Virus record (IMG/VR): IMGVR_UViG_3300009011_000002
Coordinates: 1-64,000 of that record
DNA length: 64,000 nucleotides
Reading direction: 5' to 3' (one strand)
In this document: positions 1 through 64,000 of the stretch, piece by piece
Layout: each line of letters opens with the position of its first letter
Position numbering within the stretch: position 1 is the first letter of the stretch
Made by a program: the position numbers and the translations under genes
The notes under the pieces: generated by a model
Database searches by the model: none
What the model saw: only the letters and a program-made list of their open reading frames with translations
Told to the model about the DNA's origin: nothing

Positions 1-2
1 AA

Positions 3-197
3 GCGATCGCGAATGCCTTCCAACATGCCGTGGAAGATCTCACGCAGTTGTTGGCCACCCTCATTGATGGGTCCCAGCAAGCCCAGACCAAACATCAAGT
101 TACTCAGGTGGGGATTCTCCTCTTCGGAGATGGGTTGTTTCTTTTCCTGACTCATCGCCAAGGCAGCGATCTTCAGGCGCAGGTAAATACAAGACAT
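3..197 (-). CDS. hypothetical protein, 5' part (runs off window start)
   Basis: ATG at 197 preceded by AAGGGG; frame open to the window edge (MSCIYLRLKIAALAMSQEKK...); co-directional with upstream structural genes. Confidence 0.6.
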   Translation of the reverse strand, partial: MSCIYLRLKIAALAMSQEKKQPISEEENPHLSNLMFGLGLLGPINEGGQQLREIFHGMLEGIRDR

Positions 198-206
198 ACC
201 GTCCCC

Positions 207-692
207 TTATTTGACTTTTACCGATACGCTGCCACGGTAGAGGGTGGAGTAAGCCGCATCGATAATCAGTTGATCGTCGAGCAGGGCGAGGTTGACTTCG
301 GAACGTGGCAGGTCAGAAATACCGACCAGGCGTTTCCAGTTACAGAAATGCACGGAGTATTCGTCCGCACCCACTTCGTAGCCAGGCACCACGACACTTT
401 CTTCCGTGTCTGGGTTACGACCCATCACGATATCGGTGTCTACCTCCTGAGAGGCCTCAGGAACGTCGCTGAAGGTGATTCCGGTGATGTCCTGTGGGAT
501 ATCACGGAAAAGCTCTTCCAAGCTCACACGCTCCACGATAAGCGCTTCCTGAGGCACCCCCACAAGGCTGTACTTGAAGGCTTCGTCGCTTAGCGGGGTT
601 ACGGTACCGAAACGAGGACTCATGTCGAGGACATTAGCCTGGCGCATGGCGCTGTAAACAATCGCCGTACGGTTGATGATGTTCAGTCTCAT
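207..692 (-). CDS. hypothetical protein (structural gene cluster)
   Basis: 161-aa ORF, ATGA overlap with upstream gene. Confidence 0.7.
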   Translation of the reverse strand: MRLNIINRTAIVYSAMRQANVLDMSPRFGTVTPLSDEAFKYSLVGVPQEALIVERVSLEELFRDIPQDITGITFSDVPEASQEVDTDIVMGRNPDTEESVVVPGYEVGADEYSVHFCNWKRLVGISDLPRSEVNLALLDDQLIIDAAYSTLYRGSVSVKVK

Positions 693-1753
693 TTCTTGTC
701 GTCCTTCTTACCGCTGGTGTTGATGGTGGCTGCGATGATGTCCAAGGCCCCTTTGGTCAATTGCATGAACAGCAGGTCCTGAGACTTCACAGTGACCATG
801 TAATCGCTCGTGACACGCTTGAGCTTGTTGATGATGGCTTCCGTTTTACCAGTAGCCTTCTCGAGGTTCAGGCTTTGGGCGAAGGTCAACCCATCTTCCA
901 TGGACTTGATCATGTTCTTTTCCAACCCAACGGTTTTACCCAGCAAGGTCTCGAACTTCTCAGCGGCTTTGTTGGCCTCCTTACGGAGGTTCTCTACCGC
1001 CGACACGTTGGTGGTGAAGTTGGGGTTACCCTGCTTCTTGAGTAGCTTGGGATCATTGACAATGACCACCTTGCCGTTCTCACCCACAATCGCCTTCGAC
1101 GCACCCACAAAGGATTTATCAAACCCTTTGAAGATCCCGTGGACTTTAGTGTTGTGGGACTTGATGTAGTCCTCCAACTTCGAAGTGCCATGGGAGATGA
1201 TCAGCACCGACTTAACGTTGTTGCAGAAGTTCTGCATGGCATCTGCGTGGTCGGTAGCCGCGTCAAGGGCCTTGTTCAGCTGTGTCAGGAAGGTCTTCAT
1301 CCAATCCAGGTTCTTGGGTACTGGCTTTGGATTAGCCCACAGTTGCGCATAGACCAAGGGGTATGGAATGTCCCCACTCTTCACACCGTGAGTCTTGAGG
1401 TCATCCTCAATGTTCTCAGACTTCTTTTCCAGCTGCTTAGCCTTACCAAAGAAGAACGACCAGATCCATTTGAAGAACTTCTTGATCCCTTCAATGAAAC
1501 TGCTGATGGCCGATTTGGTCCATGACACCAAACCTTCGTTACCCGAACGGGTAATTGCTTCCTGCTGGGGACGCATGTGTTCGAACAGGAGTTTGTAATA
1601 ACCCTCGTTGCCCGACACCTTGTTGTACTCATCGGAAAGATCTTCCACTTCCTCATCACTGAGGTCTACGGGAGACTCCGGGTGTTCTACTTGGTACGAC
1701 TCCATGACAGTCGGACTGTTGATAAAGCGGTTAGGCAACGCTTGCGTCGACAT
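689..1753 (-). CDS. internal head/ejection protein, phiKZ internal-protein-like
   Basis: acidic N-terminal propeptide, two SGNE sites, then amphipathic helix SFIEGIKKFFKWIWSFFF; GAGGA RBS. Confidence 0.7.
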   Translation of the reverse strand: MSTQALPNRFINSPTVMESYQVEHPESPVDLSDEEVEDLSDEYNKVSGNEGYYKLLFEHMRPQQEAITRSGNEGLVSWTKSAISSFIEGIKKFFKWIWSFFFGKAKQLEKKSENIEDDLKTHGVKSGDIPYPLVYAQLWANPKPVPKNLDWMKTFLTQLNKALDAATDHADAMQNFCNNVKSVLIISHGTSKLEDYIKSHNTKVHGIFKGFDKSFVGASKAIVGENGKVVIVNDPKLLKKQGNPNFTTNVSAVENLRKEANKAAEKFETLLGKTVGLEKNMIKSMEDGLTFAQSLNLEKATGKTEAIINKLKRVTSDYMVTVKSQDLLFMQLTKGALDIIAATINTSGKKDDKK

Positions 1754-1788
1754 CCTAAATTCCTCTTAAGGTGAATATTCGCTTAGAC

Positions 1789-1805
1789 CCATAGCATCCC
1801 TAAAA
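1789..1805 (-). promoter_or_regulatory. candidate late promoter (AGGGATGCTATG)
   Basis: same AGGGATGCTATR string as 57277-57292; contains the TATG core of phiKZ late promoters; upstream of a virion gene. Confidence 0.4.
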
Positions 1806-1824
1806 ATCAAATGGCGGCATAAAG

Positions 1825-1855
1825 GCTATCGCCCGGGTCAGCCCCGGGCGATAGC
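1825..1855. terminator. intrinsic terminator hairpin
   Basis: GCTATCGCCCGGG/CCCGGGCGATAGC 13-bp stem downstream of 1890-3143. Confidence 0.75.
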
Positions 1856-1889
1856 ACTTCTTTTACGCTTTGGTCACGTAACCTACTGA

Positions 1890-3143
1890 TTAGTAGGAGA
1901 TGTGAGCCTGGACGCCGTCCAGAGCGGCACGCAGACCGCCAGCCAGCATCTTGGTGCCGACCTGGGTCAGCGAAGCACCGGCGGCGTAAACAGCACGCAC
2001 CAGGTTGACCTGCTTGTTGACTTCGGAGGCCTTGTCGTCGTCGGCTGCTTTAACAGCGTTCAGGCTACCAACAACACGGTCACGCTCGGCAGCCGAGAAC
2101 TTCTTGGCGATGTTGCTGGCGCGCAGAGCTTGAACGCCGCCGCGGACTTCGGAGATGGCGCTCAGCAGGCCGGACTTGTCCAGCTTGGCCTTGACGCTGC
2201 CCGAGGACAGTTTCTTGGCTTCCGGATCCTTGCCGAAGGTCAGCTTCAGCGAGCGAGCGGCTGCTGCTGCTTCGGTCAGGTCTTTCGGATCGGAATCCTG
2301 GTAGCTGGCGCGGACGCGCAGGCCGGCGTGAACGGCGATCACGACGTTGGTCGAACCGTTTTTCTTGGCTTGCGATTTGCCGATCTTGGTCGCGTCGGAT
2401 TTGATCGACGAAACCACGGAGCCGTAAGCCGACTTGAAGGCGCCCAGGTCGATGCCGCTGACGTTCTTGCCCAGATCGATCAGCTTGGCCATGGCATCCA
2501 TGGTGGCGTCGAAGGCTTTGGCGTTCTTGGCTTCGGCCAGGCCGTTCTTGGCGTAGTCGAAGTAGACGTTCCAGCCACCCAGCTTGATGTCCTTCTTGAT
2601 GGTCGCGCCATCGTCGATGCGCTTCTTCAGCTGGTCAGCACGACGCTGCAGGCCGTCGGCCTGGTTGAACAGCGACACGAAGAAGTTGATGACGGTGTTG
2701 AAGATGTGCTTGATGAACTCGATGGCCTTACGACCATATTCCTTCACCTTGTCCATGAAGCTTTCGACGCCCTGGCGAACCATCAGCTCGGCAGTGGCAG
2801 CGTCGGAGACGGACTCGGCACCGATACGCTCGCCGTCGATGTCGGCACCCAGGCGGTTGGCCAGCTTCACGCCGCGGTTGTACAGCTTGGCGAAGGCAGC
2901 AGGGTTGTAGTTGCCCGAGCCCAGCAGCGATTCCAGACCTTCGACGGTTTCTTCCAGCTCTTCGACGGAATCGTCGAGCTCGGCAACTTCGTCAACCAGG
3001 TTTTCGACCGCCTGGGAGTTTTCTTCGATTTCGGCCGCCAGCTCGGCGACTTCAGCGCGTACCACTTCTTCGACAGCGTCGACCACATCGGCGTTACCGC
3101 CTTCGAGGTTCAGGTCTTCAGCGCCTACGTAGAAATCCAACAT
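1890..3143 (-). CDS. abundant internal head (inner body/ejection) protein, phiKZ gp93/95-like family
   Basis: long acidic coiled-coil propeptide with GxE sites (GAE, GLE, GVE), then SFMDKVKEYGRKAIEFIKHIFNTVINFF helix; strong codon bias; AAGGA RBS. Confidence 0.75.
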   Translation of the reverse strand: MLDFYVGAEDLNLEGGNADVVDAVEEVVRAEVAELAAEIEENSQAVENLVDEVAELDDSVEELEETVEGLESLLGSGNYNPAAFAKLYNRGVKLANRLGADIDGERIGAESVSDAATAELMVRQGVESFMDKVKEYGRKAIEFIKHIFNTVINFFVSLFNQADGLQRRADQLKKRIDDGATIKKDIKLGGWNVYFDYAKNGLAEAKNAKAFDATMDAMAKLIDLGKNVSGIDLGAFKSAYGSVVSSIKSDATKIGKSQAKKNGSTNVVIAVHAGLRVRASYQDSDPKDLTEAAAAARSLKLTFGKDPEAKKLSSGSVKAKLDKSGLLSAISEVRGGVQALRASNIAKKFSAAERDRVVGSLNAVKAADDDKASEVNKQVNLVRAVYAAGASLTQVGTKMLAGGLRAALDGVQAHISY

Positions 3144-3190
3144 GATGTGTTCCTTTTCGTTAACGAAAGAAAGAGTGTTTAATTAAACGG

Positions 3191-4213
3191 TTAAGCGAAG
3201 ACTCCCAGCACACCATGAATGTACCGGTCAGTGTAGCTGACCACCCGGGGGGTGAATCCGCTATAAAATGCCAGGGCATTGGGTTCCCCGGCAAGAAGCT
3301 TCTCAGCTTCGCTCATTGCGGTACCGCTCACTTTGTCCAGCTTAGCCAAGTTCGCATCCACAGCCTTGACCATTTCTGCCCAAGACTTGAGGAAACTCAG
3401 GTAACTGTCGTAAGATTGCTTTAACCGCTTGTGCATCGCGTTCACCTTGTTCAAGTTGTTCAGCACAGCGCTGACTTCGGACTTGGACAAAGTGATCGAA
3501 GCTCCTGCCCCTTCGGGCGCGTCTCCGTTCATAAGATATTTAGGAGCACCGTTCTCAGCGGTAACAAACTCCCATACCTTACCGCCTGGCAGCACGTCAG
3601 ACGTATGCTTGTTGCCGCTGGAATGCGACAGGCCAAAGACTGGATACTTCAGGCCATCGAACTCCTCGGTGATCTTCAGGATCTGATCGGCAGTAGAAGC
3701 CGACTTCAACTTGCGAGCCACCAGCAACTGCTTGTCGAGGAAACTGAGCACATCTTTGCTGTGCTTGTCCAGTTGTTCCAACGCCCTGATCAAGGTATTC
3801 ATGTCGCCGCTGAGTTTGTCGAAGTCACCTTCACAGGTGAGCAGTGCTACCTTGGCGGCAGCTACTGTTACTTCTTGCTCTTGCTCGCGACTGATATCCT
3901 GCAACAGTTTCCGGATCAGGGTGTCGTTATCACTGAACGCCCGGACCAGTCCATTGCCAGCAGCACTCAGGCCTTTGGAGAAGAGGGTAATTGCTTGACC
4001 CCCTACCCACTTGCTGACTTGGAACAGTCCGGACCCCAGGTTCGACATGCCGTTCTTCAGACCTTCAACCAGGTCCTCGTTACCGGCCACTTCGATTTGG
4101 ATACGGTTCGGTTGCTTATTCAGCTCCTTACCGATGATCTCCATGGCCCGCAGTTCTTCGATCAGGTCCAGATGGTTCTCGAGACCTTCACGATACATTC
4201 GACGTGTCGACAT
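3191..4213 (-). CDS. virion head protein
   Basis: ATG 4213 with GGAG RBS; VAGNED processing motif; SDVLPGG motif similar to neighbouring paralogs. Confidence 0.7.
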   Translation of the reverse strand: MSTRRMYREGLENHLDLIEELRAMEIIGKELNKQPNRIQIEVAGNEDLVEGLKNGMSNLGSGLFQVSKWVGGQAITLFSKGLSAAGNGLVRAFSDNDTLIRKLLQDISREQEQEVTVAAAKVALLTCEGDFDKLSGDMNTLIRALEQLDKHSKDVLSFLDKQLLVARKLKSASTADQILKITEEFDGLKYPVFGLSHSSGNKHTSDVLPGGKVWEFVTAENGAPKYLMNGDAPEGAGASITLSKSEVSAVLNNLNKVNAMHKRLKQSYDSYLSFLKSWAEMVKAVDANLAKLDKVSGTAMSEAEKLLAGEPNALAFYSGFTPRVVSYTDRYIHGVLGVFA

Positions 4214-4225
4214 ACCACTCTCCAA

Positions 4226-5539
4226 TTAAGGTGCGTTGGCCTTAATCGAATCATGGCACAGTTCGATCAGGCCATTGACGATGAGGACCAAATAGCCGTT
4301 GACCGCTGTACGAACAGACAGCAGTTCCATTTGGTTCTTACGGACAAGGCTGGAGAAAGCCATGAGGGCTTTATCCTTGAGGTCTTCGGACATCGCCGAC
4401 TCATAGATGCCTTTGGAGACATCCTGGTAGTCTGCGTCGACCAGCTTGAACTTCTCAGCCGCATCGAACGCCTTGCGCCATTCCTTGAGGACTTCGCGCA
4501 GGTGCTTGATAACTGCCTTGATTTGGCCGGTGCCGAGGGACTTCACCTCGTTGTTGAATTTCGGGAAGATGATCGAGCTGTCGTTCTCGAAACCGGAATA
4601 CTCCCGCTCGATATGTTTGCCCAGATAATCCATGGCATCGTCTACCGACGCCAACTTGCCACGTTGCGGGTTGTTCAGCCGAACATCCAGGAAGTAAGCA
4701 CCCCCCATCAGTTCAACCGATTGCTTCGCAGTGACTGCACCGTCCGAATGACGCTTGTTCGGGTAGGTACATTCCTTGAAGCGTTCCGCCGACAGAATGC
4801 TTGGCAGGAGCTTGAAACGCTCGATGGCCAGTTCTTCATCAGCTTCCGCAAAACCACCGAAGTACGACAGGGTGGTGTTGAGGGTATTCTTGCTGGTGAA
4901 GTAGTAGCTGGTCGAAATACCGGAAATGGTACGCGACAGCTTACTGAGGTTACCGGTCCAATCCTCGTTCACCTTGTCACCGATCTTGAACAGGTTGAAC
5001 AGGCGGCTACCCAACAGGATGCCTTCCTTCCCTTCAAAGCTCGGGGTGGTGTTGATGGTGTTCTCGAGGATGTCGAGCGCTTTCTCCAAAGAGTCTTGCG
5101 ACTCAGTGAACATCAGGTACGCGTCTTTCGTTGCGATACCGATGCGCTGAGCCACTTCACGGGACTTCTTGTAGAATTCACCCAGGAAGCTCTCGCAGCC
5201 CACCAGACGCGTGAGGATGTAATCCCCTGGCATCAGGGTATGGCCGAGGGCTTCGTAGCCTTCTACAGCGTCCGAGCCTGCTGCTGGAGGGATCTCGATG
5301 TTGGAGCGAACCAATTTCTTGTCGAGTTCCGCCGCCAGCTCAGGGGTAACGTCGTGTGCGGACAGTGGGGTCAGGATCGACTTGACCATGAGGACGCGGT
5401 CTTTGGAGTTGTCCAGTTGATTCTGGAAACGGTCCAAGTCCGCAGCCTCTTTCGCCATGCCGACAATCACTTCCGACTTAACCGCAGAGATGGCAGCCAT
5501 TTCAGCTGCCAGTCCGATGGACTTGTCGACTTCATCCAT
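4226..5539 (-). CDS. virion head protein (internal-protein paralog)
   Basis: 437 aa; GYE/GCE sites; SVELMGG motif; head cluster synteny. Confidence 0.7.
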   Translation of the reverse strand: MDEVDKSIGLAAEMAAISAVKSEVIVGMAKEAADLDRFQNQLDNSKDRVLMVKSILTPLSAHDVTPELAAELDKKLVRSNIEIPPAAGSDAVEGYEALGHTLMPGDYILTRLVGCESFLGEFYKKSREVAQRIGIATKDAYLMFTESQDSLEKALDILENTINTTPSFEGKEGILLGSRLFNLFKIGDKVNEDWTGNLSKLSRTISGISTSYYFTSKNTLNTTLSYFGGFAEADEELAIERFKLLPSILSAERFKECTYPNKRHSDGAVTAKQSVELMGGAYFLDVRLNNPQRGKLASVDDAMDYLGKHIEREYSGFENDSSIIFPKFNNEVKSLGTGQIKAVIKHLREVLKEWRKAFDAAEKFKLVDADYQDVSKGIYESAMSEDLKDKALMAFSSLVRKNQMELLSVRTAVNGYLVLIVNGLIELCHDSIKANAP

Positions 5540-6044
5540 AGTAGCTTTCCCCTCCTACCAGCAAGAACAACCGCCCCACAGCCAAAGGACCAATGCCAGC
5601 CATGAGACGATACAGGTCGTAATCGTACACCGCCTCGCCCTGGCGCAAGAACACTTCGTTCCCTGCTACCCGAGCCGACGGAGAATAACTGCCGGCCTTC
5701 ATCCGTGCCACCGAGTGAAGCTTGTTCTCGTGGACACTGATGGAGGTCTGCAACTGAGCATGGCCGATGCGACCATTGAGGTAGTGAAGCACGTCACGAA
5801 CAACGTCCGCAATGTGACCCCGACCCCCCTCGAAGTTCACCGCCAACCAATTCTGGAAGGATTTACCGGTGAGGCGATTGACATCGCGCAACACTTCGAC
5901 GGCAAGGTGGGTTTTCATCACCAAACCAAAGTCCACGTTGCAATCGGTCTTCAGGAGTTTGAGGTTCCGGAAGATACCGACCATCTCGCCTTCGTCCAAG
6001 TCGGCGGCAACGTAACCGTTACTGACGAGTCGGTAGTCAGGCAT
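5532..6044 (-). CDS. hypothetical protein
   Basis: 170 aa, overlaps both neighbours by 8 nt, GAGG RBS. Confidence 0.65.
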   Translation of the reverse strand: MPDYRLVSNGYVAADLDEGEMVGIFRNLKLLKTDCNVDFGLVMKTHLAVEVLRDVNRLTGKSFQNWLAVNFEGGRGHIADVVRDVLHYLNGRIGHAQLQTSISVHENKLHSVARMKAGSYSPSARVAGNEVFLRQGEAVYDYDLYRLMAGIGPLAVGRLFLLVGGESYYG

Positions 6045-6918
6045 AGTCGGCCTCGATTTCCTGGATCTTGTGTTCGTGCTTGATGATGGCTTCCTGGAGC
6101 ACTTCGATCTGGTGGTCGAGGTGTGGGTCCGGGGAACCGTTGCGCTTGTTGATCGCTTGCGAGATCTTCATGGCGAACATCTCGTTCTTGCGACGCATGT
6201 TTTCAATGCGCCACAGCTGGATCTTGGAGTAACCCAGAGCCACCCAGAAGTACGGGTTGATCAGGTGAACACCGAAGCCCTTTTGCAGCAGGTCAACCGA
6301 ACCCTTACCGTCGGTGCCTTCCAGGACGCCGATGGAGCTTTCGCTCAGTTCGATATCCGGGATCTTGGCCAGGTTCTGGATCAGGTTACGTGCACCCTTC
6401 ATCAGGTCCAGCGAGAACGAACGATACATCTGTTCGGTGCCGTTGATAAAGCGGGTGTCGACCTTGTTCAGGTAGCGCTCAGGATCCGTACCGTCGTTGC
6501 TCATGGTGAGCAGCACTTCGAGCAGCGTCTGGGAATAACGCACCCAGAAGTTCATGTACTCGATGAGGTTGAGGATGTTGGTCTGGCGCAGGGTGATCAG
6601 CTTACCGTCCCACAGCTTCTCATTGTAGCCCTTAACCAGCTTGCTGACTTCAGGCTGGAGTGCAACCAGTACCGACAAGCAGAACTGAATGTTTTCCACC
6701 AGCGAGGAGCTGCGGTAGCCCTGGGAGTCGAAGTGCTTCTTGATACCACGGCTAACGATCCAGCGGTCGGACACCCCGGACAGGTCAATGCCGTTGGCCT
6801 TGATCGAGTCGAGGTTGTTCGACAGGTCTTGAGCGGACACCTGCACCTGGAGCAGGGATTGGAGGATGTCCTGCTCTTTGAACGTTTTGACATTTTTGGT
6901 GTAGGCCAAGATGTCCAT
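6037..6918 (-). CDS. virion head protein (phiKZ gp90-like by synteny)
   Basis: 293 aa, GGAGG RBS, TAATG coupling to upstream gene. Confidence 0.6.
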   Translation of the reverse strand: MDILAYTKNVKTFKEQDILQSLLQVQVSAQDLSNNLDSIKANGIDLSGVSDRWIVSRGIKKHFDSQGYRSSSLVENIQFCLSVLVALQPEVSKLVKGYNEKLWDGKLITLRQTNILNLIEYMNFWVRYSQTLLEVLLTMSNDGTDPERYLNKVDTRFINGTEQMYRSFSLDLMKGARNLIQNLAKIPDIELSESSIGVLEGTDGKGSVDLLQKGFGVHLINPYFWVALGYSKIQLWRIENMRRKNEMFAMKISQAINKRNGSPDPHLDHQIEVLQEAIIKHEHKIQEIEADYA

Positions 6919-8057
6919 TACATGCCTCCGTTGAGCAGCTTGACGAGGTCAGCCAGGTTGTTGGACCCGTTGTCCTTCTTGGACTTGATCGCGATGTCCT
7001 TACGGGTGTAAGTCTCGACCATGTCCATGCCATGGGTGTAGAAGGTGAAGATACCGCGGTCTTCGTCGCAGACCACGATGGTGTTGGCGTTGGTCGCCGA
7101 GAAGATTTGCTCACGCGACTTGTAGTCACGGAAACGCTTGCCGATGGAGAGCTCCAGTTTGTTCTGAGTGCTCTTATCCATGATGAAGCTGTTGGCCATG
7201 GTATTCATCGAAACGGTACCAGAGCGCAGCGCAGCGAGCTTGTTGCCAGTCTCACGGCGCATGGCTTCCTTGTAGAAGCCCGACATGTCATCGTTACGGA
7301 TCTTGAAGCGATCCTTGATGATGTCACGTCCACCCAGGAATTCAGGCCAGGTGAGTTCCTTGGTGTCCTTGGTCATGAACAGACGGATGAAGAAACCATC
7401 TTCCTGCTTGACCGCGGAGAAGATCCGTTCCATGTCGACCTGTTGGGTCGGGATCGGGATCTGGCGGAAGGTCAGCGGGATGTCCTGCTTGACGCCTTGC
7501 TCGGTGACGATGGTGGCTACCACAGTCTTACCCACGGCGAGTGGGGTGTACTCAGACACCGAGTTCAGCGACTTGCTGTCGACGTTGATGTATTCCTGAC
7601 CCGAAGGATTCTTCGACTTCGGTTCATCGCTACCGTCTTCATTACCAGCACGGCGGTAGTTCGGCAGGTTGTCGTTGAGCGCTTCACAGCCCGACAGCGA
7701 CATCATGCCACCACGGTTCGGCGAGATGGAACCGATGAGGTTTTCCATCTTGACACCGACCGCCACCGAGCTCTGCATCGACAGGTGAGTCAGGGTCGCG
7801 ACGATGTCACGAAGCATGACAACACCCATCACATCCTGCATGTATTCCTGGTGCAGGAGACTGGCTTCCACACCCACCAAAGGCGCGATAATTGCACGGT
7901 TCGCGGACTTGTGGACCGAGCTGGTCGAGACCACATTGTATGAATGTCGAACTTTGCCCGCCACGTCGGCGGCGGCACCTATGTCTTTGCTATCCGGATA
8001 AATCTGCTTCGCGATATCCAGGAAGAAAGACCCCAAGTTTAATACTGCACCAATCAT
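6918..8057 (-). CDS. inner-body head protein (phiKZ gp89-like by synteny)
   Basis: 379 aa; internal SGCE and RAGNED sites; divergent from the next gene as in the phiKZ gp88/89 arrangement. Confidence 0.6.
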   Translation of the reverse strand: MIGAVLNLGSFFLDIAKQIYPDSKDIGAAADVAGKVRHSYNVVSTSSVHKSANRAIIAPLVGVEASLLHQEYMQDVMGVVMLRDIVATLTHLSMQSSVAVGVKMENLIGSISPNRGGMMSLSGCEALNDNLPNYRRAGNEDGSDEPKSKNPSGQEYINVDSKSLNSVSEYTPLAVGKTVVATIVTEQGVKQDIPLTFRQIPIPTQQVDMERIFSAVKQEDGFFIRLFMTKDTKELTWPEFLGGRDIIKDRFKIRNDDMSGFYKEAMRRETGNKLAALRSGTVSMNTMANSFIMDKSTQNKLELSIGKRFRDYKSREQIFSATNANTIVVCDEDRGIFTFYTHGMDMVETYTRKDIAIKSKKDNGSNNLADLVKLLNGGM

Positions 8058-8087
8058 AGTCTTTACCTGTTAATGGGAGCCAATGTA

Positions 8088-9176
8088 ATGGCTGATGATC
8101 CAAATGCTTTCGATGGATGGTATGTTAGTACCCCGGGTAACCAGGAACCGAACGATCCACTAAGCGCCCAAAACCTTTACGAGTGGATCGAGTACGCCTT
8201 CACTGAGAACGGTGGCCCCGGTTACCAAAGCGCACTCATCAACATGTTGAAAGGCGTCCGGATATTGGGTCCTGGGAACCAGATGGCCCCCATCCCAGAC
8301 GACACCATAGGATTAGTGTTCATGAACCGGCCGTTACTGAACCTTTCCGATGAAAATGTCATCAAGCATCCCCAGCTTTTGACGTACTACAACCCACCCC
8401 GTAATACCTTGCAGCACTACATCAAGGGTCTGCTGGACCCAGTCTGGGGTCGGGGTAACAGCGGTAACAGTGATTTGCTCGACCCCCTGTATCCGTGGAT
8501 TGCACCGATCACCAACTTGGTGAAGGTTTCCACCGGCTTCCCTGATATCGGGTTGAACGTCTCAACGAGTCAGCCGGGTATTCGTAAAGAAGTTTATCAG
8601 TATGTCGACGGCATCCTAAAGGTCAACTACAACTACGACATGCGGATGAGCTTCTACCCGTGTAAGCCCAATATCATTCCTACCATCTTCGACGTGTGGA
8701 ACCACTACATCGAAGGTGTGAAGTTGGGTGATGAAGGCATGGAGCCTTACGCGGAAGCGTTGATCCAGAACTACCGGGACTTCGACTGCCGGGTGTACCA
8801 CATCATCCTCAACAAGAACATGCGTAACATCGAGGGCATTTACTGTAATGGCTATGCGTGGCCAAACAGTTATCCATCGGGTGCGTTCTCCACCATTGAC
8901 CGGACAGGCACTACCCTGCGGGGTCAAGGTCAGGACGACGTGGAAATCAACTTCCCGAGCGTGGCCTTCCGTTACAACAACCTGCAGATCGCGGACCAGT
9001 TCAACCGCACCACGTTGTTCTTCAACCCAAACATGCACCCAAGTGTACGGAACAGCTACTACCGGAAGTTAGCGTTCAGCGAATACTTCGGTGGTGGTTA
9101 CCACGCCTACCCTTGGATCAACCTTAACACGATGGAAATGGAATACTGGAGTAAGCTTGATGGCACTCTCTCATGA
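8088..9176 (+). CDS. virion structural protein (phiKZ gp88-like; tail/baseplate)
   Basis: ATG 8088 with GGGAG RBS; beta-rich tail-tube-like stretches; synteny. Confidence 0.55.
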   Translation: MADDPNAFDGWYVSTPGNQEPNDPLSAQNLYEWIEYAFTENGGPGYQSALINMLKGVRILGPGNQMAPIPDDTIGLVFMNRPLLNLSDENVIKHPQLLTYYNPPRNTLQHYIKGLLDPVWGRGNSGNSDLLDPLYPWIAPITNLVKVSTGFPDIGLNVSTSQPGIRKEVYQYVDGILKVNYNYDMRMSFYPCKPNIIPTIFDVWNHYIEGVKLGDEGMEPYAEALIQNYRDFDCRVYHIILNKNMRNIEGIYCNGYAWPNSYPSGAFSTIDRTGTTLRGQGQDDVEINFPSVAFRYNNLQIADQFNRTTLFFNPNMHPSVRNSYYRKLAFSEYFGGGYHAYPWINLNTMEMEYWSKLDGTLS

Positions 9177-12084
9177 TGACATGATCAAACTGGTCAACAA
9201 CCCAGGGCGGGGGGTTCAGACCATTATCAATGAACTGGAGACCGCGTGGTTCGACAAGCGGGTTCAGGTCAACAGTAAAGGCCACCCGTTCGTGTTTGCC
9301 ACGGACGTGATTATCGGTTCGAGCTACGGTGTACTGAACCGTGTGCTGGATGGCATCTCCCGCAACTTCGGTGTGCACGCCCGGAGCATCAGTGAACTCA
9401 GCCCGCACATGGCGGATGATGAAAAGGTGGGGATGTTTGGTAACCCGTCGTCCATGACCTTGGAGTTTGCGATTGAAGAGGATACCCTCCTCGAGATTGC
9501 CAAAGAGGTCACGGTGCAGATGGGCAAGTCCACCTTCACCTACCAGATGATCCTCATTCCGAAAGACACCGAGATTACCTTCAACGGGTACACCTTCTGT
9601 GTCGAGAACGGTGTGGAGATCCGCTGGAGTGACAAGACCGGTTATCAGGTGGTGTACGATGAAACCACCAACAACCCGTTCAACCCCATCGCCAACAACC
9701 TCCTCACCAAGGAACGTCGTCCAGGGCGTGATAAGTGGTACGTGGTGGTAGCGGTCCCTGTACGACAGTTGTCGTGTAAGGCGATCGAGAACATTCCGTC
9801 CAACCAGTCGTCGGGTTGCCGGGACACCGTGGAGTATCAGGACAACCTGTACGCCATCCGTGCCTTCCTCACCGCCAACGGGGTTAAGCGTGAGATCAAG
9901 GTCTCCTACGACCAAGATGTCTTCGCACCACTGCAACCTACACTGGCGATCAACCTGAAGTCGGCGAACTCGTTTGATTACGAGATCCCGGATGTTTACA
10001 TCGAGAACGGTTACGGCATTGGTACCCTGAGTATTTACGTGTGGACTACCAAGGGTGCTCTGGAGAAGAACTTCCAGGACGTTGACCTGAGTACTGTGGA
10101 AATCATGTACCAAGACTACCGTTACGGTGCAGGTACCCTGAACGAGTTCTCAGCGGCGCTGAAGTCGGTGGGTGGCACTGCGTGGAAAGCATCTACGGTC
10201 ACCACGGGTGGTAGTAACGCACTGCCATTCGAGCAGATCAAACGTACCTTCATCCAAGGTCGTCGCCAGCGGGTACTTCCGATCACTGAAAACAACTTGG
10301 CAGGTACGGTGGAAGAACGGTCTTACAACTCCGTGAAGACCATCGACTACATGACCGGTCGTAGTTATGCGGTGACCAAAGAACTGCCGGTGCAGGACAA
10401 CAAGAAGTTCTACGCCCCCATGGCAACCTTTGTGGGCAGTTACCGTGCTTCGGTAGCTGATCTAATCCGTAGCAACGTCGTGCTGGACAACGGTGACCGT
10501 GTTACCATTCCGCACAACGTGTTGTTCGACATCACCGAACCAACCACTGAACTGATCAGCGCCTACACCAAGAACCAGTACCTCGGTCTGGCAAAGGAAG
10601 ACTTGGTGGATCTGGTGCAGAACAAGACCTTGGTCTACACACCGTTCTACTACGTACTGGATATCACCAACACCCAGGTGACCCTGCGCACGTACCACCT
10701 CGACCAACCAGTGATCAACTACCAAACTTTCATCCAAGAGAACACCGCTCTGGGTCTGGAAGTGGGTGTAGGGTCGATTGCGGTCGAACACGAGGAAGAC
10801 GGTTACTTGATTACCCTGACCACTGCATCGGGGCAGTCGTATAAGGAACTGGCTTCGGATACCCTGGGTATCCAGTTGTCGTTCGAAGCGGTGGACACCA
10901 ACAGTCTGGCCAGTGTGGCGGGTACCCTGTACGGTGAGACTCCGGACGGTGAGCGTATCTGGCAGTTCAAGTTGGCGTCGCGGTTTGACGTTGACGTGAA
11001 CCATGTGTTGTACTTCACCAACTTCCACCAGTTCGGTGAGCTGCAACCCCAGACCGGTACTGAGCTCCAACAGAACGTGAAGTTGATCTTCACCTTCAAA
11101 GGCGACAAGGAGTTTACCCAGTCCCCTATCGACGCCAAGATTGATGACACCATCTTCCTGGACGACATGGTGGGAATCATCGAGACCGACTACAACATCT
11201 CGTTCGGTAAGTACATGGGTAACCTGTACAGCCGCATCCGTCCGTTGGTGGGTGAAGCACAGTACCAGCGTTACCCAAGCGATGTACCGGCGACCTATAA
11301 GGAAACCACGTACAAGCGGGACAGCAAAGGTCAGCTGGTGTGGGTCAACGGCAAGATGGTGGTGGAACACACTGCGGGTGAGGTCATGAAGAACTCGGCG
11401 GGTGATACCATCCTGGCGTTCCGTGCCAACGATGTCATGTTGGACGAGCATGGGGATCCGATTGAACTCCTCCCCCGTGACCGTCAGTACCACTGGGACT
11501 TCATCGGCTTCGATGCAACGTACTTCTTCAGCCTTGATGATTACGATCACCAGTTCGCGCAGGACACCAAGGACTTCTTCGTCAACAACATCAACAAAGA
11601 CATGGATTACTTCTCGTCGATGGCGATTAACCAGACGACCCTGGTGTACCAACCGCGTAACAAGCTGGGTTACCAGAAGGTGGTGATCAACAGCAACGCC
11701 CAGACCCTGCTCAAACAGGACCTGAGCTTTGTGGTGACGTTCTACCTGACGCAGTCGGGGTACAAGAACCAGAACCTCAAGGAAACGTTGCAAGCAGCTT
11801 CGCCACGCATCATCAACGGCTGGCTGTACAACGAGACCAGCGTCGCCAACTCCGACTTGACCGCCCTCCTGAAAGACATTGCCAGCGCTGATGTGAAGGC
11901 CGTGAAGGTGGACGCACATTCGGGTAACACCATCATTGACATCATCAGTAACGCAGACTCGCTGTCGGGCTTCAGTGTTCGCAAGCTTCTGCGCCTGAGT
12001 GGTGACGGGCTGTTGTCGGTGCAGGAAGACATCGACGTCACCTTCCTCCCACACGACGTCAACATGGTTGACATGATTGGTTAA
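9160..12084 (+). CDS. large virion protein, baseplate wedge-like (phiKZ gp87-like)
   Basis: ATG 9160 with GGAG RBS; ~974 aa; YVWTTKG and TTGGSN motifs resemble gp6/J-type wedge proteins. Confidence 0.6.
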   Translation: MALSHDDMIKLVNNPGRGVQTIINELETAWFDKRVQVNSKGHPFVFATDVIIGSSYGVLNRVLDGISRNFGVHARSISELSPHMADDEKVGMFGNPSSMTLEFAIEEDTLLEIAKEVTVQMGKSTFTYQMILIPKDTEITFNGYTFCVENGVEIRWSDKTGYQVVYDETTNNPFNPIANNLLTKERRPGRDKWYVVVAVPVRQLSCKAIENIPSNQSSGCRDTVEYQDNLYAIRAFLTANGVKREIKVSYDQDVFAPLQPTLAINLKSANSFDYEIPDVYIENGYGIGTLSIYVWTTKGALEKNFQDVDLSTVEIMYQDYRYGAGTLNEFSAALKSVGGTAWKASTVTTGGSNALPFEQIKRTFIQGRRQRVLPITENNLAGTVEERSYNSVKTIDYMTGRSYAVTKELPVQDNKKFYAPMATFVGSYRASVADLIRSNVVLDNGDRVTIPHNVLFDITEPTTELISAYTKNQYLGLAKEDLVDLVQNKTLVYTPFYYVLDITNTQVTLRTYHLDQPVINYQTFIQENTALGLEVGVGSIAVEHEEDGYLITLTTASGQSYKELASDTLGIQLSFEAVDTNSLASVAGTLYGETPDGERIWQFKLASRFDVDVNHVLYFTNFHQFGELQPQTGTELQQNVKLIFTFKGDKEFTQSPIDAKIDDTIFLDDMVGIIETDYNISFGKYMGNLYSRIRPLVGEAQYQRYPSDVPATYKETTYKRDSKGQLVWVNGKMVVEHTAGEVMKNSAGDTILAFRANDVMLDEHGDPIELLPRDRQYHWDFIGFDATYFFSLDDYDHQFAQDTKDFFVNNINKDMDYFSSMAINQTTLVYQPRNKLGYQKVVINSNAQTLLKQDLSFVVTFYLTQSGYKNQNLKETLQAASPRIINGWLYNETSVANSDLTALLKDIASADVKAVKVDAHSGNTIIDIISNADSLSGFSVRKLLRLSGDGLLSVQEDIDVTFLPHDVNMVDMIG

Positions 12085-12100
12085 CCGCCAAGCGGCTATA

Positions 12101-12134
12101 AACCCTACCCACTCCTTACGGGGTGGGTAGGGTT
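12101..12134. terminator. bidirectional intrinsic terminator
   Basis: AACCCTACCCAC...GTGGGTAGGGTT stem between convergent genes. Confidence 0.8.
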
Positions 12135-12148
12135 AAGCCTTTATGCCG

Positions 12149-12913
12149 TCAGTTGGTGTTGTCACCAATCGAGATCTCATCCAGCAGACCGTTCAGGTAA
12201 CCACCGAACAGGATCGGTAGGCGCAGCATGGCTTGCGTGCGTTCGTAGTACCAAGAGGCCGAATGGATGCTCCAGTCATAGTCCATCTCGATACGCTCCT
12301 TCTGCTCTTCCAGCCAGTTGGAGTGAGCGCGTACCAGGTCATCTTTGAAATCATCGATGAACAGGTAATCGCCATCTTTCTCGCGGTGGGTCTGGAACTT
12401 CAGGTCAGCCCAGATCTTGACTTGGCTGTCGTCACCTTTCAGGTCATCCAAGATCTCCCAGAAGTTCTCCGTGGTGTACCCGCAGTAACGCAGAACGTTA
12501 CGACGCAGCTCGTTGAGGAGCGCCATGCCTTCTTCGTTACCAGCCGCGCCAGCAGTGAAGTGTTTGAGCAGTGTATCCACAGCTTCATGGATATACCCGA
12601 ACGAGATCTGGGCGTAGTCGGTCAACGCGGTGATTTCACCGTGGATAGCGTCTACCAGGTCACGGGTCATTGTGGTACCCGCAATTACCTGACCGTTCTC
12701 TTTCGGGAAGCCTGCTGTGAGGCGAACACGAATGCGTTTGGCCGCCGAGGTATCACCCCACAGGTCAGTCACAATTCGATTCGCTGTGGAGATATCTACA
12801 CCCTTTTCGAGGGTTTCCTTAACCACCTTAGCGGTCTCGATGGCTTTACGTGCAATGCCATCCGCTTTGCTGTGGGCTTCGAGTACCCCAGCCCATTGTT
12901 CCGCATGACTCAT
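12149..12913 (-). CDS. putative virion protein
   Basis: 254 aa; internal AAGNEEG site; ATGA-coupled to upstream gene. Confidence 0.6.
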   Translation of the reverse strand: MSHAEQWAGVLEAHSKADGIARKAIETAKVVKETLEKGVDISTANRIVTDLWGDTSAAKRIRVRLTAGFPKENGQVIAGTTMTRDLVDAIHGEITALTDYAQISFGYIHEAVDTLLKHFTAGAAGNEEGMALLNELRRNVLRYCGYTTENFWEILDDLKGDDSQVKIWADLKFQTHREKDGDYLFIDDFKDDLVRAHSNWLEEQKERIEMDYDWSIHSASWYYERTQAMLRLPILFGGYLNGLLDEISIGDNTN

Positions 12914-14436
12914 AGCAGGGACCCCCAGCCAGTTTGCTTGGTGAAGTTGTTGATGGCCGTCTTCACACCACCAATGTCTTCCTTGATGATGAAGTTAACG
13001 TTTGCCGATGCTTTCTCCGCCAACGTCTTCGCATCAGCGTCTCGGATGAAGACGCAGTTGGTCGGAACGTTGTACGCATCAGCAGCCGGGTTATGACCCT
13101 TGGCACGCGCATCACCCACAGCCTTAACGATACCTTCAATATCGTTGACGACCATGCTGTAGAAATACGAGTGCGCACGGTGGTGCCATTCCACCAAGCT
13201 GGTGATTTGCTTCTCGACGACCATCAGTGCCTGGGAGATGTTGAAGCAGAACTGCGTGAAGTTGCGCAGTGCTACCGACGTCTCTTGGTACATGGCGAGG
13301 ATCTTCGGGAACTGGAAGTAATTGGCAATCGCTTCCACCTTCTGCATGTCAGAGGCATCGATGGTACCACCCAGCGCCTTCCAATTGATCTTCGAGAGGT
13401 CGATCTCGTTGTGGTTGATCTCTTGGTAACGGGCGTTGAGGTAGTTGATCTCGTGCATGACTTGCGAGACGTTCACCGGGGTGAGTTTCAGTTCGGAAGT
13501 CTTTACAGTTTCCTGCAGTTTCTTCCGGACTTCACTGAACCCGTTGGTGAGTTCCTCGTCGGAGAACTTCACGTTGTAGAGGGCCTCGTACAGCTTACCC
13601 ACCACTTGCGAGATTCCGCCCACATCCAGCGAGACCTTGACATCGTCGCAGGCCTTGGCCAAGCGGTTAAGCTCGGTGGAGCTGCTGGTGCTCGTTGGGT
13701 TGTTGGTGGCGCTCCGCACACGGGTCCGGTTGAACTCGTCCTGGATGGCCTTCTTGAAGACCTTGCTGGTGGTAGTGGCTTTATCACCGGCCTGCTTGAT
13801 CTTCGCCATGGCTTGCTGGAGCAACGGAATCGATGCGCTCAAGCCTTTGATGGAAGCCTCATCGTCTGCGAACTTGGACTTCATCATCAACAGCTGGAAC
13901 TTACGGTCTTGGCCTGGCTTCAACTCGCCGACGAAATGCTCGACGTTGTAGTAGTCAGTAGGGAGCCCGAGGCCACGGCACATCTCCTCGAACTCTTTCT
14001 TCATCGCGTCCAGGTTGTCATCGATCTCTTTGGTGATCCGCTTGCTCTTGCGGAAACCGAAGATGGTGGCGACAGTGTCTACCACCCAGTCGATGGCCAT
14101 CTTGATGTACTTGATGATGGTCTCAATGAACTTCCTGAAACCTTCGTACACCGTGGAGAAGAAACCTTCCGCTCCCAGGCGCGCATTCCGCTCCGACGGG
14201 AACGGGTCGTAGTTGGACACCCCCTGGAGACCCAACAGCGCCGCAGTGCGCTTGGAGAGTTTACCCAGGGAGAGTTCTTCACTACCCATGACCATCACGG
14301 TGGCTTCAGCCTGACCGGTGTCACGGTAGTACTCGGTGAGGTCTACCTTCTGCTTGTTGTTACCCGGCTGGTAGCCGTCAACGTTGTCGGAGTTGCCAAG
14401 CTGAATGTAGTCGTCCAACAGATCGACGTCACTCAT
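12910..14436 (-). CDS. internal head protein paralog (phiKZ gp86-like by synteny)
   Basis: LGAE|GFFSTVYEGFRKFIETIIKYIKMAIDWVV: processing site followed by amphipathic helix. Confidence 0.65.
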   Translation of the reverse strand: MSDVDLLDDYIQLGNSDNVDGYQPGNNKQKVDLTEYYRDTGQAEATVMVMGSEELSLGKLSKRTAALLGLQGVSNYDPFPSERNARLGAEGFFSTVYEGFRKFIETIIKYIKMAIDWVVDTVATIFGFRKSKRITKEIDDNLDAMKKEFEEMCRGLGLPTDYYNVEHFVGELKPGQDRKFQLLMMKSKFADDEASIKGLSASIPLLQQAMAKIKQAGDKATTTSKVFKKAIQDEFNRTRVRSATNNPTSTSSSTELNRLAKACDDVKVSLDVGGISQVVGKLYEALYNVKFSDEELTNGFSEVRKKLQETVKTSELKLTPVNVSQVMHEINYLNARYQEINHNEIDLSKINWKALGGTIDASDMQKVEAIANYFQFPKILAMYQETSVALRNFTQFCFNISQALMVVEKQITSLVEWHHRAHSYFYSMVVNDIEGIVKAVGDARAKGHNPAADAYNVPTNCVFIRDADAKTLAEKASANVNFIIKEDIGGVKTAINNFTKQTGWGSLL

Positions 14437-14845
14437 AGCAACCCTCGAATTCTTTCTTCAGGAAGAAGACCAGTTCGTTGAAGGACGGATCGCTGGTGAA
14501 ATCGATCTCATCACCATTGGTGGTCTTGACCAGGGTGGTGAACTGTTTCGCGCACGGCAGGCTACCGGTATCACGCAACGAGCCCACCAAGACGTTCATG
14601 CGGGTCTTGGCCAACTGGATGATGTACGCAGCGTTGAGGGGCGCTACCTTGTTCCACTTGTCCAGCTGGATGTACGCTTTGTCTTGAACAGCGGCGGTGA
14701 AGTGGGACTCACCGGTACGGGTCGCCTGGGTCAGCAGGCAACGCACGAACGCTTCCTGGATGACGTGGGAGTGTGCAACAGGGCACATCACGCCAGCACT
14801 CTCCAGTGCGTCTTTCACTTTGACCATATGAACGAGATGGGACAT
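14429..14845 (-). CDS. hypothetical/virion protein
   Basis: 138 aa, AAGGAG RBS. Confidence 0.65.
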   Translation of the reverse strand: MSHLVHMVKVKDALESAGVMCPVAHSHVIQEAFVRCLLTQATRTGESHFTAAVQDKAYIQLDKWNKVAPLNAAYIIQLAKTRMNVLVGSLRDTGSLPCAKQFTTLVKTTNGDEIDFTSDPSFNELVFFLKKEFEGCYE

Positions 14846-14854
14846 GACAGCTCC

Positions 14855-16222
14855 TTAAACGAGTTTGAGTTGGGTGGGGAGGAGGTTGAGTTCGTGGTTG
14901 GCAAGGACGTTGGTGTAATGCTCAACTTCCTGCAACTTGAAATCGCTCCCCGAGAACATCCACCCGAACATACGGTGGATTACAGTCGATTCATACCATG
15001 GCTTGAGCTTCTTGGTCAGGACGATCAATTGCTCGACCTCCTTGACGATCTCTGCCTTGGCTGCGTTGTCGAGACGTTTGTCTTCACGCAGCTTGGAGAT
15101 CAGCTGGCGAGCAGCGTCTTCCAGGCGACGGTGGTCGGCGTTGTACACGCCGGAGTAGCCTTTGCTGAAGTAGTCGAAGATGAAGAAGAACCCGAAGATC
15201 AGGAACCCACCTGCGGCCAGTACAGAGCCTGGTACCCCCACCGCGATCGCAGAGATCAAACTTGGCAAGGTGAACAGACCCACCAGGACAGTCAACAGGA
15301 CAGCTGTGAACAGGGAGCTCAGTACCGTCACGATGCAGCCGTGGTCGACCAGGATCGAGATAGCAGCAATGATACCCTTGTCGCAACCCATGCGGATGGC
15401 GTACATGTCGGCTACCACTTCCGACGTCATCCGTTCTACACCCACCGACAGCGCACGCTTGGTGTTGCGTTGAGCTACCAGCTTGTTGAAGTAGAGGATG
15501 AGGGTTTTCGGGTCTTCGTCTTTGGCCAGTTCCTGGAGTTCGGAGATCTTGCCTTTGCCCAGGTCCAGGATCGACGCCACGTCTTGCATGACCACCACAC
15601 GGTCTTCAGCACGCTTGGCTTCGGTGTAGTGACGGATAGCTGCTTTGGCCAGCAGGTTGTCCGACGCCGTAGTGAGGAGCATCATGCAGCCGGAGAACAC
15701 ATGCCCCAGCTCGTGTGCAATGGCCCCCGCCAAGACCCCTTGGAGTGGGACCCCGAACTTAGCGATTTTATCGCTAGGGAAAGTCTGATGGAGGTTGACG
15801 TTGATCGCCAACTTCACGGGGACTGTGCAGAAGGCCCCCGACACCTTACCGGTGCGGTAGTCGATACCTGCACGGAAGACTTTGTTGGTGTTCTGGGTAA
15901 ACCAGCGGTACAGGGTGGATTGGGTGGTCTTCAACAGTTCATCCACACCAGTGTTGTTCAGCACATGGTTAGGGGAGAAGAAACCGGTGTCAACGGACAG
16001 GTTGCCGCTGTCTGTGTATTCCACCGTGATGTTGGAGAACCCAGTGTAGTCTTTGATGATCTCCAACAGACCTTTGGTAGCTTGGCGACTCAACACACCC
16101 AAACCGTTGATGTTCTCTTCGAGATAGTCGGAGAGTTTGCGGTAAAAATCGGTAGTCTGGAATTCGATGAACTCCATACCCCCCACGTTATCCCCGCGGG
16201 TTAAAAAATCCATCGAAATCAT
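14855..16222 (-). CDS. virion-cluster membrane protein with zinc metalloprotease motifs (phiKZ gp84-like by synteny)
   Basis: AIAHELGH (HExxH), downstream EVVADMYA (ExxAD), ~50-aa hydrophobic segment; AGGAG RBS. Confidence 0.65.
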   Translation of the reverse strand: MISMDFLTRGDNVGGMEFIEFQTTDFYRKLSDYLEENINGLGVLSRQATKGLLEIIKDYTGFSNITVEYTDSGNLSVDTGFFSPNHVLNNTGVDELLKTTQSTLYRWFTQNTNKVFRAGIDYRTGKVSGAFCTVPVKLAINVNLHQTFPSDKIAKFGVPLQGVLAGAIAHELGHVFSGCMMLLTTASDNLLAKAAIRHYTEAKRAEDRVVVMQDVASILDLGKGKISELQELAKDEDPKTLILYFNKLVAQRNTKRALSVGVERMTSEVVADMYAIRMGCDKGIIAAISILVDHGCIVTVLSSLFTAVLLTVLVGLFTLPSLISAIAVGVPGSVLAAGGFLIFGFFFIFDYFSKGYSGVYNADHRRLEDAARQLISKLREDKRLDNAAKAEIVKEVEQLIVLTKKLKPWYESTVIHRMFGWMFSGSDFKLQEVEHYTNVLANHELNLLPTQLKLV

Positions 16223-16302
16223 CTACTGAATTCTCCTTAAAGAAACAACTGAGACGCTATTAATATAGCGCTAGAAAGCGGGCATAAAATGCAGGGATCC
16301 CA

Positions 16303-18159
16303 ATGGAACATACTTCACCAATCATTGCTAAAGTTTGTAAGCATGCGGCCTACAGTGTCCATAGGCATGACCGTGGTCGGGACCTGACCTGTGCGAAGAT
16401 CACCAACATCCACGAAGACGGTTCTCGCAGCAATTCCTTCATTTCGATGGAGAACTACAAACAGCCTTACTGGATCGTAAAAGAACAACACCGTACCTTC
16501 AAGCAACACAAAGATTACATCGAAGAACGTCTGGTGCGCGAGTACAAAGGACCTCGGTGTAAGATTCCGTTTGAAGTCAAGAAGCAGCTGTTTGGTATGG
16601 CTGACTACAAGGCTTCGATTCATGACGTCAAGAAGTTCCCCCATGTATTCGGTCTGGACCAGACTCCACCGGTGCACTTGAAACGTGCGTACTTCCAGCG
16701 TTACGAAGAGTACCAACAGAAAGAACAGTACTCCATGGCCGCCTACGACGTAGAAGGCGACATGTTCAAACCGGGTGTGCCGATTATGATGGCTTCGGTA
16801 ACACTCAAAGACAAAGCCTTCTTCGCTGCTGTACGTAGTTGGTACGGCGAGAAGGATGATGCAACTATCCTTCGTAAACTGAAGGAAGCCGAAAACGAAC
16901 ACTTGGCTTCACACTTAATCCGTCGGGGTTGTAAGGTTGAATACTTACTGGTTGATACCCCGGGTCAAGTAGCGGCCGCTTGCGTTGCGAAGTTCCACGA
17001 ATGGGAACCGGATTGGGTTTCGTCGTGGAATGCGGTTTACGACATGCAGGCCAACGAGCGGGCATTGGAAGAAGACGGGTATAACCTCGCTGACGTGTAC
17101 AGTGATCCGTCGATTCCGAAAGACTTCCGTCATTACCGTTTGGATGTGGGGCGTACTCACAAGGTTAAAGAGAACGGTGATCGGACCCCGCTGGAATGGC
17201 AAGACCGTTTCCCATCGATTCGCACCATGGCAAAATGGCAATGGGCGGATGCAGGTTCGGTGTATGCCATTAAACGGTTCCCGTTCGGTAAGCTCGAAAG
17301 CTACGCGTTACAAGCGATTGCAGACCGCGAGAAGGTACCGGGCAAGCTGTACACCAAAGAGGGCGCTGAGCACGACGTAGGCTCCCCACAGTGGCACCGT
17401 TACATGCAGAAGAACCACAAGTACATCTACTCGATGTACAACATCTGCGACAACTTCGTCATTGAGGAAATCAACGAGGCAACTCTTGACTTCACACTGT
17501 CGTTGCCAATGCTGTTGCGTTACTCGGAGTACTTCAACTTCGTATCGCAACCAAGCTTGATCTCGGACACCCTGAGCTTCATTGCACGGGACCAAGGTTA
17601 TGTTTGGGGCAGCACGCCGTCGCAGCGTGATAAGTACTTCACTGACCGTCTCCCAACCTTGGGTGATTGGATTGCCCTGCTCGATACTGAGAAGAACGCA
17701 CCGAAAGGGCGCCTACTGTTTAGCGGTCTGTACGACGTTATCAGTCAGGGTCGATCGTCTACCTCTGACCTTGACGTTGAGGGGGCGTATCCAACCGGAA
17801 CCCTTGCACTCAACGTGGGGGCGAAGACGACGCAGATGGAGGTCTTTGCAATCCAAGGGGCAGACTCCATGAAGTTCCGCGAGATTGCTGTCAACTATGC
17901 CAGCAGTCCTCAAGCGAACGCGATTGGTCTCAGCCACGACCTGTTCCGTTTCCCACTCGTTTCTCAGATGCAATCCGTGTTCGAGAAAGCACTGGTCGAG
18001 AAGGGCAAAGAAGAACTGGTCAAGCAACTGCAAGAGAATGCACCGAAGCCAGTACAACGTTCGTACCCAGCACCGGTCATTCAGTTCAAACCGAAGTTCC
18101 AAGAACGTCCTATCGTTGCACCTGCTGTAGAAGAAGTCGAAATGAAGCAAGCTGCATAA
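16303..18159 (+). CDS. split family-B DNA polymerase, exonuclease + motif A subunit (phiKZ gp82-like)
   Basis: ExoI AYDVE, ExoII SWNAVYD, ExoIII YNICD, motif A-like DLDVEGAYP; lacks motifs B and C. Confidence 0.85.
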   Translation: MEHTSPIIAKVCKHAAYSVHRHDRGRDLTCAKITNIHEDGSRSNSFISMENYKQPYWIVKEQHRTFKQHKDYIEERLVREYKGPRCKIPFEVKKQLFGMADYKASIHDVKKFPHVFGLDQTPPVHLKRAYFQRYEEYQQKEQYSMAAYDVEGDMFKPGVPIMMASVTLKDKAFFAAVRSWYGEKDDATILRKLKEAENEHLASHLIRRGCKVEYLLVDTPGQVAAACVAKFHEWEPDWVSSWNAVYDMQANERALEEDGYNLADVYSDPSIPKDFRHYRLDVGRTHKVKENGDRTPLEWQDRFPSIRTMAKWQWADAGSVYAIKRFPFGKLESYALQAIADREKVPGKLYTKEGAEHDVGSPQWHRYMQKNHKYIYSMYNICDNFVIEEINEATLDFTLSLPMLLRYSEYFNFVSQPSLISDTLSFIARDQGYVWGSTPSQRDKYFTDRLPTLGDWIALLDTEKNAPKGRLLFSGLYDVISQGRSSTSDLDVEGAYPTGTLALNVGAKTTQMEVFAIQGADSMKFREIAVNYASSPQANAIGLSHDLFRFPLVSQMQSVFEKALVEKGKEELVKQLQENAPKPVQRSYPAPVIQFKPKFQERPIVAPAVEEVEMKQAA

Positions 18160-18168
18160 GCAGCTATA

Positions 18169-18206
18169 ACCCCTACCCCTTCCCTTTGCGGGGAAGGGGT
18201 AGGGGT
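18169..18206. terminator. bidirectional intrinsic terminator
   Basis: ACCCCTACCCCTTCCC/GGGAAGGGGTAGGGGT stem between convergent genes. Confidence 0.8.
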
Positions 18207-18215
18207 ATTCACGCC

Positions 18216-19292
18216 TTACAGACCAAACACACCAACCAGGTCTTTGTGCGCCGCGGTTACGCGGGTGAAGTTGGCGTGAATCAGCTTGGAGATCTGAGTC
18301 GCGCCGACCATCACAGTACGCATGGCCGCGATTTCGGACTGGAGGCTCTTCTTGTCGCTCGCGTCCTTGGCCTTTTTCATCTTGGCTTCGGTAGCGGTGA
18401 TCAACGACTGGATTTTGCCTTTCTTGGCGTTGAAGGTGGACGCCAACGCTTTCAGCGCGTCGATGTTCTTCTTCGCAGCTTCACCGAAAGCAACGGCCGC
18501 TTGCGGGGTGTTGATGCTGGTAGCACCTTCCAACGACTTGAGGAAGTTGGCTTCACCCATGGAGAACTTGGCAACTTCGGAACTCATCTCAACCAGCAGG
18601 TGAGCCGCCGCATGGTCTTTGTCCGCCAGTTTGGCAGCAGCAGCACCTTGCTTGGCGTCGCCTTTGGCCGAACCGAAGGAGCCGCTGAGGAATGCTTTCT
18701 TGGCCTTGACCGCCGCCCCGACGGTGCCTTCCAGCTTCTTCTTCGCAGCGCCCGACATGGAACCCATCTTCTTCAGGGCATCCTTGATCGCCTTCTTCTT
18801 CTCGGCAGGGGTCTTGGCTGCCTTCAGCGCCTCGGCCTCTTTGCCATCAACCTGGCCAGCCAGCTTGGTAGCTTGGGCGTTGGCCTGTTCGTCGGTCTGA
18901 GTACCGGCTTCCGCCTTCTTCAGCTCTTCGTTCTTTTCGTCGATGGCTTCTTTGGCCTCGTCGCCTTCTTTCGCGGCGTCGCGGTTGAAGAAGAAGTTCC
19001 AGATCGAGGTGAAGGTTTTCTTGATGTAGTCCCACACGGCCTTGAAGCCGTTGCCGATGGCCGAGAACACACCTTCTTCGTTACCCGCACGCATGCCGTA
19101 CTTGATGCCGTTGGCGTCGAGTACAGCCACCGCGTAATGCTGGGCCTGGGTCAGGTTGTTGAAGCGGGGCAGGCTTTCAGTGCCCTCGACAGCCGCGGTA
19201 TGCTCCAAGGCGTCGAACATGATTTCCATGTGCGGGGCATCCGGGACAGTGTAACCATCCGGGGATACTTCGTAGTCTTCTGCGTATTCCAT
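18216..19292 (-). CDS. internal head protein paralog, Lys/Ala-rich
   Basis: RAGNE|EGVFSAIGNGFKAVWDYIKKTFTSIWNFFF: same site-plus-helix pattern; AAGGA RBS. Confidence 0.7.
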   Translation of the reverse strand: MEYAEDYEVSPDGYTVPDAPHMEIMFDALEHTAAVEGTESLPRFNNLTQAQHYAVAVLDANGIKYGMRAGNEEGVFSAIGNGFKAVWDYIKKTFTSIWNFFFNRDAAKEGDEAKEAIDEKNEELKKAEAGTQTDEQANAQATKLAGQVDGKEAEALKAAKTPAEKKKAIKDALKKMGSMSGAAKKKLEGTVGAAVKAKKAFLSGSFGSAKGDAKQGAAAAKLADKDHAAAHLLVEMSSEVAKFSMGEANFLKSLEGATSINTPQAAVAFGEAAKKNIDALKALASTFNAKKGKIQSLITATEAKMKKAKDASDKKSLQSEIAAMRTVMVGATQISKLIHANFTRVTAAHKDLVGVFGL

Positions 19293-19313
19293 GATCGTTC
19301 CTTGTGACCCGAC

Positions 19314-19961
19314 TTAAATGTCGGAGAGGTAGTTGATGTAGCTGTCGATGTTGGCCTTGGCCGCGGAGTTGAAGTCTTCGACCAGGGTGGTCACGTCCAT
19401 CATCTTCTTCAGACGCGAACGACGGTTCCAGAACTTCGCGATCTGGGTGAGGATCGAGATGTACTTTTGGTAGTTCTGGATGTACACCGCCGGGTAGATC
19501 TTTTCCAGCCCCGGGATGAAGCGGAACGCCTGGTTGTCGGCGAACACCGGCAGGTTGTTGCGGATGTGCTCGAGCAGGGTGTCGGTCACGAGCTGGTACT
19601 GAGGATAGTCCAGCTGGAAGGTGTTGCCGATGGTCTCGATGAACGTGACCTGTTCCTGAACTTCCTGGTCCTTGTCACGGAACGCCGTGTGGCCGGTCAG
19701 GAACTTCATGTGGCGCTCGATACGGCTGATCATGATCGCAGTGACCACAGTACCGCCTTTGGTGGTGCTGCTGGTAAGCTCTTCGGCACCGACGACCAGT
19801 TGTTCTTCAGCTTCTTCAGCGAAGGTGGGTTCGGTAACGGTAGCAGCAACAGCTTGTGCAACGGGGGTCTTGGTAGCAGCCACAGGAGCAGCAGCTTCGG
19901 TCGACTTGGTCAGGTCTTCTACAACAGGACCTTCACCAGCAGCTTGTTCGGGAGTACTCAT
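19314..19961 (-). CDS. putative virion protein
   Basis: ATG 19961 (MSTPEQ) with AAGGG RBS, downstream of the 20017-20054 terminator; Ala/Glu/Thr-rich N-terminus ending VGAE. Confidence 0.65.
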   Translation of the reverse strand: MSTPEQAAGEGPVVEDLTKSTEAAAPVAATKTPVAQAVAATVTEPTFAEEAEEQLVVGAEELTSSTTKGGTVVTAIMISRIERHMKFLTGHTAFRDKDQEVQEQVTFIETIGNTFQLDYPQYQLVTDTLLEHIRNNLPVFADNQAFRFIPGLEKIYPAVYIQNYQKYISILTQIAKFWNRRSRLKKMMDVTTLVEDFNSAAKANIDSYINYLSDI

Positions 19962-20016
19962 CGGAAGGGCCCTTTCGATTGAGATATTAGAAATAGGTGT
20001 ATCCGTTAAACAGCAT

Positions 20017-20054
20017 AAAATACCCCCGGCAGCCGAAGCCACCGGGGGTATTTT
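20017..20054 (-). terminator. intrinsic terminator
   Basis: AAAATACCCCCGG/CCGGGGGTATTTT stem right after the stop at 20057. Confidence 0.75.
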
Positions 20055-20056
20055 AA

Positions 20057-20518
20057 CTAGAGCTTGACGTCCTTCAGGGTGTCTTTCAGACCCAGTGCTT
20101 TGATGATCTCGTCTTGGGCTTTCTGTATCGGGTCTTTATCCGTGGTAGGCTTCTCTGGGTTGTCCAGTTTGTAGCGAGTGCTCTCGCCTTCCACCAGACC
20201 GTCCAGTAAAGCATCTACCATGGCAACAGGCCACGTCATGTACTGTTCCAAGGTCATGACTTCTTTGATCTTGTTGAACCCGAACGTCTTCCCACTCGAC
20301 TCCCACGACCACGGGTGATAGAACTTGTGTTCACCCGGGGTGTAGGCAACCGAGGCATGGGGGCTTCGCTTTTGTCCGCTGTAGCCCATGTTGATTTGAT
20401 ACAACATGAGCTCGTTGAATACCAGCGACTCTGGCAAAACCCCTTCTAACGATTGACCCAAGAGGCGGCTGTTGATGGTGTGATAGAGATCACTGGTCCA
20501 CAACCGCCCCTTAACCAT
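20057..20518 (-). CDS. tail/baseplate assembly chaperone C-terminal part (GT/T4 gp51-like), probably made by -1 frameshift
   Basis: no SD before ATG 20518; frame is open back to the slippery site at 20599-20605; MTLEQYMTWP resembles gp51/GT-type motifs. Confidence 0.55.
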   Translation of the reverse strand: MVKGRLWTSDLYHTINSRLLGQSLEGVLPESLVFNELMLYQINMGYSGQKRSPHASVAYTPGEHKFYHPWSWESSGKTFGFNKIKEVMTLEQYMTWPVAMVDALLDGLVEGESTRYKLDNPEKPTTDKDPIQKAQDEIIKALGLKDTLKDVKL

Positions 20519-20523
20519 CGGCG

Positions 20524-22242
20524 TTAGTCGGAGAGGGCTCCTTGGAGTGCCTTCTGAGATACGACCGCCAGGTTCACAATCATCAATTGGGTGTGGATAA
20601 AAAAACTCATGATCGGATCGATCGGAGTGTAGCCCAATGGACGGTCGAGGAACTGTTCAGGGTCCTGGTGGTCAGCGCTGTTGCCACCGCACTTCGGACA
20701 CACGTAGTTCGCCACACCGGTGAAGGTACGGGACATGTACGGCGTCTTGTTCAGGATGAACTTGGTCAGGTTGGCGTTCATCGAGTCATGGTCGAGGACC
20801 ACGTCATAGATGCCCTTGTAGTAGTCCGCCAGGTCTTCCTCTTCCTCGCGAACATAGACGATATCTTCCTCGTCAGTGTTCGGTGGAGCCAGGTCAACAA
20901 ACTTCGACACCCAGTGGATGTACTCGGTCGCACCGATGTCGGCGTACGCCAAGCTGATTTGGGTGTCGTATTCGTCCGGGCTGGTGACCTTGGAACGAAT
21001 AGCACCCAGGCGCGGGTTCACCTGACTGATGAAGTAGTCGAAGCACTGGAAGGCCTGCGACAGGGTTGGGGCAGCGATTTCGAAGTACATGTTCTTCTCA
21101 TCGTTCCATACCCGGTCATCTTCCAGATTGAACTTCGACGCCAGGCTCAGCGCACGGGTTTCTTCCAGCGTCAGCTTGATCAGCTTGTTCTGGAGGTTAC
21201 CCAGGATGGCCAGCTCTTCGTCAGTGGTAACACCCGGGCGGTTCTGCGACAGCAGGGTCGGGTCCACCAACGAGAAGTTGTCCCAGTCGCACTGAGTGTT
21301 CAGGCAACGCAGGTTCATGTTGGTGCCACGATGGCTGGTGGCTTCGATCAGCGCCGTACAGATACGGTCGAAGTCGGTGATGGTGATGACTTCAGCCAAC
21401 TGGTTATAGTCGACAATGTCAGACACCGACGAACTGTTGATGTACTGCACCAGGAAGTCCCAGATGACCTTCATGGCAGCAACACGCGCCAGCACGGCGT
21501 TGTTGTTGTTGATGGAACGCACGTAACCAGTAACGGTACGGCGGATGTCGTTGACCAGGTTGCCCAGCAGGGTACGGTTTGGACGGGTGAAGTTCAGCTG
21601 CACGAACGAGTTGCGCAGCAACAGGTCGAACTGGAGGGTTTTACCTGCAGCCTTCGCCGAAGAACGACGCATGCCTTCCGACGTCTTGAAACCGCTACGC
21701 TTACGCGAAGGGGTTTGGGCGACGATGTCGGCGGTTACGAATTCACCACCACGGTTGTGGATGTTGGTGATACCCTTCTCGGTCATGACCTTGGAGCGCA
21801 CGCGCAGTTCGTCTTGCACTTCGCTCATGAAGACGTACAGTTCTTTGGCGTAGTTCGCCACGTCTTCTGCAGTCTTGCCAGGGAAGGTAGTGGTAACGTA
21901 TTCGTTCCACTTGTCTTTGGCCTGGGCCATGGCGGTGTCGGTCATTTGATCGGCTTCGAACAGTTCCACCACCGCACGGTAGCCCAGCCATTCCTTGATG
22001 ACCGCTTGCGCCGCCATCACATCTTTCTTGGAGTTGCCCAGGAAGATGCTGATGAAACCTTGTTCCTTCTCTTCCTCGGTCAGCTCACGAATGATCGGGC
22101 TGCGGGGAGGAAGGTAGTCCTTCAGCGGGGTGGTTTCCGCCGTTTGCTTGTCCTTGAAACCAGCACGGGTTTCAGGCTTTGCAGGAGCCTGTTCGGCAGG
22201 TTGTCCCTGTTCGGAACCCTGGTCCATTTCATGTTCGCTCAT
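20524..22242 (-). CDS. tail/baseplate hub assembly chaperone-like protein (T4 gp26-like C-terminus)
   Basis: 572 aa; CLNTQC and CPKCG Zn-ribbon pairs; C-terminal PIDPIMSFF. Confidence 0.5.
   Translation of the reverse strand: MSEHEMDQGSEQGQPAEQAPAKPETRAGFKDKQTAETTPLKDYLPPRSPIIRELTEEEKEQGFISIFLGNSKKDVMAAQAVIKEWLGYRAVVELFEADQMTDTAMAQAKDKWNEYVTTTFPGKTAEDVANYAKELYVFMSEVQDELRVRSKVMTEKGITNIHNRGGEFVTADIVAQTPSRKRSGFKTSEGMRRSSAKAAGKTLQFDLLLRNSFVQLNFTRPNRTLLGNLVNDIRRTVTGYVRSINNNNAVLARVAAMKVIWDFLVQYINSSSVSDIVDYNQLAEVITITDFDRICTALIEATSHRGTNMNLRCLNTQCDWDNFSLVDPTLLSQNRPGVTTDEELAILGNLQNKLIKLTLEETRALSLASKFNLEDDRVWNDEKNMYFEIAAPTLSQAFQCFDYFISQVNPRLGAIRSKVTSPDEYDTQISLAYADIGATEYIHWVSKFVDLAPPNTDEEDIVYVREEEEDLADYYKGIYDVVLDHDSMNANLTKFILNKTPYMSRTFTGVANYVCPKCGGNSADHQDPEQFLDRPLGYTPIDPIMSFFIHTQLMIVNLAVVSQKALQGALSD
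20599..20605 (-). promoter_or_regulatory. candidate -1 programmed ribosomal frameshift heptamer T TTT TTT
   Basis: AGT TTT TTT ATC in a gene that otherwise prefers TTC; -1 frame has no stop between the heptamer and ATG 20518. Confidence 0.7.
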
Positions 22243-22257
22243 TGCTTAGCGCCCTTA

Positions 22258-23049
22258 TTAGCAGGTAACTGGGTCGTGGATGTTTTTGGCCAGTTCGATG
22301 GCGACGTCAGCATCAACGTCATCTTCTTCTACCAACTCACCGCCCAGAGGCGCGGTCATGTCGGCGTGGACGGTCTGGCCGGTACGGTACTGGTCAGCCA
22401 CACGGTTCATACGGATTTCGTGCAGGCCGTAGCTGAACTGCACCATGGTCACGTCTTCCGGGGTGTGCTCTTTCACGAACGCGTCCACCAGCGGTTTGAT
22501 GCCGTTCATGGTGCCGCCGTAGATGCTCGGGATCTGCAGCTGCATCACTTCGGCCATCAGGTCGATGTAGTGCGTGAAGATCTCCATGTAGTCGTCTGGC
22601 TTCTTGCCGACTTCGATGAAGTCGTACATCGCATTGATGTCTTCGGTGATGCCGACGACAGCGCGGTCGTAACCGGCGAACTCGAGCAGCTGTTCAGTGG
22701 TCAGGGTGATCTTCTTCTCGGTGTGGAGACGATCAGCCACTTCGATCAGACCGTGGAAGTGGGCGAACACCGGGATGGTCTCGGTGATCATCTTCAGGAT
22801 GCCGACGTTGGTGAACTTACGACCGGACTTCTTGCCGCCTTTGCGTTGCGTGGCCAGGTCTTGGGCTACCGCCAAGATACCTTTGGTGGCGATCTCCAGC
22901 GACAGCTGCTGATCAGCTTGTGCACGGGCCTTACGCTGTGCAGCAAACTTAGTCTGTTCCGCCTGATGTTCTTTCGACTTACGGGCAGCGTCACGGGCTT
23001 TGGCTTTAGCCTGTTTGCGCTGTACTGCTTTCTGATTCTTACCGGACAT
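22258..23049 (-). CDS. hypothetical protein, basic N-terminus
   Basis: 263 aa, AAGGGA RBS, strong codon bias. Confidence 0.7.
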   Translation of the reverse strand: MSGKNQKAVQRKQAKAKARDAARKSKEHQAEQTKFAAQRKARAQADQQLSLEIATKGILAVAQDLATQRKGGKKSGRKFTNVGILKMITETIPVFAHFHGLIEVADRLHTEKKITLTTEQLLEFAGYDRAVVGITEDINAMYDFIEVGKKPDDYMEIFTHYIDLMAEVMQLQIPSIYGGTMNGIKPLVDAFVKEHTPEDVTMVQFSYGLHEIRMNRVADQYRTGQTVHADMTAPLGGELVEEDDVDADVAIELAKNIHDPVTC

Positions 23050-23088
23050 ATGCTATGATTCCCTTAACAGGTAGACGGGTAAGTCCCA

Positions 23089-24039
23089 ATGATTATCGAG
23101 ACTGATGAAGTTGTATTGATGGGAGAAAACGAAGATCTTGCAGCCAGCTTGGTTGGTGGGATCTGGCTTTCTTTCCGAGAATCCATTCCTGAGCCACAAG
23201 CTAGAATATTGATCGAGGGGTTTAATTTAATCATCCTCAGCGATCCGTCACAGGGCGATATGGACGAACTCGCTGATGATGATCGTCTTGCAGGTCGAGT
23301 AGATTCTCTGCTCCCTGGGATGCTCACCCAAATTCTGGTTGATGACGCCACGACCACCCCAATGAAGAAAATGGCGGTGTTCGAGCTCATAACTAACAAT
23401 ATAATCGAAACCCTCACCCGGATGGGTTTCACGCTCGACGACGACATCGTTAACCACGAGTACCTCCCCGAGCTGAATAAGATCCTGTCGTTCTTCTACG
23501 ACATGCAGCAATACGAAGACGTAGTCGGTATTGCGCACTTGTTGGAATCACAGGACATCCCTCAGGTAAACCGTTTCCTCTTGGCCATGTCCAAGTACCT
23601 TGGCGATAAGTTCCCGCTGGACAACTACGAGCTCATCCTGCTCGATGTGAGCGAGGTTACACTCAAGGCTATACGTGATGGCCTGGAGCTCCCAGACGAC
23701 TCTGAGGGGATCCCTGAGGCGGTCATACAGCGTATCCGTGCCAACGCTGAACTTATCGAGGGCACCAAAGGTTACGAGCACGTCATCATGAACGGTGGCG
23801 TGGGCGGTTCGGTTGACAGCTACATGGAGTTCTTCAAGAGCGACCTGGCTGAAGTCTTCCAACGTAACGACCCGGTGGCGTACGCCAAAGAGCTCGCAGC
23901 GATCTACCTGATCAGCGACCTCAACACACCGGTGATCAAGAAGGCGGTGTTGGAGTTCATCTACACCGTGGTTACCGACCATGCGGCCCTCTACAGTGTG
24001 GAGGCGTTTATGAACAGACTGGTACTCGACAATGACTAA
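23089..24039 (+). CDS. conserved hypothetical acidic protein preceding vRNAP beta'-C
   Basis: 316 aa, overlaps next gene by 8 nt. Confidence 0.7.
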   Translation: MIIETDEVVLMGENEDLAASLVGGIWLSFRESIPEPQARILIEGFNLIILSDPSQGDMDELADDDRLAGRVDSLLPGMLTQILVDDATTTPMKKMAVFELITNNIIETLTRMGFTLDDDIVNHEYLPELNKILSFFYDMQQYEDVVGIAHLLESQDIPQVNRFLLAMSKYLGDKFPLDNYELILLDVSEVTLKAIRDGLELPDDSEGIPEAVIQRIRANAELIEGTKGYEHVIMNGGVGGSVDSYMEFFKSDLAEVFQRNDPVAYAKELAAIYLISDLNTPVIKKAVLEFIYTVVTDHAALYSVEAFMNRLVLDND

Positions 24040-25339
24040 ACTTGAATACCTGAAACACTTCTTTAACGAGAAGGGTTACGGGTCCAAAGCAGCCATTCAG
24101 TCTATCATCTCGATTCAGATGGAAGACGAAGATTCCTCGGGGGCTTTTAAGAAGATCCCGTGGGCGATATTCGTGGAGGGGGGTAAGTACAACGTCCTAA
24201 TTGAAGGTGAACAACACACCGTCGATGGGGACGTGAAACTGCCGTTCTGCTACATGGACGACAAGTTCGACTTCCCATCTGACTTCCACGCGTGTCTAAA
24301 GGACAAAGCCATTACCTCGACCTTCGGGTTGATGCTGGCTAACGTGATCCTGTTGTGGGAACCCTTCAAGGAGAAGGTTGATTACGTCAACAAGTTCTTC
24401 AGCAAGGGTTTGATCCAGGGTACCCTTGACCGGTTGATGGTGGATGATCCAAAGGAAGGTGAAAGCGTTCCTGAAGGTAAGGCCTCGGTAAAGGATTGTT
24501 TGTTGTTCTCGAGCAACAGCCAGTTCCTGCACGGTCTGGGGACCTTCTCCATTAAACCGGGTGGTATCGACGCCATTACCGTCAGCCCTACGGTGCTTGC
24601 TTTGCGTGACAAGCTGTTTGCGCAACTCAAGGCTGAAGGCAAGATGAACGACTCGGTAGCCTTTACTGCGGCGGTGGAACAGGTGGTAGAACTGGACCGC
24701 CAAGAACAGATGAAGGGTCCGAGCAAGAACTTCTACATCGCCGACAAGTACATCAGCACAGCCCGTAAGCGTATGTTCATTGCCTTCGGTATTGAACAGA
24801 ACCCTACAGGCGACGGCTGGGTGGCGTTGCCGAACTCCCTGAACGAAGGTATTGATCCTGAACAGATCGTTACCTACGTCAACACCGCAGTGGGTGGTGC
24901 GTATAGCCGTTCCATGGCTACGGGTGAGGGCGGTTCGCAGGTGAAGGAGGTACTGCGTCTGATTGGTCGTTCGCGTGTGGAAGGCGAAGACTGCAAGTCG
25001 CCGGTGGGCGAAACCATCATCTTGAATGCGAAGATCGCCAAGAACTGGATCGGTAGCTTCTACATCGGTGCCAAAGGCGAACGCATCGAGATCACCAAAG
25101 AGAACTTTGTTAGCCTGATTGGTCTGCCGCTTAACATGCGTGTACCACAGCACTGCATCGTCAAGAACGGTAACTACTGCCGTACGTGCTTGGGCCTGGG
25201 TCTGGGGGCTTATGAGAACCGGTTGAGTGCCGAGGTAGTTCGTCTCCCTACCGAAGCAATGCTGACACGTATGAAGGCTCACCACCAAGCTGGTGCGTCA
25301 ACTCGTCGTCTGGACCTCAAGGTAGCTATCCGGCGATAA
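24032..25339 (+). CDS. virion RNA polymerase beta' C-terminal subunit (phiKZ gp80-like)
   Basis: bridge-helix-like GGAYSRSMATGEGGSQVKEVLR; Zn ligands EDC, RVPQHC, CRTCLG. Confidence 0.8.
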   Translation: MTKLEYLKHFFNEKGYGSKAAIQSIISIQMEDEDSSGAFKKIPWAIFVEGGKYNVLIEGEQHTVDGDVKLPFCYMDDKFDFPSDFHACLKDKAITSTFGLMLANVILLWEPFKEKVDYVNKFFSKGLIQGTLDRLMVDDPKEGESVPEGKASVKDCLLFSSNSQFLHGLGTFSIKPGGIDAITVSPTVLALRDKLFAQLKAEGKMNDSVAFTAAVEQVVELDRQEQMKGPSKNFYIADKYISTARKRMFIAFGIEQNPTGDGWVALPNSLNEGIDPEQIVTYVNTAVGGAYSRSMATGEGGSQVKEVLRLIGRSRVEGEDCKSPVGETIILNAKIAKNWIGSFYIGAKGERIEITKENFVSLIGLPLNMRVPQHCIVKNGNYCRTCLGLGLGAYENRLSAEVVRLPTEAMLTRMKAHHQAGASTRRLDLKVAIRR

Positions 25340-25361
25340 GGCAAAAAAAGAAAACCTCTAA

Positions 25362-25390
25362 CCTCTACCTCCCTTTTAGGGAGGTAGAGG
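25362..25390. terminator. intrinsic terminator
   Basis: CCTCTACCTCCC/GGGAGGTAGAGG stem with flanking A-run between convergent genes. Confidence 0.75.
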
Positions 25391-25402
25391 CCAAAGGCTC
25401 TA

Positions 25403-25912
25403 TTACGTCAGCAAGTCCAGCATACCGTCAGTCGGGATCATGGTTTCACGACCCGGTTGAGCAGTGAAGAACACCCGATCGGGGTAATGCTTGGCTGTGA
25501 ACACCATGTGTCGGGCGTATTGTGGTTGAGAAAGTGCATCCCGAATCACCGTCAAGTCCAGCAGCGAGTTTGCATACTGGATACATGCCATGGCCTCGTG
25601 GAGCTTGTTGCAGAGCACTTCGTGCTGCTCAGAGTTGAACTCATAGAGTTCCCCATCTTGCAGAACACCTTTCTCTTTGTCATGATCAGCCAAGATGTCC
25701 AAGAGATAGGTCACGGAGTTATCGAAGTAGCTGTCGGGATCGTCGCAGAGGTGAGAGGAATCGTCCATTACCCGCAAAGGTATGAGCTCTGGATTACTCA
25801 CCACATTGTAGATCGCCTCCAGCATTACGAAGGCCAGGAAGTTCTCGTCGATGTCGGAATACAGCTCTTCCTTCAAATCGGGATGAAGGAGAACCATAAA
25901 CGCGTCCATCAT
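25403..25912 (-). CDS. hypothetical acidic protein
   Basis: 169 aa, TGATG-coupled, GAGG RBS. Confidence 0.65.
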   Translation of the reverse strand: MMDAFMVLLHPDLKEELYSDIDENFLAFVMLEAIYNVVSNPELIPLRVMDDSSHLCDDPDSYFDNSVTYLLDILADHDKEKGVLQDGELYEFNSEQHEVLCNKLHEAMACIQYANSLLDLTVIRDALSQPQYARHMVFTAKHYPDRVFFTAQPGRETMIPTDGMLDLLT

Positions 25913-26298
25913 CAGCCCACCTCTACCTCAATGAGGATTCGGACACCACCCAGGCTGATGCTGTTGATCGAGAACGAACGACCACAGTACGGCTTCAGCA
26001 GGGCGATGGCGTCGGCGTAGCCCGGGGTGGTTTCCTCGAACTTCTTGAACGCCGCTTTGACTTCCTTCGCTTCCGAGTCGATGTACTTCTTGACTTCTTC
26101 AGCCGTCTGCAGCGCCGGCGGCACTTCGAGGTATTGCTGGATCATCGGCCCGACGTCGTCGAGGAAAGGTTCGTTGGTCATGATCGAACGAACACGACCC
26201 ACCACCAGCTGTTGCATGATGGTGTAGTGGCGGCAATTCTCGATCCCCGGGGTGGGGATGGTGTGAGAATTGATAACTGGGGTGGTTTGCGTGGTCAT
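25912..26298 (-). CDS. hypothetical protein
   Basis: 128 aa, AGGAG RBS, ATGA overlap. Confidence 0.7.
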   Translation of the reverse strand: MTTQTTPVINSHTIPTPGIENCRHYTIMQQLVVGRVRSIMTNEPFLDDVGPMIQQYLEVPPALQTAEEVKKYIDSEAKEVKAAFKKFEETTPGYADAIALLKPYCGRSFSINSISLGGVRILIEVEVG

Positions 26299-26756
26299 TG
26301 GATAGCTCCTGCGAAGCCGATAATGATGTGTTGTGAGGTTACGGAGATGACTCGGAGTTCATCAATGATGAGCACCTCCCCGTAATAGTTGTTGATTTCG
26401 TCGCGGTTCCGATCCAGCACTAACTGGAGGAACATCGCAACCTCGTGGCCGAAACGCACCAAGTGCCCTTCTGGATCCTTGATGAATTCCCGCCGTTCTT
26501 GAGGACTGTAGAAGTTCAGATGCGCAAAGGTAGCGTCCTCGTCTTCCTCTGCGTCGTACGCCTTCTCACGAAGGAGGTAGTAATAGTAACCGTCGTCGAT
26601 CGGAGTGTCCGTATCACCGAAGTCCAACAGGAAATCGGTCAGGGCATCAAGTGTAACTTCCTTGACCATCTCCGTGGCATTGATTAGCCCCGGACACTTC
26701 AGGATCAACGTCTTGTGGGCGTGTTCTTTATCTCGTGCCATGGTCGATCTCGTCAA
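26295..26756 (-). CDS. hypothetical acidic protein
   Basis: ~150 aa, co-directional with helicase; start may be the downstream ATG (MARDKE). Confidence 0.6.
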   Translation of the reverse strand: MTRSTMARDKEHAHKTLILKCPGLINATEMVKEVTLDALTDFLLDFGDTDTPIDDGYYYYLLREKAYDAEEDEDATFAHLNFYSPQERREFIKDPEGHLVRFGHEVAMFLQLVLDRNRDEINNYYGEVLIIDELRVISVTSQHIIIGFAGAIQ

Positions 26757-26770
26757 AAGCCTTTCGCCGA

Positions 26771-29068
26771 CTATGCGGCCAGCGAAAGGTTAGCGTCAAT
26801 GTTCTTCCACGAGTTCTGCTTAGGCGCGAATGCAATCTTGCGCTTCTTCTGGCAGTCGACGTGTTTATCAATATCAACACAAACAGGGAAACCAAACCGA
26901 GGCTTGATTCGGCCACCGAACTTCCCGCGTAGATCCCGCAAGCGTCCGATCATCTGTTTGTTCCTTTGAATGGAGAACACAGTGTGGAAACAAATGGTTG
27001 TGACCAGTCCCGGAATGTCCTTACCAGTCCCGCAACTCCCCGGAGTAGTGATGACAATTTCGTGTTGCAGGTACTTCTGGGGTTCCTTCTTATCCAGTGT
27101 ACCGAGGAACGTGTCAAAGTCCCACCCGGGGTAACGTAACAGGAACTTCTCCTTCATCACCTGGCACATCTTGATCAGGGAGAAGAAGAACAGACACTTC
27201 GTACCATCCTCACGTATGTCGAGGTAGAGATCTTTGAACATCTTGTCCGCGATCTCAAAGTAGAAGTCAGTCAATACCGGGGAATTCAGGATCGACTGTT
27301 CCACCGCCATGTCGTTGTAACTGCCAAACTGCTGCGTCTTGATGCGGAACTTCCGCAGGTCAATCTGGTACAGGTACGCAAAGATGTCGATGTAGTTTTC
27401 CGGGTCCGGTTCTTTCAGGCGCATGTGCACAGGCAACATGGTCTGATACATCCGGTTCATGAACGGGTCGTCGGCCGTTAACGTTGCAGACAACAGGAGG
27501 AACTTCTCCAAGTTGCCGTACATCATTGACAGCGAGACTTCGTGGAACGACTCATGGCCCTCGTCAAGGATTCGGTACCCAGGCTTGATTTGCTTGAATA
27601 TCGTGTCGAGGCACGGCGCATCCGGATCCGTACGGTTATCCCGTAGGTAACGCGCAATCCGTGTGGTTGGCAAGATGATGATCTTCGGACTGATTCGTCC
27701 AGACTCGATCGCTTCCCCAAGCAAGGGGAGTGACTGTTCCCAGACGACCACGTCACCGGGTTCAGTGTCAATCATCTTGTCAAGGTCGTTAATCCACGTC
27801 GTGATATACCGCGGCTGGATCGTAATGATCGTCCGCATACCCAACATCACCATCGTGAACAACGACATGTAGGTGTTGTGGGTTACCACGTAGTCCTGGA
27901 TAACGTACAGCCGACTCTCGTGAGCCACCGAGATACACAACGTCTTCGCTGGCACGCACTGCTCGATCTTGGCTACCATCAGCTTCAGATCGGGGAACTT
28001 CATCCCTACCAGCTCATTGACCTTCTCGTCGAGCGTAAACAATGACGCCGGATCTTTGTAGCGGATCGTGACGTAGTGGTTGTGTTTCTTGCCTTTGTAG
28101 CGTGCAATACCGCCGAGACTCCATACGAGTTGCTGCACAGTTCGTGCGGTTTTTTCGTAGGGGGTAAACAACACAATCGACCCATCTCGCTTCGGCTGAG
28201 CATTTCGATCAAGAAGCCCTTGGAGGAGAGCAAGCCGTTGAGCAGTAGAACCTTCAAGATACTTCTCCGTGAGGATACGATCCGTGTAACCGATCATGTA
28301 CGGATCAATGATGTCCATGCGATCGGCGTTCTGTTCACTCGTGACCAACGGGAGATAGAAGTCTTGCTTGTCCATCTCGTCGAAGATCTGCTGGGAATTG
28401 AGGATCTCTCCTTTACCCCGCACATCACGGTAAACTTCCCACAGGTGCTCAGGGCAAGTCACCGCCGTTCTGCCGTCTTCAAACGTTACCTTAAGGGTAG
28501 GAGTCACCCCTTGAGGATAAACGCCTGTAACGGCTGTGTAGGAGCCATCAATGGTGAGGACCTGATCCCCTACCTCGATGTCCTTCATTTCTTTCCAGCC
28601 ACCCGGTACTCTGACCGGTGTGGTTTCCAGCAGGGCCTTACCTTGACCCGTTGCTGCGTTGTTGACCTTGATCGGGCGTGGGTCCAACTGGTAGTTGATC
28701 CACTCCTTCTGGTCTTCTCGTGGGGTTTTATATTCCTCTTTGAGTTTGAACGTGACCCGCTCACCGCGGATCACTGGTTCGTCCTCAAGCTTGACGCGTG
28801 CTTCTTTGTACCCACAATGGACCGCAAAGGCGATCAGTTCATTGATTAAACTGGCCGGGATCCGGTACTCCGTCTTGTCGTGGTTAGACCGCGCAAAGAC
28901 GTGAGTGACTTTCCAGACTTGTTTGTTGCTGCCCGGAACAGGAACTTTGCCAAACTTGTACAGGTGTCGTTTGCAGAACGGGATAATCACCCGGTCCTTG
29001 AACTCTCCGTAATAGCCGAAGATGCGCAGGTAGTTATGCGCACGACTTATGGTTGCCACATGCCGCAT
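26771..29068 (-). CDS. SF2 (UvsW/RAD-like) helicase with class 3 intein (phiKZ gp75-like)
   Basis: Walker A ATGQGK|T split by intein, Walker B ILDEGH, motif III LSAT, GTGKDIP, QMIGRLR; ATG 29068 with GAGG RBS. Confidence 0.85.
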   Translation of the reverse strand: MRHVATISRAHNYLRIFGYYGEFKDRVIIPFCKRHLYKFGKVPVPGSNKQVWKVTHVFARSNHDKTEYRIPASLINELIAFAVHCGYKEARVKLEDEPVIRGERVTFKLKEEYKTPREDQKEWINYQLDPRPIKVNNAATGQGKALLETTPVRVPGGWKEMKDIEVGDQVLTIDGSYTAVTGVYPQGVTPTLKVTFEDGRTAVTCPEHLWEVYRDVRGKGEILNSQQIFDEMDKQDFYLPLVTSEQNADRMDIIDPYMIGYTDRILTEKYLEGSTAQRLALLQGLLDRNAQPKRDGSIVLFTPYEKTARTVQQLVWSLGGIARYKGKKHNHYVTIRYKDPASLFTLDEKVNELVGMKFPDLKLMVAKIEQCVPAKTLCISVAHESRLYVIQDYVVTHNTYMSLFTMVMLGMRTIITIQPRYITTWINDLDKMIDTEPGDVVVWEQSLPLLGEAIESGRISPKIIILPTTRIARYLRDNRTDPDAPCLDTIFKQIKPGYRILDEGHESFHEVSLSMMYGNLEKFLLLSATLTADDPFMNRMYQTMLPVHMRLKEPDPENYIDIFAYLYQIDLRKFRIKTQQFGSYNDMAVEQSILNSPVLTDFYFEIADKMFKDLYLDIREDGTKCLFFFSLIKMCQVMKEKFLLRYPGWDFDTFLGTLDKKEPQKYLQHEIVITTPGSCGTGKDIPGLVTTICFHTVFSIQRNKQMIGRLRDLRGKFGGRIKPRFGFPVCVDIDKHVDCQKKRKIAFAPKQNSWKNIDANLSLAA
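27875..28636 (-). mobile_element. class 3 intein (254 aa) with degenerate LAGLIDADG domain
   Basis: starts ALLETTPV, block B TCPEHLW, block F TLCISV, ends VVTHN/T; LQGLLDRNA. Confidence 0.9.
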
Positions 29069-29121
29069 AGACCAGCCTCTACTGTTAGGGGAATGGAGCC
29101 CCCTAACAGGAGGCTCCACGT

Positions 29122-31143
29122 TTAACTTACACCGTGCTGGAAGAAACACTCCAACGGAGAAGCTTGTCGATCTTTCACCAAGAACGTCTTCACATTGTTC
29201 AGTACGTTCTGTTGCTTTTCGAAGATCATCAAACCGCCACCGCCGCGATGCTCAATGCAGCTGATGAAACTGGAGAAGTATTTCTCCCCAGGGCCATTCG
29301 CCAGAGCAAAGGACAGGTTGTTTGGATCCCGCGTCAAGGCACAGGCCAGGATGGTTTCAATGTGGATCGCGTTGATGCCTTTGGTCTCAGCGTTGATCAG
29401 GGTCCAGAACTCACCCATCACTTCACCGAACACCTTAGGCGTGACCACTTGCTTCCTCCAAGCGTTGTTACGCTTGTTGAAGGTGAGGAAGTTCTCCACC
29501 CGGGACCGGTGCGCATCCAAGTCCTCACGGGTATACGGGAGTACAAACATCGGCTCGAGGTGGTTCCACTTCGAGAGGTCAACCGAGATGAAACGACGGT
29601 CGTCCACGTTCCAGCCGTTCTCCAAGATATACCGGAGGAAGCCCATAGAAAAGCGAGCGTGGCGAGAAGATACTGACGTAATGGCAGGGTGCTGTTGGGT
29701 AGTGGTACCACCCATCATCACATCTTCCACGTCATATTTGAACGTCACTTCCGTGAAGTACGGTAGCTTGTCCAACGACACTTCGTCCAACACGTCCAAG
29801 CTACGCAGGTCAGCCAGATCTTTGGTGATCACCGACCGCATAACCAGACGGGTTCCTTCCTTCACGAGCTCCGGGGACATGAAGATTTCATCACCATTAC
29901 TGGTAATGATATCCCGATCACGCTGGTGCGGTACAAACTTCTTCGCACTGGCGTTACGGATGAAGTGCTTGGTGGACAGCATCTTCTGACCCAGCGGGTT
30001 ACAAATGGTCGTACCCGAGTACATACCCACGTTTGCGTCACGACGCATCAGGGTGTTGTACGGGATATGCGCCTTCATGGCCCCGTAACATTTCCCACAA
30101 GGCTGACCCGACTTACCATTACGACAGAACGAGATACTGCGAATCTCGACTGTATCACCGGCTTTGATCTTCTTAACCGTTTTGTGGTCAATCAGTTCAG
30201 TGGTACCATCTTCCACCAGCCGGTACTTGCCCATCAGCGCGGACGCCATCTCCGTCGACGTCACACGGATAGGCACCAGGTCGTTGCTACCACAGTCAGT
30301 CATGTGATCAATGGAGTGGATCACTGCACCGAAGATGTGAATCTTCCGGTGGAACCATTCCGAGTCCTTCAGACCTTTACCGTTGGAAATCAACGACTTA
30401 CCCGAACCACGGGAGTCACCCAGCACGTCAGCCAGGTTAACAATACCTTCCGCGTAGTTGGACATCACTGCGTTAGGCAGGATGGTGTTGTTGAGATCGA
30501 ACACCGAACCACGGATAACCGCTTTCTGGTACGCTTGGTTGATACTCACACCACCCGTACGTGCCATCAGCGCCATGGTGTTGGTATTCAGAGAAGGAGC
30601 TTCCTTGAGGTAAGCCCCGAAGAGTTCCTCCCCTTCGTCGATGGTGACCTCTTTCTCGTTCACCTGTCGCCGGATCTCAACGATCCCCGGATCCTCCCGG
30701 AGTTCCGCTACCGACTCTGCCGTGGCCGAGATGACTGAAGTCTCCGACATCACCACGATCAGGTTGTTGAGCTTGGTCTGCCAGTTGTACACCATGACCT
30801 TGATGTAATCGTTCTCCACCGGGTCATGGATGTGCGGCATTACCTCGCCCAAGATATAGTTGACCGGGATCGCCAACGTCTTGTCGTTATACACGACATC
30901 CTTACCGGTTCCGTCTTTGTTAGACGGGATCAGCTCCTTAACGGAATACGGCACTTCGTTGTACCGTGGATGCCGGTGGATGTGTAGCCCTTGCCACGTC
31001 AGCATGAGCGCAAACGTGTCCGTCCGTCTGGTTTCGCCGAAGTCGTCCGTGACATCGGCAGCCATACGGAAACCACGCCAGCGCAACATCTGGGCTTCAG
31101 ACAGGTTTGCGAATTCTCGCAAGTTGATTTGCATCACGCCCAT
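29122..31143 (-). CDS. non-virion RNA polymerase beta' C-terminal subunit (phiKZ gp74-like)
   Basis: bridge helix SEWFHRK, DCGS, RSISFC, CGKCYG, trigger-loop-like NPLGQKMLSTKH; TAATG junction with upstream gene and GGAG RBS. Confidence 0.85.
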   Translation of the reverse strand: MGVMQINLREFANLSEAQMLRWRGFRMAADVTDDFGETRRTDTFALMLTWQGLHIHRHPRYNEVPYSVKELIPSNKDGTGKDVVYNDKTLAIPVNYILGEVMPHIHDPVENDYIKVMVYNWQTKLNNLIVVMSETSVISATAESVAELREDPGIVEIRRQVNEKEVTIDEGEELFGAYLKEAPSLNTNTMALMARTGGVSINQAYQKAVIRGSVFDLNNTILPNAVMSNYAEGIVNLADVLGDSRGSGKSLISNGKGLKDSEWFHRKIHIFGAVIHSIDHMTDCGSNDLVPIRVTSTEMASALMGKYRLVEDGTTELIDHKTVKKIKAGDTVEIRSISFCRNGKSGQPCGKCYGAMKAHIPYNTLMRRDANVGMYSGTTICNPLGQKMLSTKHFIRNASAKKFVPHQRDRDIITSNGDEIFMSPELVKEGTRLVMRSVITKDLADLRSLDVLDEVSLDKLPYFTEVTFKYDVEDVMMGGTTTQQHPAITSVSSRHARFSMGFLRYILENGWNVDDRRFISVDLSKWNHLEPMFVLPYTREDLDAHRSRVENFLTFNKRNNAWRKQVVTPKVFGEVMGEFWTLINAETKGINAIHIETILACALTRDPNNLSFALANGPGEKYFSSFISCIEHRGGGGLMIFEKQQNVLNNVKTFLVKDRQASPLECFFQHGVS

Positions 31144-33491
31144 TACACTGGCTCCTTCAGATTGCATTTATAACCATCCGCTTGATAGTCCATCGACCAA
31201 GCCGGGTTGATACCTGGAGCAAGTTGAGCCGGTTCGTCCAGTCGCTCACGTTTAATCAACGCGTCTTCTGGTTCCGGTACAACAGGTGCCTTAGGTGGTT
31301 CGAACTTGACTGGTTCCTGTTCTGGCATGCGGAAGCCCAGGTCCTGTATCCCGTAATCACCCGGAACACCTTCAGTCCGGTCAGACGGTCGTTCATGCCG
31401 CAACGTGAAGCCGGAGTCCGACAACATACTCGCCGACATCTGCACCGCACGGTTGTACCCGTACTCGTTCTCCTTAACGATCTGGTTGATGTTAAACGGA
31501 TCATCAGCCCGGATAATACGTTGTGGCATCAGCACACGGAGGACTGGCGAATACGCCATGGCCAATTGCTTAACCACTTCCTTCGCACCCACCTGGCTCA
31601 CACGGAGACGACCTTCGGTCTCACCCATGTTGCGGTTCCAGGAATCCCGGATAAAGCTGTTGTACTTGTTGGTCTCGTTCAGTTTGGCTGGCATGCCGAA
31701 CGGGTTAGCGACCGGCAAGGACTGAGCACTCATGTCCGTACCGAACTTGTCCAACAGCATGAAGTGCTGGTTGGTGATCAACACAGGGTTAACCGACCGC
31801 ACTTGTTCACCGAGGGAGCTGGTGAAGGTAATGCACTCCGGCTTGTACGCATAGACCTTACGCAAGGCATTGATAATCGCCACACCGTACAGCTTGGTGT
31901 CCGACCGTACCTGCACACTGATCTGGTTCTTGGCGGTGTAATCCACCAACTCCCGAATGTCCTCGGGATTCACCAGGGTCTGTTTAACCAACTCCGCGTA
32001 TTCCGGGAAGCCAGTCTCGAAGAACTTCATCAGCTTGGCGTATGCCGTGTCATAATCGCCCTGCTTGTGAGCGGCGATCACTTCCTTGTGGACGTTAACG
32101 TTGATGAAGTTGATCGACTGTTCCATCAGCATGGAGTAAATCTGTCGACGGAAGGCTGGTGTGTTGTTCACCATGATGTCGGCAACCGTACCGTCATCAT
32201 ACCGCGGTGCTTCGTGTTGCGGAATAACCCGCACGATTACACCTTTGTCACCGTTCATACCCGACATCTTGAACTTGGTACGACCCGGGACAATCTCACG
32301 CATGGTGATCGTGATGTTCCAGTCTTTCAACTTGTTCCGCTTGATGCTGCGGCTCAAGGTGTTGTGCTTGCCGGTGTACAGGTCTTTGGTGTAGTTGCCG
32401 TACGCGAAGTTAACGAAGTTCGTCAATGCTTCGGTCATGGCGATGTCTTGCCCACGGTTGGCAGCAATACGACCTTTGTACCAGCGCAGCACATTGTTCC
32501 ACATCTCGTTCTGTTTCTTCTCGTACCGGTCCAGTACAGCGTTGTGGGCCTGGTCGATGTATTCCGTCGAACGGTTGTTGGAACGGTTCTTCATACGGTC
32601 GCTGAGCACTTCCACGCTCATGACCTGCGAGTTAACCGGTGCCTTGAACAAGATGTCGTGGTCGTGGTCCGGTACTTGCAGCGCCTTCTTGGTCAGGGCT
32701 ACCAAGGCATGCTCGGTAATCCGACGGCGGAAGCCCATGACGATACCGTCTGGGCGTACCATCTCGCCCGGCTCTGGGAATGGACGAGTACCGTTACCGT
32801 ACAGCATCAACGGAATCAGGTCATCTTCGTTCCAGCCGTGTTTGCGTTCGTGCTTGAACATGCAGCGCAGTTTCTCGTGTGCGCACACGTCGGTAATCCA
32901 AATACCGTCCTCTTCCGTCCCGTGGAAGGATGCCGGAGCGACTTTAAGGTCCATCCCGAACATCCACTCACCCGATTTACTGATGCGTGGACTCTGAGCA
33001 AAGATGTAACCTTTCGGGAACGTCGCACCTTTCTCCAGCTTACGCCAGACTTCCTTGTTGTACACGTACTCGAAGCCGACGTACGTATTCTGGGTGTTGT
33101 ACCGCGGTAGCTCCAGAATGTCGTACATGTTCTTTTCGTCATTCTTAAAGATGACGAACACCGGATTCCATTTGTCAGTACGTTCGTCGTTGTTTGCTAC
33201 GAGCGTCTCGACGTAGAACAGTTCCTCCACGATCATGTTGGAGGGTGCATCGATGCGGCGAGCGGTTTCAGCGTATTGATACTCAAAACCTGTAGTCAGC
33301 TTACGCTCACTCGCACCGGATGTCACCACAGCTTTAGGGATCATGTTACCGACCATGTAAATACGAGTCGGCGACGATACCCAAGGGAATGCCACTAGGT
33401 TAGCACACACCCCGACGATGGCAGGATGCAGCTGGTTCTCTTGAACCGGGAACTTCAGATCAAACTGAAATTCGTCAGACTTCTTGCCCAC
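31143..33491 (-). CDS. non-virion RNA polymerase beta C-terminal subunit (phiKZ gp71-73-like, uninterrupted)
   Basis: SSPTRIYM, GTEEDGI, KFKMSGMNGDKGVI, NMGETE motifs; GTG start with GGGAG RBS. Confidence 0.85.
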   Translation of the reverse strand: MGKKSDEFQFDLKFPVQENQLHPAIVGVCANLVAFPWVSSPTRIYMVGNMIPKAVVTSGASERKLTTGFEYQYAETARRIDAPSNMIVEELFYVETLVANNDERTDKWNPVFVIFKNDEKNMYDILELPRYNTQNTYVGFEYVYNKEVWRKLEKGATFPKGYIFAQSPRISKSGEWMFGMDLKVAPASFHGTEEDGIWITDVCAHEKLRCMFKHERKHGWNEDDLIPLMLYGNGTRPFPEPGEMVRPDGIVMGFRRRITEHALVALTKKALQVPDHDHDILFKAPVNSQVMSVEVLSDRMKNRSNNRSTEYIDQAHNAVLDRYEKKQNEMWNNVLRWYKGRIAANRGQDIAMTEALTNFVNFAYGNYTKDLYTGKHNTLSRSIKRNKLKDWNITITMREIVPGRTKFKMSGMNGDKGVIVRVIPQHEAPRYDDGTVADIMVNNTPAFRRQIYSMLMEQSINFINVNVHKEVIAAHKQGDYDTAYAKLMKFFETGFPEYAELVKQTLVNPEDIRELVDYTAKNQISVQVRSDTKLYGVAIINALRKVYAYKPECITFTSSLGEQVRSVNPVLITNQHFMLLDKFGTDMSAQSLPVANPFGMPAKLNETNKYNSFIRDSWNRNMGETEGRLRVSQVGAKEVVKQLAMAYSPVLRVLMPQRIIRADDPFNINQIVKENEYGYNRAVQMSASMLSDSGFTLRHERPSDRTEGVPGDYGIQDLGFRMPEQEPVKFEPPKAPVVPEPEDALIKRERLDEPAQLAPGINPAWSMDYQADGYKCNLKEPV

Positions 33492-33550
33492 GGTGTTTTA
33501 CTCCCTTACCAGGATCTGATATCAGATCTCAAATTCTAAGTTTCACACTG

Positions 33551-33568
33551 ATGATATAGGTTTAAAAA
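33551..33568 (-). promoter_or_regulatory. early-type promoter TTTTTAAACCTATATCAT
   Basis: one of five copies of TTTnnnACCTAYATYAY upstream of minus-strand genes. Confidence 0.7.
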
Positions 33569-33605
33569 CAGTTAACCCAGTTCCCACTACTCACCAGAGG
33601 TCGCC

Positions 33606-33932
33606 ATGCCTATTTCTGATGCTTATAGCACCGAAAAGGACGTTTTCTATACCGACCGATATAAAACGTTGGTCAGGTCCCAAAAAGAAACATTGCTAAA
33701 AACAGCTCAACAGATCCCCATCTTGGACCGTGCACAGCTACACGCGTACCGTACGGATGTGTACCGTGTGCTGCGGAGTCTGAAAGTCCCTCCCCACTTG
33801 TACTGGACGACGGCCTTTATCAATGGGCTGGAGAACCCAGACGCAGACGTTAGCGGGCTGAAGTTTATCTACAGCGTGCAGGAAAACGTCTTGGAGAAAA
33901 TGATCTCGCGTAGCAATACGCAGCGTGGCTAA
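33606..33932 (+). CDS. small LysM-like/baseplate (P2 gpX, T4 gp53-like) protein
   Basis: 108 aa, GAGG RBS; HLYWTTAFINGLENP resembles the W..IA..N.I.NP LysM-like motif. Confidence 0.5.
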   Translation: MPISDAYSTEKDVFYTDRYKTLVRSQKETLLKTAQQIPILDRAQLHAYRTDVYRVLRSLKVPPHLYWTTAFINGLENPDADVSGLKFIYSVQENVLEKMISRSNTQRG

Positions 33933-33955
33933 ATAAAAAATTGAAGGTTAGGAAT

Positions 33956-33981
33956 AGCAGGTGGGGGAGACCCCACCTGCT
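33956..33981. terminator. bidirectional intrinsic terminator
   Basis: AGCAGGTGGGG/CCCCACCTGCT stem between convergent genes. Confidence 0.75.
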
Positions 33982-33997
33982 TATCCGTTATGGCTGC

Positions 33998-35485
33998 TTA
34001 GAAAGTAGCCGCGTTGGCATCGCTACCGCCGTACTGTACTGCGTTACCGCCACCGGAAGTGACCGGCGCCGACATTTGGTACATCCCCATCATGTTCGGT
34101 TGCATGCCCATCATCGGCATCATACCTGGCATACCCATCATGCCCGGCATGCCCATCATGTTGGGTTGCACCCCCATCATGTTCGGCATCATGTTCGGGA
34201 GCATCTGCTGTTGCTGCATGCCCTGGATTTCGGAGCGCTGCAGTTTGTTACCCTGACGGGTGCACAGGTAGATGACCGGAACGCCGTGCATGGTGACCGC
34301 ATGGTGGATCACACGGTTACCGGCCATGTCGATTTCGGACCGCACATAACGGTCGCCCATTTCCATAACCGGTGGCGTGGTGTCGAAGCCCATGTTGGAC
34401 TGCTGAACCGGAATCAGCTGTTGCTGTTGCTGCTGCATCTGGTTCGGCTGCTGGAGGATCGTCACATTCTGCTGCGGTTGCTGCTGGGTGTTCGACGACG
34501 ACACCGACATGAGACCCGACAGGTCAGACTGGCTGCCCGACGTGTTGGTGTTCTCGTCGTAGGTGTTGTGGCTGTTGTAGTCCAGCACTGGTACCTGACG
34601 GTAGATATCCGGCAGCTCTTCCATGTGCTCTGCCCAATCAACGTCGATCGGGTAGACGCCGGCCTTGTCGAAGTCGGCACGGAAGATGTTCTGGATGCGG
34701 TTCAGTTGCTCCGCGATGTCGGTGTAGCAACCCAGGTACGACACCAGGCGAGCAGCCACCGGATGAACCGATTCGAACTCGTAATCGTTCGGGTTGAGCA
34801 CCGCCGGAATGATCGACTGGAACAGGTGAGCCGCCACCTTCAATGCCGCACGCGACACGCTGAAGTTGTTGATCTCGACCAGCTGGTTGTCGGACTGACC
34901 TTCGGAACGCACCAGGCGCTTGATGACCTCGTCGTAGAACGGGAAGGTAGGACGAGTCTTGTAGTAGACCTTCTCACCCGACCGCTGGCTACGGCCACCG
35001 CCCTTGGTCACCTTGAGGTGCATGAAGCGGTTGTCCAGGCCGTTGTCGTCGATCTCGACCTTCATCTGCTTGAACAGTTCGCTCAGTTCGTCACGCACAG
35101 AACGCTTGATCTTCTTGAGCGGTTCCAGCAGGTCCAGGGTTTCCTGCTTCCAGGCTTTCTTCTCGGGACCACCGGCCACGCCGATCAACACGATCGGGTA
35201 CTTGCGGAACACGTCGAGGATCTTCATGCTGGTCATCTTGCGGATGATCTTGAAGACCTCGGTTTCCTTCGAGGTGATGTTCTCGCAGGCCGGGTGGAAG
35301 AAGACCTTGGCAACACAGTTACCTTCCAGGACTTCCGACGTCGGCAGGTACATGTCCTGCTCGTCGATGCGAATGTCGATCTCGGCGTTGCTACCGGAGA
35401 CCGTGAAGACGATGCGGCCGTCGTCCTTGACCAAGGCTCCCCACGAAAGGAGCATGGCTTTATACAGCTTGTTGAGTTCGTTCAT
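33998..35485 (-). CDS. conserved nucleus-block protein (phiKZ gp70-like by synteny) with Q/M/G/P low-complexity tail
   Basis: 495 aa between the PicA-like gene and beta-C; C-terminal MMGMPG/QPNMMG repeats. Confidence 0.7.
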   Translation of the reverse strand: MNELNKLYKAMLLSWGALVKDDGRIVFTVSGSNAEIDIRIDEQDMYLPTSEVLEGNCVAKVFFHPACENITSKETEVFKIIRKMTSMKILDVFRKYPIVLIGVAGGPEKKAWKQETLDLLEPLKKIKRSVRDELSELFKQMKVEIDDNGLDNRFMHLKVTKGGGRSQRSGEKVYYKTRPTFPFYDEVIKRLVRSEGQSDNQLVEINNFSVSRAALKVAAHLFQSIIPAVLNPNDYEFESVHPVAARLVSYLGCYTDIAEQLNRIQNIFRADFDKAGVYPIDVDWAEHMEELPDIYRQVPVLDYNSHNTYDENTNTSGSQSDLSGLMSVSSSNTQQQPQQNVTILQQPNQMQQQQQQLIPVQQSNMGFDTTPPVMEMGDRYVRSEIDMAGNRVIHHAVTMHGVPVIYLCTRQGNKLQRSEIQGMQQQQMLPNMMPNMMGVQPNMMGMPGMMGMPGMMPMMGMQPNMMGMYQMSAPVTSGGGNAVQYGGSDANAATF

Positions 35486-35494
35486 GGGGAAACC

Positions 35495-36934
35495 TTATGC
35501 AAAGTGATCGCGAATGTTGGTCATCAGGTTCTTGGCCTCGGCGAGACCGTTGTCCGATGCGGTGATGTTGGTGCTGGTACGGTTGATACAGTACGTAGCA
35601 TTGACGAAGCGCTGCCCGTTGTTCTGGTCGCCGTTGAAGAAGATCTCCACCGACGTCTCACCAAACACCGAGCACGTCACCATCACGTTCATGATGTGGC
35701 TGCTGTGGACATAGCCGGTGGAGTACTTGGCGAAGAAGTGGGCTTTCAGCAACTGCTTGAACTGCTCTACACGGTTGATGGCGTAGTCGTCGTTGCTCAG
35801 TACCGAACCGAACTCACCGTTGATGATCTCCACACCGTCGTCCGAACCTTGCAGACCGTGGAAGTCGTGTGGGTTGTTGGTAGCCGAGAACACCAGGTGA
35901 GTCAGACCCACTTGGATCAGCAGGTGTACGGTGAGGAAGGCCAGTTCGCACGCGATGATCTCGTGGTTGGTAATCCGACCATAGTCCATAGAGTCCATCA
36001 GGTTGTTGACTTGCGTGAACGTAGTAGGGTTCAGCAGGTCGAGGTTCAGCACTTGCGGCAGGTTGGTAAAGACCGACGCAATCTCTTGCACCGACCAACC
36101 TTGGAAGCCGTTCATCATGTTGCTGGTGCCGAGGTTGAACATCATGGCCTGGAAGAATTCGTTGTCAGTCAACGAAGCTTCCTGAATGCCAACACCACCC
36201 ATGCTTTCCGAGAAGGCATTCTCCATACCGATCTTCTGCGCGGTAATGCCGGTGTTGGTGGCCAGCTTAAGCAGTTCCTTCGCATGGTGCGTAGGATTGA
36301 GGTTCTGCGTCTTGGACGAGACAACCGTCTTCGCCAAGTTGGTACCCAGGGTGCCGTCGTACTGAGCACCGATGCCGTCTTCTTCACAGGCCATGAAGCC
36401 GAGTGCTTCGTTGGCCACGTCCATCGGGCGAATAGCCTTGAGCTTCTTCTGGCCGAATGGGTCACCCAGCAGGAACTGTTGCGACGACGTGATGCTGGTG
36501 CTGGCCAGTGGGAACCCGTGGTTGTCTTGTACGTTTTTGGTTTCCGACGACCATGCCCGCACTGGTACGAACAGGGTTTCTGGTGGAATACCTTCCATCG
36601 AGGCACCTGAGCCACCGGTCAGGTAACCGAGCACCACCAGTTCCACGGAGCTCAGCGAGTTGCGGGTAACCTGGAAGCGGAGCATACCGATACCGCGACG
36701 GATGTTGAAACCGTCTTCGATATTGACCATACCGCCAGGCTGTGCGCTCAGGCCACCGGACTGTTCAGCGACGGCTTGCAGCGTGGTACCCTTGATACCT
36801 CCCTGGAACTGTTCCATCTTCAGCGTGTCCATCATCATGCTGTTTGGATTCATGACGTTATGACGATGGTAGTGGTCGTGGTTCGCGTTGCCCATACCGA
36901 ACAGTGCTTGAGTCAGGATTACTTCTTTTTCCAT
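35495..36934 (-). CDS. picA: phage-nucleus protein importer PicA/Imp1 (phiKZ gp69-like)
   Basis: position directly after the sigma-like subunit and compatible size (479 aa); assignment mainly by synteny. Confidence 0.6.
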   Translation of the reverse strand: MEKEVILTQALFGMGNANHDHYHRHNVMNPNSMMMDTLKMEQFQGGIKGTTLQAVAEQSGGLSAQPGGMVNIEDGFNIRRGIGMLRFQVTRNSLSSVELVVLGYLTGGSGASMEGIPPETLFVPVRAWSSETKNVQDNHGFPLASTSITSSQQFLLGDPFGQKKLKAIRPMDVANEALGFMACEEDGIGAQYDGTLGTNLAKTVVSSKTQNLNPTHHAKELLKLATNTGITAQKIGMENAFSESMGGVGIQEASLTDNEFFQAMMFNLGTSNMMNGFQGWSVQEIASVFTNLPQVLNLDLLNPTTFTQVNNLMDSMDYGRITNHEIIACELAFLTVHLLIQVGLTHLVFSATNNPHDFHGLQGSDDGVEIINGEFGSVLSNDDYAINRVEQFKQLLKAHFFAKYSTGYVHSSHIMNVMVTCSVFGETSVEIFFNGDQNNGQRFVNATYCINRTSTNITASDNGLAEAKNLMTNIRDHFA

Positions 36935-36960
36935 TTTGCTGCGCCTCTACTTAATTCAGA

Positions 36961-38541
36961 TTAACCGTTTACGTGACGAACCAACGACATGAATTCTTTC
37001 TTGATTTCCACATCAATGTCGATTGAGAACATCGAACCTTCTTTGACCCGGCCGTAGATTTCCTCGTTGTCCAACACCCCGTATTCCAAGTTGGACATCC
37101 ACTGGCCGTTGCCAAACAACTCCAGGAACTGTTCTGCCGAGACCAACGCTTCATTGAAAGAGCGCCCGTCATTGTTCCTGGATTGGACTTCACAGATCGA
37201 AGCTAAGTAATCCTTCTCTTCGGTGTTCAGTTTCAGTCCATCTCCCAGCGCTCGCTGTCCGTTCGGGTCGTGGATTGCCCCCAGCAAGGATGGAAGGTAT
37301 TTGTAGCCCATCTCGCTCAACCACACCTGCGCAATGGCAATCGCTGCCATGAGCTGAGGGTAGTAGGCCGCATCATAAATGAACGGCGAAGCGACGATGG
37401 TTTCTTCGGTCAGTTGACCTGCGTACGTCAGTTGCAGGATCTTCCGAATGTGGTCGGTCAACTCGAAGTCCCAGTTAGGTGGGAGATTGTCGTAGACCTT
37501 CTCGATCAGCTTGTGACGTTTGATCCCCAGTGCCAAGGCCTGGTAGTAGAAACGGTCACCGCCACGGGGTGCATCATTCTCGTCGAACAGACCGAAACTG
37601 AAGAACTCCGCTTGTACCGTTTCGTTGGAGGACTTCACCTCTTCGCTGATCTGGTACTTGTCGAGGATCGAGCGTTTGTCGTCATCGTCATCCGACGGAC
37701 GATCTTTGTCGCGGAAGGTAGAACTGCCCGCTTCGTGCAACTTGACAGCTGCGTTGATCGCGGTGGCGATGTTCTTGCCTTCTTCCGTTTCTGGAATAAC
37801 TGCACAGCACAGACGGCCGAACACGGCGTTGTACAGAACCCGATCGACGAAGTTCTCTACGCTGGTCACGCTGTCAACTTGCGAAGGAATGCCCCGCTTG
37901 TTGAACGCGAACTTCACGTAGGTCGACAGTTTCAACCAGCCCTGCATGGCTGACAGCACCGGGTTGTCTTTGATCAGGCGACCGCACACCAGTTCTGCAC
38001 TCGGAATACCCATGTGCGGTTCGAACCGTGCAATCAACCCGAAGACGATCGGGTAGATGGTCCGTACCGAGAACGCGTACTTCACCATGCCGATGTAATC
38101 TTGGTCCATGATGGTCGTTTGTTCTGGATAGTCGCCTTTACTCGCGGCTTTGCTCAGGTCCTTAGGGATCCTGAGGTATTTGTCCGAGTATTGAATGAAG
38201 TCACAGTATTTATACACGTTGATGAAATCAATGATCTCATCGCAGATGGGTTTCAGCCGCTCCAGTTCGGCGTCGTATTCCACGACCTTGCCGCTGTCCA
38301 CGATCTTGTGCGCTTTCTCGTAGAGGGCAAACAGCTTTTCTTGCTGCTCGTGGTTCATGGTGCTCTGGACGTAATCGTTCTGGCAATCGAAGAGATTACT
38401 CTCTGGTTCGTTGCGGTCCTTGATCACCTTCTCGAGCTTGATGGTGGCTTTACCGTTGAACTTAAGCACATGGCTGTTCATGGTAATAACAATAGCTTCC
38501 AAGGATTTCTTGGAGCTACGACGTGTGTCAATTGAGAACAT
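36961..38541 (-). CDS. non-virion RNAP sigma-like specificity subunit (phiKZ gp68-like)
   Basis: ATG 38541 with GGAG RBS, ~526 aa, helical; synteny between ChmC-like and PicA-like genes. Confidence 0.65.
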   Translation of the reverse strand: MFSIDTRRSSKKSLEAIVITMNSHVLKFNGKATIKLEKVIKDRNEPESNLFDCQNDYVQSTMNHEQQEKLFALYEKAHKIVDSGKVVEYDAELERLKPICDEIIDFINVYKYCDFIQYSDKYLRIPKDLSKAASKGDYPEQTTIMDQDYIGMVKYAFSVRTIYPIVFGLIARFEPHMGIPSAELVCGRLIKDNPVLSAMQGWLKLSTYVKFAFNKRGIPSQVDSVTSVENFVDRVLYNAVFGRLCCAVIPETEEGKNIATAINAAVKLHEAGSSTFRDKDRPSDDDDDKRSILDKYQISEEVKSSNETVQAEFFSFGLFDENDAPRGGDRFYYQALALGIKRHKLIEKVYDNLPPNWDFELTDHIRKILQLTYAGQLTEETIVASPFIYDAAYYPQLMAAIAIAQVWLSEMGYKYLPSLLGAIHDPNGQRALGDGLKLNTEEKDYLASICEVQSRNNDGRSFNEALVSAEQFLELFGNGQWMSNLEYGVLDNEEIYGRVKEGSMFSIDIDVEIKKEFMSLVRHVNG

Positions 38542-38575
38542 GAAAAGAACACTCCAATTGCGTATGCTCAACCAA

Positions 38576-38593
38576 ATAATGTAGGTTTCAAAT
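38576..38593 (-). promoter_or_regulatory. early-type promoter ATTTGAAACCTACATTAT
   Basis: copy of the conserved motif. Confidence 0.7.
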
Positions 38594-38635
38594 ATTGTTA
38601 CCTGAGCATGAATCGGCTATCGGCCATAGATAAAG

Positions 38636-38664
38636 TAGGGTAAGGGGCAGTGCCCCTTACCCTA
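38636..38664 (-). terminator. intrinsic terminator
   Basis: TAGGGTAAGGGGCA/TGCCCCTTACCCTA stem followed by CTTTAT on the minus strand. Confidence 0.75.
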
Positions 38665-38679
38665 TTCAGGAGACGAGGA

Positions 38680-39411
38680 TCAGAAGTCGTCGTCGAAGCC
38701 GCCGCTGTCGCCGGAGTCGAAGTCGTTGGACTGGCCACCGCCACCGCCACCGTTGTTACGGTTGTTGTAGCCACCGCCGCCACCGCCTTGTGGTTCACGC
38801 GGTTTCGGTGCTTCCCAGCCGTTCTCTTCCATCTGGTTCAGGATACGCTCGTGGAACTTGATGTACGCACGTACCGAGAAGCGGGACAGGATCGAGTGGT
38901 CTTCGACTGCGTTGCCGTCGGCGCCGCGGGTCATGATCACCATGTCGCGCGGACCGCTGAACACGAATACAGCTTTGTAGTCACCCTTGGTCCAGCCGAG
39001 GGTAATGAAACCGTTGGCTTCACGACGGATGGTCAGCTTGACTTGGACGATCGGGCTGTCCGACATTTTGCCGCCGCCTGGCTGATAAACGAACTGCTTC
39101 TTGCGGGGAACCACTTGACGCTCTACGAACTCCTTCGAGTTGGCTGCTTCCAGCAATGCCTCGAACAGCACGCCACGGTCGTGCCAGTCCATGTCGACTT
39201 CTTTGTGGGTGTTCTTGCCACCTTCCTTGAACACGCCATCGTTGACCTTGAGGACAATGGCGCCGTTGTTCTTCTGCTCCCACATCAGCTGGGCCGGGTA
39301 CTTGCCGCCTGCGAGAGGTTCAGCAGTAGCCGGCAGGGGCTGACGGTAGTCGTTCAGGATGTGTTTCTTGCGGGGGGTGATCGGAGCGCGATTGCCGTTC
39401 ATTCGAGACAT
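38680..39411 (-). CDS. chmC: nucleus-associated RNA-binding protein ChmC (phiKZ gp67-like)
   Basis: beta-rich body plus Gly/Asn-rich acidic tail GGGGGGYNNRNNGGGGGGQSNDFDSGDSGGFDDDF; immediately upstream of the sigma-like gene. Confidence 0.65.
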   Translation of the reverse strand: MSRMNGNRAPITPRKKHILNDYRQPLPATAEPLAGGKYPAQLMWEQKNNGAIVLKVNDGVFKEGGKNTHKEVDMDWHDRGVLFEALLEAANSKEFVERQVVPRKKQFVYQPGGGKMSDSPIVQVKLTIRREANGFITLGWTKGDYKAVFVFSGPRDMVIMTRGADGNAVEDHSILSRFSVRAYIKFHERILNQMEENGWEAPKPREPQGGGGGGYNNRNNGGGGGGQSNDFDSGDSGGFDDDF

Positions 39412-39470
39412 TCCTTGAAAAGTTTTATTCTGCCAATAGTAATAGGCACGTGAGTAAGAATACAGTTGGC

Positions 39471-39698
39471 TTATTTAGCCACATAATCCGGCATCGGCTT
39501 CTCGTCGAAGTGCGCCTCGATGGCAGCCTCCAACCAGTCGCGGTGACCTTGCTCGCCATGGGCGAGCTTAGCAAACAGCTCGGGGATCAATTCAACGAGT
39601 CTGATAACTTTATCAAAATCCTTGTAGTGGTACGTCGTGGATTCCATATCAGCTGCAAGTTCTCGCATACGCTGATTAAAAGGCTTAAGTTCAGACAT
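39471..39698 (-). CDS. hypothetical protein
   Basis: 75 aa, AAGGA RBS. Confidence 0.6.
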   Translation of the reverse strand: MSELKPFNQRMRELAADMESTTYHYKDFDKVIRLVELIPELFAKLAHGEQGHRDWLEAAIEAHFDEKPMPDYVAK

Positions 39699-39708
39699 GG
39701 TGGTTTCC

Positions 39709-40497
39709 TTACATCATCATGAGGAGCCCAGATCGATCCACACCCAAAGGTAAATTGTTAATCGAACCCCTTACTCTACCGACCGTAGAGGCTGACGTCC
39801 AGTGGTTCTCTTCAGCGATCTTCTTCACCAAACTCTTGATCTTCTCAGAGGACGACCGGAAGTTGGTGGACTTATCACCAAAGATCTGAAGGGTTAAACG
39901 GTTGAAGGGGATGTAATACAGCTCGTCCCCTCCGGTCAATTTGGTGTACCATTGGGTAAAGGGTTTGAGCACACCGGTGTACGACTCCAGCAAATGAAGC
40001 CGGGTGTAACCGGGGCACTCGGCCAGGTCAACCACATGGTTGGTCATGACCACACCTTTACCTTTAAAGTCGGGCATACCCACATTGGTCTTTTCAATCA
40101 GCTTGTCGTATTTGACAACCAGATTGTCAGCAACCTTGTCAGCCACAGCCTTCCATGCCTTTTGTTTGGCAGTCCTGGCTTCCCATAAAGTAGCGTGTGG
40201 GTATTTACCCTTGAGGCCTTTGTAGGTGGGGTAATACACCACCAGCTTCAACGGTTTGCCCCGGCGGGCTTCTTCAATCCACTTCGCCAAGGCAATCATG
40301 TCGGCTTCTACATCTTTCGTGAGTTGGTCTGCATCACCCTTCTCACGGTCTTCTGATTGGTAGGCGTCGCGTGCGTTACGGATCAATGTCCGCAGGTTAA
40401 ACAACACAACGTCTGCACTACGCACCCCCTGACCTCCACCGCCCTCGAGGGCCAGGGAGGTACCGGGGGACATTCCCAAGGTACCTACGGTGCGCAT
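39709..40497 (-). CDS. conserved protein, possible PIN/5'-nuclease-like fold (phiKZ gp66-like by synteny)
   Basis: 262 aa, GGAGG RBS, overlaps the sbcD-like gene; fold call tentative. Confidence 0.55.
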   Translation of the reverse strand: MRTVGTLGMSPGTSLALEGGGGQGVRSADVVLFNLRTLIRNARDAYQSEDREKGDADQLTKDVEADMIALAKWIEEARRGKPLKLVVYYPTYKGLKGKYPHATLWEARTAKQKAWKAVADKVADNLVVKYDKLIEKTNVGMPDFKGKGVVMTNHVVDLAECPGYTRLHLLESYTGVLKPFTQWYTKLTGGDELYYIPFNRLTLQIFGDKSTNFRSSSEKIKSLVKKIAEENHWTSASTVGRVRGSINNLPLGVDRSGLLMMM

Positions 40498-41615
40498 AAG
40501 AATTCCTCCAACACAGCGTATGCTTCTTCCATTGGAATACCGAGTGCTTTAAACTCTTCTTCCACTTCGGGGGTTAAAGAAGCCGCAAGGTTCTCACGGT
40601 TCAAGGTAACCCCTTCATATTCTTGTTGCTCGTAGATCTCGTCTTCGAGCAGGTGATCTTTGTTGGCTTCGTTATCAGTCATGAAGCCAATCATGGGGAA
40701 CTCCTTCGAGAGGACGTCCACCACAGGGTTTACAACTGTCGAAGTACCACCGCGTATTTTCAGCTGGCTGAACGGTGGCATCTTCTTGCTTCTAATGAAC
40801 TCCACGATCTTCGTCGCGAGAGCTCCTGGCTCGACGTCTGGCGTCGTTTCCATGGTGAGGTAGGGTAAGGCATTCTTGTTCTCGTAAAACTCCACCTCGC
40901 ACTTCTCAGAGGCCTTATCGAGCGTTACTACCAACCCACCCTTCGGATGTTCTTCACCGTGGGCTACACGGTCAAACGAACCGGAGGTGTGCAACTTACC
41001 TTTCTGAACCGGGGTGTGTATATGCCCCGCCAAGATGACATGCCGGGTAATCGTTTCCCACCGTTCCAGCAAATGGCCTTTGTGGCGTGCAGCAGAATGC
41101 AACTGGAAATCGAAACCACCATGGAGGGCGATGATATCCACCTGATCCATGTTGTTGTCTTTCAGCACCTTGAGTGCCAATTCCCAAATGGCATCCGTCG
41201 TCATGGTTCCCATGTTGTCCGGAACATACATGATTGACAGATTGTCCAACTTTTCGTACACATGGATGCACAGGGTATCCACGTAACGTACATCCATCCC
41301 CTTAGGTGCCACGCTGAGGAAGTGTTTCGGTTGCCCCCGGTCGTGAGAGGAAGTTCCCTCCAACCAAACAGCAATCATGTCCGGATTAGCCTCGTGGGCT
41401 TGGTCCAGGAACTCACTCCCCCAACGGAGTACACGCTGGGCGTCTGTGTTGGGGAAATCAACTTGGTCTTCCATGAAGTCCCCACCAAACAGGACCATGT
41501 CCGTTTTGGCAAGGTCATGATCAGTCACCAGGAACTTCGTCAGGTTACCCAAGATGTGTGGCGTGGGTGTCCGTTTGTGTAGCGTGTGCTGATCACTTGT
41601 CCAAAGAATCCGCAT
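40485..41615 (-). CDS. sbcD: SbcD/Mre11-like metallophosphoesterase nuclease
   Basis: TSDQH, GGDF, GTSSHD, LHG, AGHIH, GSFDR calcineurin-like motifs. Confidence 0.8.
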   Translation of the reverse strand: MRILWTSDQHTLHKRTPTPHILGNLTKFLVTDHDLAKTDMVLFGGDFMEDQVDFPNTDAQRVLRWGSEFLDQAHEANPDMIAVWLEGTSSHDRGQPKHFLSVAPKGMDVRYVDTLCIHVYEKLDNLSIMYVPDNMGTMTTDAIWELALKVLKDNNMDQVDIIALHGGFDFQLHSAARHKGHLLERWETITRHVILAGHIHTPVQKGKLHTSGSFDRVAHGEEHPKGGLVVTLDKASEKCEVEFYENKNALPYLTMETTPDVEPGALATKIVEFIRSKKMPPFSQLKIRGGTSTVVNPVVDVLSKEFPMIGFMTDNEANKDHLLEDEIYEQQEYEGVTLNRENLAASLTPEVEEEFKALGIPMEEAYAVLEEFLCAP

Positions 41616-41635
41616 TTATCTCCCCTTACAGTCCT

Positions 41636-42433
41636 TTAGCAATCCAGCGGATTATCCGGTGCTTCTTCCCGTGCGGCTTCGCCTTCTTTTGCAACGGCCG
41701 CAGGGGTGTCGTCGGTCAGGCCTTCAATCGAGAACTTGCCGCGCATCACTTCAGTGACGAAGGCTCGTTCTTCTTTGGTGATCTTCTCGCCCTTGTGGTG
41801 CTTGTACATGATCGGGCGGAGTCTGTCGTTGACGTCGGCCATTTTGATCGGGTCTTTTGGACCACGAACGACGTCCTTGATATAATAGATCTTCTGTTCA
41901 ACTTCAGGGATCACGCCGTGTTTCTCGAAGTACTCCGGCAAAATCATGTCGGTGTAGGTGATGCGCTTGGTGTCTGCCAGGCGCTCATTGATCTTCGAGG
42001 CGATCTGCATGTTCAGGTTCGGGTCGTTGCCGAACTGGGTGTCTGCAGACTTGTGGTGCATGTGCCAGCTGGCCGCACGCAGCAGACGGAAGTCGTCGTT
42101 GGTGAGGTTGTGAGAGATCAGCGGTTGGACCAGCAGCACCGGCTCGTGGTCGTCATTACAGACCAAAACAGCACGGGTGCCGTTGTTGGTCAGCGCGCAC
42201 CACTGTTCGACGTTGAAGTAGTTCACGCCGTGGTAGTTGCCGAGGGCGAATTGCATCAGCCACTTGGTGACGAACTCTTTCTCGTAGAAGACGTGACCGA
42301 TGTTGAAGGGGATCTCATCATCGCCCATCATCAGTTTGCCGTTGATTTCGTGGACCTTGATCTCGTTCAGGAAGCGGAAGTCTTCCATGATCATGTCTTT
42401 ACGGAGTTCACGCGACATGTGTTGTCCAGCCAT
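41636..42433 (-). CDS. conserved hypothetical protein
   Basis: 265 aa, TAATG-coupled, strong codon bias. Confidence 0.7.
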   Translation of the reverse strand: MAGQHMSRELRKDMIMEDFRFLNEIKVHEINGKLMMGDDEIPFNIGHVFYEKEFVTKWLMQFALGNYHGVNYFNVEQWCALTNNGTRAVLVCNDDHEPVLLVQPLISHNLTNDDFRLLRAASWHMHHKSADTQFGNDPNLNMQIASKINERLADTKRITYTDMILPEYFEKHGVIPEVEQKIYYIKDVVRGPKDPIKMADVNDRLRPIMYKHHKGEKITKEERAFVTEVMRGKFSIEGLTDDTPAAVAKEGEAAREEAPDNPLDC

Positions 42434-42837
42434 TATCCTAACCTCTTCTTGTCAAGTACACGGAACAGTTCGCCCGTTACGATTACAGTTTCAGCCAGAT
42501 CGTACCGCACCCCGTCAGACACCGCCTTGGCCGTAAGGATCAGGTGGTATTGAGACTTGCTGTTGTCTTGGTAGGCAATGTCTACTTCGACTTCAGACGT
42601 CGGGAACAGTTCTTTGATGTAGCTGTCGAATGCTTCTTTGGTGCGTTCAACCATCGTCTCTGGCGTTGTACCATACGTCGCCCAGAGATAATAAAAACTA
42701 GGGACATTCCCAAAGACCTTGCCTTGGTTAGCCCGGCTGGTAAACCAGTACATGAAATGCAGCGCCAACGCTTGCTGGGGAGACTTTACTTCCCACCCGT
42801 TAGCAGCTGACATGGTGCTCACACAAAACGTCGCCAT
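42433..42837 (-). CDS. conserved small protein, possibly T4 gp25-like fold
   Basis: ATG 42837; helix followed by alternating beta strands; fold call tentative. Confidence 0.5.
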   Translation of the reverse strand: MATFCVSTMSAANGWEVKSPQQALALHFMYWFTSRANQGKVFGNVPSFYYLWATYGTTPETMVERTKEAFDSYIKELFPTSEVEVDIAYQDNSKSQYHLILTAKAVSDGVRYDLAETVIVTGELFRVLDKKRLG

Positions 42838-42961
42838 ACCCTTTAATCCTTCGTGGTTAACTCCTATAGAAATCAAAAGGCGCCAAACAACGTAAGATGG
42901 CAAAAAAATAAAGGAACCTAGGGGGCCGTAGCCCCCTAAGTCTAAAATGCATCAGAGGCTG

Positions 42962-43594
42962 TTACTCAGCCTCGTCTGCACCTCCCCATTTCGCATTCTC
43001 CGCACTACTGATGTCAAACATCGATTTAGCGCGGTGGTAGTCGATCGCCGTAAAGGTTTTCTGGAGGTTGGAAATATCCCGCCACTCCAGCCGACCACCG
43101 ATGCTTTCTTGGTAATGCGTGTGCAGAAGACGACGTTGGTCTTCCTCACCGTCAAAACGCAGAACCCCGTCATGAGCTCTACGCCAGAAGATATTCTCTT
43201 CTGCTATCCCCGTACAACGTTGGTGGAAATCGCCACCATAACCCGACGCACGACCATCCAGGTAATCTTGTTGCATGCCTGGGTGAGCCATGATGAAGTC
43301 CCGCATATACCCTTGCGAGTTTTGTAGACCGTGTACTGTGCCGAGGTACCCGATCTCAAAGCGCGGAACGTACTCGCCGTCTTGCTGGTTGAGCAACCGC
43401 TTACCCAATTCCCAGGCACGGGAGTTGAGAAACGTATTGAAACTCTCCATGGCTTTATCGGCTTGTTGGGCTAACCAACCACCGGCCGACCGAAACATAG
43501 CCGCACCTTGGTTGACATACTCGGCATGGTTCTGCATCTGGGAATCAGTATAAGCTCCCGAAATTGCATAGCCGAATGCGTTTGCGCTGTTCAT
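42962..43594 (-). CDS. conserved protein following nvRNAP beta'-N (phiKZ gp59/Imp3-like by synteny)
   Basis: 210 aa, AGGTG RBS; hairpin terminator at ~42918-42939 downstream. Confidence 0.55.
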   Translation of the reverse strand: MNSANAFGYAISGAYTDSQMQNHAEYVNQGAAMFRSAGGWLAQQADKAMESFNTFLNSRAWELGKRLLNQQDGEYVPRFEIGYLGTVHGLQNSQGYMRDFIMAHPGMQQDYLDGRASGYGGDFHQRCTGIAEENIFWRRAHDGVLRFDGEEDQRRLLHTHYQESIGGRLEWRDISNLQKTFTAIDYHRAKSMFDISSAENAKWGGADEAE

Positions 43595-43604
43595 TGCACC
43601 TGCC

Positions 43605-45233
43605 TTACTCGATTAGCTCGGTTTGAGCCATGAGCGTGTTGAGGTTCATAAGGTTAGTGGCAGCCTGCCCGGCATAGTCACCCACCCTGAACGGAATGTT
43701 TTTGTCCAGCGTCTGGTGATGACCGAAGCCGCCGTACGCTCGAGCTTTGGACTCGTTATCGAAGACGAGCACGATGTATTCGTTATCGCCGTCGAAGTCA
43801 GCGTTCTGCTGCTTACATGCCAGAATCGGAATCTTGATACTTTCGTCTTCAAGGTCCCGGTTCACCTTCAGGAAGAAGCAACGCAAGGACAAGAATTCAA
43901 TCGATGGGTTTCGACCCGACTGAATCAAGCACTTACGGTTCTCTTCCATGTCACGGAAGAACTCGTCGATCAATGGATCGATGTGGTAAGCGGCTTTGTT
44001 GATCCGCGTACGCGCCTGGTAAGGCGTATGGCCACGACGATACAGGAACGACGTGATGTGGATCTCGAGCATTGCCAAGCACATCTTCCACGGTACCAAC
44101 AACTGGTCCGTATCGATAATACCGGTTTGCGACGTGATCACCGAACGACCGGTAAACGGCAGTGCACCAGAGCACACGTGTTTCCGGTTGATCGCAGGTT
44201 TGTTGAAGAGGGCCTTGGGATTGTTTACCTTACGGTATTGATCCGCCAGCGCCACCAAGTTCTTGCCTACAATCTCGACGTTCTTCTTCCGCTCTGCGTC
44301 GGACAGTTTCACCACACTGTTGGACTTCAGTGTGTCTGCGATGGCGATATACAGCTTCGCCGTAGCGGGTTGATGCGCGTAAGAATAGATCTCCTTGCCG
44401 GACTTTTCCAGCACCATGTTGTAACGGTCTGGCACCTTGATGTAATTACAGAACGCCAAGTGCCGGTTACGCAGGTAGAGCTCGTAATACTGCATCCCAT
44501 CTTGGTTGGGCTTGTTGAAGTACCGCCGACCATTACCCACCAAGATCCACTGCATGATACTGTCGCAATGCTCGTGGAAGGAGTTGAGGTCGATTTCTTC
44601 GATCCCCAGTTCTTCCAGCATCGTGGCAATGATCACACGGGTTGGGTTGGTCTGTTTCTTGACGACCTTCCGATAGACCGGGTCAATGAAGTACCGCGGA
44701 ATACAGACCTTCGGACTGCCGATCGACACGTTGTTGAAGAAGTTCGAGAAGAAACCAATGTTGACGAAAGCTCGAACACCCTCAGGGACCCGCAACCACA
44801 GGTTCGTGTCTTCCCCTTTATCGAGGAACAACTCAGCCTTGTTCCCACACATGGGACAGACCTTGTTACTCCCGATCAAGTAGTTACCCCGCATCTTGGG
44901 GTTACCGCAACCACAACTCGCCACGGTGTCGAACGAATTGCCTTGGAACTCCATCCGGGTAAGGCGGATCAGTTCTTCCCGATCCTCTTCCAGGTTGAAG
45001 TCAAAGTTGTTCAGGTAGACTGGAGTATGGCGACTGGTATCGTGTTGGTAGTCGTAGTCCTCGTAATCCATGTACAACGGACGCGAGTACTTGGGATCAT
45101 CTTCCAACGAACCGCCGAACGCTTTGGCGTACTGTCGAAAATAAGGAAGGGGATCCAGATTCTCAGCACTCAGCTTGCCGGTTAGCGCTTTAATGGCTAA
45201 TTCGTTTGAAGGAGTCAGGTCAGGTAAGTACAT
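43605..45233 (-). CDS. non-virion RNA polymerase beta' N-terminal catalytic subunit (phiKZ gp55-56.1-like, uninterrupted)
   Basis: catalytic NADFDGD, Zn finger CGC...CPMC, TGRSVI, GRNPSI; ATG 45233 with GGAG RBS. Confidence 0.9.
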   Translation of the reverse strand: MYLPDLTPSNELAIKALTGKLSAENLDPLPYFRQYAKAFGGSLEDDPKYSRPLYMDYEDYDYQHDTSRHTPVYLNNFDFNLEEDREELIRLTRMEFQGNSFDTVASCGCGNPKMRGNYLIGSNKVCPMCGNKAELFLDKGEDTNLWLRVPEGVRAFVNIGFFSNFFNNVSIGSPKVCIPRYFIDPVYRKVVKKQTNPTRVIIATMLEELGIEEIDLNSFHEHCDSIMQWILVGNGRRYFNKPNQDGMQYYELYLRNRHLAFCNYIKVPDRYNMVLEKSGKEIYSYAHQPATAKLYIAIADTLKSNSVVKLSDAERKKNVEIVGKNLVALADQYRKVNNPKALFNKPAINRKHVCSGALPFTGRSVITSQTGIIDTDQLLVPWKMCLAMLEIHITSFLYRRGHTPYQARTRINKAAYHIDPLIDEFFRDMEENRKCLIQSGRNPSIEFLSLRCFFLKVNRDLEDESIKIPILACKQQNADFDGDNEYIVLVFDNESKARAYGGFGHHQTLDKNIPFRVGDYAGQAATNLMNLNTLMAQTELIE

Positions 45234-45261
45234 ACCAAACTCCAAAAGTGAAAAAAGAAAT

Positions 45262-45293
45262 AAAGAGCAGGGAGGCGAACCTCCCCACTCTTT
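45262..45293 (-). terminator. intrinsic terminator after chimallin (UUCG loop)
   Basis: GGGAGG-TTCG-CCTCCC hairpin followed by a T-rich run on the minus strand. Confidence 0.75.
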
Positions 45294-45318
45294 TAGTCAA
45301 ACTACCGCAGGCCGAACC

Positions 45319-47358
45319 TTACAGGAACGGAACGCCCATGTTGTAGCCCATGCCCAGGTTGGCGCCGGTTGGGTTGTTGGAGCCGGCGGCTGCCATGGTG
45401 GCCAGACCGACACCTGGAGCGAACACCAAGCCAGTGGTACGGAACGAACCGATGTTGTTCGCGACGTTCAGCTGACCGATGCCGTCCATTGCTTCACCCA
45501 GGGCAGCCATGAAGCCAGGAGCCCAGATGTGCGGCTGAGCGAAACCGTTGATGTGGACGGCGCCGTCGAAGATCGACGAGTGCAGTTCCACGCGCAGTTT
45601 CTGGCAACGCTGCTTGAAATCTTCCTGAGGGTTGGAACCGTAGATGGTGCTCAGGTAGCTTTCGATGGCAGGCAGGCCGTTCTTGCCCTTGATGTTCGAG
45701 ATCATCATCTCGTCCAGTTCTTGGGTGTTCAGCTTCTTGCCAGCAGCTTCGGCCAGGCCGTTGACCGCGATCATACCGGTAGGCATGAGCACTGGGTCTT
45801 TCGGGGTCCAGCCGTTCTTGCCCGGCTCGGCGTTGCGAGCGATGATGGCCGACATCTTGTTGTTGGTCATGGCGTCGATGATGGCAACGACGGTCTTGAC
45901 CTGCGCAGCGTTGTCCTTCTTCGCCAGCAGCAGCAGGAAGTTGTGGATGGACGCGTGCGGACCGGATTGCAGCAGGTTGACCTGGAAGGTCGCGTGCGGC
46001 GAAACGTTCTGACGGATCCACTGGTTGACCAGATCGGTGTCGCTGATCTTCTTGTCGTCCAGCACGATGCGCTGAGCTTGCAGGCCGCCAGGCACCTGGG
46101 TGAGCAGGTGTTGCAGACGGATTTCCATGGCGGACAGGTTGCCACGCGAACCGACGCTGTGCTTACGCAGGGCTTCCGACCACACGAAGTTGGCGTTGGT
46201 TGCCATCAGCAGGTACAGGGCGTAGAAGTACGGGTACAGGCCGCCGTTGTAGCCCAGCATTTCACCAGCTTGCACGGCGTCCATGGTGATCACTGGACGC
46301 AGCGGGCGGTAGCCGTTGGCGTAGACCGCTTGACCCATACCGGCACCCAGGAACGCTTGCAGCTGTGCGATCTTTTCCGGGGACTGGTGGGACATGTAGA
46401 AGCGGCTGTACTCTTCCCAGCTCACGCCGTTCAGGCTGACGGTCGCTTGCACGCGAGCGATCTCTTTCGAGTTGCCCTGGTAAGCGTTGTTGCCCGACTG
46501 GTTGTTGTTGATGGTGGAAGCGATCACTTCCATGTTCGCGGCGGTCAGGGTCTTGCCCTTGGTGACGCGACCGGAGATCGCGGTAACACGAGCTTCGGCG
46601 CAACCGTCTTTGCCGTAAGGCTGCTGCGGGTTCTGGAACGGGTTCGGGGTTTTCATGTTCGCCGCAGCGGCGATTTCCTGGACCGACTTGACCAGCAGTG
46701 CTTCGTCCCATTCCGACGCCAGGAAGTTGGCGACGTTACGCGGCCATTCCTTGGTGTCGCCCGCTTCCGGGTGGTGCAGCATGTCCATGTCCTGGACGAG
46801 CATGTTGATGACGGCCACGTTCTTGATGCCCTGGGTTTCCGCTTCGCGCTGGTAGTGCGATTTCAGGGCTTCGTAGAACTGCTGGTTGGTGTACTGCACC
46901 GGCGACAGTGGAATCGAAACCTGGGACTGACCGAAGCCGCCTGGGTTGTTGATGGTGATGCGCTCGGAGCTGATGTTCAGTTCACCGGTGGAGAACAGCG
47001 TGGCCATCACGTACAGGGTGTCGCCGATCTTGCAGCTGAAGCCCAGGCCCGGCAGCGTCGCGGAGATCGAGCTGGTCAGGGTTTTCAGATCCGGGATGGT
47101 TTTGCGCTGCAGTTCGTTGGTGGTGGAAGTTTTCAGGCGCTCGTAGATCTCGGTGAGTTCCTTGAGTACGTCGCCGACGATGTTCAGGTTGCGGCTGTCC
47201 GAGGTCATCGATGCCAGGGAGAACAAACCCGCCAGACCGCTTTGGACGGTACCAGCAGTGAAAGCCGCGTTGGAGGCAGGAGCTTCACCGCCAGCTTGGG
47301 CGTTCGCTTTGTTGGTGTCTTCGCCCCAGGAAGGGTTGTAATCGCTGTTCAGGCTCAT
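45319..47358 (-). CDS. chmA: chimallin, phage nuclear shell protein (phiKZ gp54-like)
   Basis: 679 aa, very strong codon bias, own early promoter and terminator, directly upstream of nvRNAP beta'-N, extended low-complexity termini. Confidence 0.8.
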   Translation of the reverse strand: MSLNSDYNPSWGEDTNKANAQAGGEAPASNAAFTAGTVQSGLAGLFSLASMTSDSRNLNIVGDVLKELTEIYERLKTSTTNELQRKTIPDLKTLTSSISATLPGLGFSCKIGDTLYVMATLFSTGELNISSERITINNPGGFGQSQVSIPLSPVQYTNQQFYEALKSHYQREAETQGIKNVAVINMLVQDMDMLHHPEAGDTKEWPRNVANFLASEWDEALLVKSVQEIAAAANMKTPNPFQNPQQPYGKDGCAEARVTAISGRVTKGKTLTAANMEVIASTINNNQSGNNAYQGNSKEIARVQATVSLNGVSWEEYSRFYMSHQSPEKIAQLQAFLGAGMGQAVYANGYRPLRPVITMDAVQAGEMLGYNGGLYPYFYALYLLMATNANFVWSEALRKHSVGSRGNLSAMEIRLQHLLTQVPGGLQAQRIVLDDKKISDTDLVNQWIRQNVSPHATFQVNLLQSGPHASIHNFLLLLAKKDNAAQVKTVVAIIDAMTNNKMSAIIARNAEPGKNGWTPKDPVLMPTGMIAVNGLAEAAGKKLNTQELDEMMISNIKGKNGLPAIESYLSTIYGSNPQEDFKQRCQKLRVELHSSIFDGAVHINGFAQPHIWAPGFMAALGEAMDGIGQLNVANNIGSFRTTGLVFAPGVGLATMAAAGSNNPTGANLGMGYNMGVPFL

Positions 47359-47445
47359 GAGTAGTTTCCTTGTTACTGAGATAGGTTTGCTTAAGCAGAA
47401 CCGCTTTTTACCAATTGTTAAACATCAGTAGTAGCGATCAGACAA

Positions 47446-47463
47446 GTGATATAGGTTCCAAAT
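47446..47463 (-). promoter_or_regulatory. early-type promoter ATTTGGAACCTATATCAC (second core CCTATATCAT at 47487-47496)
   Basis: copy of the conserved motif upstream of chmA. Confidence 0.7.
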
Positions 47464-47605
47464 TTTCTTACCCACCCCCGTAAAGGATGATATAGGCAAG
47501 GGTTAGAACCCCATCACAAATTTCTAAATTGCGCACTGGTCTCACCCGGGAAACTTCCCAGGCTCATCAGTGTGTATAAGATAGTAATGTATTGGAAAAT
47601 TACTT

Positions 47606-48706
47606 ATGCTCACACTCACCTTACCAGATGACGACCAGACGCATTATCCCCGAAGTAACTTCATCGGGATGGACAATCTGCTGCGAATCACCGAACTCAA
47701 CAGAAGGGATTTCCGTGAGGTGGTAACTCGAGACATCTTTGTCCTCGAGGATGAACACGTCTTGGTAGGTCTGTTGCGCATGATGACCATTGACCCCGAA
47801 TGGCCTTTGGAACAAGTTGTCGCGCAAGCACGCTTCCGTGCTAATTCATTGTGTTCGCTGTTTAAGATTACTTGCATCAACCGCGTAGGTGATCCCATCG
47901 AGAATGGTTTCTACCGAAACGGAACCGTAGAACAGTGGACCCTGATCGACAACAACAAGCGTTACGTGGAAGGTGTCGTTGATCTGGATACAATGAGACC
48001 CGTAGTTCCTTTATACAGCACAGTCACGAAACGCGGCTATAAGCACAGTATACTCCAGCCTGTGTTAAAACAAAAGGGTCCTGACTTCGCCATCATGGGG
48101 ATCGACCCGGTAGAGCTCGCAGTAGGCTGGTGGCGCTACATGCAATACACCACCGGTAAGAACGAAGGGATCTCGGCGTATCTCTGCCAGCACCCGCTGT
48201 TCGTGGCTCAGCTGATGCACAACCAACTCAGCCTCATCAACATCATGTACGAGTTCCTGACCAAGGAGAAATCCTTCGACCAAATTGTGGAGACGGACGT
48301 AGTATCGTTTACCACCATGAACGAAGAGAAACTCCTCAAGGAATACCTGACCCATATTCTCAACGATATGACAGGTCCTCGGCTGAAGAGTTTCAATCAC
48401 CTCATCAGTAAGTTCGGCAGTGTCTACCGGCGGTCACAGTTCAATTACTACACCGGTGGCCGCATGCAGTTGTTCAACCAGACCCGTTGGAGCTGGGAGC
48501 CTGCTGCGTTGAAACTGTTGGCGGTGTACCTCTCTGTGGCTAACCGGATGGGCTACCGTGCGTCGGATGTCAATAACGACATCACGCGTGCAGCAAACTC
48601 CATGCGGAAAAACTACGGCCGGATTGCGGATTCCTTCTCGAGGAAACATATTCTCGAATTGTTGGCGGAAGTCGAAATCTTGAACAAAGAGAACATGAAA
48701 TACTAA
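47606..48706 (+). CDS. conserved hypothetical protein (phiKZ gp52-like by synteny)
   Basis: 366 aa, divergent from chmA. Confidence 0.65.
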   Translation: MLTLTLPDDDQTHYPRSNFIGMDNLLRITELNRRDFREVVTRDIFVLEDEHVLVGLLRMMTIDPEWPLEQVVAQARFRANSLCSLFKITCINRVGDPIENGFYRNGTVEQWTLIDNNKRYVEGVVDLDTMRPVVPLYSTVTKRGYKHSILQPVLKQKGPDFAIMGIDPVELAVGWWRYMQYTTGKNEGISAYLCQHPLFVAQLMHNQLSLINIMYEFLTKEKSFDQIVETDVVSFTTMNEEKLLKEYLTHILNDMTGPRLKSFNHLISKFGSVYRRSQFNYYTGGRMQLFNQTRWSWEPAALKLLAVYLSVANRMGYRASDVNNDITRAANSMRKNYGRIADSFSRKHILELLAEVEILNKENMKY

Positions 48707-48797
48707 AAACCATCTTGTAGGAGAACACTTCATCGGAAAAACCGGTGAGAATTTCTCCTACCTGTTTGATTTTTAAATTGAATCAAAAATAAATAAG

Positions 48798-48835
48798 AGT
48801 ACTACTCTGGGAGCAGCTGCTCCCAGAGTAGTACT
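48798..48835. repeat. perfect 38-bp palindrome / bidirectional terminator
   Basis: AGTACTACTCTGGGAGCAG|CTGCTCCCAGAGTAGTACT. Confidence 0.8.
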
Positions 48836-48847
48836 TATGGCTGCCAC

Positions 48848-49168
48848 TTACAAGATTGGGATCTGTTCTTTCGGGAGCCCCGCCAAGAAATGCCAGACCC
48901 CATTCACCGGATCAATGTCGACTTCGTCCAGAAGCACGTCCGGTTCTTCCTCGGTGCAAATGCTCTCCAGCATCTTCGTAGGACCCGAGGTAAACCGAAG
49001 ACGTCGGCCGAGCATGTCAGTTACCAACAGCGTACTGCCGGGTTGCAGCGGGCACTCGATGCCAGGCATCATGAGACGCATCTGGAGTGGGAAGTTGGAA
49101 GGGTCACTCCAATCTGGTGGGACCCAATCGTTCACGCAATAACCGAACTCACCTTTCTTGATTCTCAT
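48848..49168 (-). CDS. hypothetical protein
   Basis: 106 aa, ATGA overlap, GAGG RBS. Confidence 0.6.
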   Translation of the reverse strand: MRIKKGEFGYCVNDWVPPDWSDPSNFPLQMRLMMPGIECPLQPGSTLLVTDMLGRRLRFTSGPTKMLESICTEEEPDVLLDEVDIDPVNGVWHFLAGLPKEQIPIL

Positions 49169-49542
49169 GATTTCGCCTCGCGTGCGTGTTGGTACATTTC
49201 GATCAGAAGGTCCAAATACCCTGGGGAGATTTCGATGCTGAATTCACGACCCTCGCCGATCAATTTGGTAAGAAGTTTAATGCCCTCGTAGGAGGGCGCG
49301 TAGTATCGTTGGGGATGATCACAGTAAATCCAACTAACGCAGATTCCTTTCTGGATATAGATTACATCCAGGTCAACTGAGGCCGCCAGTTCAACTTCAC
49401 CACCCCTGAAGAGGAACGAGGGATCGTGTACATCCACGAACGCACCGTCCCCAGGAAAGACCATGCCTGATTTCTTGTCACGAAACCAAACAAGGTCTTT
49501 GCGAGTCACATCCAACTCGCTTTCAAACAAGCTCGTACTCAT
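49165..49542 (-). CDS. hypothetical protein
   Basis: 125 aa, GGGAG RBS. Confidence 0.65.
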   Translation of the reverse strand: MSTSLFESELDVTRKDLVWFRDKKSGMVFPGDGAFVDVHDPSFLFRGGEVELAASVDLDVIYIQKGICVSWIYCDHPQRYYAPSYEGIKLLTKLIGEGREFSIEISPGYLDLLIEMYQHAREAKS

Positions 49543-49554
49543 TAAACACTCCCG

Positions 49555-51645
49555 TTAGTGTTCGTCAGAGACCAACCGTGTGGTCTTACCGTTCAAGATG
49601 TACAACCCCAGTGCTTCAAGGATTGCATAGATCGACTTCAAGTTCTGCGAGATGATCAACCGGGTGTCCACTACCGGCAGGATCTCTTTGGGAATACCAC
49701 CCATGCCAGAGATCATGTCAACTGGGATATACACCGACGTCAGGTTGTTACGTGACTCCAGTGCCTTTTCCAGTTTCTCGCCAAAGATGGTTCCCTTCAT
49801 CGAATCGAAGTAGTTCCGCATCTTCGTCTTGTTGCTCATCGACAGGTTAACCTTGTAGGCCTTGTACGGCAACGTAGGTGCATCGCCATAACGACCTGCA
49901 AAGACTTCCTCCCAGATCTCGTGGTAGAAGAAGATCGACGACGCTGGGTTGCTGTAAGCACTCTCTTCCTTGATGGTGTTCTTGGTCAACCAGCTGTAAC
50001 CACCACTTTCGATCTCTTCGATCAACGAACGCTCAATGTCAGCAATCTCAGCCAACAACTCAGCAGGGTCAATCTGTTTACGATCATAGATCGCATCCAG
50101 TACACTCCGCATAAGCTTGCCAGTAAACTCCCGTACTTTGAGTGCGATCTTGACACCCCGTAAGTGAACACCTTTCAGTTCTAACTTCGGTACGTCGTAC
50201 AGGATACCCTCCAGCATCAACTGCAATGCGAAGTAGTGCTTCGACATCGAAGTCGTTACGTACGAGCTGAAGAGGTACTCGTTCTTCATGTTCGGGCGAT
50301 ACAGGTACTTCTTCGCCACGTTCATGTTGGAGCTGAGGCGCGCGTGCTGGTCGACTGCAATCGAACGAATGAAGTACGTCAGTACGCCGTTGAAACTCAA
50401 CGCCATGTCAAGGTCATTCTGGTCGACGAAATCATCAATGATCATGTCAACCGAATAGATCATCGAGTCCGTGTCAGAGGTCAGTACGTTCTCACGCACC
50501 AGCTCTTTCACATCGAACATACCCGACGGCGGAATGTCTGCCTTGAGGAATGCCCTGATGAAATCGTCCCACTTCACTTCCAGACCAATGTGGTACGCGT
50601 TCAGCGCAGCAATCTGATCCTTGGTGGCCTTCTTACCCATCTTGGTGACACAGAGGATCTCGTAGTCACTGTTGGCAGGCTTACAGCTGTTGTTCTCGTT
50701 GAGGTCCGTTGGGAGCTCAGGGATGTGGCACCACTCGCTGAAGAACTGCTTCATCAGCTCGGGGTTCGTGACGTACAGACCACGAATGTCCATCGAGCAC
50801 AGAACAATGGTCAGTTCCAGCGGCGACAGAATGCTGAAGAAGTTTTCGATTGCATTCAGCTTGGTAGGGTCGTTCCAGTAATACGACGCACAACGACGCA
50901 CCATGTCCATACACTGGTCAATGGTGGCGTAGTTCATCTTGTATTTCTTGATGACCTTCGCAATCTCGCCACGACGTGCATGTGCCAGGGTACTGATAAA
51001 CAGATCCATGGCTTTGTCGTAACTGAGTAATAATCGGTTACCCGTAATCAGACGTTCGTTCAGCATGTTAGCTGTCGACGTCAACGACCGGCAGAAGCTG
51101 GTCAGCGAGGTGTGGCCCGACTTGTTGTACAACGGAGTACCCGAAGACGACATACCACCCGACTGGGCGTTGTTGAAGATCTTCAAGGCGTTCTGGATTT
51201 CGTTGAACGCCTGTGCTGCTTCTTTGTCGCTAACGGCGATCGCTTGCTTCATCTTCCCTTTGTAGAGACGACGGAAGTCAATGAACTGCTCAGTACCCTT
51301 AGCGTTAACCGATTGCTCATCGTTGGTGTTGGTATACGCAACCAACGAAGGCGACAGGTGGTAGTTCTTTTCTTCTACTTCACCGAAGAACTCACGTGCG
51401 GTCATTACCGTTGGAACACGGTCGCCGACTTTGTTCTTCTTAAAGACTTTGAACTTGGCTTCCTTAAAGCCATTCTCATTGGGGATGAAAACTTCACGAC
51501 ACAGTTCAAGGATATGTTCGTAATCGTGGCCGTACATCACCGACAGGTAAGCAGCTGCCAGTTTGTGATATCCCTTGACGATATCGCGATCAGGTGTATA
51601 GGCTACCTCCTGGAAAGGAGATAAGTGTTGTGCCATCGCAGTCAT
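49555..51645 (-). CDS. split family-B DNA polymerase, catalytic subunit (phiKZ gp50-like)
   Basis: motif B QNALKIFNNAQSG, motif C TSDTDS, SKHYF, ELKGV. Confidence 0.85.
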   Translation of the reverse strand: MTAMAQHLSPFQEVAYTPDRDIVKGYHKLAAAYLSVMYGHDYEHILELCREVFIPNENGFKEAKFKVFKKNKVGDRVPTVMTAREFFGEVEEKNYHLSPSLVAYTNTNDEQSVNAKGTEQFIDFRRLYKGKMKQAIAVSDKEAAQAFNEIQNALKIFNNAQSGGMSSSGTPLYNKSGHTSLTSFCRSLTSTANMLNERLITGNRLLLSYDKAMDLFISTLAHARRGEIAKVIKKYKMNYATIDQCMDMVRRCASYYWNDPTKLNAIENFFSILSPLELTIVLCSMDIRGLYVTNPELMKQFFSEWCHIPELPTDLNENNSCKPANSDYEILCVTKMGKKATKDQIAALNAYHIGLEVKWDDFIRAFLKADIPPSGMFDVKELVRENVLTSDTDSMIYSVDMIIDDFVDQNDLDMALSFNGVLTYFIRSIAVDQHARLSSNMNVAKKYLYRPNMKNEYLFSSYVTTSMSKHYFALQLMLEGILYDVPKLELKGVHLRGVKIALKVREFTGKLMRSVLDAIYDRKQIDPAELLAEIADIERSLIEEIESGGYSWLTKNTIKEESAYSNPASSIFFYHEIWEEVFAGRYGDAPTLPYKAYKVNLSMSNKTKMRNYFDSMKGTIFGEKLEKALESRNNLTSVYIPVDMISGMGGIPKEILPVVDTRLIISQNLKSIYAILEALGLYILNGKTTRLVSDEH

Positions 51646-51757
51646 GCTAGACTTCTCTCAATCCGTTGGGTACATAATAAAAAGATTACCAACCAAAAAA
51701 TAAAAAGTAGATTACCGTGCTCCCCTAATTAATAGGGAACACGGTATTCGGTTACAT

Positions 51758-52183
51758 TCAAGACGCTTTGTCTTGGACGTTGAGGTTGATGCTCGCCCCG
51801 ATGCTGGTGAAGAAAGCCAGCGTAGGACCACGCCATTCTTCCCGCCAGTTCTCGATGGTGATGTCAGCCCGACGTCCTTCGATGATCTTGAAGGTAGTGT
51901 CTTGAATCCACGGTACGCCGATCACTTCCAGCTGACCGTTGACCGCGTCTTTGAGGATCAGGTAGTCGTAAGCGTTTGGATCGTCAATGCCGTTGACCTT
52001 GTTCTTGAAGAACGGGAACAAGTTCTTGTGCTTGACGTTCAGCTCGGGGTCAATACGAACGGCCGTGCTGTAACCCACGGTATTCGAATCGACCTTCGAG
52101 TTGATGCGCTCGCCACCGATGAGATCGTTCCGTACCAGTTGGAAACGAACGATATCACCTTTCTTCGGTAAAGTGATTGCCAT
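51758..52183 (-). CDS. conserved hypothetical protein (phiKZ gp49-like by synteny)
   Basis: 141 aa, GGGAG RBS, hairpin terminator at ~51713-51746. Confidence 0.65.
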   Translation of the reverse strand: MAITLPKKGDIVRFQLVRNDLIGGERINSKVDSNTVGYSTAVRIDPELNVKHKNLFPFFKNKVNGIDDPNAYDYLILKDAVNGQLEVIGVPWIQDTTFKIIEGRRADITIENWREEWRGPTLAFFTSIGASINLNVQDKAS

Positions 52184-52192
52184 GATCTCTCC

Positions 52193-52531
52193 CTAAATGT
52201 TGAACCGCAATTCGATAATCACCAGGGGGAGCAAATACGCCTGCCCATCCCGCACTACCCTGATCCCCGGACCGCTGGTCACGGTAATGTCATGGACGAT
52301 GCCAACGCGATAATCAAACATGAGGATTTCCGACAACGTGCCGTCTTCTACCACATTGTCTTGTGGATCGTCGATACCGCCCCGCAACATCGCCTCTGCC
52401 TGATCTGCCAGTGCGTTCCTGGCAACTTCAAACGACAGCCCTAGGGGAGAATCGTAGTTGTGAACGTGGAGCAGATGATCGAGCACGCTTTCGTAATCGA
52501 TCGTCAGGTACAGGTATTTTTGTTCCCTCAT
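52193..52531 (-). CDS. hypothetical protein
   Basis: ATG 52531 (MREQKY) just after the upstream stop. Confidence 0.55.
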   Translation of the reverse strand: MREQKYLYLTIDYESVLDHLLHVHNYDSPLGLSFEVARNALADQAEAMLRGGIDDPQDNVVEDGTLSEILMFDYRVGIVHDITVTSGPGIRVVRDGQAYLLPLVIIELRFNI

Positions 52532-52536
52532 GGGCG

Positions 52537-52848
52537 TTACTCTACATACTGGAATACAAATGTGAGAGAGGCCGAAGTACACCGCGCGTTAACAAGCGTA
52601 ACGCTCCCATAAGAGGCTACTGCCGTTTGCAACAGCTGCATGGTGTTGAGAAAGTCACGCTGCAGTTGTTGTTGGCATTCTTCAATCGGGTGAGTAAAGC
52701 CAGCCGCCGGTGGAACGTTGATCACGCCTTTGATTTGGCATGCTTGAAGCAGGTTGTTGTACACCCCCATCATCTCACCCACATCCGTCAATGGAGGGCA
52801 AGAGACTACGTGAGTGAATGTGCGTACTTGCGGTTCAGTCATCTTCAA
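52537..52848 (-). CDS. hypothetical protein
   Basis: ~100 aa in a tightly packed operon, GGAG RBS. Confidence 0.55.
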   Translation of the reverse strand: MKMTEPQVRTFTHVVSCPPLTDVGEMMGVYNNLLQACQIKGVINVPPAAGFTHPIEECQQQLQRDFLNTMQLLQTAVASYGSVTLVNARCTSASLTFVFQYVE

Positions 52849-53158
52849 TCTCCACTACAACTGCATAGGCGAGGACATTCCAGCGGTACAATGAACCCGC
52901 CAGTTGCAATTGCCGAATCTGGGTTGCCATCTCCATCAGCTGTGGCATGGCTTCGTTAATCAGTACCTGCGCCGACAAATCGTTCAGGTCAAGTTCTGAT
53001 CGAATGAATTCTGCAGTCACGTCGTAATTGTGATCGTTGTGAGCCCAATACCCGATCATCGATGAAATGACGAACGTGGTCTCTTGGATATTGAACCCAC
53101 ACTTTTCAAAGATCACTGGAAGCGTCCCCATGGGGAGTGTTACTCGCTTCATAGCCAC
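52835..53158 (-). CDS. hypothetical protein
   Basis: ~105 aa, GGGGAG RBS. Confidence 0.6.
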   Translation of the reverse strand: MAMKRVTLPMGTLPVIFEKCGFNIQETTFVISSMIGYWAHNDHNYDVTAEFIRSELDLNDLSAQVLINEAMPQLMEMATQIRQLQLAGSLYRWNVLAYAVVVEIEDD

Positions 53159-53625
53159 TCCCCTCTGATGAATTCTTCCGGAGTGTCGACAAACTCGTCG
53201 ACAGGTAATGATGCAAGGTCCCGTGGGTCAATGCCAATGAGCAAGTGCGCATTGGGTAAGATCCGAAAAGCAAACCCGTGTTCCAACTCGGTCTTGCTGG
53301 TTAACTGGCAAACAAGGGTATCAATTTTCGCTACAGCATCCTGAATGATATCTAGTAGGTCACTGTACGGAATGTAGTACTTTGCCAATTGCCCAGTCGT
53401 GTAACGACCGTCCATCAAAACGCCTTTCTTACCGGCCCACGTCACCACACTCTGCTCGAGCAGGTCGTAAGCCACTTCCCCATGGCGATGGAAGTTAGAG
53501 CTTGAAATTGCCGCCCCACCCTCTACCCGTAGGGTCGTTAACAGTTCTTGCATATCGATCTGAAAGAACCGGAGTTCGTCGCTTAGGTGGTTGTTGGCTA
53601 AGACTAATAGCGTCAAGGAGTTCAT
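53149..53625 (-). CDS. hypothetical protein (start uncertain)
   Basis: fills the operon gap; overlaps the upstream gene. Confidence 0.5.
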   Translation of the reverse strand: MNSLTLLVLANNHLSDELRFFQIDMQELLTTLRVEGGAAISSSNFHRHGEVAYDLLEQSVVTWAGKKGVLMDGRYTTGQLAKYYIPYSDLLDIIQDAVAKIDTLVCQLTSKTELEHGFAFRILPNAHLLIGIDPRDLASLPVDEFVDTPEEFIRGEWL

Positions 53626-54058
53626 TGATTTCGTCCGATCCGGGGTTATCACTGACAACCTCTGCAATAGGCTGCCTGGCGCGCGGTGTCTTCCTTCTGT
53701 CCCCGTTAATACGGAAGGTGGCATCTAGGTCCATTTCAATCGTAATCCGATGGAAATGAGGCCCCAAGCGCTTACTGGTCATTTTGATCTGCAACCGCTC
53801 GTCCCACCCGTGTTTCTTTTGTTCCTTCTGAATATGCTGGATGTATTCCACCATGGTCAGGTCTGGTGTTACCAGTTGGTAACTGTCCTCCATGATATCA
53901 TTCAGCGTCCCTAGTATTGAATCGCGCTTCCGTGGATCATTAACGACATCTACCGCAGCTTCGACCATTCGAACGACAATCTCTTCCCGCACAGATTTAT
54001 CGATCTTCTCTCCCGTAACCAACATCGAAGCCAAATCGTTAACGTTAAATGCAATCAC
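53495..54058 (-). CDS. hypothetical protein
   Basis: GTG start with GGGGAG RBS, 187 aa. Confidence 0.6.
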   Translation of the reverse strand: MIAFNVNDLASMLVTGEKIDKSVREEIVVRMVEAAVDVVNDPRKRDSILGTLNDIMEDSYQLVTPDLTMVEYIQHIQKEQKKHGWDERLQIKMTSKRLGPHFHRITIEMDLDATFRINGDRRKTPRARQPIAEVVSDNPGSDEINELLDAISLSQQPPKRRTPVLSDRYARTVNDPTGRGWGGNFKL

Positions 54059-54070
54059 GTTCCATCTCCC

Positions 54071-54367
54071 CTAGTAATCAAACGTCACGATAAACTTACC
54101 ACGGATTCCCCCCAGTGAACGCAAGCTCACAGTTGCCTCCCGGGGAATGCCAATAGCCTGTTCAGCGATCTGCTCTCTAAAGGAGTTAAGGTCGTCGCCG
54201 TACATGCGATGGTAAGTCGTGCCGTAGGTGATATTGCTGAATCCCTCATCCGTCAGGACGGATATCAAGTCAATGACATCCAAGCCTCTTGCGAGACGTT
54301 TTCCTTGGCCACCAATAGGTAGGGATAGGGCGTAGTCGTCTAAACTCACAGTGAAGCTCTTTGCCAC
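54071..54367 (-). CDS. hypothetical protein
   Basis: 98 aa, GTG start. Confidence 0.55.
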   Translation of the reverse strand: MAKSFTVSLDDYALSLPIGGQGKRLARGLDVIDLISVLTDEGFSNITYGTTYHRMYGDDLNSFREQIAEQAIGIPREATVSLRSLGGIRGKFIVTFDY

Positions 54368-54505
54368 CTTCTAGACCCCTTTGTGTCAGCTATGTCCTAT
54401 AGATATTAAAAGTCCGTTGAAAAGAACTGTGAAATATCAAAAAACAACATAGACCCCTAGAGCACCGAGGATCTCTCCCCGGCACCCTAAGGTTCTACTA
54501 CTTCG

Positions 54506-55522
54506 TTACACGAAGCTCAGGCCGTTGCCGTCCAGCTTGGCGCCGCCGCTGAGGTCCTTCTGTGGAACGTAGGTTTTCTTGGTTTCCGCTTTCAGCGCGT
54601 CCAGTTGTTCCATCTGCGCTTCCAGCTCTTTGACCGCTTCGCCGTGGTCGAGCAGCATGTGCAGCTCTTTCACGTTGCCGGGGCGGTTGTTCTGGTCAGC
54701 AAACACACCGGTGGTGCGCACTGCCACGCCCTTGAAGCGAGGGATCACGTCGTCGCTGCTGGTGAACAGCGAAGCCACCGCGATTGGCAGACGACCTTCG
54801 AAACCGTCGCCTTCTTCGAAGATGCGCTGGTCCAGGAAGCTGATGCGGCTGAGCGCTGGCGGGATCTGCTGGTAGCGGGAGTACTCGAGGAAGTTCTTGA
54901 TGTCCTGGTAGTCCATCTCGCCGTTGGACTCCGTCAGGAACAGGCTCAGCATGTCGCAACGATCAGCGACGCGCTTGTTGGTTTCGCCGCGCTTCTCGTT
55001 CTCGGTGTTCCAGAACTCGAGGTACGGGATCGGCATGTTCAGCAGTTCAGGTCGCACTTGGTTCGAGAACCAGGTCAAGGTGTTCACGCCGTTGGCGAAT
55101 TCAACCTGGGAGGTTTGGTCACCGATGAACACACCCACCGCTGGCAGGCCTTTGTTCTTCAGGTAGCGGAAGGTCAGCAGTGCCAGCAGCGAACCAGTAC
55201 CGCCGGTCAGGTTGCAGACCACGATGTTGAACACGCCGGGTTTGTGCTTGGCCAGGGCCGAGTCGACGAACGGCTGCGCAGCTTCGTAGTTGGTGCTTTG
55301 GATCTTGCCCGAGCCTTTGGCGGCTTGGTTCGGATCATCCGGCAGGGAGATGCGCTCGATCGGGAAATCCGATACCGGGATGTTGGCTTCCGAAGCATCG
55401 AGGCCGACGAAGGTGGCCTTCTTGTTGCCGAAGGCTTTGGCGGTTTGCTTGATGAGGTCGCCGATGTTGATGCCAGTACCGCCGCAGAGGTAGTAGGTCA
55501 GTTCCGATTTTGGTGCGGACAT
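54506..55522 (-). CDS. phuZ: PhuZ phage tubulin
   Basis: N-terminal CGGTGINIG, GSG, tubulin signature TGGTGS, MDYQD T7-like loop, extended C-terminal tail. Confidence 0.9.
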   Translation of the reverse strand: MSAPKSELTYYLCGGTGINIGDLIKQTAKAFGNKKATFVGLDASEANIPVSDFPIERISLPDDPNQAAKGSGKIQSTNYEAAQPFVDSALAKHKPGVFNIVVCNLTGGTGSLLALLTFRYLKNKGLPAVGVFIGDQTSQVEFANGVNTLTWFSNQVRPELLNMPIPYLEFWNTENEKRGETNKRVADRCDMLSLFLTESNGEMDYQDIKNFLEYSRYQQIPPALSRISFLDQRIFEEGDGFEGRLPIAVASLFTSSDDVIPRFKGVAVRTTGVFADQNNRPGNVKELHMLLDHGEAVKELEAQMEQLDALKAETKKTYVPQKDLSGGAKLDGNGLSFV

Positions 55523-55578
55523 TGTGAAGTCTCTCTTCAAGTTACCGTTGGAAAAAGATCATTGTGATCTCTACCGAA

Positions 55579-55596
55579 ATGATGTAGGTCTGAAAT
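55579..55596 (-). promoter_or_regulatory. early-type promoter ATTTCAGACCTACATCAT
   Basis: copy of the conserved motif upstream of phuZ. Confidence 0.7.
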
Positions 55597-55644
55597 ATTC
55601 TTTCCCGTTGCCAAACCTACATTTGCTGCAATTCGTACAGGCCT

Positions 55645-55800
55645 AAAAATAACCTCCCACCGCCCCAGCGGGGAACTGCCTAGCGGCAGGAGGGTTCCCA
55701 TCTAAGAGAACGAAGAGCCTGATAAAGGATACCCGTCTTGCTGGAGAACCTAACCAAAAGCCAACCAGCCGTACACGAGTATAAGATATGGTCAGCCAAG
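55645..55800 (-). ncRNA. candidate small structured RNA ending in an intrinsic terminator
   Basis: non-coding, between two terminators; stem 55653-55693 followed by TTATTTTT. Confidence 0.35.
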
Positions 55801-55804
55801 TAAC

Positions 55805-56115
55805 AAAAAAATAAAGTTAGTACCTCACCAACTCCTGGCCCGAGACGGGGTTGGCCAGGAGAGGTGAGGGGGCAGGGCACAGCAATGGCACAGCAACAGC
55901 AAGGGAGGCACAGCAATGGAACTATCACACGGGGCACAGCAGGGTGGAACGGATTCAGTGGGGTTTTTCTGTAGCCTGCCGATGAACGCAGACCTAACCG
56001 GCTTTACGGGACACTCGCCGGTTATTGCGGTAGGTTTATCACCCCCAACCTTGCCACGAACCTTCAGCCACTATCTCAGAGCAAACTTCATGAGTTCACA
56101 TAGGATAACAACAAC
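55805..56115 (-). ncRNA. candidate structured RNA / long 3' UTR with UGCUGUGCC repeats
   Basis: TAACCGGC/GCCGGTTA hairpin, four 9-mer repeats, long hairpin 55823-55869 plus U-run. Confidence 0.45.
55876..55941. repeat. four direct repeats of GGCACAGCA(A)
   Basis: copies at 55876, 55887, 55907, 55933 and a partial CAGCAA at 55897. Confidence 0.85.
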
Positions 56116-56748
56116 TCAGTGGATCGTTGCAGGCGCTTCTGCCACTTCAGGGGTATGAGGGGTAGGGGCAACTTCTGCGTCGGTCCGTTGAGCCGGTGGA
56201 GCTGACGGTTGTACGGTTTCCAGTGCCGGTGGGCGCTTGCTCAGCACTGCCGGAACCGGAGGAACTTCAAAGATCTGCAGGTTACCGCCGCAACCTACGT
56301 CGAGCTTGCACGCTGACTTGACACCCAGGCGCGCACCTTTGCCAATGGCCATGACACCCAGGGCAAAGTCAGTACCCGAACCAATCGCCACCGGTGGCAG
56401 CATCGGCAGGAGCTCATGGCGGTCCCGGTTGCGTTCTTTGGTCTTCACGACCTTCCACGTCCAGAGCTCGCCCTTCTCGTTGATCACCAGCGCGTGGAAC
56501 GCGATGTTGTCCTGATCTTCGAAACGGGTCTTGTGGGAGATACCCTCCTGGAGTTTCTCTTTGACGTAGTCAATTGCCAAGGCATCCCCAGCCAAGCCGA
56601 AGGCGATTACCTTGACGCCGTTGATTTCCCAGTACTGGTCATCCTCCGGGGTGTAAATCTTCCGGAAGGGGCTCAGGCATACGGTGTCACCCAAAGTCAT
56701 TTGGGAATCGCTGACAAGTTCTTTGCCGTCGAATGCGATGATGGTCAT
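56116..56748 (-). CDS. HslV/proteasome beta-subunit-like Ntn hydrolase
   Basis: Thr at position 2 (MTIIA), SDSQMT, RKI, GLAGD, AIGSG, D..CGG; Pro/Ala-rich tail; GGAG RBS. Confidence 0.8.
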   Translation of the reverse strand: MTIIAFDGKELVSDSQMTLGDTVCLSPFRKIYTPEDDQYWEINGVKVIAFGLAGDALAIDYVKEKLQEGISHKTRFEDQDNIAFHALVINEKGELWTWKVVKTKERNRDRHELLPMLPPVAIGSGTDFALGVMAIGKGARLGVKSACKLDVGCGGNLQIFEVPPVPAVLSKRPPALETVQPSAPPAQRTDAEVAPTPHTPEVAEAPATIH

Positions 56749-56823
56749 GTGTATACAATACTCCGTGACTTGGTGTTTCGGTTTGGTTAGGTTCGTGTAA
56801 TATTCTTTTTGAGTTACAAATCA

Positions 56824-56841
56824 GTGATGTAGGTTTGAAAT
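56824..56841 (-). promoter_or_regulatory. early-type promoter ATTTCAAACCTACATCAC
   Basis: copy of the conserved motif upstream of the HslV-like gene. Confidence 0.7.
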
Positions 56842-57021
56842 CCTCCCGTCCCCTTCTGTTTACCTCGCGTGCGCGTTTAAGTTAATATATCTTTTTAGAT
56901 ATTTAAGTAAATTAAGATAAATCTTAAAAGCAAATTAGGATACTACTACTACGTAGTAGGTTCTTTAGCGCACGGAGCGCGTCCGCGCACGTGCACGCGG
57001 AATAGAGAAGGGAAAGGATTT
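56838..57021. other. origin-like element: AT-rich core flanked by imperfect inverted repeats
   Basis: arms share AAATCCT, CCCTTCT and CGCGTGC blocks; core 56876-56937 is about 85-90% AT. Confidence 0.45.
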
Positions 57022-57276
57022 TTCTGACTGAGTAAATTGGGAAATAAGAATTTTTAACACTCTGAATTTTCCGAAGGAATTGTCTAACGACAAATCTTCA
57101 AAACCCCCGCCAGGAAAAATCTTCTATCCCCGCCCCGCCGAGGAAATCGATTATAACACCCCGACCAGCGTCGTAGACAACGAACAAACCATAAACCCAC
57201 CCAACCCTACCGGGTTGAGCAGATCGTTGATTTAACGCGATTCTAGAACGTTTTAGATTTTGGGATAAAAACCGTC

Positions 57277-57292
57277 AAAAGGGATGCTATAG
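57277..57292 (+). promoter_or_regulatory. candidate late promoter (AGGGATGCTATAG)
   Basis: shares AGGGATGCTAT with 1789-1805. Confidence 0.35.
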
Positions 57293-57347
57293 ACCAACTT
57301 AGTAGAACGGGGATAATGGTGTTCCTGTAGCAGAATAGGGGTTGAAC

Positions 57348-58196
57348 ATGAACTGTGTTGATTACGCCATCAACCGGATTCTGAACGGTTCAGATATCGA
57401 CCAGTACCTTCTGGAACTGGCGTTCAAGAATCCAAACGCAAACTACGCGGGTAACTGGTTTAACCTGGTCAACCAGACCACCGTTGAGCAGGGCATCCGC
57501 GAGAAAGTCATCCACCGCCTGGTACTCCCGGCCTGTAACGTGAGTGGTGGTAAAACCGAGTTCCTGGACTTGTCTGGAGCCACCACCACTGACCTCGGTA
57601 ACGGGTGTATGGAGGTCAACGTACCAGACGTCTCCACCGGAGGTCGGAAGATCATCTCGGTGACGGAAGTGTATCTGGGTGCCATGACTTCGGCCGTCGG
57701 TCAGCTGGGTATGGCGGTCAGTGAGAACACCATGTGTGGGAGCGGTGCTGGTAACGACATGCTCCAGGGTTTGATCGATGGGTTGTCCCCTCAGCGGAAC
57801 TTCCCGTTGACGTTTACCAACTTGCACATGAAGGGTAACAACTGCTTCGTGATCTTTGGTATCCCGAACGGGAACATTTCCCTGTCGGCCAAAGCGGTCA
57901 TGGAGTACGACTCCGGCATGAGCAGCATTTCGCCACGTCACTACGAATACTTTGCCAAACTGGTAGAGCACGCAGTGAAGGCGTATATCTACCGGACTTG
58001 CAAACGCCCAACCAACGAAGCCATCATGCGTTCCGGTGTGAGCCTGAGTGACATCAAGGACGACATTGCGGAATACCGTGATGCGTGGACCAATTACGAG
58101 GAATACCTCAACGACACCTGGCGCCGTTGCATGGCGTGGAGTGACCGTCAGTTGGTGGTGGATACTGTCAACGCGGCTGTTCCTCGTCGCATGTAA
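57348..58196 (+). CDS. conserved phiKZ-like protein, possibly virion-associated
   Basis: 282 aa from ATG 57348 with AGGGG RBS. Confidence 0.65.
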   Translation: MNCVDYAINRILNGSDIDQYLLELAFKNPNANYAGNWFNLVNQTTVEQGIREKVIHRLVLPACNVSGGKTEFLDLSGATTTDLGNGCMEVNVPDVSTGGRKIISVTEVYLGAMTSAVGQLGMAVSENTMCGSGAGNDMLQGLIDGLSPQRNFPLTFTNLHMKGNNCFVIFGIPNGNISLSAKAVMEYDSGMSSISPRHYEYFAKLVEHAVKAYIYRTCKRPTNEAIMRSGVSLSDIKDDIAEYRDAWTNYEEYLNDTWRRCMAWSDRQLVVDTVNAAVPRRM

Positions 58197-58207
58197 CCGG
58201 AGTTCCC

Positions 58208-59578
58208 ATGACAGCCTTTTTCGATCCATTTGAATCAGAGTTCTCGTTGTTTGAAGGCTTGGAAGATCACGGTCCCGGTTGCATCAAGGGTATGCGTGAG
58301 CTTTTCGAAGCCATGGGTGGTATGGAAGCCCTGTTGACGGATGTCAACTTCGAAAGCAACGGTGCGATCCTCCAAGTCTGTGAACGGTTTGGTACCTACC
58401 TGGAGATTACTCCAAAGTGGGCCTTGACCTTGCAGAAGTACGTGTATGCGTTCATCACACGTAAGACCGGTCTGGTCGATTACATGGAGTTCTTCGGTAG
58501 CCCTTACCTCGGACTCCACAAGATCACCTTCACCACCGCTGACCGTAACCAGTGGTTCACGGACATCTTCGACGTGGACGAGGAGGAACTCAAAGAGAAC
58601 CTCCACAACTGCAAAGCGATCAACAAGGATTGGTCGGTGGTCGGCGATGTGTTCAACTTGACGGTTCCGTACCTGCTGTACCGGATCCACAAGTCAACAC
58701 TGGATGCCAAAACCAAGCACCAGGCCATGGTCGACGTGGTGAGCATGTATCACTACAAGTGCTTGACCTCGATCATCCACAACGACTACCCGTTCCAGGC
58801 GCGCCGTGAAGTGGCGATTGAGACCTACAACCGACTGAGTCTGAAGTATGACATCCGCCGGTACGGTTCGTGGAAGAAGCTGATCCAAGCACGGGCTGAG
58901 TACATCCTCGATCCCAAGACGGGGATTCACTACGAAGCCTTCACCAAAATGCAAGACGACAAGAAGATCGTCTACATGGTCGGTGACATCCAGAACCGGT
59001 TGCGTCGTGCGATCAACGACATCAACAAAGTGTTCCACGATGTGAAGAACAAGACGAACATCGTGAAGCTGGACAACGCGAAGGTGAACCTCGGGGACGA
59101 ATTGAGTCTGAAGTCCGTCTCCAAGGAAATCACCCAGTACGCCATGTACCTCGAACGTATCCTGACCGAGCAAACCTCGTTCTACAAAGACGAGTTGGTC
59201 GGGTACGCCAACGAAGCCCTGGAAGGCTCTCCTCGAGATAAACTGGCATTCGTGGTGCAGCGCTTCCCGGCGTTGTACAACAACCCGAAGAAGCCCAAGT
59301 ACAAGGAATTCGCAGATGCGGTCTTGACCCACCTGTTCGAATACCTGCACGCCAACAGCATCCAAAAGACTAACGTCTACGATGTGTTGAACAAGATGCG
59401 GGGTGCGTATGGGGCTCCTCGTAGCAAGAACGACACCGTCAAGGTTATCCGTACTGTGGGGGATGAGTTGGTCAAAGAACTGACCGGCATTAAAACTCCA
59501 CAGAAGGTCCAATTGATTAGGACAGCGCTGAGTTTGTATTTCGTGCTACGGATCCTGTCCAAGGACTATTACGAATAA
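58208..59578 (+). CDS. conserved phiKZ-like virion protein
   Basis: 456 aa, GGAG RBS, N-terminal GLE/GME candidate processing sites. Confidence 0.65.
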   Translation: MTAFFDPFESEFSLFEGLEDHGPGCIKGMRELFEAMGGMEALLTDVNFESNGAILQVCERFGTYLEITPKWALTLQKYVYAFITRKTGLVDYMEFFGSPYLGLHKITFTTADRNQWFTDIFDVDEEELKENLHNCKAINKDWSVVGDVFNLTVPYLLYRIHKSTLDAKTKHQAMVDVVSMYHYKCLTSIIHNDYPFQARREVAIETYNRLSLKYDIRRYGSWKKLIQARAEYILDPKTGIHYEAFTKMQDDKKIVYMVGDIQNRLRRAINDINKVFHDVKNKTNIVKLDNAKVNLGDELSLKSVSKEITQYAMYLERILTEQTSFYKDELVGYANEALEGSPRDKLAFVVQRFPALYNNPKKPKYKEFADAVLTHLFEYLHANSIQKTNVYDVLNKMRGAYGAPRSKNDTVKVIRTVGDELVKELTGIKTPQKVQLIRTALSLYFVLRILSKDYYE

Positions 59579-59614
59579 CTTGGCTTTACCAACTTCCCAA
59601 CGCTTTACACAAGG

Positions 59615-59905
59615 ATGCAACACATGAGCCTCGCCACTCTGAAATTCGCCAACCTCACCCAGAATGCCAACGTTGTCATGGGTCACACCCAATTCGATAT
59701 CAAGGGCCAAGTTGAAAACGTCATCGCCATCTCTCCGGTCGGCGAAAGCGAGTTCACTGACCCCAAGGCCACTCGTTTTTACCTGAGCCCCATGATCGCT
59801 CAGACCGCGTTCGACGACCTGAGTAAGGGCGGTGATGTACTTACCGCGTTCGCTGGCCGTAGCTACGATGAAATGCAGGCTCATCTGCTGAAGAACCAGA
59901 AGTAA
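59615..59905 (+). CDS. small hypothetical protein
   Basis: ~95 aa, AAGGA RBS, biased codons, followed by a terminator. Confidence 0.65.
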   Translation: MQHMSLATLKFANLTQNANVVMGHTQFDIKGQVENVIAISPVGESEFTDPKATRFYLSPMIAQTAFDDLSKGGDVLTAFAGRSYDEMQAHLLKNQK

Positions 59906-59919
59906 CCAGCCGTAGCGTT

Positions 59920-59954
59920 TACTACCCTCTGCCCTTGCGGGGCAGAGGGTAGTA
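59920..59954. terminator. bidirectional intrinsic terminator
   Basis: TACTACCCTCTGCCC/GGGCAGAGGGTAGTA stem. Confidence 0.8.
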
Positions 59955-59959
59955 TTCAC

Positions 59960-62900
59960 TTATGCCGCTCTTCGGTTTTGCAACATCCGCTTGGAACGCT
60001 CGACCTTGGCGTCTGCCAACAGCTGGTCGATGGTCAACAGCTTGTACGTTTCTGGTGGGAGCAGTTTGCTGAGTTTGTAAACCTCGGCTTCCAACCGTAG
60101 CGCCAAGATGTTGTCCCGGGTATTGAGCAACTCTTCGGTGAGTTCGTTGATCCGTTTCTTCAGGTTGTCGACAAACGCCTGAATACTTGGATCGATCTTC
60201 GGTTCTTCCTTGGTCCGACCCATGGTCAGCAGGTTACGCACATCCGACAGCGCAATACCCGTTGGGATACCGTACATCGGTTTGTTTGCCCCCAGCTTGA
60301 TGAACCAGTAAGTCAACAGCCACGCAATAACCAAGTCGTCGTGTTGCTTCGAATCGTGGTCGATGCGGTCGCCTTTAGTCCGCAGGTTGATCAACTCGTC
60401 CGCCAGCTTGTCGTAGGCAATACCGTAACCAGTTACCCCGACCGCTTCTTGCAAGAGGCCGTACAGCACAGCCCGGCTCTTCGACGTCGTGTTGAACCCG
60501 AAGTGTTGCTTGAACTTGAGGTAGAAGTTCTTGTTGCGGTAAGCAAACTTGGTGTTGTTCACTTCCGCATACTCCTTTTCATGGTTCACCGGATCTTGGT
60601 AGATCTGGTTATAAATCCGCGTAAACGGATCCATCCCTTTCATGGGGAGCATGATCAAGAGGTTGTCGATCATGTGGTGAGCATAGTTACGCTCGATGAT
60701 GAGCATGCTGTTTTGCAGCACTTCCAACATGTCCACGATGATCTTCGTTACGTCGTCCAGGAACGCCAATGGATAACGTCCTACCCCAACCACCTTACCG
60801 GTCCGTATACTGCGGATAATCAACGTACAGGCGTCCTTGTTGATTGCCGATGAGGTGTCCACCCCGATGAGGAAGAAGTCGTTATGCTCTTTCTTGCTCA
60901 TCTCCATCAGTTGCTCTTGGGTCACAAAGAAGTCCATGAAGAGCCCACTGTCCCGGTACTCCTTACTCCAGATCTTGTCCCGCTTGATGTTGTTGATGGC
61001 CTCCCGGGTTACGTCGTCGAACACCCGGTTCTCACCGTCCTCCACCCACATGAGCAGCAAGTCGATTTTCGCCTTACTGATACTCAGGTTCAGCAAGTCG
61101 ATGGTTTCTTTCACCCACTCCCTGTCCTTACCGAGCTGCAGGTAGTTATACACCATCGAAACCGCAGGTGCGGTAGTCTTCTTAGGCGAAGCCCTGAGCA
61201 GGCGTTCCTTGAGATGACTTTCGCTGTAGGAGTCGAAGAACTTCTCCCGCCATTCGGTAGCGTCCATCAACTTCTTGAACATGAACTCCCCACTTGGGTG
61301 GAGGGTAGTGTTCGGCGTGGTGATGTGGGCAATACCGTACGGCTTACCTTGCTTACGGGCGTTCTCCATCGCGGTCAGTGCAGAAGGTGCACAACCGTTA
61401 ATGATCTCTTCGATGAAGTTGATGTAACCGCTTTCGTCGTAGATCGTGGTTTCTACCGTGAGACCACGACCCAAGTCACCAGCAGCATCCCGACCCATTT
61501 GCGGCACAGAGATGGTGAGGGTGTTAACGTTCTCATCACCAAAGGCCTTGTAGTTCAGGTAGTTACCGGAGTCCTTGTCTCGCCACGTTGGGTTCACCAA
61601 GTAGTCCGGCATACAGGTCCGGATCTTCTTAACCGCGTCAATGAACTGAGCCCGGTTATCCGACTTCAACGTGATGAGGTGAGACTTGTACCCCCGGCCG
61701 TTGATGTAGGTCAACCAGAAGTTGATAACCTGAACCGACACGGTGTTGTGCGTGACAATGAAGTCATCCGTGATGTACAGCTGTTCTTGGTCATCAACCT
61801 CAATGCACGTCGCGTTGTCGTCGAAGGCATAGTCGATGCGGTTAACGTACAGCTTGTTGGTGAGAGGGATCATCACCGCCTTGCTGTAGAACTTGAACGG
61901 TTGAACGTTGTGTTCCTGGATCGGCAGGGTGATCTTCAGTTCACAACGGTTCTGCTGAGCGGTGCCACCCAGGCTGTTCACCAGGTACTTCACATGACGC
62001 CCTACGGTGACGCTAGGGGCACGATAAACGATTCCCTTCGTCGCACTACCACCTTGGTCCAAAAGACCGTGTAACAGCGCGATGCGGTCTTCCAGAGCAC
62101 CGTCGAGGTACTCATGTGGCAAACCGTGTTTAACGTCGAAGTTAATCTCCGCACCGTTCAGACGGCGAATGATCCGTTGGTCACCTTCACCGATCAGCTC
62201 GTAACCTTCCGGTAGGTGTTCCCGGACGTAGGTGTCTTGAGCAACGCCGTGGCTGGTGTAGTACAACCGACCTTTCGATTGCCAGGCGGTGTACATCAGA
62301 CCCATGATGTACGGATGGATCTTCAGCTTCTTCTTGGGCCCGTCAATGGGTGCTACCAACGGGACTTCGAAACGACGTCTCCCACCCTTCTTGTCCAGTT
62401 CCAACGCCAAACGAGCGGTACTGAAGTCACCGGTGATCCCGTCCTTGTTGTCGAACAAGGTCCACAAGTGTTCAGCCCCCACTTGGGTAATACGGCCGTC
62501 ACTCATGGTGACGTTGTACAGACGCATGACACCTTGTGGATGGATGCCCATCACACGGCTGGTCTTACCATGACGGTTCCAGATCTCGTCGCCAGTACGG
62601 AGTTCGGAGATCTTCTTCCAGCTAACGTTACCGTCTTCACCCACCACAGCCACTTCGTTCTGATCCCACTGCATCTTGCCTTGCTGACGCGGCATGATCA
62701 TGTACGTGGTGATGTGGTTCAGGTAAGTCCAGATGAAACTGATGTTACCCCGGTTGGCCATGAAGTTCAGTTCAGGCTTCAACCGACACACCTCTCGCAG
62801 GAAGTACCAAAAGTTAGCTCGGCATTCTTCTGCAATCCAGGTGCGTTGTTCGTTGGTCAAATCCTCAGCGTAAGGATCCACCCCTTTCAACATAGGGTTG

Positions 62901-63235
62901 TTCAGCTGGAGGAGGAAGTAGTAGTTCTTGATTCCTTGCTTCCGGAAGACTTCGGCTGTCCGGAGGAAACTGGCGTTCTTGGTAGAAAGGTCAGCCGCTG
63001 CTTTGTAGCGAGCAAAGTCTTTCAGGAAACGGACGGTCTTGATACTGCTCAGACTGTCTTCGTTGAAGTGTGCCATGATGAGTTCATCACGGGTACGCTT
63101 GGTGTGATCGATCCGCAACCTGCGATCATCGATCAGCTCGGTTGGAAGATTCTGACAGCCCAGGTAGTCCACCAGGTCCGTCGCGAACTTCAGTACGGGA
63201 TTGTCAGATTCTGAAGTCATGCGTAACTCCGACAA
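59960..63235 (-). CDS. terL: terminase large subunit with class 3 intein
   Basis: Walker A MPRQQGK|T, Walker B IYDE, motif C ITTP, nuclease IGVD and HDDLV. Confidence 0.9.
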   Translation of the reverse strand: MSELRMTSESDNPVLKFATDLVDYLGCQNLPTELIDDRRLRIDHTKRTRDELIMAHFNEDSLSSIKTVRFLKDFARYKAAADLSTKNASFLRTAEVFRKQGIKNYYFLLQLNNPMLKGVDPYAEDLTNEQRTWIAEECRANFWYFLREVCRLKPELNFMANRGNISFIWTYLNHITTYMIMPRQQGKMQWDQNEVAVVGEDGNVSWKKISELRTGDEIWNRHGKTSRVMGIHPQGVMRLYNVTMSDGRITQVGAEHLWTLFDNKDGITGDFSTARLALELDKKGGRRRFEVPLVAPIDGPKKKLKIHPYIMGLMYTAWQSKGRLYYTSHGVAQDTYVREHLPEGYELIGEGDQRIIRRLNGAEINFDVKHGLPHEYLDGALEDRIALLHGLLDQGGSATKGIVYRAPSVTVGRHVKYLVNSLGGTAQQNRCELKITLPIQEHNVQPFKFYSKAVMIPLTNKLYVNRIDYAFDDNATCIEVDDQEQLYITDDFIVTHNTVSVQVINFWLTYINGRGYKSHLITLKSDNRAQFIDAVKKIRTCMPDYLVNPTWRDKDSGNYLNYKAFGDENVNTLTISVPQMGRDAAGDLGRGLTVETTIYDESGYINFIEEIINGCAPSALTAMENARKQGKPYGIAHITTPNTTLHPSGEFMFKKLMDATEWREKFFDSYSESHLKERLLRASPKKTTAPAVSMVYNYLQLGKDREWVKETIDLLNLSISKAKIDLLLMWVEDGENRVFDDVTREAINNIKRDKIWSKEYRDSGLFMDFFVTQEQLMEMSKKEHNDFFLIGVDTSSAINKDACTLIIRSIRTGKVVGVGRYPLAFLDDVTKIIVDMLEVLQNSMLIIERNYAHHMIDNLLIMLPMKGMDPFTRIYNQIYQDPVNHEKEYAEVNNTKFAYRNKNFYLKFKQHFGFNTTSKSRAVLYGLLQEAVGVTGYGIAYDKLADELINLRTKGDRIDHDSKQHDDLVIAWLLTYWFIKLGANKPMYGIPTGIALSDVRNLLTMGRTKEEPKIDPSIQAFVDNLKKRINELTEELLNTRDNILALRLEAEVYKLSKLLPPETYKLLTIDQLLADAKVERSKRMLQNRRAA
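61745..62674 (-). mobile_element. class 3 intein (310 aa) starting with Met, degenerate LAGLIDADG domain
   Basis: GK|MQWDQ..., block B GAEHLW, block F ATCIEV, ends IVTHN/T; LHGLLDQGG. Confidence 0.9.
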
Positions 63236-63252
63236 AAGCGGAATGATGAAAA

Positions 63253-63281
63253 GGTAGCCTAGGCCACTGGCCTAGGCTACC
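63253..63281 (-). terminator. intrinsic terminator
   Basis: GGTAGCCTAGGCCA/TGGCCTAGGCTACC stem followed by TTTT on the minus strand. Confidence 0.7.
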
Positions 63282-63291
63282 CAAGGGGGTG

Positions 63292-63516
63292 TTACTCGCT
63301 CGCTTCGTCAGCGTCACTGATATCAGTGATCTCGGCACAGTCCTTACGGCGCTCGTAAGTCAAGACGCCGAGGTCGTCGTAGATGTGAACGTCGCGGTGC
63401 TCACCGTTCTGGAGTACAAACTCCTCGCGGGTTTCCTGCGTTGCTACGTTGTACATACGCACGACAACTTCTTTGTCATCGCTGCAATGCGCTTGAACTT
63501 TTACGGCTGAGGTCAT
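63292..63516 (-). CDS. hypothetical protein
   Basis: 74 aa, AGGAG RBS. Confidence 0.65.
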   Translation of the reverse strand: MTSAVKVQAHCSDDKEVVVRMYNVATQETREEFVLQNGEHRDVHIYDDLGVLTYERRKDCAEITDISDADEASE

Positions 63517-63580
63517 ACGCTTCTCCTACGTTAAAGACAGAGCAGCCGGGTCGTAACCCGGGCTGCCCCCACTGTAGAAT

Positions 63581-64000
63581 TTAAACCTCTACAGTGACAC
63601 CTGTGGTAGCCAGCTGAAGTTCAGTGCCATTGGCCGCTTTATTTACCCAGTTGATATACCACGTTTTACCTTTCTGCAACTCGATGTTGATCGGGTTGTT
63701 CTTGTTCCAGTCGGCGATCGCAAAGCGCCAGCGACGACCATCTTCGTGCATAAAGTCGAAGTGGGTCGGGTTTGGAGCTTTGTCTTCGTCGTAGGTGTCG
63801 TAGCTCGGGTTGACCTTCCAGAACAGCGCATCCAGCCACGCTGCTTGGTTGGCCATGCCGTTGGTGAGGTTGAAGGTAGACGACGTACCATTGTTGACAG
63901 CCTTGACGGTGAGTGCGTCGTAGGCAGCCTTGGCAGCATCGAAACCAACCGTCCAGCGGGTACCTGGGCCGTTGACATCTTTGTTCAGGATGATCTCCGT
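63581..64000 (-). CDS. 3' part of a beta-rich, probably structural protein (starts beyond the window)
   Basis: frame is open from the window end (TEIILNKDVNGPG...) to the stop at 63581; hairpin follows at ~63543-63566. Confidence 0.65.
   Translation of the reverse strand, partial: TEIILNKDVNGPGTRWTVGFDAAKAAYDALTVKAVNNGTSSTFNLTNGMANQAAWLDALFWKVNPSYDTYDEDKAPNPTHFDFMHEDGRRWRFAIADWNKNNPINIELQKGKTWYINWVNKAANGTELQLATTGVTVEV

Follow-up and report, generated by a model that had tools for sequence, protein, structure and literature searches.

A phage gene of 572 codons that carries an uninterrupted run of seven T residues close to its 3′-end, followed by a short open reading frame in the -1 frame, raises the question of whether two genes are present or one gene that is read in two ways. 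The locus lies in a 64-kb stretch of DNA from a phiKZ-like, nucleus-forming jumbo phage, derived from a metagenome assembly (hereafter, the window). An earlier note, based on the sequence alone, proposed that a programmed -1 frameshift fuses the two reading frames, and that the products form a tape-measure chaperone system of the lambda G/GT type that resembles T4 gp26/gp51. The observation on which the note rested is confirmed by our analysis; its interpretation is supported only in part, strongly so for the recoding site but not for the function (see below).

A slippery heptamer near the end of ORF1

The minus strand reads CCG ATC ATG AGT TTT TTT ATC CAC ACC, and the T run starts at the third position of a codon of ORF1, which makes it an in-phase X_XXY_YYZ heptamer, T_TTT_TTT (Table 1). 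The -1 frame reads FFYPHPIDDCEPGGRISEGTPRSPLRLTPMVKGRLW... and has no stop codon down to position 20057; it is the frame of the 153-aa ORF found downstream. The predicted products are a protein of 572 aa and a fusion of 546 + 182 = 728 aa, in which FF would run directly into the -1 frame (...MSFFYPHPIDDCEPGGR in the window; ...STFFYFGGLEVK in phiKZ). The ATG at which the 153-aa ORF begins has no Shine-Dalgarno (SD) sequence at a usable distance, the only AAGGAG being located 19 nt upstream. Elsewhere in ORF1, TTT is used once and TTC 22 times. Of the T7/A7 runs in the window, this is the only one inside a long ORF; the other three are intergenic, and four runs were found where 8.5 are expected.

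Table 1. Features of the proposed frameshift locus, in coordinates of the window (L numbers designate lineages of our comparison).
Coordinates	Strand	Feature	Description
20524..22242	-	ORF1	0-frame product of 572 aa; ortholog of EL gp47, phiKZ gp77 and 201phi2-1 gp136 (phrog_4585); four conserved Cys (C313, C318, C515, C518) and an invariant FF at 547-548; AF2 model with pLDDT 85.7 and pTM 0.85
20599..20605	-	Slippery heptamer T_TTT_TTT	Read as AG[T TTT TTT] in the 0 frame; both the P-site and the A-site codon are Phe
20524..20598	-	Dual-coding overlap	0 frame: C-terminal helix tail IHTQLMIVNLAVVSQKALQGALSD plus the stop (helix 543-571 in the model); -1 frame: Pro/Gly-rich linker YPHPIDDCEPGGRISEGTPRSPL..., predicted disordered
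20057..20598	-	-1 frame extension	180 aa after the heptamer, plus the stop; linker followed by a helical C-terminal domain of about 150 aa (phrog_19747)
20057..20518	-	Mechanically called 153-aa ORF	ATG 5 nt after the ORF1 stop, no SD, not conserved: GTG in the 83%-identical relative L017, no start codon in L005 and L018
20016..20055	-	Intrinsic terminator	18-bp stem and T tract directly after the stop of the extension; marks the end of the transcription unit; similar hairpins follow the extension in EL, RisingSun and phiKZ
20623-20611		Hairpin just upstream of the heptamer	Not conserved in EL or RisingSun; not retained as a candidate element

Since homopolymer runs are error-prone, and the window comes from a metagenome assembly, we considered whether the arrangement could reflect a sequencing error (a run of T8 or T6 in reality) or a recent frameshift mutation that splits a single 728-aa gene. 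Contigs from two other soil metagenomes lie across the T7 without indels, although only 27-28 of their letters lie on one side of it; being assembled contigs, they bear on the sequence and not on slippage or expression. However, the same arrangement, with a conserved 0-frame tail and stop, is found in 29 independently sequenced genomes, including cultured reference phages (see below), and this explanation is extremely unlikely. Searches for closer relatives returned little: megablast against the phage collection found no close relative, and scans of IMG/VR returned only the source contig, one relative at 53% identity, and EL and RisingSun.

Conservation of the heptamer and of the open -1 frame

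We next compared 29 lineages of phiKZ-related jumbo phages, including EL, RisingSun, phiKZ, 201phi2-1, PCH45, SPN3US and a Bacillus phage, at 12-88% identity. The heptamer is in phase in 29 of 29 lineages and reads T_TTT_TTT, T_TTT_TTC or T_TTT_TTA in 28 of them; the remaining lineage, the phiPA3-like HHBS36_1, has the weaker A_TTT_TTC. In the 28 canonical lineages the preceding codon is AGT, AAT, GCT, ACT, GGT, CTT or GTT, that is, seven different amino acids are encoded but always by a codon ending in T, which is beyond what the protein requires. Codon bias also runs against the heptamer: the ratio of TTT to TTC elsewhere in the gene is 1:22 in the window, 0:21 in L022 and 0:14 in Xoo-sp14.

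The downstream ORF is in the -1 frame in 29 of 29 lineages, with gaps that range from -4 to 218 nt and all equal 2 mod 3, and the -1 frame is open from the heptamer to the downstream stop in every lineage. The chance of this per lineage is 0.0002-0.65 (product 5e-41, although the lineages are not independent), whereas the +1 frame usually closes within 2-13 codons; the comparison of the 29 lineages shows that the arrangement is far more than chance. The extension is homologous along its whole length and constant in size, at 154-183 aa, while the called starts fall at extension positions 28-87 and use ATG, GTG or TTG with no consistent SD. EL, RisingSun, CF8 and phiKZ have no ATG, GTG or TTG for 56-87 codons after the heptamer. 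The segments upstream of the called starts are nevertheless conserved like coding sequence: in phiKZ against a phiPA3-like phage, 68 codons of the unannotated 218-nt gap are 46% identical, against 36% for the annotated part, and PDCC-1 against VP4B gives a dN/dS of 0.18; the tblastn matches also extend upstream of the annotated starts. The -1 linker inside the overlap, however, evolves at a dN/dS of about 1. All three of the comparative tests by which the note had said its proposal could be refuted were passed: the heptamer is conserved, the -1 linker is open in every ortholog, and there is no conserved independent start.

These data also bear on the possibility that two ordinary genes are present, the 153-aa protein being made on its own by re-initiation or coupling at the ATG close to the ORF1 stop, and the T run being simply how Ser-Phe-Phe happens to be encoded. 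Gene callers annotate two genes everywhere, and stop-start proximity and ATGA overlaps automatically give a -1 frame relation, as in 201phi2-1; in the window, some independent re-initiation cannot be excluded. Nevertheless, that ATG is not conserved even in the 83%-identical relative, the called starts scatter over 60 codons, the T-ending codon is kept across seven amino acids and against a strong TTC bias, and the -1 frame is also open through the 9-45 codon overlap, which coupling does not require. We consider this explanation very unlikely.

A profile of the extension found 70 proteins among 1.84 billion representative proteins. Apart from one marginal hit of 393 aa (E = 2e-4), all are 61-172 aa and their matches begin at profile positions 9-124; none is a natural in-frame fusion, and no single-ORF version was found in this set.

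Ribosomal frameshifting or transcriptional slippage

The best explanation, to which we assign a probability of about 0.8, is a programmed -1 ribosomal frameshift site that is ancient and conserved throughout the phiKZ-related jumbo phages. In this view, one mRNA, ended by the terminator, carries ORF1 and the extension, and most ribosomes read ORF1 to its TAA and make a 572-aa protein that ends in an amphipathic helix. At U_UUU_UUU, Phe-tRNAs would occupy both the P and the A site and both could re-pair one base upstream, such that a fraction of ribosomes would continue in the -1 frame, replacing the last 24 residues by a Pro/Gly-rich linker of about 25 aa and a helical domain of about 150 aa. 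The C-terminal domain appears to depend largely or wholly on the shift for its synthesis, and the heptamer would set the ratio of the two forms. What our analysis establishes is the anatomy of the locus and its conservation; that the ribosome does the shifting, at what efficiency, and the existence of the 728-aa product are inferred, in the absence of peptide, Ribo-seq or reporter data, and a role for the pair as a morphogenetic (baseplate hub or tail) assembly chaperone related to T4 gp26/gp51 is only a lead.

U_UU.U_UU.Y heptamers are among the efficient -1 shift motifs in E. coli and are used by IS elements (PMC4066793). However, we found no stimulatory element: RNAalifold predicts 0 pairs on 15 sequences, the 70 nt after the heptamer are less structured than the gene background (mean z of +0.69 for the per-lineage MFE), and no SD is seen 10-14 nt upstream. 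Efficiency may therefore be low; such elements are common but not obligatory.

The lack of a detected stimulator leaves room for transcriptional slippage, in which the phage or host RNA polymerase would add one extra U at the T run in a fraction of transcripts, since a one-base insertion gives exactly the same protein as a -1 shift. Moreover, U7 and A7 runs are depleted in genes, partly because of slippage (PMC4066793), in line with the deficit seen in the window. Yet the run is short and of variable length, with five T in the phiPA3-like phage, six in the Vibrio and Aeromonas clades and seven to eight elsewhere, and what stays fixed is the codon phase and the TTT TTY pair, which fits tRNA re-pairing better than polymerase slippage. 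Productive bacterial slippage usually needs runs of about nine, a length that need not apply to the polymerases of these phages. Slippage is thus possible but unlikely.

We found no published description of this frameshift; no paper or supplement that we found mentions these genes, and the Grad-seq supplements do not list the phiKZ genes. It would be the first recoding event that we could find for this group. The phiKZ-like phages are the main models for the phage nucleus and are candidates for therapy, yet hundreds of their genomes annotate this locus as two hypothetical genes, as the note had anticipated. If the shift is real, a conserved protein of about 730 aa is missing from every proteome, interaction map and knock-down design, and an antisense or Cas13 knock-down of the "small gene" would in fact hit the fusion. 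The site also offers a simple test case for frameshifting on a heptamer that seems to lack a stimulator.

Relationship to known frameshift systems and to T4 hub assembly chaperones

In lambda G/GT and P2 E/E+E′, a conserved -1 frameshift in tail genes of long-tailed phages produces tail assembly chaperones. As predicted here, the shift takes place on an X_XXY_YYZ heptamer near the end of a phage gene, yields a short and a C-terminally extended form that share their N-terminal part and would set a fixed ratio, and annotation commonly splits the pair into two genes. The analogy holds for the mechanism and not for family membership. ORF1 is 572 aa long rather than about 100-150 aa; no Pfam family was matched at E up to 10, either by the window proteins or by 18 family members, and PHROGs gives only families of unknown function. 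In addition, the gene is not next to a tape-measure gene, its neighbors being small ORFs, a DNA polymerase and an RNA polymerase subunit, and it is followed by a terminator. The tape-measure chaperone function proposed in the note is not shown. The E. coli dnaX (tau/gamma) and IS3/IS911 orfAB sites are also bacterial-type -1 shifts on a homopolymeric heptamer, and U_UU.U_UU.C occurs in IS elements; those sites, however, have strong stimulators (a downstream hairpin or pseudoknot, an upstream SD, or both), and dnaX shortens the protein whereas the site described here would lengthen it.

We also tested whether the protein is PicA/Imp1, the nuclear import protein (phiKZ gp69). This identity was rejected: BLASTP against gp69 gave E = 0.85 with no alignment of note, and by synteny and C-terminal motif the phiKZ ortholog is gp77.

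The note had likened the CPKCG...SFF ending and an MTLEQYMTWP motif to the T4 gp26/gp51 baseplate hub assembly chaperones (PF12322, T4_baseplate). Sequence tests for that family fail. None of 18 diverse members matches PF12322 at E <= 0.01, whereas T4 gp26 homologs all carry it, and hhalign probabilities are 21% against gp51, 3.6% against gp26 and 1.4% family against family; for the extension, which contains the MTLEQYM motif, the probability against gp26 is 0.4%, and there is no significant match to ORF1 itself. The AF2 model of the extension is too uncertain (pLDDT 58.9) for use in a fold search, and the ORF1 model has no PDB match with E below 1. Weak links come from structure and language-model searches: Foldseek on BFVD links the ORF1 model to "baseplate hub assembly protein, T4-like" and "baseplate hub subunit" entries with a probability of 0.95-0.98, but with E of only 7.5e-3 to 5e-2 and TM of 0.20-0.28 by query and 0.38-0.57 by target, and ESM Atlas neighbors with PF12322 score 0.90 by features and TM 0.44 by structure.

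A more far-reaching reading, which we regard as tentative, is that all phiKZ-related jumbo phages share an obligatory -1 frameshift in a core gene, kept since before the Gram-negative and Bacillus lineages split, which works on a bare U_UUU_UUY heptamer with no RNA stimulator and is the only route to the C-terminal domain. The two forms would then be the jumbo-phage and T4-superfamily (gp26/gp51) counterpart of the G/GT pair, and the rule of a conserved frameshift in tail assembly genes would extend to a phage group thought to lack it. The locus hints that the two-product logic of phage assembly chaperones reaches the T4 and jumbo-phage hub chaperones.

Some orthologs are annotated as baseplate or hub assembly proteins, and both ORF1 and the T4 proteins have two Cys pairs and a C-terminal FF after the CPxC knuckle. 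The T4 proteins, however, are 208-249 aa. T4 gene 26 also gives two nested products, gp26 and gp26′, but by internal initiation and not by a frameshift, and its end has no slippery run, reading GAG TTC TTT GAG.

A heptameric T run at the end of the 572-aa ORF

On the minus strand, the 572-aa ORF ends in ...PIDPIMSFFIHTQLMIVNLAVVSQKALQGALSD*, and the DNA there reads ATG AGT TTT TTT ATC; the seven T's begin at the third position of the Ser codon, and thus form an in-phase X_XXY_YYZ heptamer, T_TTT_TTT. From the heptamer, the -1 frame reads FFYPHPIDDCEPGGRISEGTPRSPLRLTP, then MVKGRLW..., and has no stop until 20057; it is the frame of the downstream 153-aa ORF, whose ATG lies 5 nt after the TAA and has no usable SD. 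The products would be of 572 aa and of 546 + 182 = 728 aa. The earlier note had described this heptamer and the open -1 frame from the sequence alone, and the observation is confirmed. Elsewhere the gene uses TTT once and TTC 22 times. Four T7/A7 runs are present in the 64-kb window, where 8.5 are expected, and this is the only one inside a long ORF. The window is part of the IMG/VR contig IMGVR_UViG_3300009011_000002 (226,773 bp); contigs from two other soil metagenomes lie across the run without indels, though with only 27-28 letters on one side of it.

Coordinates of the features in the window and in the records used for comparison
Sequence	Coordinates	Strand	Feature
Window	20524-22242	minus	572-aa ORF (ORF1)
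Window	20599-20605	minus	T_TTT_TTT heptamer
Window	20057-20518	minus	153-aa ORF in the -1 frame (ATG at 20518)
Window	20016-20055	minus	Intrinsic terminator
Window	20611-20623	minus	Small hairpin
Window	18216-19292	minus	358-aa ORF
Window	20542-23058	plus	838-aa shadow ORF
L016 (phiKZ, NC_004629)	21686-21903 (record 71685-71902)	minus	218-nt gap between PHIKZ077 and PHIKZ076.4
L028 (Pseudomonas phage HHBS36_1, phiPA3-like)	around 3061		A_TTT_TTC heptamer
L033 (Bacillus phage vB_BspM_AgentSmith)	around 2573		T_TTT_TTA heptamer
L026 (T4)	7803-8429		Gene 26
L026 (T4)	7803-8090		26'

Several other features surround the site. A small hairpin, GATCG-ATC-CGATC, ends right before ATGAGTTTTTTT; it is encoded by PIDPI and is not conserved in EL or RisingSun. 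The 838-aa ORF lies antisense to ORF1 and its upstream neighbour and is a shadow ORF of the G+C-rich coding strand, not a gene. Two genes downstream, in the same position as EL gp50, is the 358-aa ORF, which is very rich in Ala and Lys and looks helical and of low complexity.

Orthologs in other jumbo phages

No close DNA relative was found in the phage collection. However, tblastn searches identified orthologs of both ORFs, adjacent to each other, in EL-like, RisingSun-like, Vibrio, Aeromonas, Klebsiella and other jumbo phages, at 25-38% identity. In one EL-like record, that of Pseudomonas phage vB_PQ1 (PQ516283; L010), the orthologous region is cut into many small CDS and the match comes in two pieces, suggesting indel errors in that assembly. 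The upstream protein belongs to phrog_4585 and the downstream protein to phrog_19747, both listed without a function, and neither has a Pfam match. By synteny and by its C-terminal motif (NCPVCES...IPIDMLSTFF), the phiKZ ortholog is gp77, and the 201phi2-1 record notes that gp136 is 'similar to phiKZ gp77 and EL gp47'; an identity with PicA/gp69 was tested and rejected. Relatives of gp77 occur in 226 phage records.

The heptamer and the open -1 frame are conserved across 29 lineages

We read the junction in 29 lineages: the window; ten metagenomic relatives at 40-83% identity; EL, RisingSun, FishSpeaker, Miami, PDCC-1, pTD1, VP4B, CF8 and N1M2; phiKZ, 201phi2-1, a phiPA3-like phage, Xoo-sp14, RSF1, AH06, PCH45 and SPN3US; and the Bacillus phage AgentSmith. 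An in-phase T_TTT_TTT, T_TTT_TTC or T_TTT_TTA is present in 28 of these. In those 28, the codon before the Phe pair is AGT, AAT, GCT, ACT, GGT, CTT or GTT, that is, seven different amino acids, every one with a T-ending codon; the selection therefore acts on the nucleotide and not on the residue. The exception is the phiPA3-like phage, HHBS36_1, which has a weakened heptamer, ATA TTT TTC (A_TTT_TTC, with 5 T); the -1 frame is still open in this phage, which may shift less often or rely on the U_UUC tetramer. The Gram-positive jumbo phage AgentSmith keeps the site as GTT TTT TTA, with 71 codons of open -1 frame in a 215-nt unannotated gap.

The downstream ORF is in the -1 frame in all 29 lineages, with gaps between the stop and the called start that range from -4 to 218 nt and all equal 2 mod 3. 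The -1 frame is also open from the heptamer to the downstream stop in all 29, whereas the +1 frame mostly closes within 2-13 codons. The chance that the -1 frame stays open is 0.0002-0.65 per lineage, for a product of 5e-41, but the lineages are related and this figure is only indicative. The extension is 154-183 aa throughout; the called starts, in contrast, sit at extension positions 28-87, use ATG, GTG or TTG, and have no consistent SD.

Moreover, EL, RisingSun, CF8 and phiKZ have no ATG, GTG or TTG at all for 56-87 codons after the heptamer, and yet those codons align across lineages (..S.(D/E)Y...LLGK..), and tblastn matches run upstream of the annotated starts. The 'intergenic' segments are as conserved as the annotated parts: for phiKZ against the phiPA3-like phage, 68 codons are 46% identical, against 36% for the annotated part; pTD1 against VP4B gives 71% and 71%; and PDCC-1 against VP4B gives a dN/dS of 0.18. 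In phiKZ, this segment is the 218-nt gap, which is an open -1 frame continuation of gp77, and the reference annotation therefore misses coding sequence here.

A profile of the extension, searched against 1.84 billion representative proteins, returned 70 hits. Apart from one marginal hit of 393 aa (E = 2e-4), all are 61-172 aa long, with matches that begin at profile positions 9-124, the signature of gene callers choosing arbitrary internal starts; none is an in-frame fusion. The 32 closest homologs of ORF1 are likewise 535-621 aa. No sampled lineage has resolved the arrangement into one ORF, or into two genes with a fixed start.

Mechanism of the inferred shift

U_UU.U_UU.Y heptamers are among the efficient -1 motifs in E. 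coli, are shift-prone even without stimulators, and are used by IS elements (PMC4066793). We found no stimulator at this site: RNAalifold predicted no pairs on 15 sequences, the 70 nt after the heptamer are, if anything, less structured than windows elsewhere in the same gene (mean z +0.69), and no SD-like element lies upstream. The efficiency of the shift may therefore be modest. Transcriptional slippage by one U would give the same protein and cannot be excluded; however, the run length varies from 5 to 8 T while the phase and the TTT TTY pair stay fixed, which fits tRNA re-pairing better. A very strong intrinsic terminator (18-bp stem, 9 GC pairs, T tract) sits directly after the stop of the extension, so both frames sit on one transcript; equivalent hairpins follow the orthologous ORFs in EL, RisingSun and phiKZ.

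The arrangement and its conservation were read directly from the sequences, whereas the shift itself is inferred from them. The comparison across lineages strongly supports recoding; we put the probability of a -1 ribosomal shift at about 0.8, and are somewhat more confident of recoding of either kind, ribosomal or transcriptional. Neither our full-text literature searches nor the large recoding review turned up a description of this site or of the phiKZ genes involved. Frameshifting of this kind is already known; the gene family and the phage group are new for it.

The predicted proteins and a possible link to hub assembly chaperones

AF2 gives a confident model of ORF1 (pLDDT 85.7, pTM 0.85), a mixed alpha/beta fold whose last element is helix 543-571, which is the 0-frame tail. 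The shift would replace that helix with a linker predicted to be disordered and a helical domain that is poorly modelled (pLDDT 58.9). The predicted ORF1 fold has no match in the PDB. In BFVD it matches jumbo-phage orthologs strongly and, more weakly, entries named 'baseplate hub assembly protein, T4-like' and 'baseplate hub subunit' (probability 0.95-0.98, E 7.5e-3 to 5e-2). Its ESM Atlas neighbours include clusters that carry PF12322 (T4_baseplate), and in AgentSmith the upstream gene is annotated as a 'putative baseplate hub assembly protein'.

The earlier note had proposed that the pair is a tape-measure chaperone system of the G/GT type, resembling T4 gp26/gp51. Its interpretation is supported only in part: recoding is strongly supported, but the functional label is unproven. 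The locus fails the positional and homology criteria of G/GT chaperones. In addition, sequence tests for the T4 family fail: 0 of 18 family members hit PF12322, and hhalign probabilities are 1.4-21%. The MTLEQYM motif, singled out in the note, does pair with FTLKEYL of gp26 in the best alignment, but at 0.4% probability. A role in baseplate or tail assembly is therefore a lead and not a finding. T4 gp26 is PF12322, named 'gp26 family baseplate hub assembly chaperone', and gp26 and gp51 are listed as hub assembly chaperones (PMC3004832). gp26 shares the two Cys pairs and a C-terminal FF, and T4 gene 26 is annotated with a second, nested product, 26', made from an internal start; a possible distant relative of this family therefore also makes two products from one gene, by a different route.

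What the first reader, a model, noticed from the sequence alone, without database searches (positions are those of the whole stretch)
33998..34560. Prion-like Met/Gly/Pro/Gln tail on the gene co-transcribed with PicA
Seen: poly-Q tracts, a short globular-looking insert, then MLPNMMPNMMGVQPNMMGMPGMMGMPGMMPMMGMQPNMMGMYQM (DNA repeats ~34085-34200), nearly charge-free. The gene lies directly downstream of the PicA-like importer and near ChmC, whose G/N tail is known to form condensates. Inference: Met-sticker/Gly-Pro-spacer repeats could form a condensate or selective barrier at shell import sites, analogous to FG-nucleoporins.
Basis: partly seen in the sequence, partly recalled or inferred. Interest (0 to 1): 0.6.

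Follow-up and report, generated by a model that had tools for sequence, protein, structure and literature searches.

The report
Methionine-rich tail on phage-nucleus protein
A core protein of nucleus-forming jumbo phages, encoded right after the nuclear import factor PicA and shown at the nuclear shell in a relative, ends in a disordered, charge-free, methionine-rich tail whose composition (not its sequence) is kept in about 185 relatives, which gives an uncharacterised protein a testable "sticky tail" mechanism.

Summary
Window 33998-35485 (-) encodes a 495-aa protein with four parts. There is an N-domain of unknown fold (residues 1-306), a Q/N/S-rich disordered linker (307-366), a confident four-strand beta mini-domain (367-420) and a 75-aa tail (421-495). 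The tail has 21 Met and one charged residue and ends in Phe.

The protein is the orthologue of phiKZ gp70 / PhiPA3 gp64 (phrog_3520).

The tail is conserved by composition. In 86 aligned orthologues the tails average 18% Met and 2.4% charged residues, and 85 of 86 have an aromatic residue among the last three. Where Met is lost, other hydrophobic residues replace it. This happened repeatedly and independently on the tree (sign test p about 5e-4).

Published work places PhiPA3 gp64 at the nuclear shell. However, phiKZ gp70 did not co-purify with Imp1, and antisense knock-down gave no scored plaque defect.

I read the tail as a sticker-and-spacer interaction module with a hydrophobic terminal anchor. 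A condensate is plausible but untested. An FG-nucleoporin-like barrier is unsupported speculation: the tail is short and has no FG motifs. I found no paper describing this tail.

The parts
33998..35485 (-). CDS of the 495-aa protein, orthologue of phiKZ gp70 / PhiPA3 gp64 (stop codon 33998-34000)
   Evidence: ORF list. phrog_3520 at E 2.6e-105, the same family as phiKZ gp70. BLASTP to gp70 gives E 1e-9. Synteny holds in EL, RisingSun, FishSpeaker and phiKZ.
34568..35485 (-). N-terminal folded domain, residues 1-306, orphan alpha/beta fold
   Evidence: AF2 pLDDT above 90 in the full model. Folded alone it gives pLDDT 92 and pTM 0.90. No PDB match: Foldseek E above 0.6, VIA Z at most 5.5. The atlas returns only viral hypothetical proteins. 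There are 17 invariant residues, including H64, P65, C67 and E68.
34388..34567 (-). Q/N/S-rich disordered linker, residues 307-366, with the poly-Q tracts
   Evidence: Most of it has pLDDT below 50. Q 28%, S 15%, N 10% in this protein. Orthologues average Q 17.7% and N 16.9%, with lengths of 41-67 residues.
34226..34387 (-).
   Evidence: Four strands with pLDDT about 95. It is conserved at 52-57 residues in 86 orthologues, with near-invariant P372, G377 and G412. Structural matches are only generic: propeller blades, WRKY and YpmB, Z at most 6.3. It is also present in phages Miami and pTD1.
34073..34219 (-). Met-rich sticker/spacer core of the tail, residues 423-471 (21 Met in 49 residues, no charge)
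   Evidence: Translation. 19 Met in the best 40-residue window, p about 3e-20. pLDDT below 50. Compositional conservation and hydrophobic compensation across orthologues.
34001..34072 (-). C-terminal tip, residues 472-495: P-V-T-S-G motif, one Asp, terminal Phe
   Evidence: 85 of 86 orthologues have an aromatic residue among the last three. 73 of 86 have Asp or Glu in the last 12. 47 of 61 phiKZ-clade proteins have L/I/V/M among the last two residues.
34103..34198 (.). Short imperfect tandem DNA repeats that underlie the MPGMMG and PNMM peptide repeats
   Evidence: TRF reports period 9/18 at 34103-34160 (88% match for the 18-mer) and period 12 at 34175-34198.
33951..33986 (-). Terminator-like hairpin after the stop codon, followed 17 nt later by a U-run at about 33931-33941
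   Evidence: RNA fold gives -27.4 kcal/mol and z -5.15, with 0 of 200 shuffles as stable. It lies between convergent genes.
35495..36934 (-). PicA/Imp1 orthologue (479 aa), 9 nt upstream of the target
   Evidence: phrog_3141 at E 4.4e-82. phiKZ gp69 is in the same family at E 2.7e-179. Synteny supports it. Direct BLASTP to gp69 is not significant.
36961..38571 (-). Orthologue of phiKZ gp68 (nvRNAP subunit) by position, first gene of the unit; the true start is probably the ATG at 38541
   Evidence: phrog_3209 at E 9e-108, with the profile alignment starting at residue 14. Same position as EL gp33 and phiKZ gp68; gp68 itself was not scanned against PHROGs. The promoter motif lies only 9 nt from the called TTG start.
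38577..38599 (-). Promoter-like motif shared with the promoter annotated upstream of EL gp33
   Evidence: Sequence comparison. The 12-mer core occurs 3 times in the window against 0.14 expected.
38680..39411 (-). ChmC/Imp6 orthologue with a G/N-rich tail ending in an acidic tip and Phe
   Evidence: phrog_3284, the same family as phiKZ gp67. Translation. A hairpin at 38636-38664 separates it from the next unit.
45319..47358 (-). ChmA (chimallin, major nuclear shell protein)
   Evidence: phrog_4795 'nuclear shell protein' at E 2.8e-121. Annotated as nuclear shell protein in the EL and RisingSun RefSeq records.

Best explanation
The stretch encodes the disordered C-terminal third of the chimallivirus core protein orthologous to phiKZ gp70 / PhiPA3 gp64. 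This protein is of unknown function and is expressed within minutes of infection in phiKZ and PhiPA3; PhiPA3 gp64 was seen at the nuclear shell.

The last 75 residues form a low-complexity sticker-and-spacer module. The stickers are hydrophobic, mostly Met, and make up about 37% of the low-complexity part. The spacers are Gly, Asn, Gln and Pro. Charge is almost absent, and a short tip ends in an aromatic residue.

Selection keeps the composition, the charge depletion and the hydrophobic C-terminus, but not the sequence. The most likely mechanism is many weak hydrophobic contacts. These would act with other copies of the tail (cohesion, possibly a condensate) and/or with hydrophobic grooves of partners at the shell periphery. 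The terminal aromatic residue would serve as an anchor. The folded N-domain and the mini-domain would carry the specific function, which is still unknown.

Shown here: presence, predicted disorder, orthology, gene context, compositional conservation, and replacement of Met by other hydrophobic residues.
Inferred: self-association or condensation, the partners, and shell location in this particular phage.
For: - Orthology and context.
- Disorder: pLDDT below 50 over most of 421-495 and all of 461-495, while both folded parts score above 90.
- Composition across 86 aligned orthologues: tail Met 17.9% against 3.4% in the N-domain; charged residues 2.4% against about 26%; length 49-111, median 74.
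- Sequence identity in aligned tail columns is 28%, against 54% in the N-domain. Yet the hydrophobic fraction of the low-complexity part is tightly held at 0.373, sd 0.054, CV 0.15. Met alone has CV 0.46.
- On a tree of 185 N-domains there are 31 switches between Met-rich and Met-poor tails. In independent pairs, other hydrophobic residues rise when Met falls 12.1 times and fall 0.2 times (median p 5e-4).
- The linker in the same protein is a different, hydrophobic-poor kind of disorder (Q/N/S). So composition is specific to each segment.
- A hydrophobic C-terminus is conserved in both clades. The tail is also present in the named phages EL, RisingSun, FishSpeaker, phiKZ, Miami and pTD1.
- Published: PhiPA3 gp64 is at the shell, expressed early, and pulled down with ChmB (PMC10643120). 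The neighbouring ChmC forms condensates through its own low-complexity tail (PMC11077065). Met-rich low-complexity domains of Pbp1 and TDP-43 are reviewed in the context of phase separation (PMC8394241, title and abstract only).
- phiKZ orf70 carries only one accepted transposon insertion in 1302 bp (PMC12676376 supplement).
Against: - There is no experiment on any tail of this family, and no phase-separation predictor could be run here.
- phiKZ gp70 is listed among nuclear proteins rather than shell puncta, and it did not co-purify with Imp1.
- Antisense knock-down of PHIKZ070 has no phenotype score.
- The near-absence of transposon insertions could be a polar effect on the nvRNAP genes downstream.
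- Met-poor tails have a lower total hydrophobic fraction (0.29 against 0.38), so compensation is partial.
- One orthologue (P0180) has an Arg/Ser/Tyr-rich charged tail instead.
- The fixed windows used clip into the mini-domain in the shortest tails.
Confidence: 0.5

Rival explanations
1. One reading: the Met/Gly/Pro tails of many copies form a cohesive, selective phase or brush at PicA import sites in the ChmA shell. It would act as a permeability barrier in the manner of FG-nucleoporins.
For: The tail is charge-depleted with hydrophobic stickers and polar spacers. The gene is adjacent to PicA and probably co-transcribed with it in every relative examined. PhiPA3 gp64 is at the shell and was recovered with gp63/PicA in ChmB pull-downs.
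Against: There is no FG dipeptide in the tail. It is only about 75 residues long. phiKZ gp70 did not bind Imp1 in E. coli pull-downs in either direction. gp70 was treated as a nuclear-interior protein in that study. Antisense knock-down has no plaque score, while PicA knock-down abolishes plaques. Nothing is known about oligomeric state or pore association.
Confidence: 0.1
2. Tether plus short motif: the low-complexity part is mainly a flexible spacer. The work is done by the C-terminal tip (P-x-T-[AS]-G, Asp, terminal aromatic), which docks onto a partner as the SSB C-terminal peptide does. In this model the Met richness is secondary.
For: 85 of 86 orthologues have an aromatic residue in the last three, and 73 of 86 have an acidic residue in the last 12. 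phiKZ-clade tails carry other short conserved motifs (L-P-W, N-P-F/Y) and a terminal Leu. ChmC in the same cluster ends in an SSB-like acidic tip with terminal Phe. The SSB architecture of linker plus C-terminal peptide is established (PMC7584906).
Against: A pure spacer would not need a hydrophobic fraction held at about 37% and restored by Leu or Tyr when Met is lost. The first linker in the same protein shows what a hydrophobic-poor spacer looks like. The tip is not acidic like the SSB peptide, and the P-x-T motif is found in only 36 of 86 tails.
Confidence: 0.22
3. An RNA-handling role: the protein works with ChmC and the nvRNAP on phage transcripts or their export. The tail would then promote RNA-protein condensates rather than act in protein import.
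For: The gene sits between the gp68-like nvRNAP subunit gene and PicA on one side and the nvRNAP beta genes on the other, with ChmC just upstream of the unit. The weak best structural matches of the N-domain are HPF/RaiA and dsRBD-like folds (Z 4.2-5.5). One orthologue has an Arg/Ser/Tyr-rich tail typical of RNA-binding proteins (P0180). ChmC forms condensates with RNA.
Against: The structural matches are below the tool's own noise level. The N-domain net charge is slightly negative, median -3. No nucleic-acid-binding family was detected.
Confidence: 0.08
4. Met-specific chemistry: Cu(I)/Ag(I) binding through Mets-type motifs, or a redox switch or sink through Met oxidation.
For: Very high Met density with M-x-M and M-x-x-M spacings. 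Met oxidation is reported to regulate condensates of Pbp1 and TDP-43 (PMC8394241 and PMC12724696, titles and abstracts only).
Against: Met is replaced by Leu/Ile/Val or Tyr/Phe many times on the tree, and in the 86 aligned orthologues it falls to 0-4% in several. No His or Cys accompanies the Met residues. The protein acts inside the infected cell, at or in the phage nucleus in relatives, not in the periplasm where Mets motifs typically operate (the last point from my own knowledge).
Confidence: 0.04
5. No function: a slippage-generated low-complexity appendage drifting neutrally.
For: Short tandem DNA repeats underlie part of it. Length and sequence vary a lot. Antisense knock-down has no score.
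Against: A tail is present in all of about 185 orthologues, whose N-domains fall to about 21% identity. It keeps charge depletion, a constrained hydrophobic fraction and a conserved terminal residue class. Neutral drift would not keep these.
Confidence: 0.05

Closest known systems
phiKZ gp70 / PhiPA3 gp64 (phrog_3520), chimallivirus core protein reported as nuclear-shell-associated
   Same: Same profile family, same position between PicA and the nvRNAP beta genes, same domain order. Both have a charge-poor Met/Gln/Pro/Gly tail with a hydrophobic end.
   Different: Only about 21% identity to gp70. The beta mini-domain was not evident in the gp70 sequence or in its pairwise alignment, though no profile test was made. 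gp70 ends in Leu and carries other short motifs.
ChmC / Imp6 (PhiPA3 gp61, phiKZ gp67) C-terminal N/G-rich region
   Same: A shell-associated protein of the same gene cluster with a disordered low-complexity tail and a conserved tip ending in Phe. Its tail is required for condensates in vitro (window orthologue).
   Different: The ChmC tail is Asn/Gly-rich with an acidic cluster, and it sits on an RNA-binding Whirly tetramer. The tail here is Met-rich, not acidic, and sits on an orphan fold with no shown ligand.
Met-rich low-complexity domains of yeast Pbp1 (ataxin-2) and TDP-43
   Same: Disordered, Met-rich, charge-poor. In those proteins, self-association is tuned by Met (PMC8394241, title and abstract only).
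   Different: Those are eukaryotic cytoplasmic proteins, and by my recollection their domains are longer. Their regulation depends on Met oxidation, whereas here Met can be replaced by Leu or Tyr.
Cohesive FG domains of nucleoporins
   Same: Hydrophobic stickers in a charge-depleted polar spacer, in a protein associated with a selective nuclear boundary (the FG properties are from my own knowledge).
   Different: No FG motifs, about 75 residues instead of hundreds, no known pore anchoring and no known transport receptor. No homology.
Bacterial SSB tail (disordered linker plus C-terminal peptide)
   Same: A folded domain followed by a Gly/Gln/Pro-type disordered linker and a conserved tip with a terminal aromatic residue. 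SSB also phase separates (PMC7584906).
   Different: No OB fold. The tip lacks the acidic D-D-D-I-P-F type cluster. The linker is far richer in Met.

Membership tests
phiKZ gp70 / PhiPA3 gp64 family (phrog_3520) | Significant match to the family profile over most of its length | tested here: met
   E 2.6e-105, covering residues 1-468 against profile positions 1-436 of 439. phiKZ gp70 matches the same profile at E 4.1e-122.
phiKZ gp70 / PhiPA3 gp64 family (phrog_3520) | Encoded directly downstream of PicA/Imp1 and upstream of the nvRNAP beta genes in the conserved block | tested here: met
   The window order matches EL gp33-35, RisingSun gp39-41, FishSpeaker and phiKZ gp68-70.
phiKZ gp70 / PhiPA3 gp64 family (phrog_3520) | Early expression and localisation to the phage nuclear shell or nucleus | not testable with these tools
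   Known only for PhiPA3 gp64 and phiKZ gp70. No RNA run holds this phage.
FG-nucleoporin-type barrier domain | Repeated Phe-Gly motifs | tested here: not met
   No FG dipeptide in residues 421-495. The only Phe is the last residue.
FG-nucleoporin-type barrier domain | Long disordered domain (hundreds of residues) with charge-depleted polar spacers | tested here: not met
   Charge depletion is met, with 1 charged residue in 75. Length is 75 residues here and 49-111 in orthologues.
FG-nucleoporin-type barrier domain | Anchored in a pore and bound by transport receptors | not testable with these tools
   The complex prediction with the ChmA core gave no verdict. phiKZ gp70 did not bind Imp1.
Prion-like (Q/N-rich) domain | Q/N-rich, charge-poor segment of about 60 residues or more, scored by PLAAC | not tested
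   PLAAC is not available here. By composition the linker 311-371 has 38% Q+N, and the Met tail 20%.
Met-rich low-complexity domain (Pbp1 / TDP-43 type) | Disordered segment strongly enriched in Met | tested here: met
   21 Met in 75 residues, 43% in the core, pLDDT below 50.
Met-rich low-complexity domain (Pbp1 / TDP-43 type) | Self-association that is sensitive to Met oxidation | not testable with these tools
   This needs a purified protein. Frequent replacement of Met by Leu or Tyr argues against an oxidation-specific role.
SSB-type C-terminal tail | OB-fold DNA-binding domain | tested here: not met
   There is no OB-fold match for the N-domain or the mini-domain.
SSB-type C-terminal tail | Acidic tip ending in a hydrophobic or aromatic residue | tested here: inconclusive
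   The terminal aromatic is present in 85 of 86 orthologues, and Asp or Glu in the last 12 residues in 73 of 86. There is no acidic cluster, and this protein has a single Asp.
Cu(I)-binding Mets motifs | Conserved Met positions (M-x-M, M-x-x-M) needed for metal binding | tested here: not met
   Met positions are not conserved. In the 86 aligned orthologues, Met content of the low-complexity part ranges from 0 to 46% and is replaced by other hydrophobic residues.

The most novel reading that the evidence does not exclude
The gp70/gp64 family supplies the phage nucleus with a cohesive hydrophobic brush. In this reading the Met tails of several copies, gathered at or beside the PicA/ChmC transport sites of the ChmA lattice, form a selective phase. 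That phase would help decide which proteins or RNAs cross. It would be a bacterial-virus analogue of FG-nucleoporins that arose independently and is built on Met instead of Phe.
Probability: 0.1. Interest if true: 0.9.

Novelty: new variant of a known kind. Interest (0 to 1): 0.55.

Why it matters
How proteins and mRNA cross the chimallin shell is the central open question for nucleus-forming phages. PicA/Imp1 and ChmC/Imp6 are known players. In the conserved gp68-PicA-gp70 gene run, gp70/gp64 is the member with no assigned function. In the papers I could search, no feature of it has been described.

The analysis here adds three things. The protein has a universally retained, composition-conserved hydrophobic sticker tail. 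When Met is lost, other hydrophobic residues take its place. The C-terminal residue is conserved as hydrophobic.

Together these turn 'hypothetical protein' into a concrete hypothesis. It can be tested cheaply by tail deletion, sticker substitution, tail swaps, localisation and in-vitro assembly in phiKZ or PhiPA3.

If the tail proves cohesive, it would be a second low-complexity module at the phage nuclear periphery, chemically different from that of ChmC. It would also be a rare bacterial-virus example of Met-based sticker grammar.

Tried and rejected
- Complex prediction of the ChmA core (residues 52-630) with the mini-domain plus tail (367-495): no verdict (score 0.00, controls not run). 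This is neither support nor evidence against.
- Tail mimicry of ChmA's own C-terminal segment: the ChmA tails are also Gly/Met/Ala-rich. But the terminal residues do not co-vary with those of gp70. The window has ChmA ending in Leu with the target ending in Phe. phiKZ has ChmA ending in Tyr with gp70 ending in Leu. I dropped this idea.
- A shared 'Met code' with other proteins of the genome: one other protein has a Met/Gly/Gln-rich stretch (789 aa, outside the window). Its EL and RisingSun orthologues are not Met-rich there. I dropped this too.
- Function of the folded parts: Pfam gave nothing. Foldseek against the PDB, an exhaustive structural search and the ESM Atlas gave nothing above noise, for the full model and for the N-domain alone. 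The feature search of the tail in the Atlas gave nothing.
- Near-identical phages: none in the phage collection by megablast.
- Expression and co-transcription from reads: the only run holding this DNA is the probable source, a rhizosphere metagenome.
- Literature: searches for 'methionine-rich' with 'phage nucleus', and for ChmD, found nothing relevant. Two recent reviews do not mention gp70 or gp64.
- PLAAC, catGRANULE and dedicated disorder predictors are not available here. pLDDT was used as a proxy for disorder.
Full report
WHAT IS THERE

The window is the first 64 kb of a complete 226,773-bp virus record with terminal repeats. The only sequencing run that holds it is a rhizosphere metagenome. 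It is a nucleus-forming jumbo phage (chimallivirus) of the EL/RisingSun lineage. It has no near-identical relative among deposited phages.

The finding lies in the minus-strand ORF 33998-35485, which encodes 495 aa. An AlphaFold2 model built on 86 orthologues divides the protein into four parts:
- a confident N-domain, residues 1-306 (pLDDT above 90);
- a disordered linker, 307-366;
- a confident four-strand beta mini-domain, 367-420 (pLDDT about 95);
- a disordered tail, 421-495.

Every element it listed is present.
- Poly-Q tracts lie in the linker.
- The 'globular insert' is the mini-domain.
- The Met/Gly/Pro/Asn/Gln tail has 21 Met and one charged residue in 75. Its best 40-residue window holds 19 Met. 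The approximate ORF set I called for this genome averages 2.5% Met, and its next best window has 11.
- Short imperfect tandem DNA repeats underlie the peptide repeats.

IDENTITY AND CONTEXT

The protein belongs to phrog_3520 (E 2.6e-105). phiKZ gp70 belongs to the same family, and direct BLASTP to gp70 gives E 1e-9 at 21% identity.

The gene 9 nt upstream, 35495-36934, is in phrog_3141 together with phiKZ gp69, which is PicA/Imp1. Pairwise BLASTP between the two is not significant. The PicA assignment therefore rests on the profile and on strict synteny in EL, RisingSun, FishSpeaker and phiKZ.

The other neighbours are:
- upstream of PicA, the orthologue by position of gp68, an nvRNAP subunit;
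- then a hairpin;
- then the ChmC/Imp6 orthologue at 38680-39411, in phrog_3284 like phiKZ gp67;
- ChmA at 45319-47358;
- downstream of the target, the nvRNAP beta genes.

Three things argue that gp68-like, PicA and the target form one transcription unit, with the target last.
- A 20-nt motif at 38577-38599 closely matches the promoter annotated at the same place in EL.
- The gaps between the genes are 26 nt and 9 nt.
- A strong hairpin follows the stop codon, with a U-run 17 nt further on (-27.4 kcal/mol, z -5.2).

This is inference. No RNA data exist for this phage.

THE TAIL ACROSS THE FAMILY

Word-based searches returned 131 relatives of the window protein and 60 of phiKZ gp70. All carry a low-complexity C-terminal tail.

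In 86 aligned orthologues of the EL-type clade:
- tail length is 49-111 residues, median 74;
- the tail has Met 17.9%, Gly 16.3%, Asn 11.6%, Gln 9.7% and Pro 9.0%;
- charged residues are 2.4%;
- in the N-domain, by contrast, Met is 3.4% and about a quarter of residues are charged.

The linker of the same proteins is a different kind of disorder, rich in Gln, Asn and Ser and poor in hydrophobic residues.

Aligned tail columns are only 28% identical, against 54% in the N-domain. Yet the hydrophobic fraction of the low-complexity part (Met plus aromatic plus aliphatic) is tightly held at 0.373, sd 0.054. Met alone ranges from 0 to 46%.

On a tree of 185 N-domains, Met-rich and Met-poor tails interchange at least 31 times. 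In phylogenetically independent pairs, a fall in Met goes with a rise in other hydrophobic residues 12.1 times and with a fall 0.2 times (median p 5e-4). Some tails are Leu-based and others Tyr/Gln/Pro-based.

The C-terminus is also conserved.
- 85 of the 86 aligned tails have an aromatic residue among the last three. So do 123 of the 124 EL-type proteins counted. Usually an Asp or Glu lies within the last twelve.
- In the phiKZ clade, 47 of 61 have Leu/Ile/Val/Met among the last two residues, typically a terminal Leu, and 9 more have an aromatic residue.
- phiKZ-clade tails are richer in Gln, Pro and Tyr, and carry short conserved motifs.

Named phages show the same design: EL, RisingSun, FishSpeaker, phiKZ, Miami and pTD1.

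Two caveats apply. The compensation is partial: total hydrophobic fraction is 0.29 in Met-poor tails against 0.38 in Met-rich ones. The fixed window used on the tree also clips the mini-domain in the shortest tails.

THE FOLDED PARTS

Neither folded part could be assigned. Pfam gives nothing.

The N-domain folded alone (pLDDT 92, pTM 0.90) has no match by Foldseek, by an exhaustive structural search or in the ESM Atlas. The best hits are HPF/RaiA- and dsRBD-like, at Z 4.2-5.5, which is below the tool's stated noise level. Its net charge is slightly negative. Seventeen residues are invariant, including an H-P-x-C-E cluster.

The mini-domain is a generic four-strand meander, with Z at most 6.3.

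WHAT THE LITERATURE SAYS

[quoted passage not shown] It is expressed early, has no detectable homology, and was recovered with gp63 (PicA) in ChmB pull-downs (PMC10643120).
- In phiKZ, gp70 is listed among nuclear proteins. gp70-FLAG did not co-purify with Imp1 in either direction, whereas gp67 (ChmC/Imp6) did (10.1101/2024.03.27.586873).
- Two antisense oligomers against PHIKZ070 have no plaque score, while PicA scores +++ and ChmC ++ (PMC12571901).
- Transposon sequencing found one accepted insertion in 1302 bp. That is similar to essential neighbours, but it could be a polar effect on the nvRNAP genes (PMC12676376).
- The ChmC N/G-rich tail is required for condensates in vitro (PMC11077065).
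- I found no paper that mentions the Met-rich tail, and two recent reviews omit the protein.

MECHANISM

The best-supported reading is that the tail is a functional sticker-and-spacer module with a hydrophobic terminal anchor. It would act through many weak hydrophobic contacts. These could be with itself or with partners at the nuclear periphery.

This accounts for five observations: conservation of composition rather than sequence, charge depletion, the constrained hydrophobic fraction, substitution of Met by Leu or Tyr, and the conserved end. A condensate is plausible by analogy with ChmC, with the Met-rich domains of Pbp1 and TDP-43 (PMC8394241), and with SSB (PMC7584906). It is not shown.

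The rivals stand as follows.
- The FG-nucleoporin-like barrier is not excluded, but it lacks any direct support and fails the family's structural criteria.
- A tether carrying only a terminal docking motif is the main rival.
- An RNA-handling role with ChmC and the nvRNAP rests on weak leads only.
- Met-specific metal or redox chemistry is made unlikely by the replaceability of Met.
- Neutral drift is made unlikely by universal retention of the tail.

VERDICT

This is a known but uncharacterised protein family carrying a previously undescribed, strongly conserved Met-based low-complexity tail. I class it as a new variant of a known kind. It is of moderate to high interest because it makes the role of gp70/gp64 directly testable.

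Noticed in passing
window 38680-39411 (-): The ChmC/Imp6 orthologue ends in a Gly/Asn-rich stretch followed by an acidic tip with a terminal Phe (…FDDDF). phiKZ gp67 ends in …DEDMPSF. Both resemble the bacterial SSB C-terminal peptide on a Whirly-fold nucleic-acid binder. This might be how ChmC docks onto Imp1 or other partners.
   Followed up: partly
window 45319-47358 (-), last ~45 residues: The C-terminal tail of ChmA is itself Gly/Met/Ala/Asn-rich with a hydrophobic end, both here and in phiKZ. Its terminal residue does not co-vary with that of the gp70-like tail.
   Followed up: partly
G000:C1:209249-211618 (-) = L006:1250-3619 (-), outside the window: A 789-aa protein (phrog_13213, unknown function), whose EL and RisingSun orthologues lie just downstream of a polymerase gene, has a Met/Gly/Gln/Pro-rich N-terminal stretch. 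It holds 11 Met in 40 residues, the second highest in the genome. The EL and RisingSun orthologues are disordered there but not Met-rich.
   Followed up: yes
window 33606-33932 (+): A small conserved gene (108 aa, phrog_3455) lies convergent to the target and shares the hairpin terminator. A small gene in the same convergent orientation follows the target's orthologue in RisingSun (gp42), FishSpeaker and phiKZ (070.01, by position). Function unknown.
   Followed up: no
protein P0180 (metagenomic orthologue from the phiKZ gp70 search): This one family member has, in place of the charge-free tail, an Arg/Ser/Tyr/Asp/Glu-rich tail. 37 of its last 80 residues are charged, in the style of RS/RGG regions of RNA-binding proteins.
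   Followed up: no
proteins P0129-P0169 (phiKZ-clade tails) and P0118-P0126 (Survivor-like tails): Short conserved motifs are embedded in otherwise low-complexity tails. The phiKZ clade has L-P-W or P-x-W-L and N-P-[FY]. The Survivor-like group has S-G-I-P…G and D-P-Y-T-G. These are candidate linear docking motifs.
   Followed up: no
window 33941-36610 (+): An 889-aa open frame runs antisense to the target and PicA. It is rich in Arg, His, Val and Leu, with no start context. I take it as a shadow frame of the two minus-strand genes, which both have strong family matches.
   Followed up: partly
window 38577-38588 (-), 55613-55624 (+), 56825-56836 (-): A 12-nt core of the promoter-like motif shared with EL recurs three times in the window, allowing one mismatch, against 0.14 expected by chance. 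This may be a phage promoter class.
   Followed up: partly
window 36961-38571 (-): The mechanically called TTG start of the gp68-like gene lies 9 nt from the promoter-like motif. The real start is probably the ATG at 38541, since the profile alignment begins at residue 14.
   Followed up: partly

What the first reader, a model, noticed from the sequence alone, without database searches (positions are those of the whole stretch)
55805..56115. Structured non-coding RNA with a tandem UGCUGUGCC array, a possible sponge or decoy
Seen: 310 nt after the HslV-like stop with no credible ORF; a nested stem region (GGGG...CCCC enclosing UAACCGGC/GCCGGUUA); four copies of (U)UGCUGUGCC within 66 nt (two extend to CCAUUGCUGUGCC); then a ~20-bp hairpin and U-run. 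Known: multivalent short-motif RNAs (CsrB/RsmZ, CrcZ, phage ToxI mimics) titrate proteins or RNAs. The motif matches none I recognise. Inference: an early phage RNA decoy for a host RNA-binding or defence protein or sRNA, co-expressed with the Ntn protease as an uncharacterised host-takeover module.
Basis: partly seen in the sequence, partly recalled or inferred. Interest (0 to 1): 0.65.

Follow-up and report, generated by a model that had tools for sequence, protein, structure and literature searches.

The report
Conserved jumbo-phage RNA with repeat tail
The interval is a real non-coding RNA gene of an uncultivated giant phage, but its conserved part is a pseudoknotted core shared by about twenty related phages, while the eye-catching UGCUGUGCC repeats are a recent add-on found only in this phage's closest kin.

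Summary
TGCTGTGCC occurs four times in the 226,773-bp genome, and all four copies lie in 66 nt. The window comes from an EL-like jumbo phage that encodes PhuZ tubulin and split multisubunit RNA polymerase genes.

The interval lies between an HslV-like peptidase gene and phuZ. It holds a roughly 295-nt unit made of:
- an invariant TATG;
- a structured core of about 140 nt (P1 to P4, plus a pseudoknot between the GGGG loop and a downstream CCCC);
- a variable tail;
- a strong intrinsic terminator.

A covariance model finds the core at the same position in 20 related phage loci. The pairs covary, including GGGG/CCCC to GGAG/CUCC in the pseudoknot. Rfam has no match. A second conserved small unit (B) follows before the phuZ promoter.

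The repeat array is not part of the conserved family. It is present only in this phage and its nearest relatives, where two of the four copies differ. Every other member lacks it. The array is pyrimidine-rich and predicted to be unstructured. It probably arose by local duplication of a single ancestral motif.

Sponge or decoy function is neither supported nor excluded. I found no phage mRNA target and no RNA-seq data. Best reading: a new structured phage sRNA family with a lineage-specific expansion tail.

The parts
56116..56748 (-). HslV-like (Ntn) peptidase gene, 210 aa, upstream neighbour
   Evidence: PHROG 1040 'peptidase HslV family', E 1.4e-27. tblastn hits to annotated HslV-family genes of phage EL and others. 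No Pfam, PADLOC or PDB sequence hit.
56099..56102 (-). Invariant TATG at the 5' edge of the RNA unit; putative phiKZ-type late promoter core with G (56099) as +1
   Evidence: TATG is present at the 5' edge of the unit in nearly all family members. In phiKZ, TATG with G as +1 is necessary for nvRNAP late transcription (PMC4666361). The phage encodes split beta and beta' RNAP genes. The start site itself is inferred, not shown.
55960..56097 (-). Conserved structured core: P1 56097-56083; P2 56057-56027 with loop GGGGG 56046-42; P3 56024-55995 with conserved loop UCCCGUAA; P4 55993-55974; A-run 55968-64; pseudoknot 3' strand CCCC 55963-60
   Evidence: Covariance model R1 hits window 55934-56104 at 110 bits and 19 other loci. 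It is single-copy in the genome. 87.8% of cells are paired against 75.5% in shuffles, and 19 of 34 pairs change on both sides. Single-sequence folds give the same hairpins in nearly all of the 17 distinct sequences.
55876..55941 (-). Repeat array: four UGCUGUGCC copies plus a partial UGCUGU, inside a pyrimidine-rich tail (55871-55944; 4 A in 74 nt)
   Evidence: These are the only four copies in the genome. TRF gives period 11. The tail alone folds no better than shuffles (z -0.07). It is present only in the window, L198, L005/L006 and runs X3-X5. It is absent in the other family members.
55805..55869 (-). Intrinsic terminator of unit A: hairpin 55869-55823 and T-run 55815-55805
   Evidence: -31.7 kcal/mol, z -5.5. 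Every family member has a strong hairpin plus U-run at this place.
55640..55790 (-). Unit B, a second conserved small non-coding unit: TATCTTATAC motif 55788-55779, hairpin 55769-55740 with conserved loop UUGGUUAGGUU, terminator hairpin 55694-55653 and U-run
   Evidence: Alignments. The stem covaries: GCUGG/CCAGC in the window, CGAGAG/CUCUCG in L010, CAUCCGG/CCGGAUG in L020. The terminator was found by scan. A sigma70-like TTGTTA-17-TATACT lies at 55806-55778.
55580..55595 (-). Phage promoter-like motif TTTCAGACCTACATCA in front of phuZ
   Evidence: About a dozen copies of this motif lie in front of minus-strand genes across the genome, including HslV (56840-56825). AACCTA/ACCTAT words are enriched upstream of genes. 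The matching site in EL is annotated as a putative phage promoter.
54506..55522 (-). phuZ (phage tubulin), downstream neighbour
   Evidence: PHROG 4733 tubulin PhuZ, E 2e-71. Pfam TubZ_C_2. 41-43% identity to PhuZ of phages EL, RisingSun and FishSpeaker.

Best explanation
The interval is most of a roughly 295-nt non-coding transcription unit, 'unit A' (window 56099 to 55805, minus strand). It lies between the HslV-like gene and phuZ in an uncultivated EL-like jumbo phage that carries phiKZ-type split RNA polymerase genes.

**Shown**
- Its first ~140 nt form a conserved fold: a 5' hairpin P1, then P2, whose G-rich loop pairs with a C-run about 80 nt downstream. That pseudoknot encloses hairpins P3 and P4.
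- This core defines an RNA family that is not in Rfam. It sits at the same position in at least 20 related phage contigs.
- The unit ends in a strong intrinsic terminator.
- The UGCUGUGCC array lies in the family's variable linker between core and terminator. It is an insertion of about 65 nt, it is predicted to be unstructured, and it is restricted to this phage's species-level lineage.

**Inferred**
- The array was built by successive local duplications of a single ancestral CUGCUGUG-like motif. L010 still has one such motif just before its terminator.
- The RNA is made as its own small transcript from the invariant TATG (phiKZ late-promoter type, G = +1), by read-through from the HslV promoter, or by both.
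- It acts in trans as a stably folded RNA that is recognised through its tertiary structure by a protein or small ligand, not as a simple base-pairing sRNA.
- The repeat tail is an expansion segment. At most it adds extra single-stranded sites, and the family's function does not require it.
For: - **Gene context:**
- **Same layout in relatives:** phage EL and related contigs have the HslV, ~500-600 nt gap, phuZ arrangement.
- **Alignments:** they show a conserved core, a variable tail and a terminator.
- **Model hits:** R1 hits 20 loci at E 1e-6 to 1e-61, all 350-580 nt upstream of phuZ.
- **Single-sequence folds:** they reproduce P2, P3 and P4 in nearly all of the 17 distinct sequences. The loop and tail are complementary in three forms: GGGG/CCCC, GGAG/CUCC and GGUGAU/AUCACC.
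- **Pair counts:** 87.8% of cells paired, against 75.5% in shuffles and 30-46% in slid controls. 19 of 34 pairs show changes on both sides. 0 of 500 shuffles reach the observed values. Pseudoknot pair 103-246 is A-U in 9 sequences and G-C in 7.
- **Strand:** many G-U pairs in the helices place the structure on the minus-strand RNA only.
- **Rfam:** no hit even at E up to 10.
- **Terminator:** z = -5.5.
- **Array is lineage-specific:**
- **Tail is unstructured:** z = -0.07.
- **TATG rule:** from PMC4666361. The RNAP genes are present.
- **Precedent:** short units with a start site followed closely by a terminator are known in phages 201phi2-1 and phiKZ (PMC11512511).
Against: - There are no expression data. 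No public RNA run holds this phage.
- The TATG promoter is an analogy. In phiKZ, TATG is necessary but not sufficient, and here TATG is only weakly enriched upstream of genes once T-ATG start codons are set aside.
- The pair counts were made on an alignment fitted to a model that contained part of the structure, and the sequences are related. The shuffle test therefore overstates significance.
- The window and L005 differ as little in the tail (92% identity) as in the core (94%) or phuZ (94%). Neutral decay of the array is therefore not demonstrated, and some constraint on it cannot be excluded.
- The function of the core is unknown.
Confidence: 0.6

Rival explanations
1. The RNA is a multivalent sponge or decoy, and the four UGCUGUGCC units titrate a host RNA-binding protein, defence protein or sRNA during takeover.
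For: - There are four identical 9-mers in 66 nt and none elsewhere in the genome.
- The tail is predicted single-stranded and 36-60% unpaired when the core is enforced.
- Copies 2 and 4 are identical in all haplotypes seen.
- The tail is no more diverged than phuZ between the window and L005.
Against: - The array is absent from all other members of the RNA family.
- Copies 1 and 3 are mutated in the haplotypes from three other studies.
- The motif has no GGA and no A-rich CA motif, and it does not have 36-nt units.
- No phage translation-start target scores better than with shuffled queries (-24.9 against a mean best of -25.0).
- The host is unknown, so no host target could be tested.
Confidence: 0.12
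2. Units A and B are cis-acting leaders, riboswitch- or attenuator-like. The folded core would decide whether transcription coming from the HslV gene stops at the terminators or reads through into phuZ.
For: - The layout is a structured domain followed directly by an intrinsic terminator, twice in tandem, upstream of phuZ and on the same strand.
- There is no terminator between the HslV stop and unit A.
- The pseudoknot topology is common in aptamers (general knowledge).
Against: - phuZ has its own conserved promoter-like motif downstream of both terminators.
- The distance from pseudoknot to terminator varies from about 8 to 92 nt, and I found no conserved alternative (antiterminator) pairing.
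- No known riboswitch class matched.
Confidence: 0.15
3. Unit A is simply the 3' UTR of the HslV-like mRNA. The folded domain plus terminator would stabilise or localise that mRNA, and there would be no independent RNA.
For: - Unit A starts 13 nt after the stop codon with no intervening terminator.
- In most family members an HslV-like gene directly precedes it.
Against: - In L013/L017 the gene directly upstream of unit A is a 99-aa ORF of unknown family. For L022 and L037 the script found no HslV-like ORF directly upstream.
- The invariant TATG and a hairpin placed right after it fit a primary 5' end.
- The core is better conserved than the HslV coding sequence, 94% against 82% between the window and L005.
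Confidence: 0.1
4. The repeats act at the DNA level. They could be iteron-like protein-binding sites, such as a tubC-like centromere for the TubZ-family PhuZ, or a sigma54-like GG-N10-GC site on the plus strand.
For: - These are direct repeats with an 11-bp period about 350-400 bp upstream of a TubZ-family gene.
- On the plus strand, GGCAC-N6-GGCA gives the GG-N10-GC spacing of sigma54 promoters (read from the sequence).
Against: - The repeats are absent from relatives that keep phuZ.
- No TubR-like gene was seen nearby.
- The phage has its own RNA polymerases.
- The GG-N10-GC match follows automatically from an 11-bp period.
Confidence: 0.03

Closest known systems
Small RNAs of giant Pseudomonas phages found by ONT-cappable-seq (201phi2-1 sRNA005 and the phiKZ sRNA upstream of gp182; PMC11512511)
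   Same: - It is a short non-coding unit in a phiKZ-like jumbo phage, bounded by a start signal and a nearby intrinsic terminator.
- It is conserved by position among related phages.
- Its function is unknown.
   Different: - The locus differs: between HslV and phuZ, not upstream of a tail gene.
- Here a multi-helix pseudoknotted fold is supported by covariation.
- No transcript data exist here.
- Sequence relatedness to those sRNAs was not tested.
Protein-sponge RNAs CsrB/RsmY/RsmZ and CrcZ/CrcY
   Same: Several copies of one short motif lie within a small non-coding RNA that ends in a terminator.
   Different: - The motif is UGCUGUGCC, not GGA in hairpin loops or A-rich CA motifs.
- The copies lie in an unstructured pyrimidine-rich tract.
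- Homologues do not keep the multivalency.
ToxI-type antitoxin RNA arrays and phage pseudo-ToxI
   Same: It is a phage-borne repeat RNA whose repeat number can expand by recombination.
   Different: - Units here are 9-13 nt (periods 11 and 26), not 34-45 nt units that each fold.
- There is no Rfam ToxI match.
- No PADLOC hit was found in the seven neighbouring proteins scanned.
phi29-family packaging RNA (pRNA); resemblance recalled from memory, a lead only
   Same: It is a phage-encoded structured RNA of 120-170 nt. A loop pairs with a distant complementary 4-6 nt strand that covaries between related phages while the sequence drifts.
   Different: - The phage group is unrelated and there is no sequence or Rfam match.
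- Whether the loop pairing here is within one molecule or between molecules is unknown.
- There is no link to packaging genes.
Pseudoknotted riboswitch aptamers followed by terminators
   Same: A conserved pseudoknotted domain lies directly upstream of an intrinsic terminator, on the sense strand upstream of a gene.
   Different: - The linker has variable length and there is no conserved switch helix.
- The downstream gene has its own promoter.
- No known class matched.

Membership tests
Any Rfam 15 family | Score at or above the family's gathering threshold | tested here: not met
   There were no matches in the whole window at gathering thresholds. At E up to 10 in 55400-56300 only four chance-level hits appeared, at 14-17 bits against cut-offs of 50-91.
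CsrB/RsmZ-type sponge | Multiple GGA (ANGGA) motifs, mostly in hairpin loops | tested here: not met
   The array and tail (55871-55944) contain no GGA on the RNA strand, and the repeated motif is UGCUGUGCC.
CsrB/RsmZ-type sponge | Multivalency kept among homologues | tested here: not met
   The array is absent from the other family members. Two of the four copies are altered in the nearest relatives.
CrcZ/CrcY-type sponge | Several A-rich (AANAANAA) motifs | tested here: not met
   The tail has 4 A in 74 nt.
ToxI-type (type III) antitoxin array | Tandem units of about 34-45 nt next to an endoribonuclease toxin gene | tested here: not met
   The periods are 11 and about 26 nt (sequence). There is no Rfam hit and no PADLOC hit in the seven neighbours scanned.
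Jumbo-phage small RNA unit (start site followed closely by terminator) | Intrinsic terminator within about 300 nt of the start signal | tested here: met
   From TATG at 56102-56099 to the T-run at 55815-55805 is about 295 nt. The hairpin has z = -5.5.
Jumbo-phage small RNA unit (start site followed closely by terminator) | Mapped transcription start and accumulation of the short RNA | not testable with these tools
   No RNA run holds this phage.
New 'HslV-phuZ intergenic pseudoknot RNA' family (defined here) | P2 hairpin whose G-rich loop pairs with a C-rich strand after P3 and P4, preceded by an A-run | tested here: met
   The window scores 110 bits with model R1. The loop GGGGG and the CCCC strand are present. 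The pairing covaries across the family.
New 'HslV-phuZ intergenic pseudoknot RNA' family (defined here) | Position 350-600 nt upstream of phuZ, followed by unit B | tested here: met
Riboswitch with terminator expression platform | Conserved mutually exclusive pairing linking aptamer and terminator | tested here: inconclusive
   I found no conserved alternative helix, and the linker is 8-92 nt. A partial CCACCUGC/GCGGUGG complementarity was seen by eye, only in the L020 group.

The most novel reading that the evidence does not exclude
The conserved core could be a new class of ligand- or protein-binding RNA used by a clade of nucleus-forming jumbo phages. Together with unit B it might form an RNA control module around the HslV-like protease and PhuZ spindle genes. 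In this lineage it would have gained a multivalent single-stranded tail that titrates a host RNA-binding factor or sRNA.
Probability: 0.1. Interest if true: 0.8.

Novelty: new variant of a known kind. Interest (0 to 1): 0.55.

Why it matters
Jumbo phages that build a nucleus are known to make small RNAs, but almost none has a defined structure or role. This locus offers two conserved, tandem, terminator-bounded RNAs. One has a covariation-supported pseudoknot spanning about 80 nt. They lie next to the gene for the PhuZ spindle in a whole clade of uncultivated EL-like phages.

That gives RNA biologists a concrete new family to probe. It also shows that the conspicuous repeat array, which drew attention to the locus, is a young expansion and not the conserved functional element. 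If the tail does bind something, comparing relatives with and without the array would be a natural experiment.

Tried and rejected
- **Known RNA families and tRNAs:** Rfam at gathering and permissive thresholds, and tRNA/tmRNA search, found nothing.
- **Nucleotide search of phage genomes:** blastn of the locus against 50,697 phage records gave no match.
- **Close relatives in viral contigs:** a single-protein search found none. Relatives came from the protein word search and from an alignment-based scan.
- **Two motif copies within 30 nt across viral contigs:** this returned more than 117 unrelated hits. They are uninformative and probably chance or coding repeats.
- **Metagenome scan with a 23-nt core word:** it found only an identical copy of this phage.
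- **Small-ORF readings:** rejected. The ORFs cross the terminator, and indels in relatives break the frame of the 85-aa ORF. The two largest ORFs match no family. The ATG-TGA start-stop and the 4-6-codon mini-ORFs after TATG are not conserved (read).
- **Phage mRNA targets of the repeats:** none beats shuffled queries, and no exact complement exists in the genome.
- **Antiterminator pairing:** not conserved.
- **tubC-like centromere and sigma54-like site:** rejected on comparative absence.
- **Type I-F CRISPR-repeat-like hairpin CUGCCGCUAGGCAG in the unit B terminator loop:** broken in the nearest relative, so probably chance.
- **Second covariance model with my corrected structure:**
- **Searches of bacterial genomes for a host counterpart of the RNA:** not possible.
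- **Whole genomes of EL, RisingSun and three other PhuZ phages:** no copy of the core at E up to 1. With filters off, only weak syntenic traces appear in L030, L033, L035, L045 and EL.
- **Expression:** no public RNA run holds the sequence.

Full report
**1. What is in the sequence**

The genes around the finding lie on the minus strand. An HslV-like peptidase gene occupies 56116-56748 (PHROG 1040, E 1.4e-27). The phage tubulin gene phuZ occupies 54506-55522 (PHROG 4733, E 2e-71; Pfam TubZ_C_2). Between them is a 593-nt gap with no credible ORF.

- GGGGG at 56046-56042 and CCCC at 55963-55960;
- these enclose UAACCGGC (56024-56017) and GCCGGUUA (56002-55995);
- four exact UGCUGUGCC copies between 55941 and 55876, plus a partial copy;
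- a 16-pair hairpin at 55869-55823 (-31.7 kcal/mol, z -5.5), followed by a U-run at 55815-55805.

The 9-mer occurs nowhere else on either strand of the 226,773-bp genome. Tandem Repeats Finder sees a period-11 array.

**2. What genome this is**

The window is the first 64 kb of a complete IMG/VR phage record with terminal repeats. Its PhuZ is 41-43% identical to PhuZ of Pseudomonas phage EL, Erwinia phage RisingSun and Shewanella phage FishSpeaker. It encodes split beta-like and beta'-like RNA polymerase genes, as phiKZ-type phages do.

DNA of this phage lineage turns up in rhizosphere, soil, groundwater and wastewater metagenomes. No RNA run holds it. Phage EL has the same layout: HslV, about 500 nt with two terminators, then phuZ.

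**3. Comparative evidence**

The protein word search on PhuZ, contig look-ups and an alignment-based scan of viral contigs gave about 80 loci that carry the region upstream of phuZ. Alignments show a conserved three-part architecture.

- **Unit A.** It starts with a nearly invariant (C)TATGTGAACTC 13 nt after the HslV stop. A conserved core follows, then a variable linker, then a strong terminator.
- **Unit B.** It starts with TAT(C/T)TTATAC. A hairpin with a covarying stem carries a conserved roughly 20-nt loop (UUGGUUAGGUU). A variable middle section and a terminator follow.
- **phuZ promoter and leader.** A promoter-like motif TTTCA(G/A)ACCTA(C/T)AT(C/T)A precedes the phuZ leader. This motif occurs about a dozen times in front of minus-strand genes in this genome, including HslV.

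**4. Unit A is a structured RNA family**

A covariance model built from 12 sequences (R1) finds the core in 20 loci. All hits are on the gene strand and 350-580 nt upstream of phuZ, with E from 1e-6 to 1e-61. It finds one copy in this genome.

Folding each of the 17 distinct sequences alone gives the same hairpins P2, P3 and P4 in nearly every case. In every one the P2 loop is complementary to the strand that follows an A-run after P4. The pairing takes three forms: GGGG/CCCC, GGAG/CUCC (UGGAGU/ACUCCA in L019), and GGUGAU/AUCACC in L011.

I counted my 34-pair structure, including the pseudoknot, on the model alignment:

| Measure | Observed | Control |
|---|---|---|
| Cells paired | 87.8% | 75.5% in shuffles |
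| Cells paired, partners slid 1-3 columns | n/a | 30-46% |
| Pairs with changes on both sides | 19 of 34 | n/a |
| Shuffles reaching the observed values | 0 of 500 | n/a |

The pseudoknot pair 103-246 is A-U in nine sequences and G-C in seven. Frequent G-U pairs place the fold on the minus-strand RNA.

Two caveats apply. The alignment was fitted to a model that held part of this structure, and the sequences are related. The shuffle figures are therefore not probabilities.

Rfam 15 has no match. More distant PhuZ phages, EL included, give only weak syntenic traces and no copy elsewhere in their genomes. The family therefore belongs to one uncultivated subclade.

**5. Where the repeat array fits**

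The array sits in the family's variable linker, between the pseudoknot 3' strand and the terminator. That linker is 8-25 nt in most members and about 50 nt, with an extra hairpin, in L007. It is about 92 nt in the window.

Only the window, an identical second assembly (L198) and the nearest relatives carry the array. Those relatives are L005/L006 and contigs in three other studies. In them, copies 1 and 3 each carry a substitution at motif position 7 (G to A and G to U). The partial copy is also altered. Copies 2 and 4 are unchanged.

L010 has a single CUGCUGUGG directly before its terminator. The window's copies share longer flanks: GUUCCA(CCC/U)UGCUGUGCC occurs twice, and UGCUGUGCC(A/C)U occurs in tandem. 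I therefore infer that the array grew by local duplications of one ancestral motif.

The tail has 4 A in 74 nt. It folds no better than shuffled sequence (z -0.07). With the core enforced it is 36-60% unpaired, so it would be an accessible pyrimidine-rich strand.

Between the window and L005 the identities are as follows:

| Segment | Identity |
|---|---|
| Tail | 92% |
| Core | 94% |
| phuZ | 94% |
| HslV gene | 82% |

The data therefore show neither decay of the array nor special constraint on it.

No phage translation-start region pairs with the repeats better than with shuffled repeats. The genome holds no exact complement. The host is unknown, so host targets could not be tested.

**6. 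How it most likely works**

*Shown.* The interval is a conserved, strand-specific, pseudoknotted RNA domain followed by a terminator. It carries a lineage-specific repeat insertion.

*Inferred.* The invariant TATG matches the phiKZ late-promoter core, in which G is +1 and every base is needed for transcription by the non-virion polymerase (PMC4666361). The P1 hairpin would then begin at +3, as in many primary sRNAs. Short units with a start site followed closely by a terminator are documented in phiKZ and 201phi2-1 (PMC11512511).

I therefore favour an independent small RNA of about 295 nt here and about 200 nt in relatives. It would act through its folded core on a protein or ligand, with the repeat tail as an expansion segment. 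Read-through from the HslV promoter is also possible, because no terminator intervenes.

The rivals, with my estimates, are:
- the sponge model (about 0.12);
- a cis-acting attenuator or riboswitch-like leader for phuZ (about 0.15). Against it are phuZ's own promoter, the variable linker and the lack of a conserved switch helix;
- a plain HslV 3' UTR element (about 0.1);
- DNA-level repeats (about 0.03).

**7. Comparison with known systems**

The RNA works like, and is closest in kind to, the positionally conserved small RNAs reported for giant Pseudomonas phages. It is at a different locus, and here there is structural evidence.

It fails the defining tests for CsrB/RsmZ (no GGA), CrcZ (no A-rich motifs) and ToxI (wrong unit size, and no PADLOC hit in the seven neighbouring proteins scanned). 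The covarying long-range loop pairing recalls phi29 pRNA, but that is a resemblance from memory, not a test.

**8. Verdict**

The real finding is a new structured RNA family, with a companion unit B, between the HslV-like gene and phuZ in an EL-like jumbo-phage clade.

Noticed in passing
window 55740-55769 (minus) and 56782-56794 (minus): The conserved loop of unit B (UUUGGUUAGGUUC) is perfectly complementary over 13 nt to the leader of the HslV-like mRNA (GAACCUAACCAAA, about 35-45 nt upstream of the ATG). Duplex energy is -20 kcal/mol, and 0 of 500 shuffled loops do as well. Similar pairing is found in L007 (1 of 500, shifted register) and L015 (4 of 500). It is not significant in L010, L011 or the L020 group. 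Unit B may be a base-pairing regulator of the protease gene in some lineages.
   Followed up: partly
window 55640-55790 (minus): Unit B is a second conserved non-coding unit with its own start motif (TATCTTATAC, also present in phage EL), a covarying hairpin and a terminator. A sigma70-like TTGTTA-17-TATACT overlaps the motif at 55806-55778, so host polymerase could also transcribe it.
   Followed up: partly
window 55611-55622 and 55580-55595 (minus): ATGTAGGTTTGG lies just upstream of the phuZ promoter-like motif and is the inverted repeat of its core (CAGACCTACAT). The arrangement is kept in relatives. It could be a regulator site, a hairpin, or a divergent promoter copy that would give antisense transcripts across units B and A.
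   Followed up: no
window 55674-55687 (minus), loop of the unit B terminator: CUGCCGCUAGGCAG resembles the stem-loop of type I-F CRISPR repeats (recalled from memory). It is disrupted in the nearest relative L005, so it is probably chance and not an RNA anti-CRISPR.
   Followed up: partly
window 56825-56880 (minus) and 56749-57341: A block CGCGCACGCGAGGTAAACAGAA(A/G)GG just upstream of the HslV promoter-like motif is conserved in the window, L005, L007, L010 and L011. The 593-nt gap upstream also holds an AT-rich stretch and GC-rich palindromic sequence. Function unknown.
   Followed up: no
genome-wide, e.g. window 5753, 33567, 38592, 55595, 56840 (minus): About a dozen copies of TTTCA(G/A)ACCTA(C/T)AT(C/T)A lie in front of minus-strand genes. 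This is probably the main phage promoter class. It resembles the extended early-promoter consensus of phiKZ-type phages. The class assignment is not tested.
   Followed up: partly
window 57390-58229 (minus): A 279-aa ORF lies next to the HslV upstream gap. Its counterpart in L005/L011 carries a weak HNH_3 hit, so it may be a homing-endonuclease-like gene. The window copy has no Pfam hit at E 0.01.
   Followed up: no
window vs L005, 56116-56748: The HslV-like coding sequence is only 82% identical between the window and L005, while the flanking RNA core and phuZ are 94% identical. This suggests mosaic exchange or faster evolution of the protease gene.
   Followed up: no

Follow-up and report, generated by a model that had tools for sequence, protein, structure and literature searches.

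We analyzed a 64,000-nt window that comprises the first 64 kb of IMG/VR record IMGVR_UViG_3300009011_000002, a 226,773-bp contig from a rhizosphere metagenome whose ends overlap by 123 nt and which therefore assembled as a circle. The nearest named relative of this giant phage is Pseudomonas phage EL, with about 70% nucleotide identity in the two genes to the right of the locus described here. Gene order is the same as in EL: a PhuZ tubulin, an HslV-family peptidase, a divergent spacer of roughly 600 nt, the gp014 (DUF7484) and gp013 homologs, a small ORF, and a large terminase (terL) that points back toward the spacer. A divergent family B DNA polymerase and its SH3 partner lie in the same leftward gene string as HslV, 5.2 kb from the element. 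The spacer (56749-57347) is 599 nt long and is the largest intergenic region in the window by our gene calls. The genes and features that we distinguish at this locus are as follows.

56116-56748, minus strand: HslV-family peptidase gene, the conserved neighbor of the element, identified by tblastn to annotated HslV genes of jumbo phages; the synteny holds in all relatives.
56817-56840, minus strand: early-type promoter (assigned by motif) for the leftward string HslV, PhuZ, six small genes, SH3DP, and DNA polymerase; its upstream end overlaps the AAATCCT block of the left arm.
56838-56875, unstranded: left arm, ending in an invariant 22-mer (56854-56875) that contains the alternating CG box 56866-56875.
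56876-56942, unstranded: AT-rich putative unwinding core, with a small hairpin (56887-56902), a central palindrome (56912-56927), and a conserved 17-nt block (56926-56942).
56942-56959, unstranded: distal palindrome, with a perfect 14-mer at 56946-56959.
56960-57000, unstranded: right GC block, with a conserved TTCTTTAGCG junction followed by the CG-box cluster, which includes the 16-nt alternating purine/pyrimidine tract 56984-56999.
57001-57021, unstranded: right arm, an inverted partner of 56838-56863, with the block 57001-57013 followed by a T run.
57069-57079, unstranded: small conserved hairpin in the right half of the spacer, whose stem covaries between lineages (TTCC/GGAA versus TCCC/GGGA).
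57089-57136, plus strand: two direct repeats of about 25 nt.
57144-57157, unstranded: 14-nt block, nearly invariant in five lineages, that reads on the minus strand as a -10-like GTTATAAT pointing toward the element; a promoter function is only inferred.
57280-57315, plus strand: conserved block 30 to 70 nt upstream of the DUF7484 gene, with an 11-nt invariant run and a second conserved box; by inference a likely promoter of the rightward structural-gene string.
57348-58196, plus strand: DUF7484 gene (EL gp014 homolog; Pfam PF24302, E = 2e-80), the right-hand neighbor.

The spacer contains the least stable duplex of the genome

A preliminary description, made from the sequence alone, had reported an origin- or pac-like element at 56838-57021, and each of the features that it listed was found where it had been placed. 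The 62-nt core 56876-56937 is 87% AT. The arm block AAATCCT at 56838 pairs with AGGATTT at 57015, CCCTTCT at 56851 pairs with AGAAGGG at 57006, and CGCGTGC at 56866 pairs with GCACGCG at 56993. One CGTGCRC box lies on the left (56868) and three lie on the right in reverse orientation (56968, 56985, and 56991), together with an overlapping forward copy at 56990.

When this one sequence was considered alone, two of these features did not exceed chance expectation. The inverted arms scored 23 in local alignment, against a block-shuffle mean of 25.6, and perfect 14-nt palindromes number 19 genome-wide, against about 14 expected. In contrast, other properties were extreme. The AT island 56873-56942 is the longest in the genome, and by nearest-neighbor energy it is the least stable 60-nt and 85-nt duplex (-59.6 kcal/mol, against a genome mean of -86.6 [standard deviation, 4.4], with the next window at -66.2), about six standard deviations from the mean. 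Five of the genome's 47 CG boxes lie within 130 nt at this locus, whereas no other window holds more than 2, and the longest GC-rich alternating purine/pyrimidine run of the genome is 56984-56999. Folding 56844-57020 as a single strand gave z-scores of -6.2 (plus-strand RNA), -5.7 (minus-strand RNA), and -4.3 (DNA), with 0 of 200 shuffles as good; the two arms close a domain with three small hairpins, and the 22-mer pairs with the right arm in every fold. The element has no second copy in the genome.

Several other analyses returned no signal. Tandem Repeats Finder found nothing in the spacer, a sigma-70 promoter and terminator scan was at shuffle level, and Rfam yielded only a chance-level hit (RAGATH-9, 23 bits against a threshold of 75). 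GC skew had been suggested beforehand as a check on an origin, but the extremes of cumulative GC and AT skew lie elsewhere in this genome, EL, and SPN3US, although the test is weak for such phages because skew follows gene orientation.

An early-promoter-like motif abuts the left arm

The left edge of the element overlaps a recurring motif. The motif occurs at 22 intergenic sites (window positions 33554, 38579, 47449, 55582, and 56827 and 17 further sites in the rest of the genome), all directing leftward transcription. Read on the minus strand, it ends in CCTAyATyAC and is often preceded by TTAAGTTAC. It is shared with EL, where the core motif is also strand biased (17 forward, 2 reverse) and where one copy is annotated as a putative phage promoter, and it fits the AT-rich, -10-centered early-promoter class of jumbo phages that encode their own RNA polymerases (PMC7598289). 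The copy at 56817-56840 is conserved in five relatives. Given this promoter and the candidate rightward promoter at 57280-57315, the label of early/late divergence point is reasonable, although the timing is inferred from motifs only. The HslV-PhuZ spacer (55541-56115) is also about 575 nt without a called gene in this genome and in the relatives; it holds the motif copy at 55582 and an inverted partial copy at 55622, which together form a hairpin.

The arms are invariant, while the core is conserved in length, composition, and symmetry

To assess whether the element is under selection, we searched for relatives. A near-identity search of the phage collection found nothing, scans of IMG/VR and JGI metagenomes with the DUF7484 protein returned only the source contig, and pattern scans of IMG/VR gave two unrelated hits for the box-gap-palindrome pattern and none for the invariant 22-mer. 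An unrelated small phage on an IMG/VR contig (L027:1300-1420) carries the same 14-nt palindrome inside an array of CAACTACCTATAGGTAA repeats, which looks like an operator array and is a chance match to the search pattern. However, public contigs aligned to the region revealed a closer relative in a groundwater metagenome that is 97% identical over 56716-56959, compared with 85 to 95% in the surrounding genes. A protein search with HslV then identified long metagenomic contigs with the same gene order, such that five lineages (this genome and the contigs L053/L054, L055, L056, and L060) carry the element.

Although the codon third positions of the flanking genes are only 36 to 52% identical to these relatives and are thus saturated, the 22-mer 56854-56875 is identical in all five lineages, and the block 57001-57013 is invariant in four of the five. 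The right GC block is 90% identical to that of L055, and this genome and L055 are identical over 52 nt (56938-56989) that span the distal palindrome and the right CG cluster. The AT core is only 45 to 48% identical to the relatives, which is the neutral level, yet the distance between the flanking conserved blocks stays at 81 to 88 nt and the GC content stays at 9 to 21%. The distal palindrome is identical in L053, L055, and Salmonella phage SPAsTU, whereas L056 and L060 carry unrelated AT palindromes with 10- and 12-nt arms at the same position. Similarly, the central palindrome is replaced by unrelated palindromes with the same AA center in L055 and L056. These comparisons show that the arms and palindromes are real features even though they do not exceed chance in the single sequence.

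The direct repeats at 57089-57136 appeared iteron-like, and together with position 56916 they hold all three genome copies of GAnAAATCTT, in one orientation. However, the duplication is present only in this genome and L053, its closest relative, so it is lineage specific and not part of the conserved core. In L056, an HNH endonuclease gene (L056:3160-3972) is inserted between the DUF7484 gene and the conserved spacer, but the element itself is intact. A different lineage, L057-L059, has no recognizable copy of the element; about 60 to 200 nt upstream of HslV, L058 and L059 instead have a conserved, compensatorily changing structured leader, and they carry a tandem second HslV-like gene.

A homologous site is present in SPN3US-like phages

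We next examined more-distant phages, leaving out vB_PQ1, a fragmented and frameshifted assembly. In EL, the syntenic spacer holds that genome's longest AT island and weakest duplex, together with a related CTAyTAC..GTArTAG palindrome, but it lacks the CG boxes. The noncoding DNA upstream of HslV in SPAsTU and Erwinia phage Caitlin shows the same design, with SPAsTU carrying the identical 14-nt palindrome. A blastn search found this region in about 65 records of four genera, in none of which it is annotated. A profile of seven of these elements hit our genome only at 56885-56991 (E = 0.0016), and, reciprocally, a profile of our five elements hit the 240-kb SPN3US genome only at 60-231 (E = 2.5e-8) and also hit phiEaH2, Asesino, and pEa_SNUABM_11. 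EL and L057-L059 gave no profile hit, with only the AT island and a related palindrome remaining there, and RisingSun had neither a comparable island nor a profile hit. Because the element is quasi-symmetric, its orientation relative to HslV could not be fixed from sequence alone, although the stronger reciprocal hit favors the same orientation relative to HslV as in SPN3US.

In SPN3US, the core is by far the weakest duplex (5% GC over 100 nt, with the next lowest window at 26%), so that the locus is the weakest duplex in 3 of 3 genomes tested (this genome, EL, and SPN3US). The left arm is the longest alternating CG tract of the SPN3US genome, and in the enterobacterial phages the element also holds the genome's densest GATC cluster (8 in 300 nt, with the next at 4), which lies on both flanks of the core. 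The small hairpins in the core again differ in sequence between genera but keep their symmetry. The box sequence itself drifts between clades, with only the alternating CG character being kept. The motifs flanking the SPN3US element are not general promoters, since each occurs only once.

The order terL, element, HslV, DNA polymerase is kept throughout. The distance to terL is 2.9 kb here, 3.0 kb in EL, and 4.1 to 6.2 kb in five SPN3US-like phages, and the distance to the DNA polymerase is 5.2 kb here, 5.1 kb in EL, and 11 to 13 kb in SPN3US-like phages. In this genome, three genes (DUF7484, a head-protein homolog, and a 96-aa ORF) separate the element from terL, none with a terminase signature. 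The large terminase (59960-63235, minus strand) is 1,091 aa long, and SPN3US-type terminases match only residues 73-188 and 497-1004, so that about 300 residues in between are an insert of unknown nature; the EL terminase is of similar length. In SPN3US-like and Erwinia jumbo phages, an approximately 800-nt GC-rich noncoding stretch lies between the element and HslV (L019:260-1185, L017:1700-2560, L016:2420-3148, and L021:1680-2550 in the sequences analyzed). It has long invariant blocks and covarying stems across four genera and no Rfam match, so it looks like a large structured RNA, but it is absent from this genome and EL.

The element is a candidate replication origin

Taken together, these results establish a single-copy, ancient cis element, bounded to the base and under strong purifying selection, in which GC-rich, Z-DNA-prone arms in inverted orientation bracket a core of fixed length that is the weakest duplex in the genome. 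The analysis further shows that the symmetry rather than the sequence of the two palindromes is conserved and that the element is placed between the terminase/structural module and the early string that carries the DNA polymerase. Sequence-specific flanks around a core that is free in sequence but constrained in composition and length, with palindromes constrained only in symmetry, are what would be expected of protein-bound arms around a segment that must melt and fold. We therefore tentatively favor a structure-prone, supercoil-responsive unwinding module that serves as the replication origin of the phage. The GATC clustering in the enterobacterial versions, a trait shared by oriC and P1 oriR, is consistent with this reading, as is the ability of both strands to fold, which is expected of a cruciform-capable repeat at the DNA level. 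Everything beyond the anatomy, including initiation itself, is inferred from assembled sequence alone. In this view, negative supercoiling would open the core and extrude the palindromes, an unidentified phage protein would bind the invariant arm blocks (56854-56875 and 57001-57013) as an inverted pair, and the replicative helicase/primase would enter at the melted or hairpin DNA, while firing of the abutting early promoter may assist opening through the negative supercoils left behind the polymerase.

The interpretation given in the preliminary description, namely, a replication origin with an unwinding element plus iterons, a packaging-initiation site, or a DNA-shell anchoring site, was thus partly supported. 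An origin-like, evolutionarily constrained cis element at a divergence point was upheld, but the analysis did not show that the CG boxes are iterons, since alternating purine/pyrimidine CG-rich tracts rather than one box sequence survive over long distances, nor that replication starts there. Several observations weigh against an origin: the skew shows no turn at the element, no initiator gene was identified next to it, RisingSun and L057-L059 lack a recognizable copy, and EL keeps only the AT island and a related palindrome. Moreover, large lytic phages with T4-like biology may rely mainly on recombination-dependent replication, which would make a fixed origin less essential, and P1-type pac sites share the box-flanked architecture and the GATC clustering.

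A packaging-initiation site, at which terminase or an unidentified small subunit would bind the boxes on both sides of a flexible AT center that bends or melts before the first headful cut, is less likely but not excluded. It is kept alive by the conserved linkage to terL, by the CG boxes split 1 left and 3 to 4 right, and by the many linear GenBank records of SPN3US-like phages that open or close in or within about 4 kb of the element. However, several metagenome contigs (X9 contigs at window 56878/57067 and L061) break exactly at the AT core in low-coverage metagenomes, and the libraries were Nextera XT; these ends probably reflect assembly failure in 95% AT hairpin DNA, although physical ends are not excluded. 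In addition, no small terminase gene was recognized nearby, the source contig closed into a circle elsewhere, related giant phages are reported as headful packagers without detectable termini (PMC12390700) and as circularly permuted (PMC6614189), and a pac site has no obvious need to be the weakest duplex of the genome or to hold a core of fixed length and free sequence. On a par with this reading, and likewise not excluded, is a transcribed structure (a leader, small RNA, or processing site) or a supercoil-sensitive switch or insulator that couples or separates the divergent early and late promoters. The very stable fold, the covarying hairpins with several one-sided changes that give G-U pairs on the plus strand, the T run after the right arm, the position between the early promoter and the candidate rightward promoter, the weak resemblance of the right flank to the early promoter core (most clearly in L055), and the other structured noncoding stretches in neighboring spacers of related phages fit this reading. 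Nevertheless, both strands fold almost equally well, which fits DNA symmetry rather than a strand-specific RNA, no promoter that would transcribe the element was identified, the adjacent early promoter fires away from it, the other 21 early-type promoters work without such an element, no Rfam family matches, and in SPN3US-like phages the element lies in a codirectional 1.7-kb spacer rather than between divergent promoters.

A positioning site that ties the genome to the PhuZ spindle, the nuclear shell, or the entry vesicle appears very unlikely. The element is single copy and conserved, and in this genome, EL, and the metagenomic relatives it sits at the head of the operon containing PhuZ, much as TubZ systems place their centromere upstream of the operon. 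Yet SPN3US, Caitlin, and phiEaH2 keep the element but show no detectable homolog of this PhuZ (a weak negative), no tubC-like array of direct repeats is conserved, and no adaptor gene was recognized nearby; we found no evidence for or against shell anchoring. Finally, a functionless relic, whether a compositional accident or a decayed miniature inverted-repeat mobile element, is effectively refuted despite the chance-level arms and palindrome in the single sequence, given that the element is single copy in 227 kb, syntenic in all carriers, invariant over 22 nt against saturated silent sites, and linked to SPN3US-like phages by reciprocal profile hits.

In the literature that could be searched, no origin, pac site, or other genome-level cis element is defined for the giant phages that build a protein nucleus, which for the origin agrees with the preliminary description, and searches for an origin, noncoding element, or termini in SPN3US-like or nucleus-forming phages found no description of this element. 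The candidate is compact and is present in cultivable, genetically tractable phages (SPN3US and Erwinia phages), with invariant blocks that are ready to be mutated and used as bait. If it is the origin, how replication is started inside the phage nucleus and which protein starts it would become directly testable, and the element would offer a handle for building replicons or engineering these phages. If it is the packaging start, it would overturn the view that these phages package without a signal. The element also probably explains why assemblies of these phages tend to break at this spot. A more speculative possibility, which we regard as less likely than not, is that this is the first identifiable replication origin of the nucleus-forming giant phages: a symmetric, eukaryotic-virus-like origin, shared from EL-like soil phages to the SPN3US-like Salmonella and Erwinia phages, in which inverted initiator arms with Z-DNA-prone tracts clamp a fixed-length core that extrudes cruciforms and are recognized by an unidentified phage initiator inside the phage nucleus.

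Comparison with known origins and packaging sites

As in T4 oriF/oriG and the T7 primary origin, an unwinding element sits immediately beside a phage promoter in a large lytic phage with its own transcription program. However, the recognizable early promoter points away from the core, so a transcript-primed origin is not demonstrated; the conserved -10-like block at 57144-57157 reads toward the core but is a promoter by inference only. Like the P1 pac site, the element has two clusters of short repeated boxes flanking a central AT-rich region, GATC clusters on both sides in the Salmonella and Erwinia phage versions, and a terminase gene within a few kilobases. It differs in not lying within or adjacent to a small-terminase gene, and its extreme duplex instability, fixed core length, and structure-conserving palindrome swaps are not pac features.

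With phage lambda ori and bacterial oriC, the element shares an unwinding element, adjacent repeated GC-rich boxes, and a palindrome, and its enterobacterial members share the GATC clustering of oriC. In contrast to these origins, no direct-repeat iterons are conserved, no DnaA-box or O-protein-type sites were seen, the element is not inside an initiator gene, and there is no skew switch. With respect to herpes simplex virus oriS/oriL and other symmetric origins of nuclear DNA viruses (simian virus 40 and papillomavirus), there is no sequence similarity, no homolog of an origin-binding helicase was identified, the core is much longer (81 to 88 nt), and the flanks are alternating CG tracts. Nevertheless, the anatomy is analogous, with an AT-rich, palindrome-containing center flanked by boxes in inverted orientation, which are initiator boxes in the viral origins, in a compact (about 180 nt), single module between divergent transcription units, and if the element is an origin, it would work most like these compact symmetric origins and like lambda or oriC-type origins.
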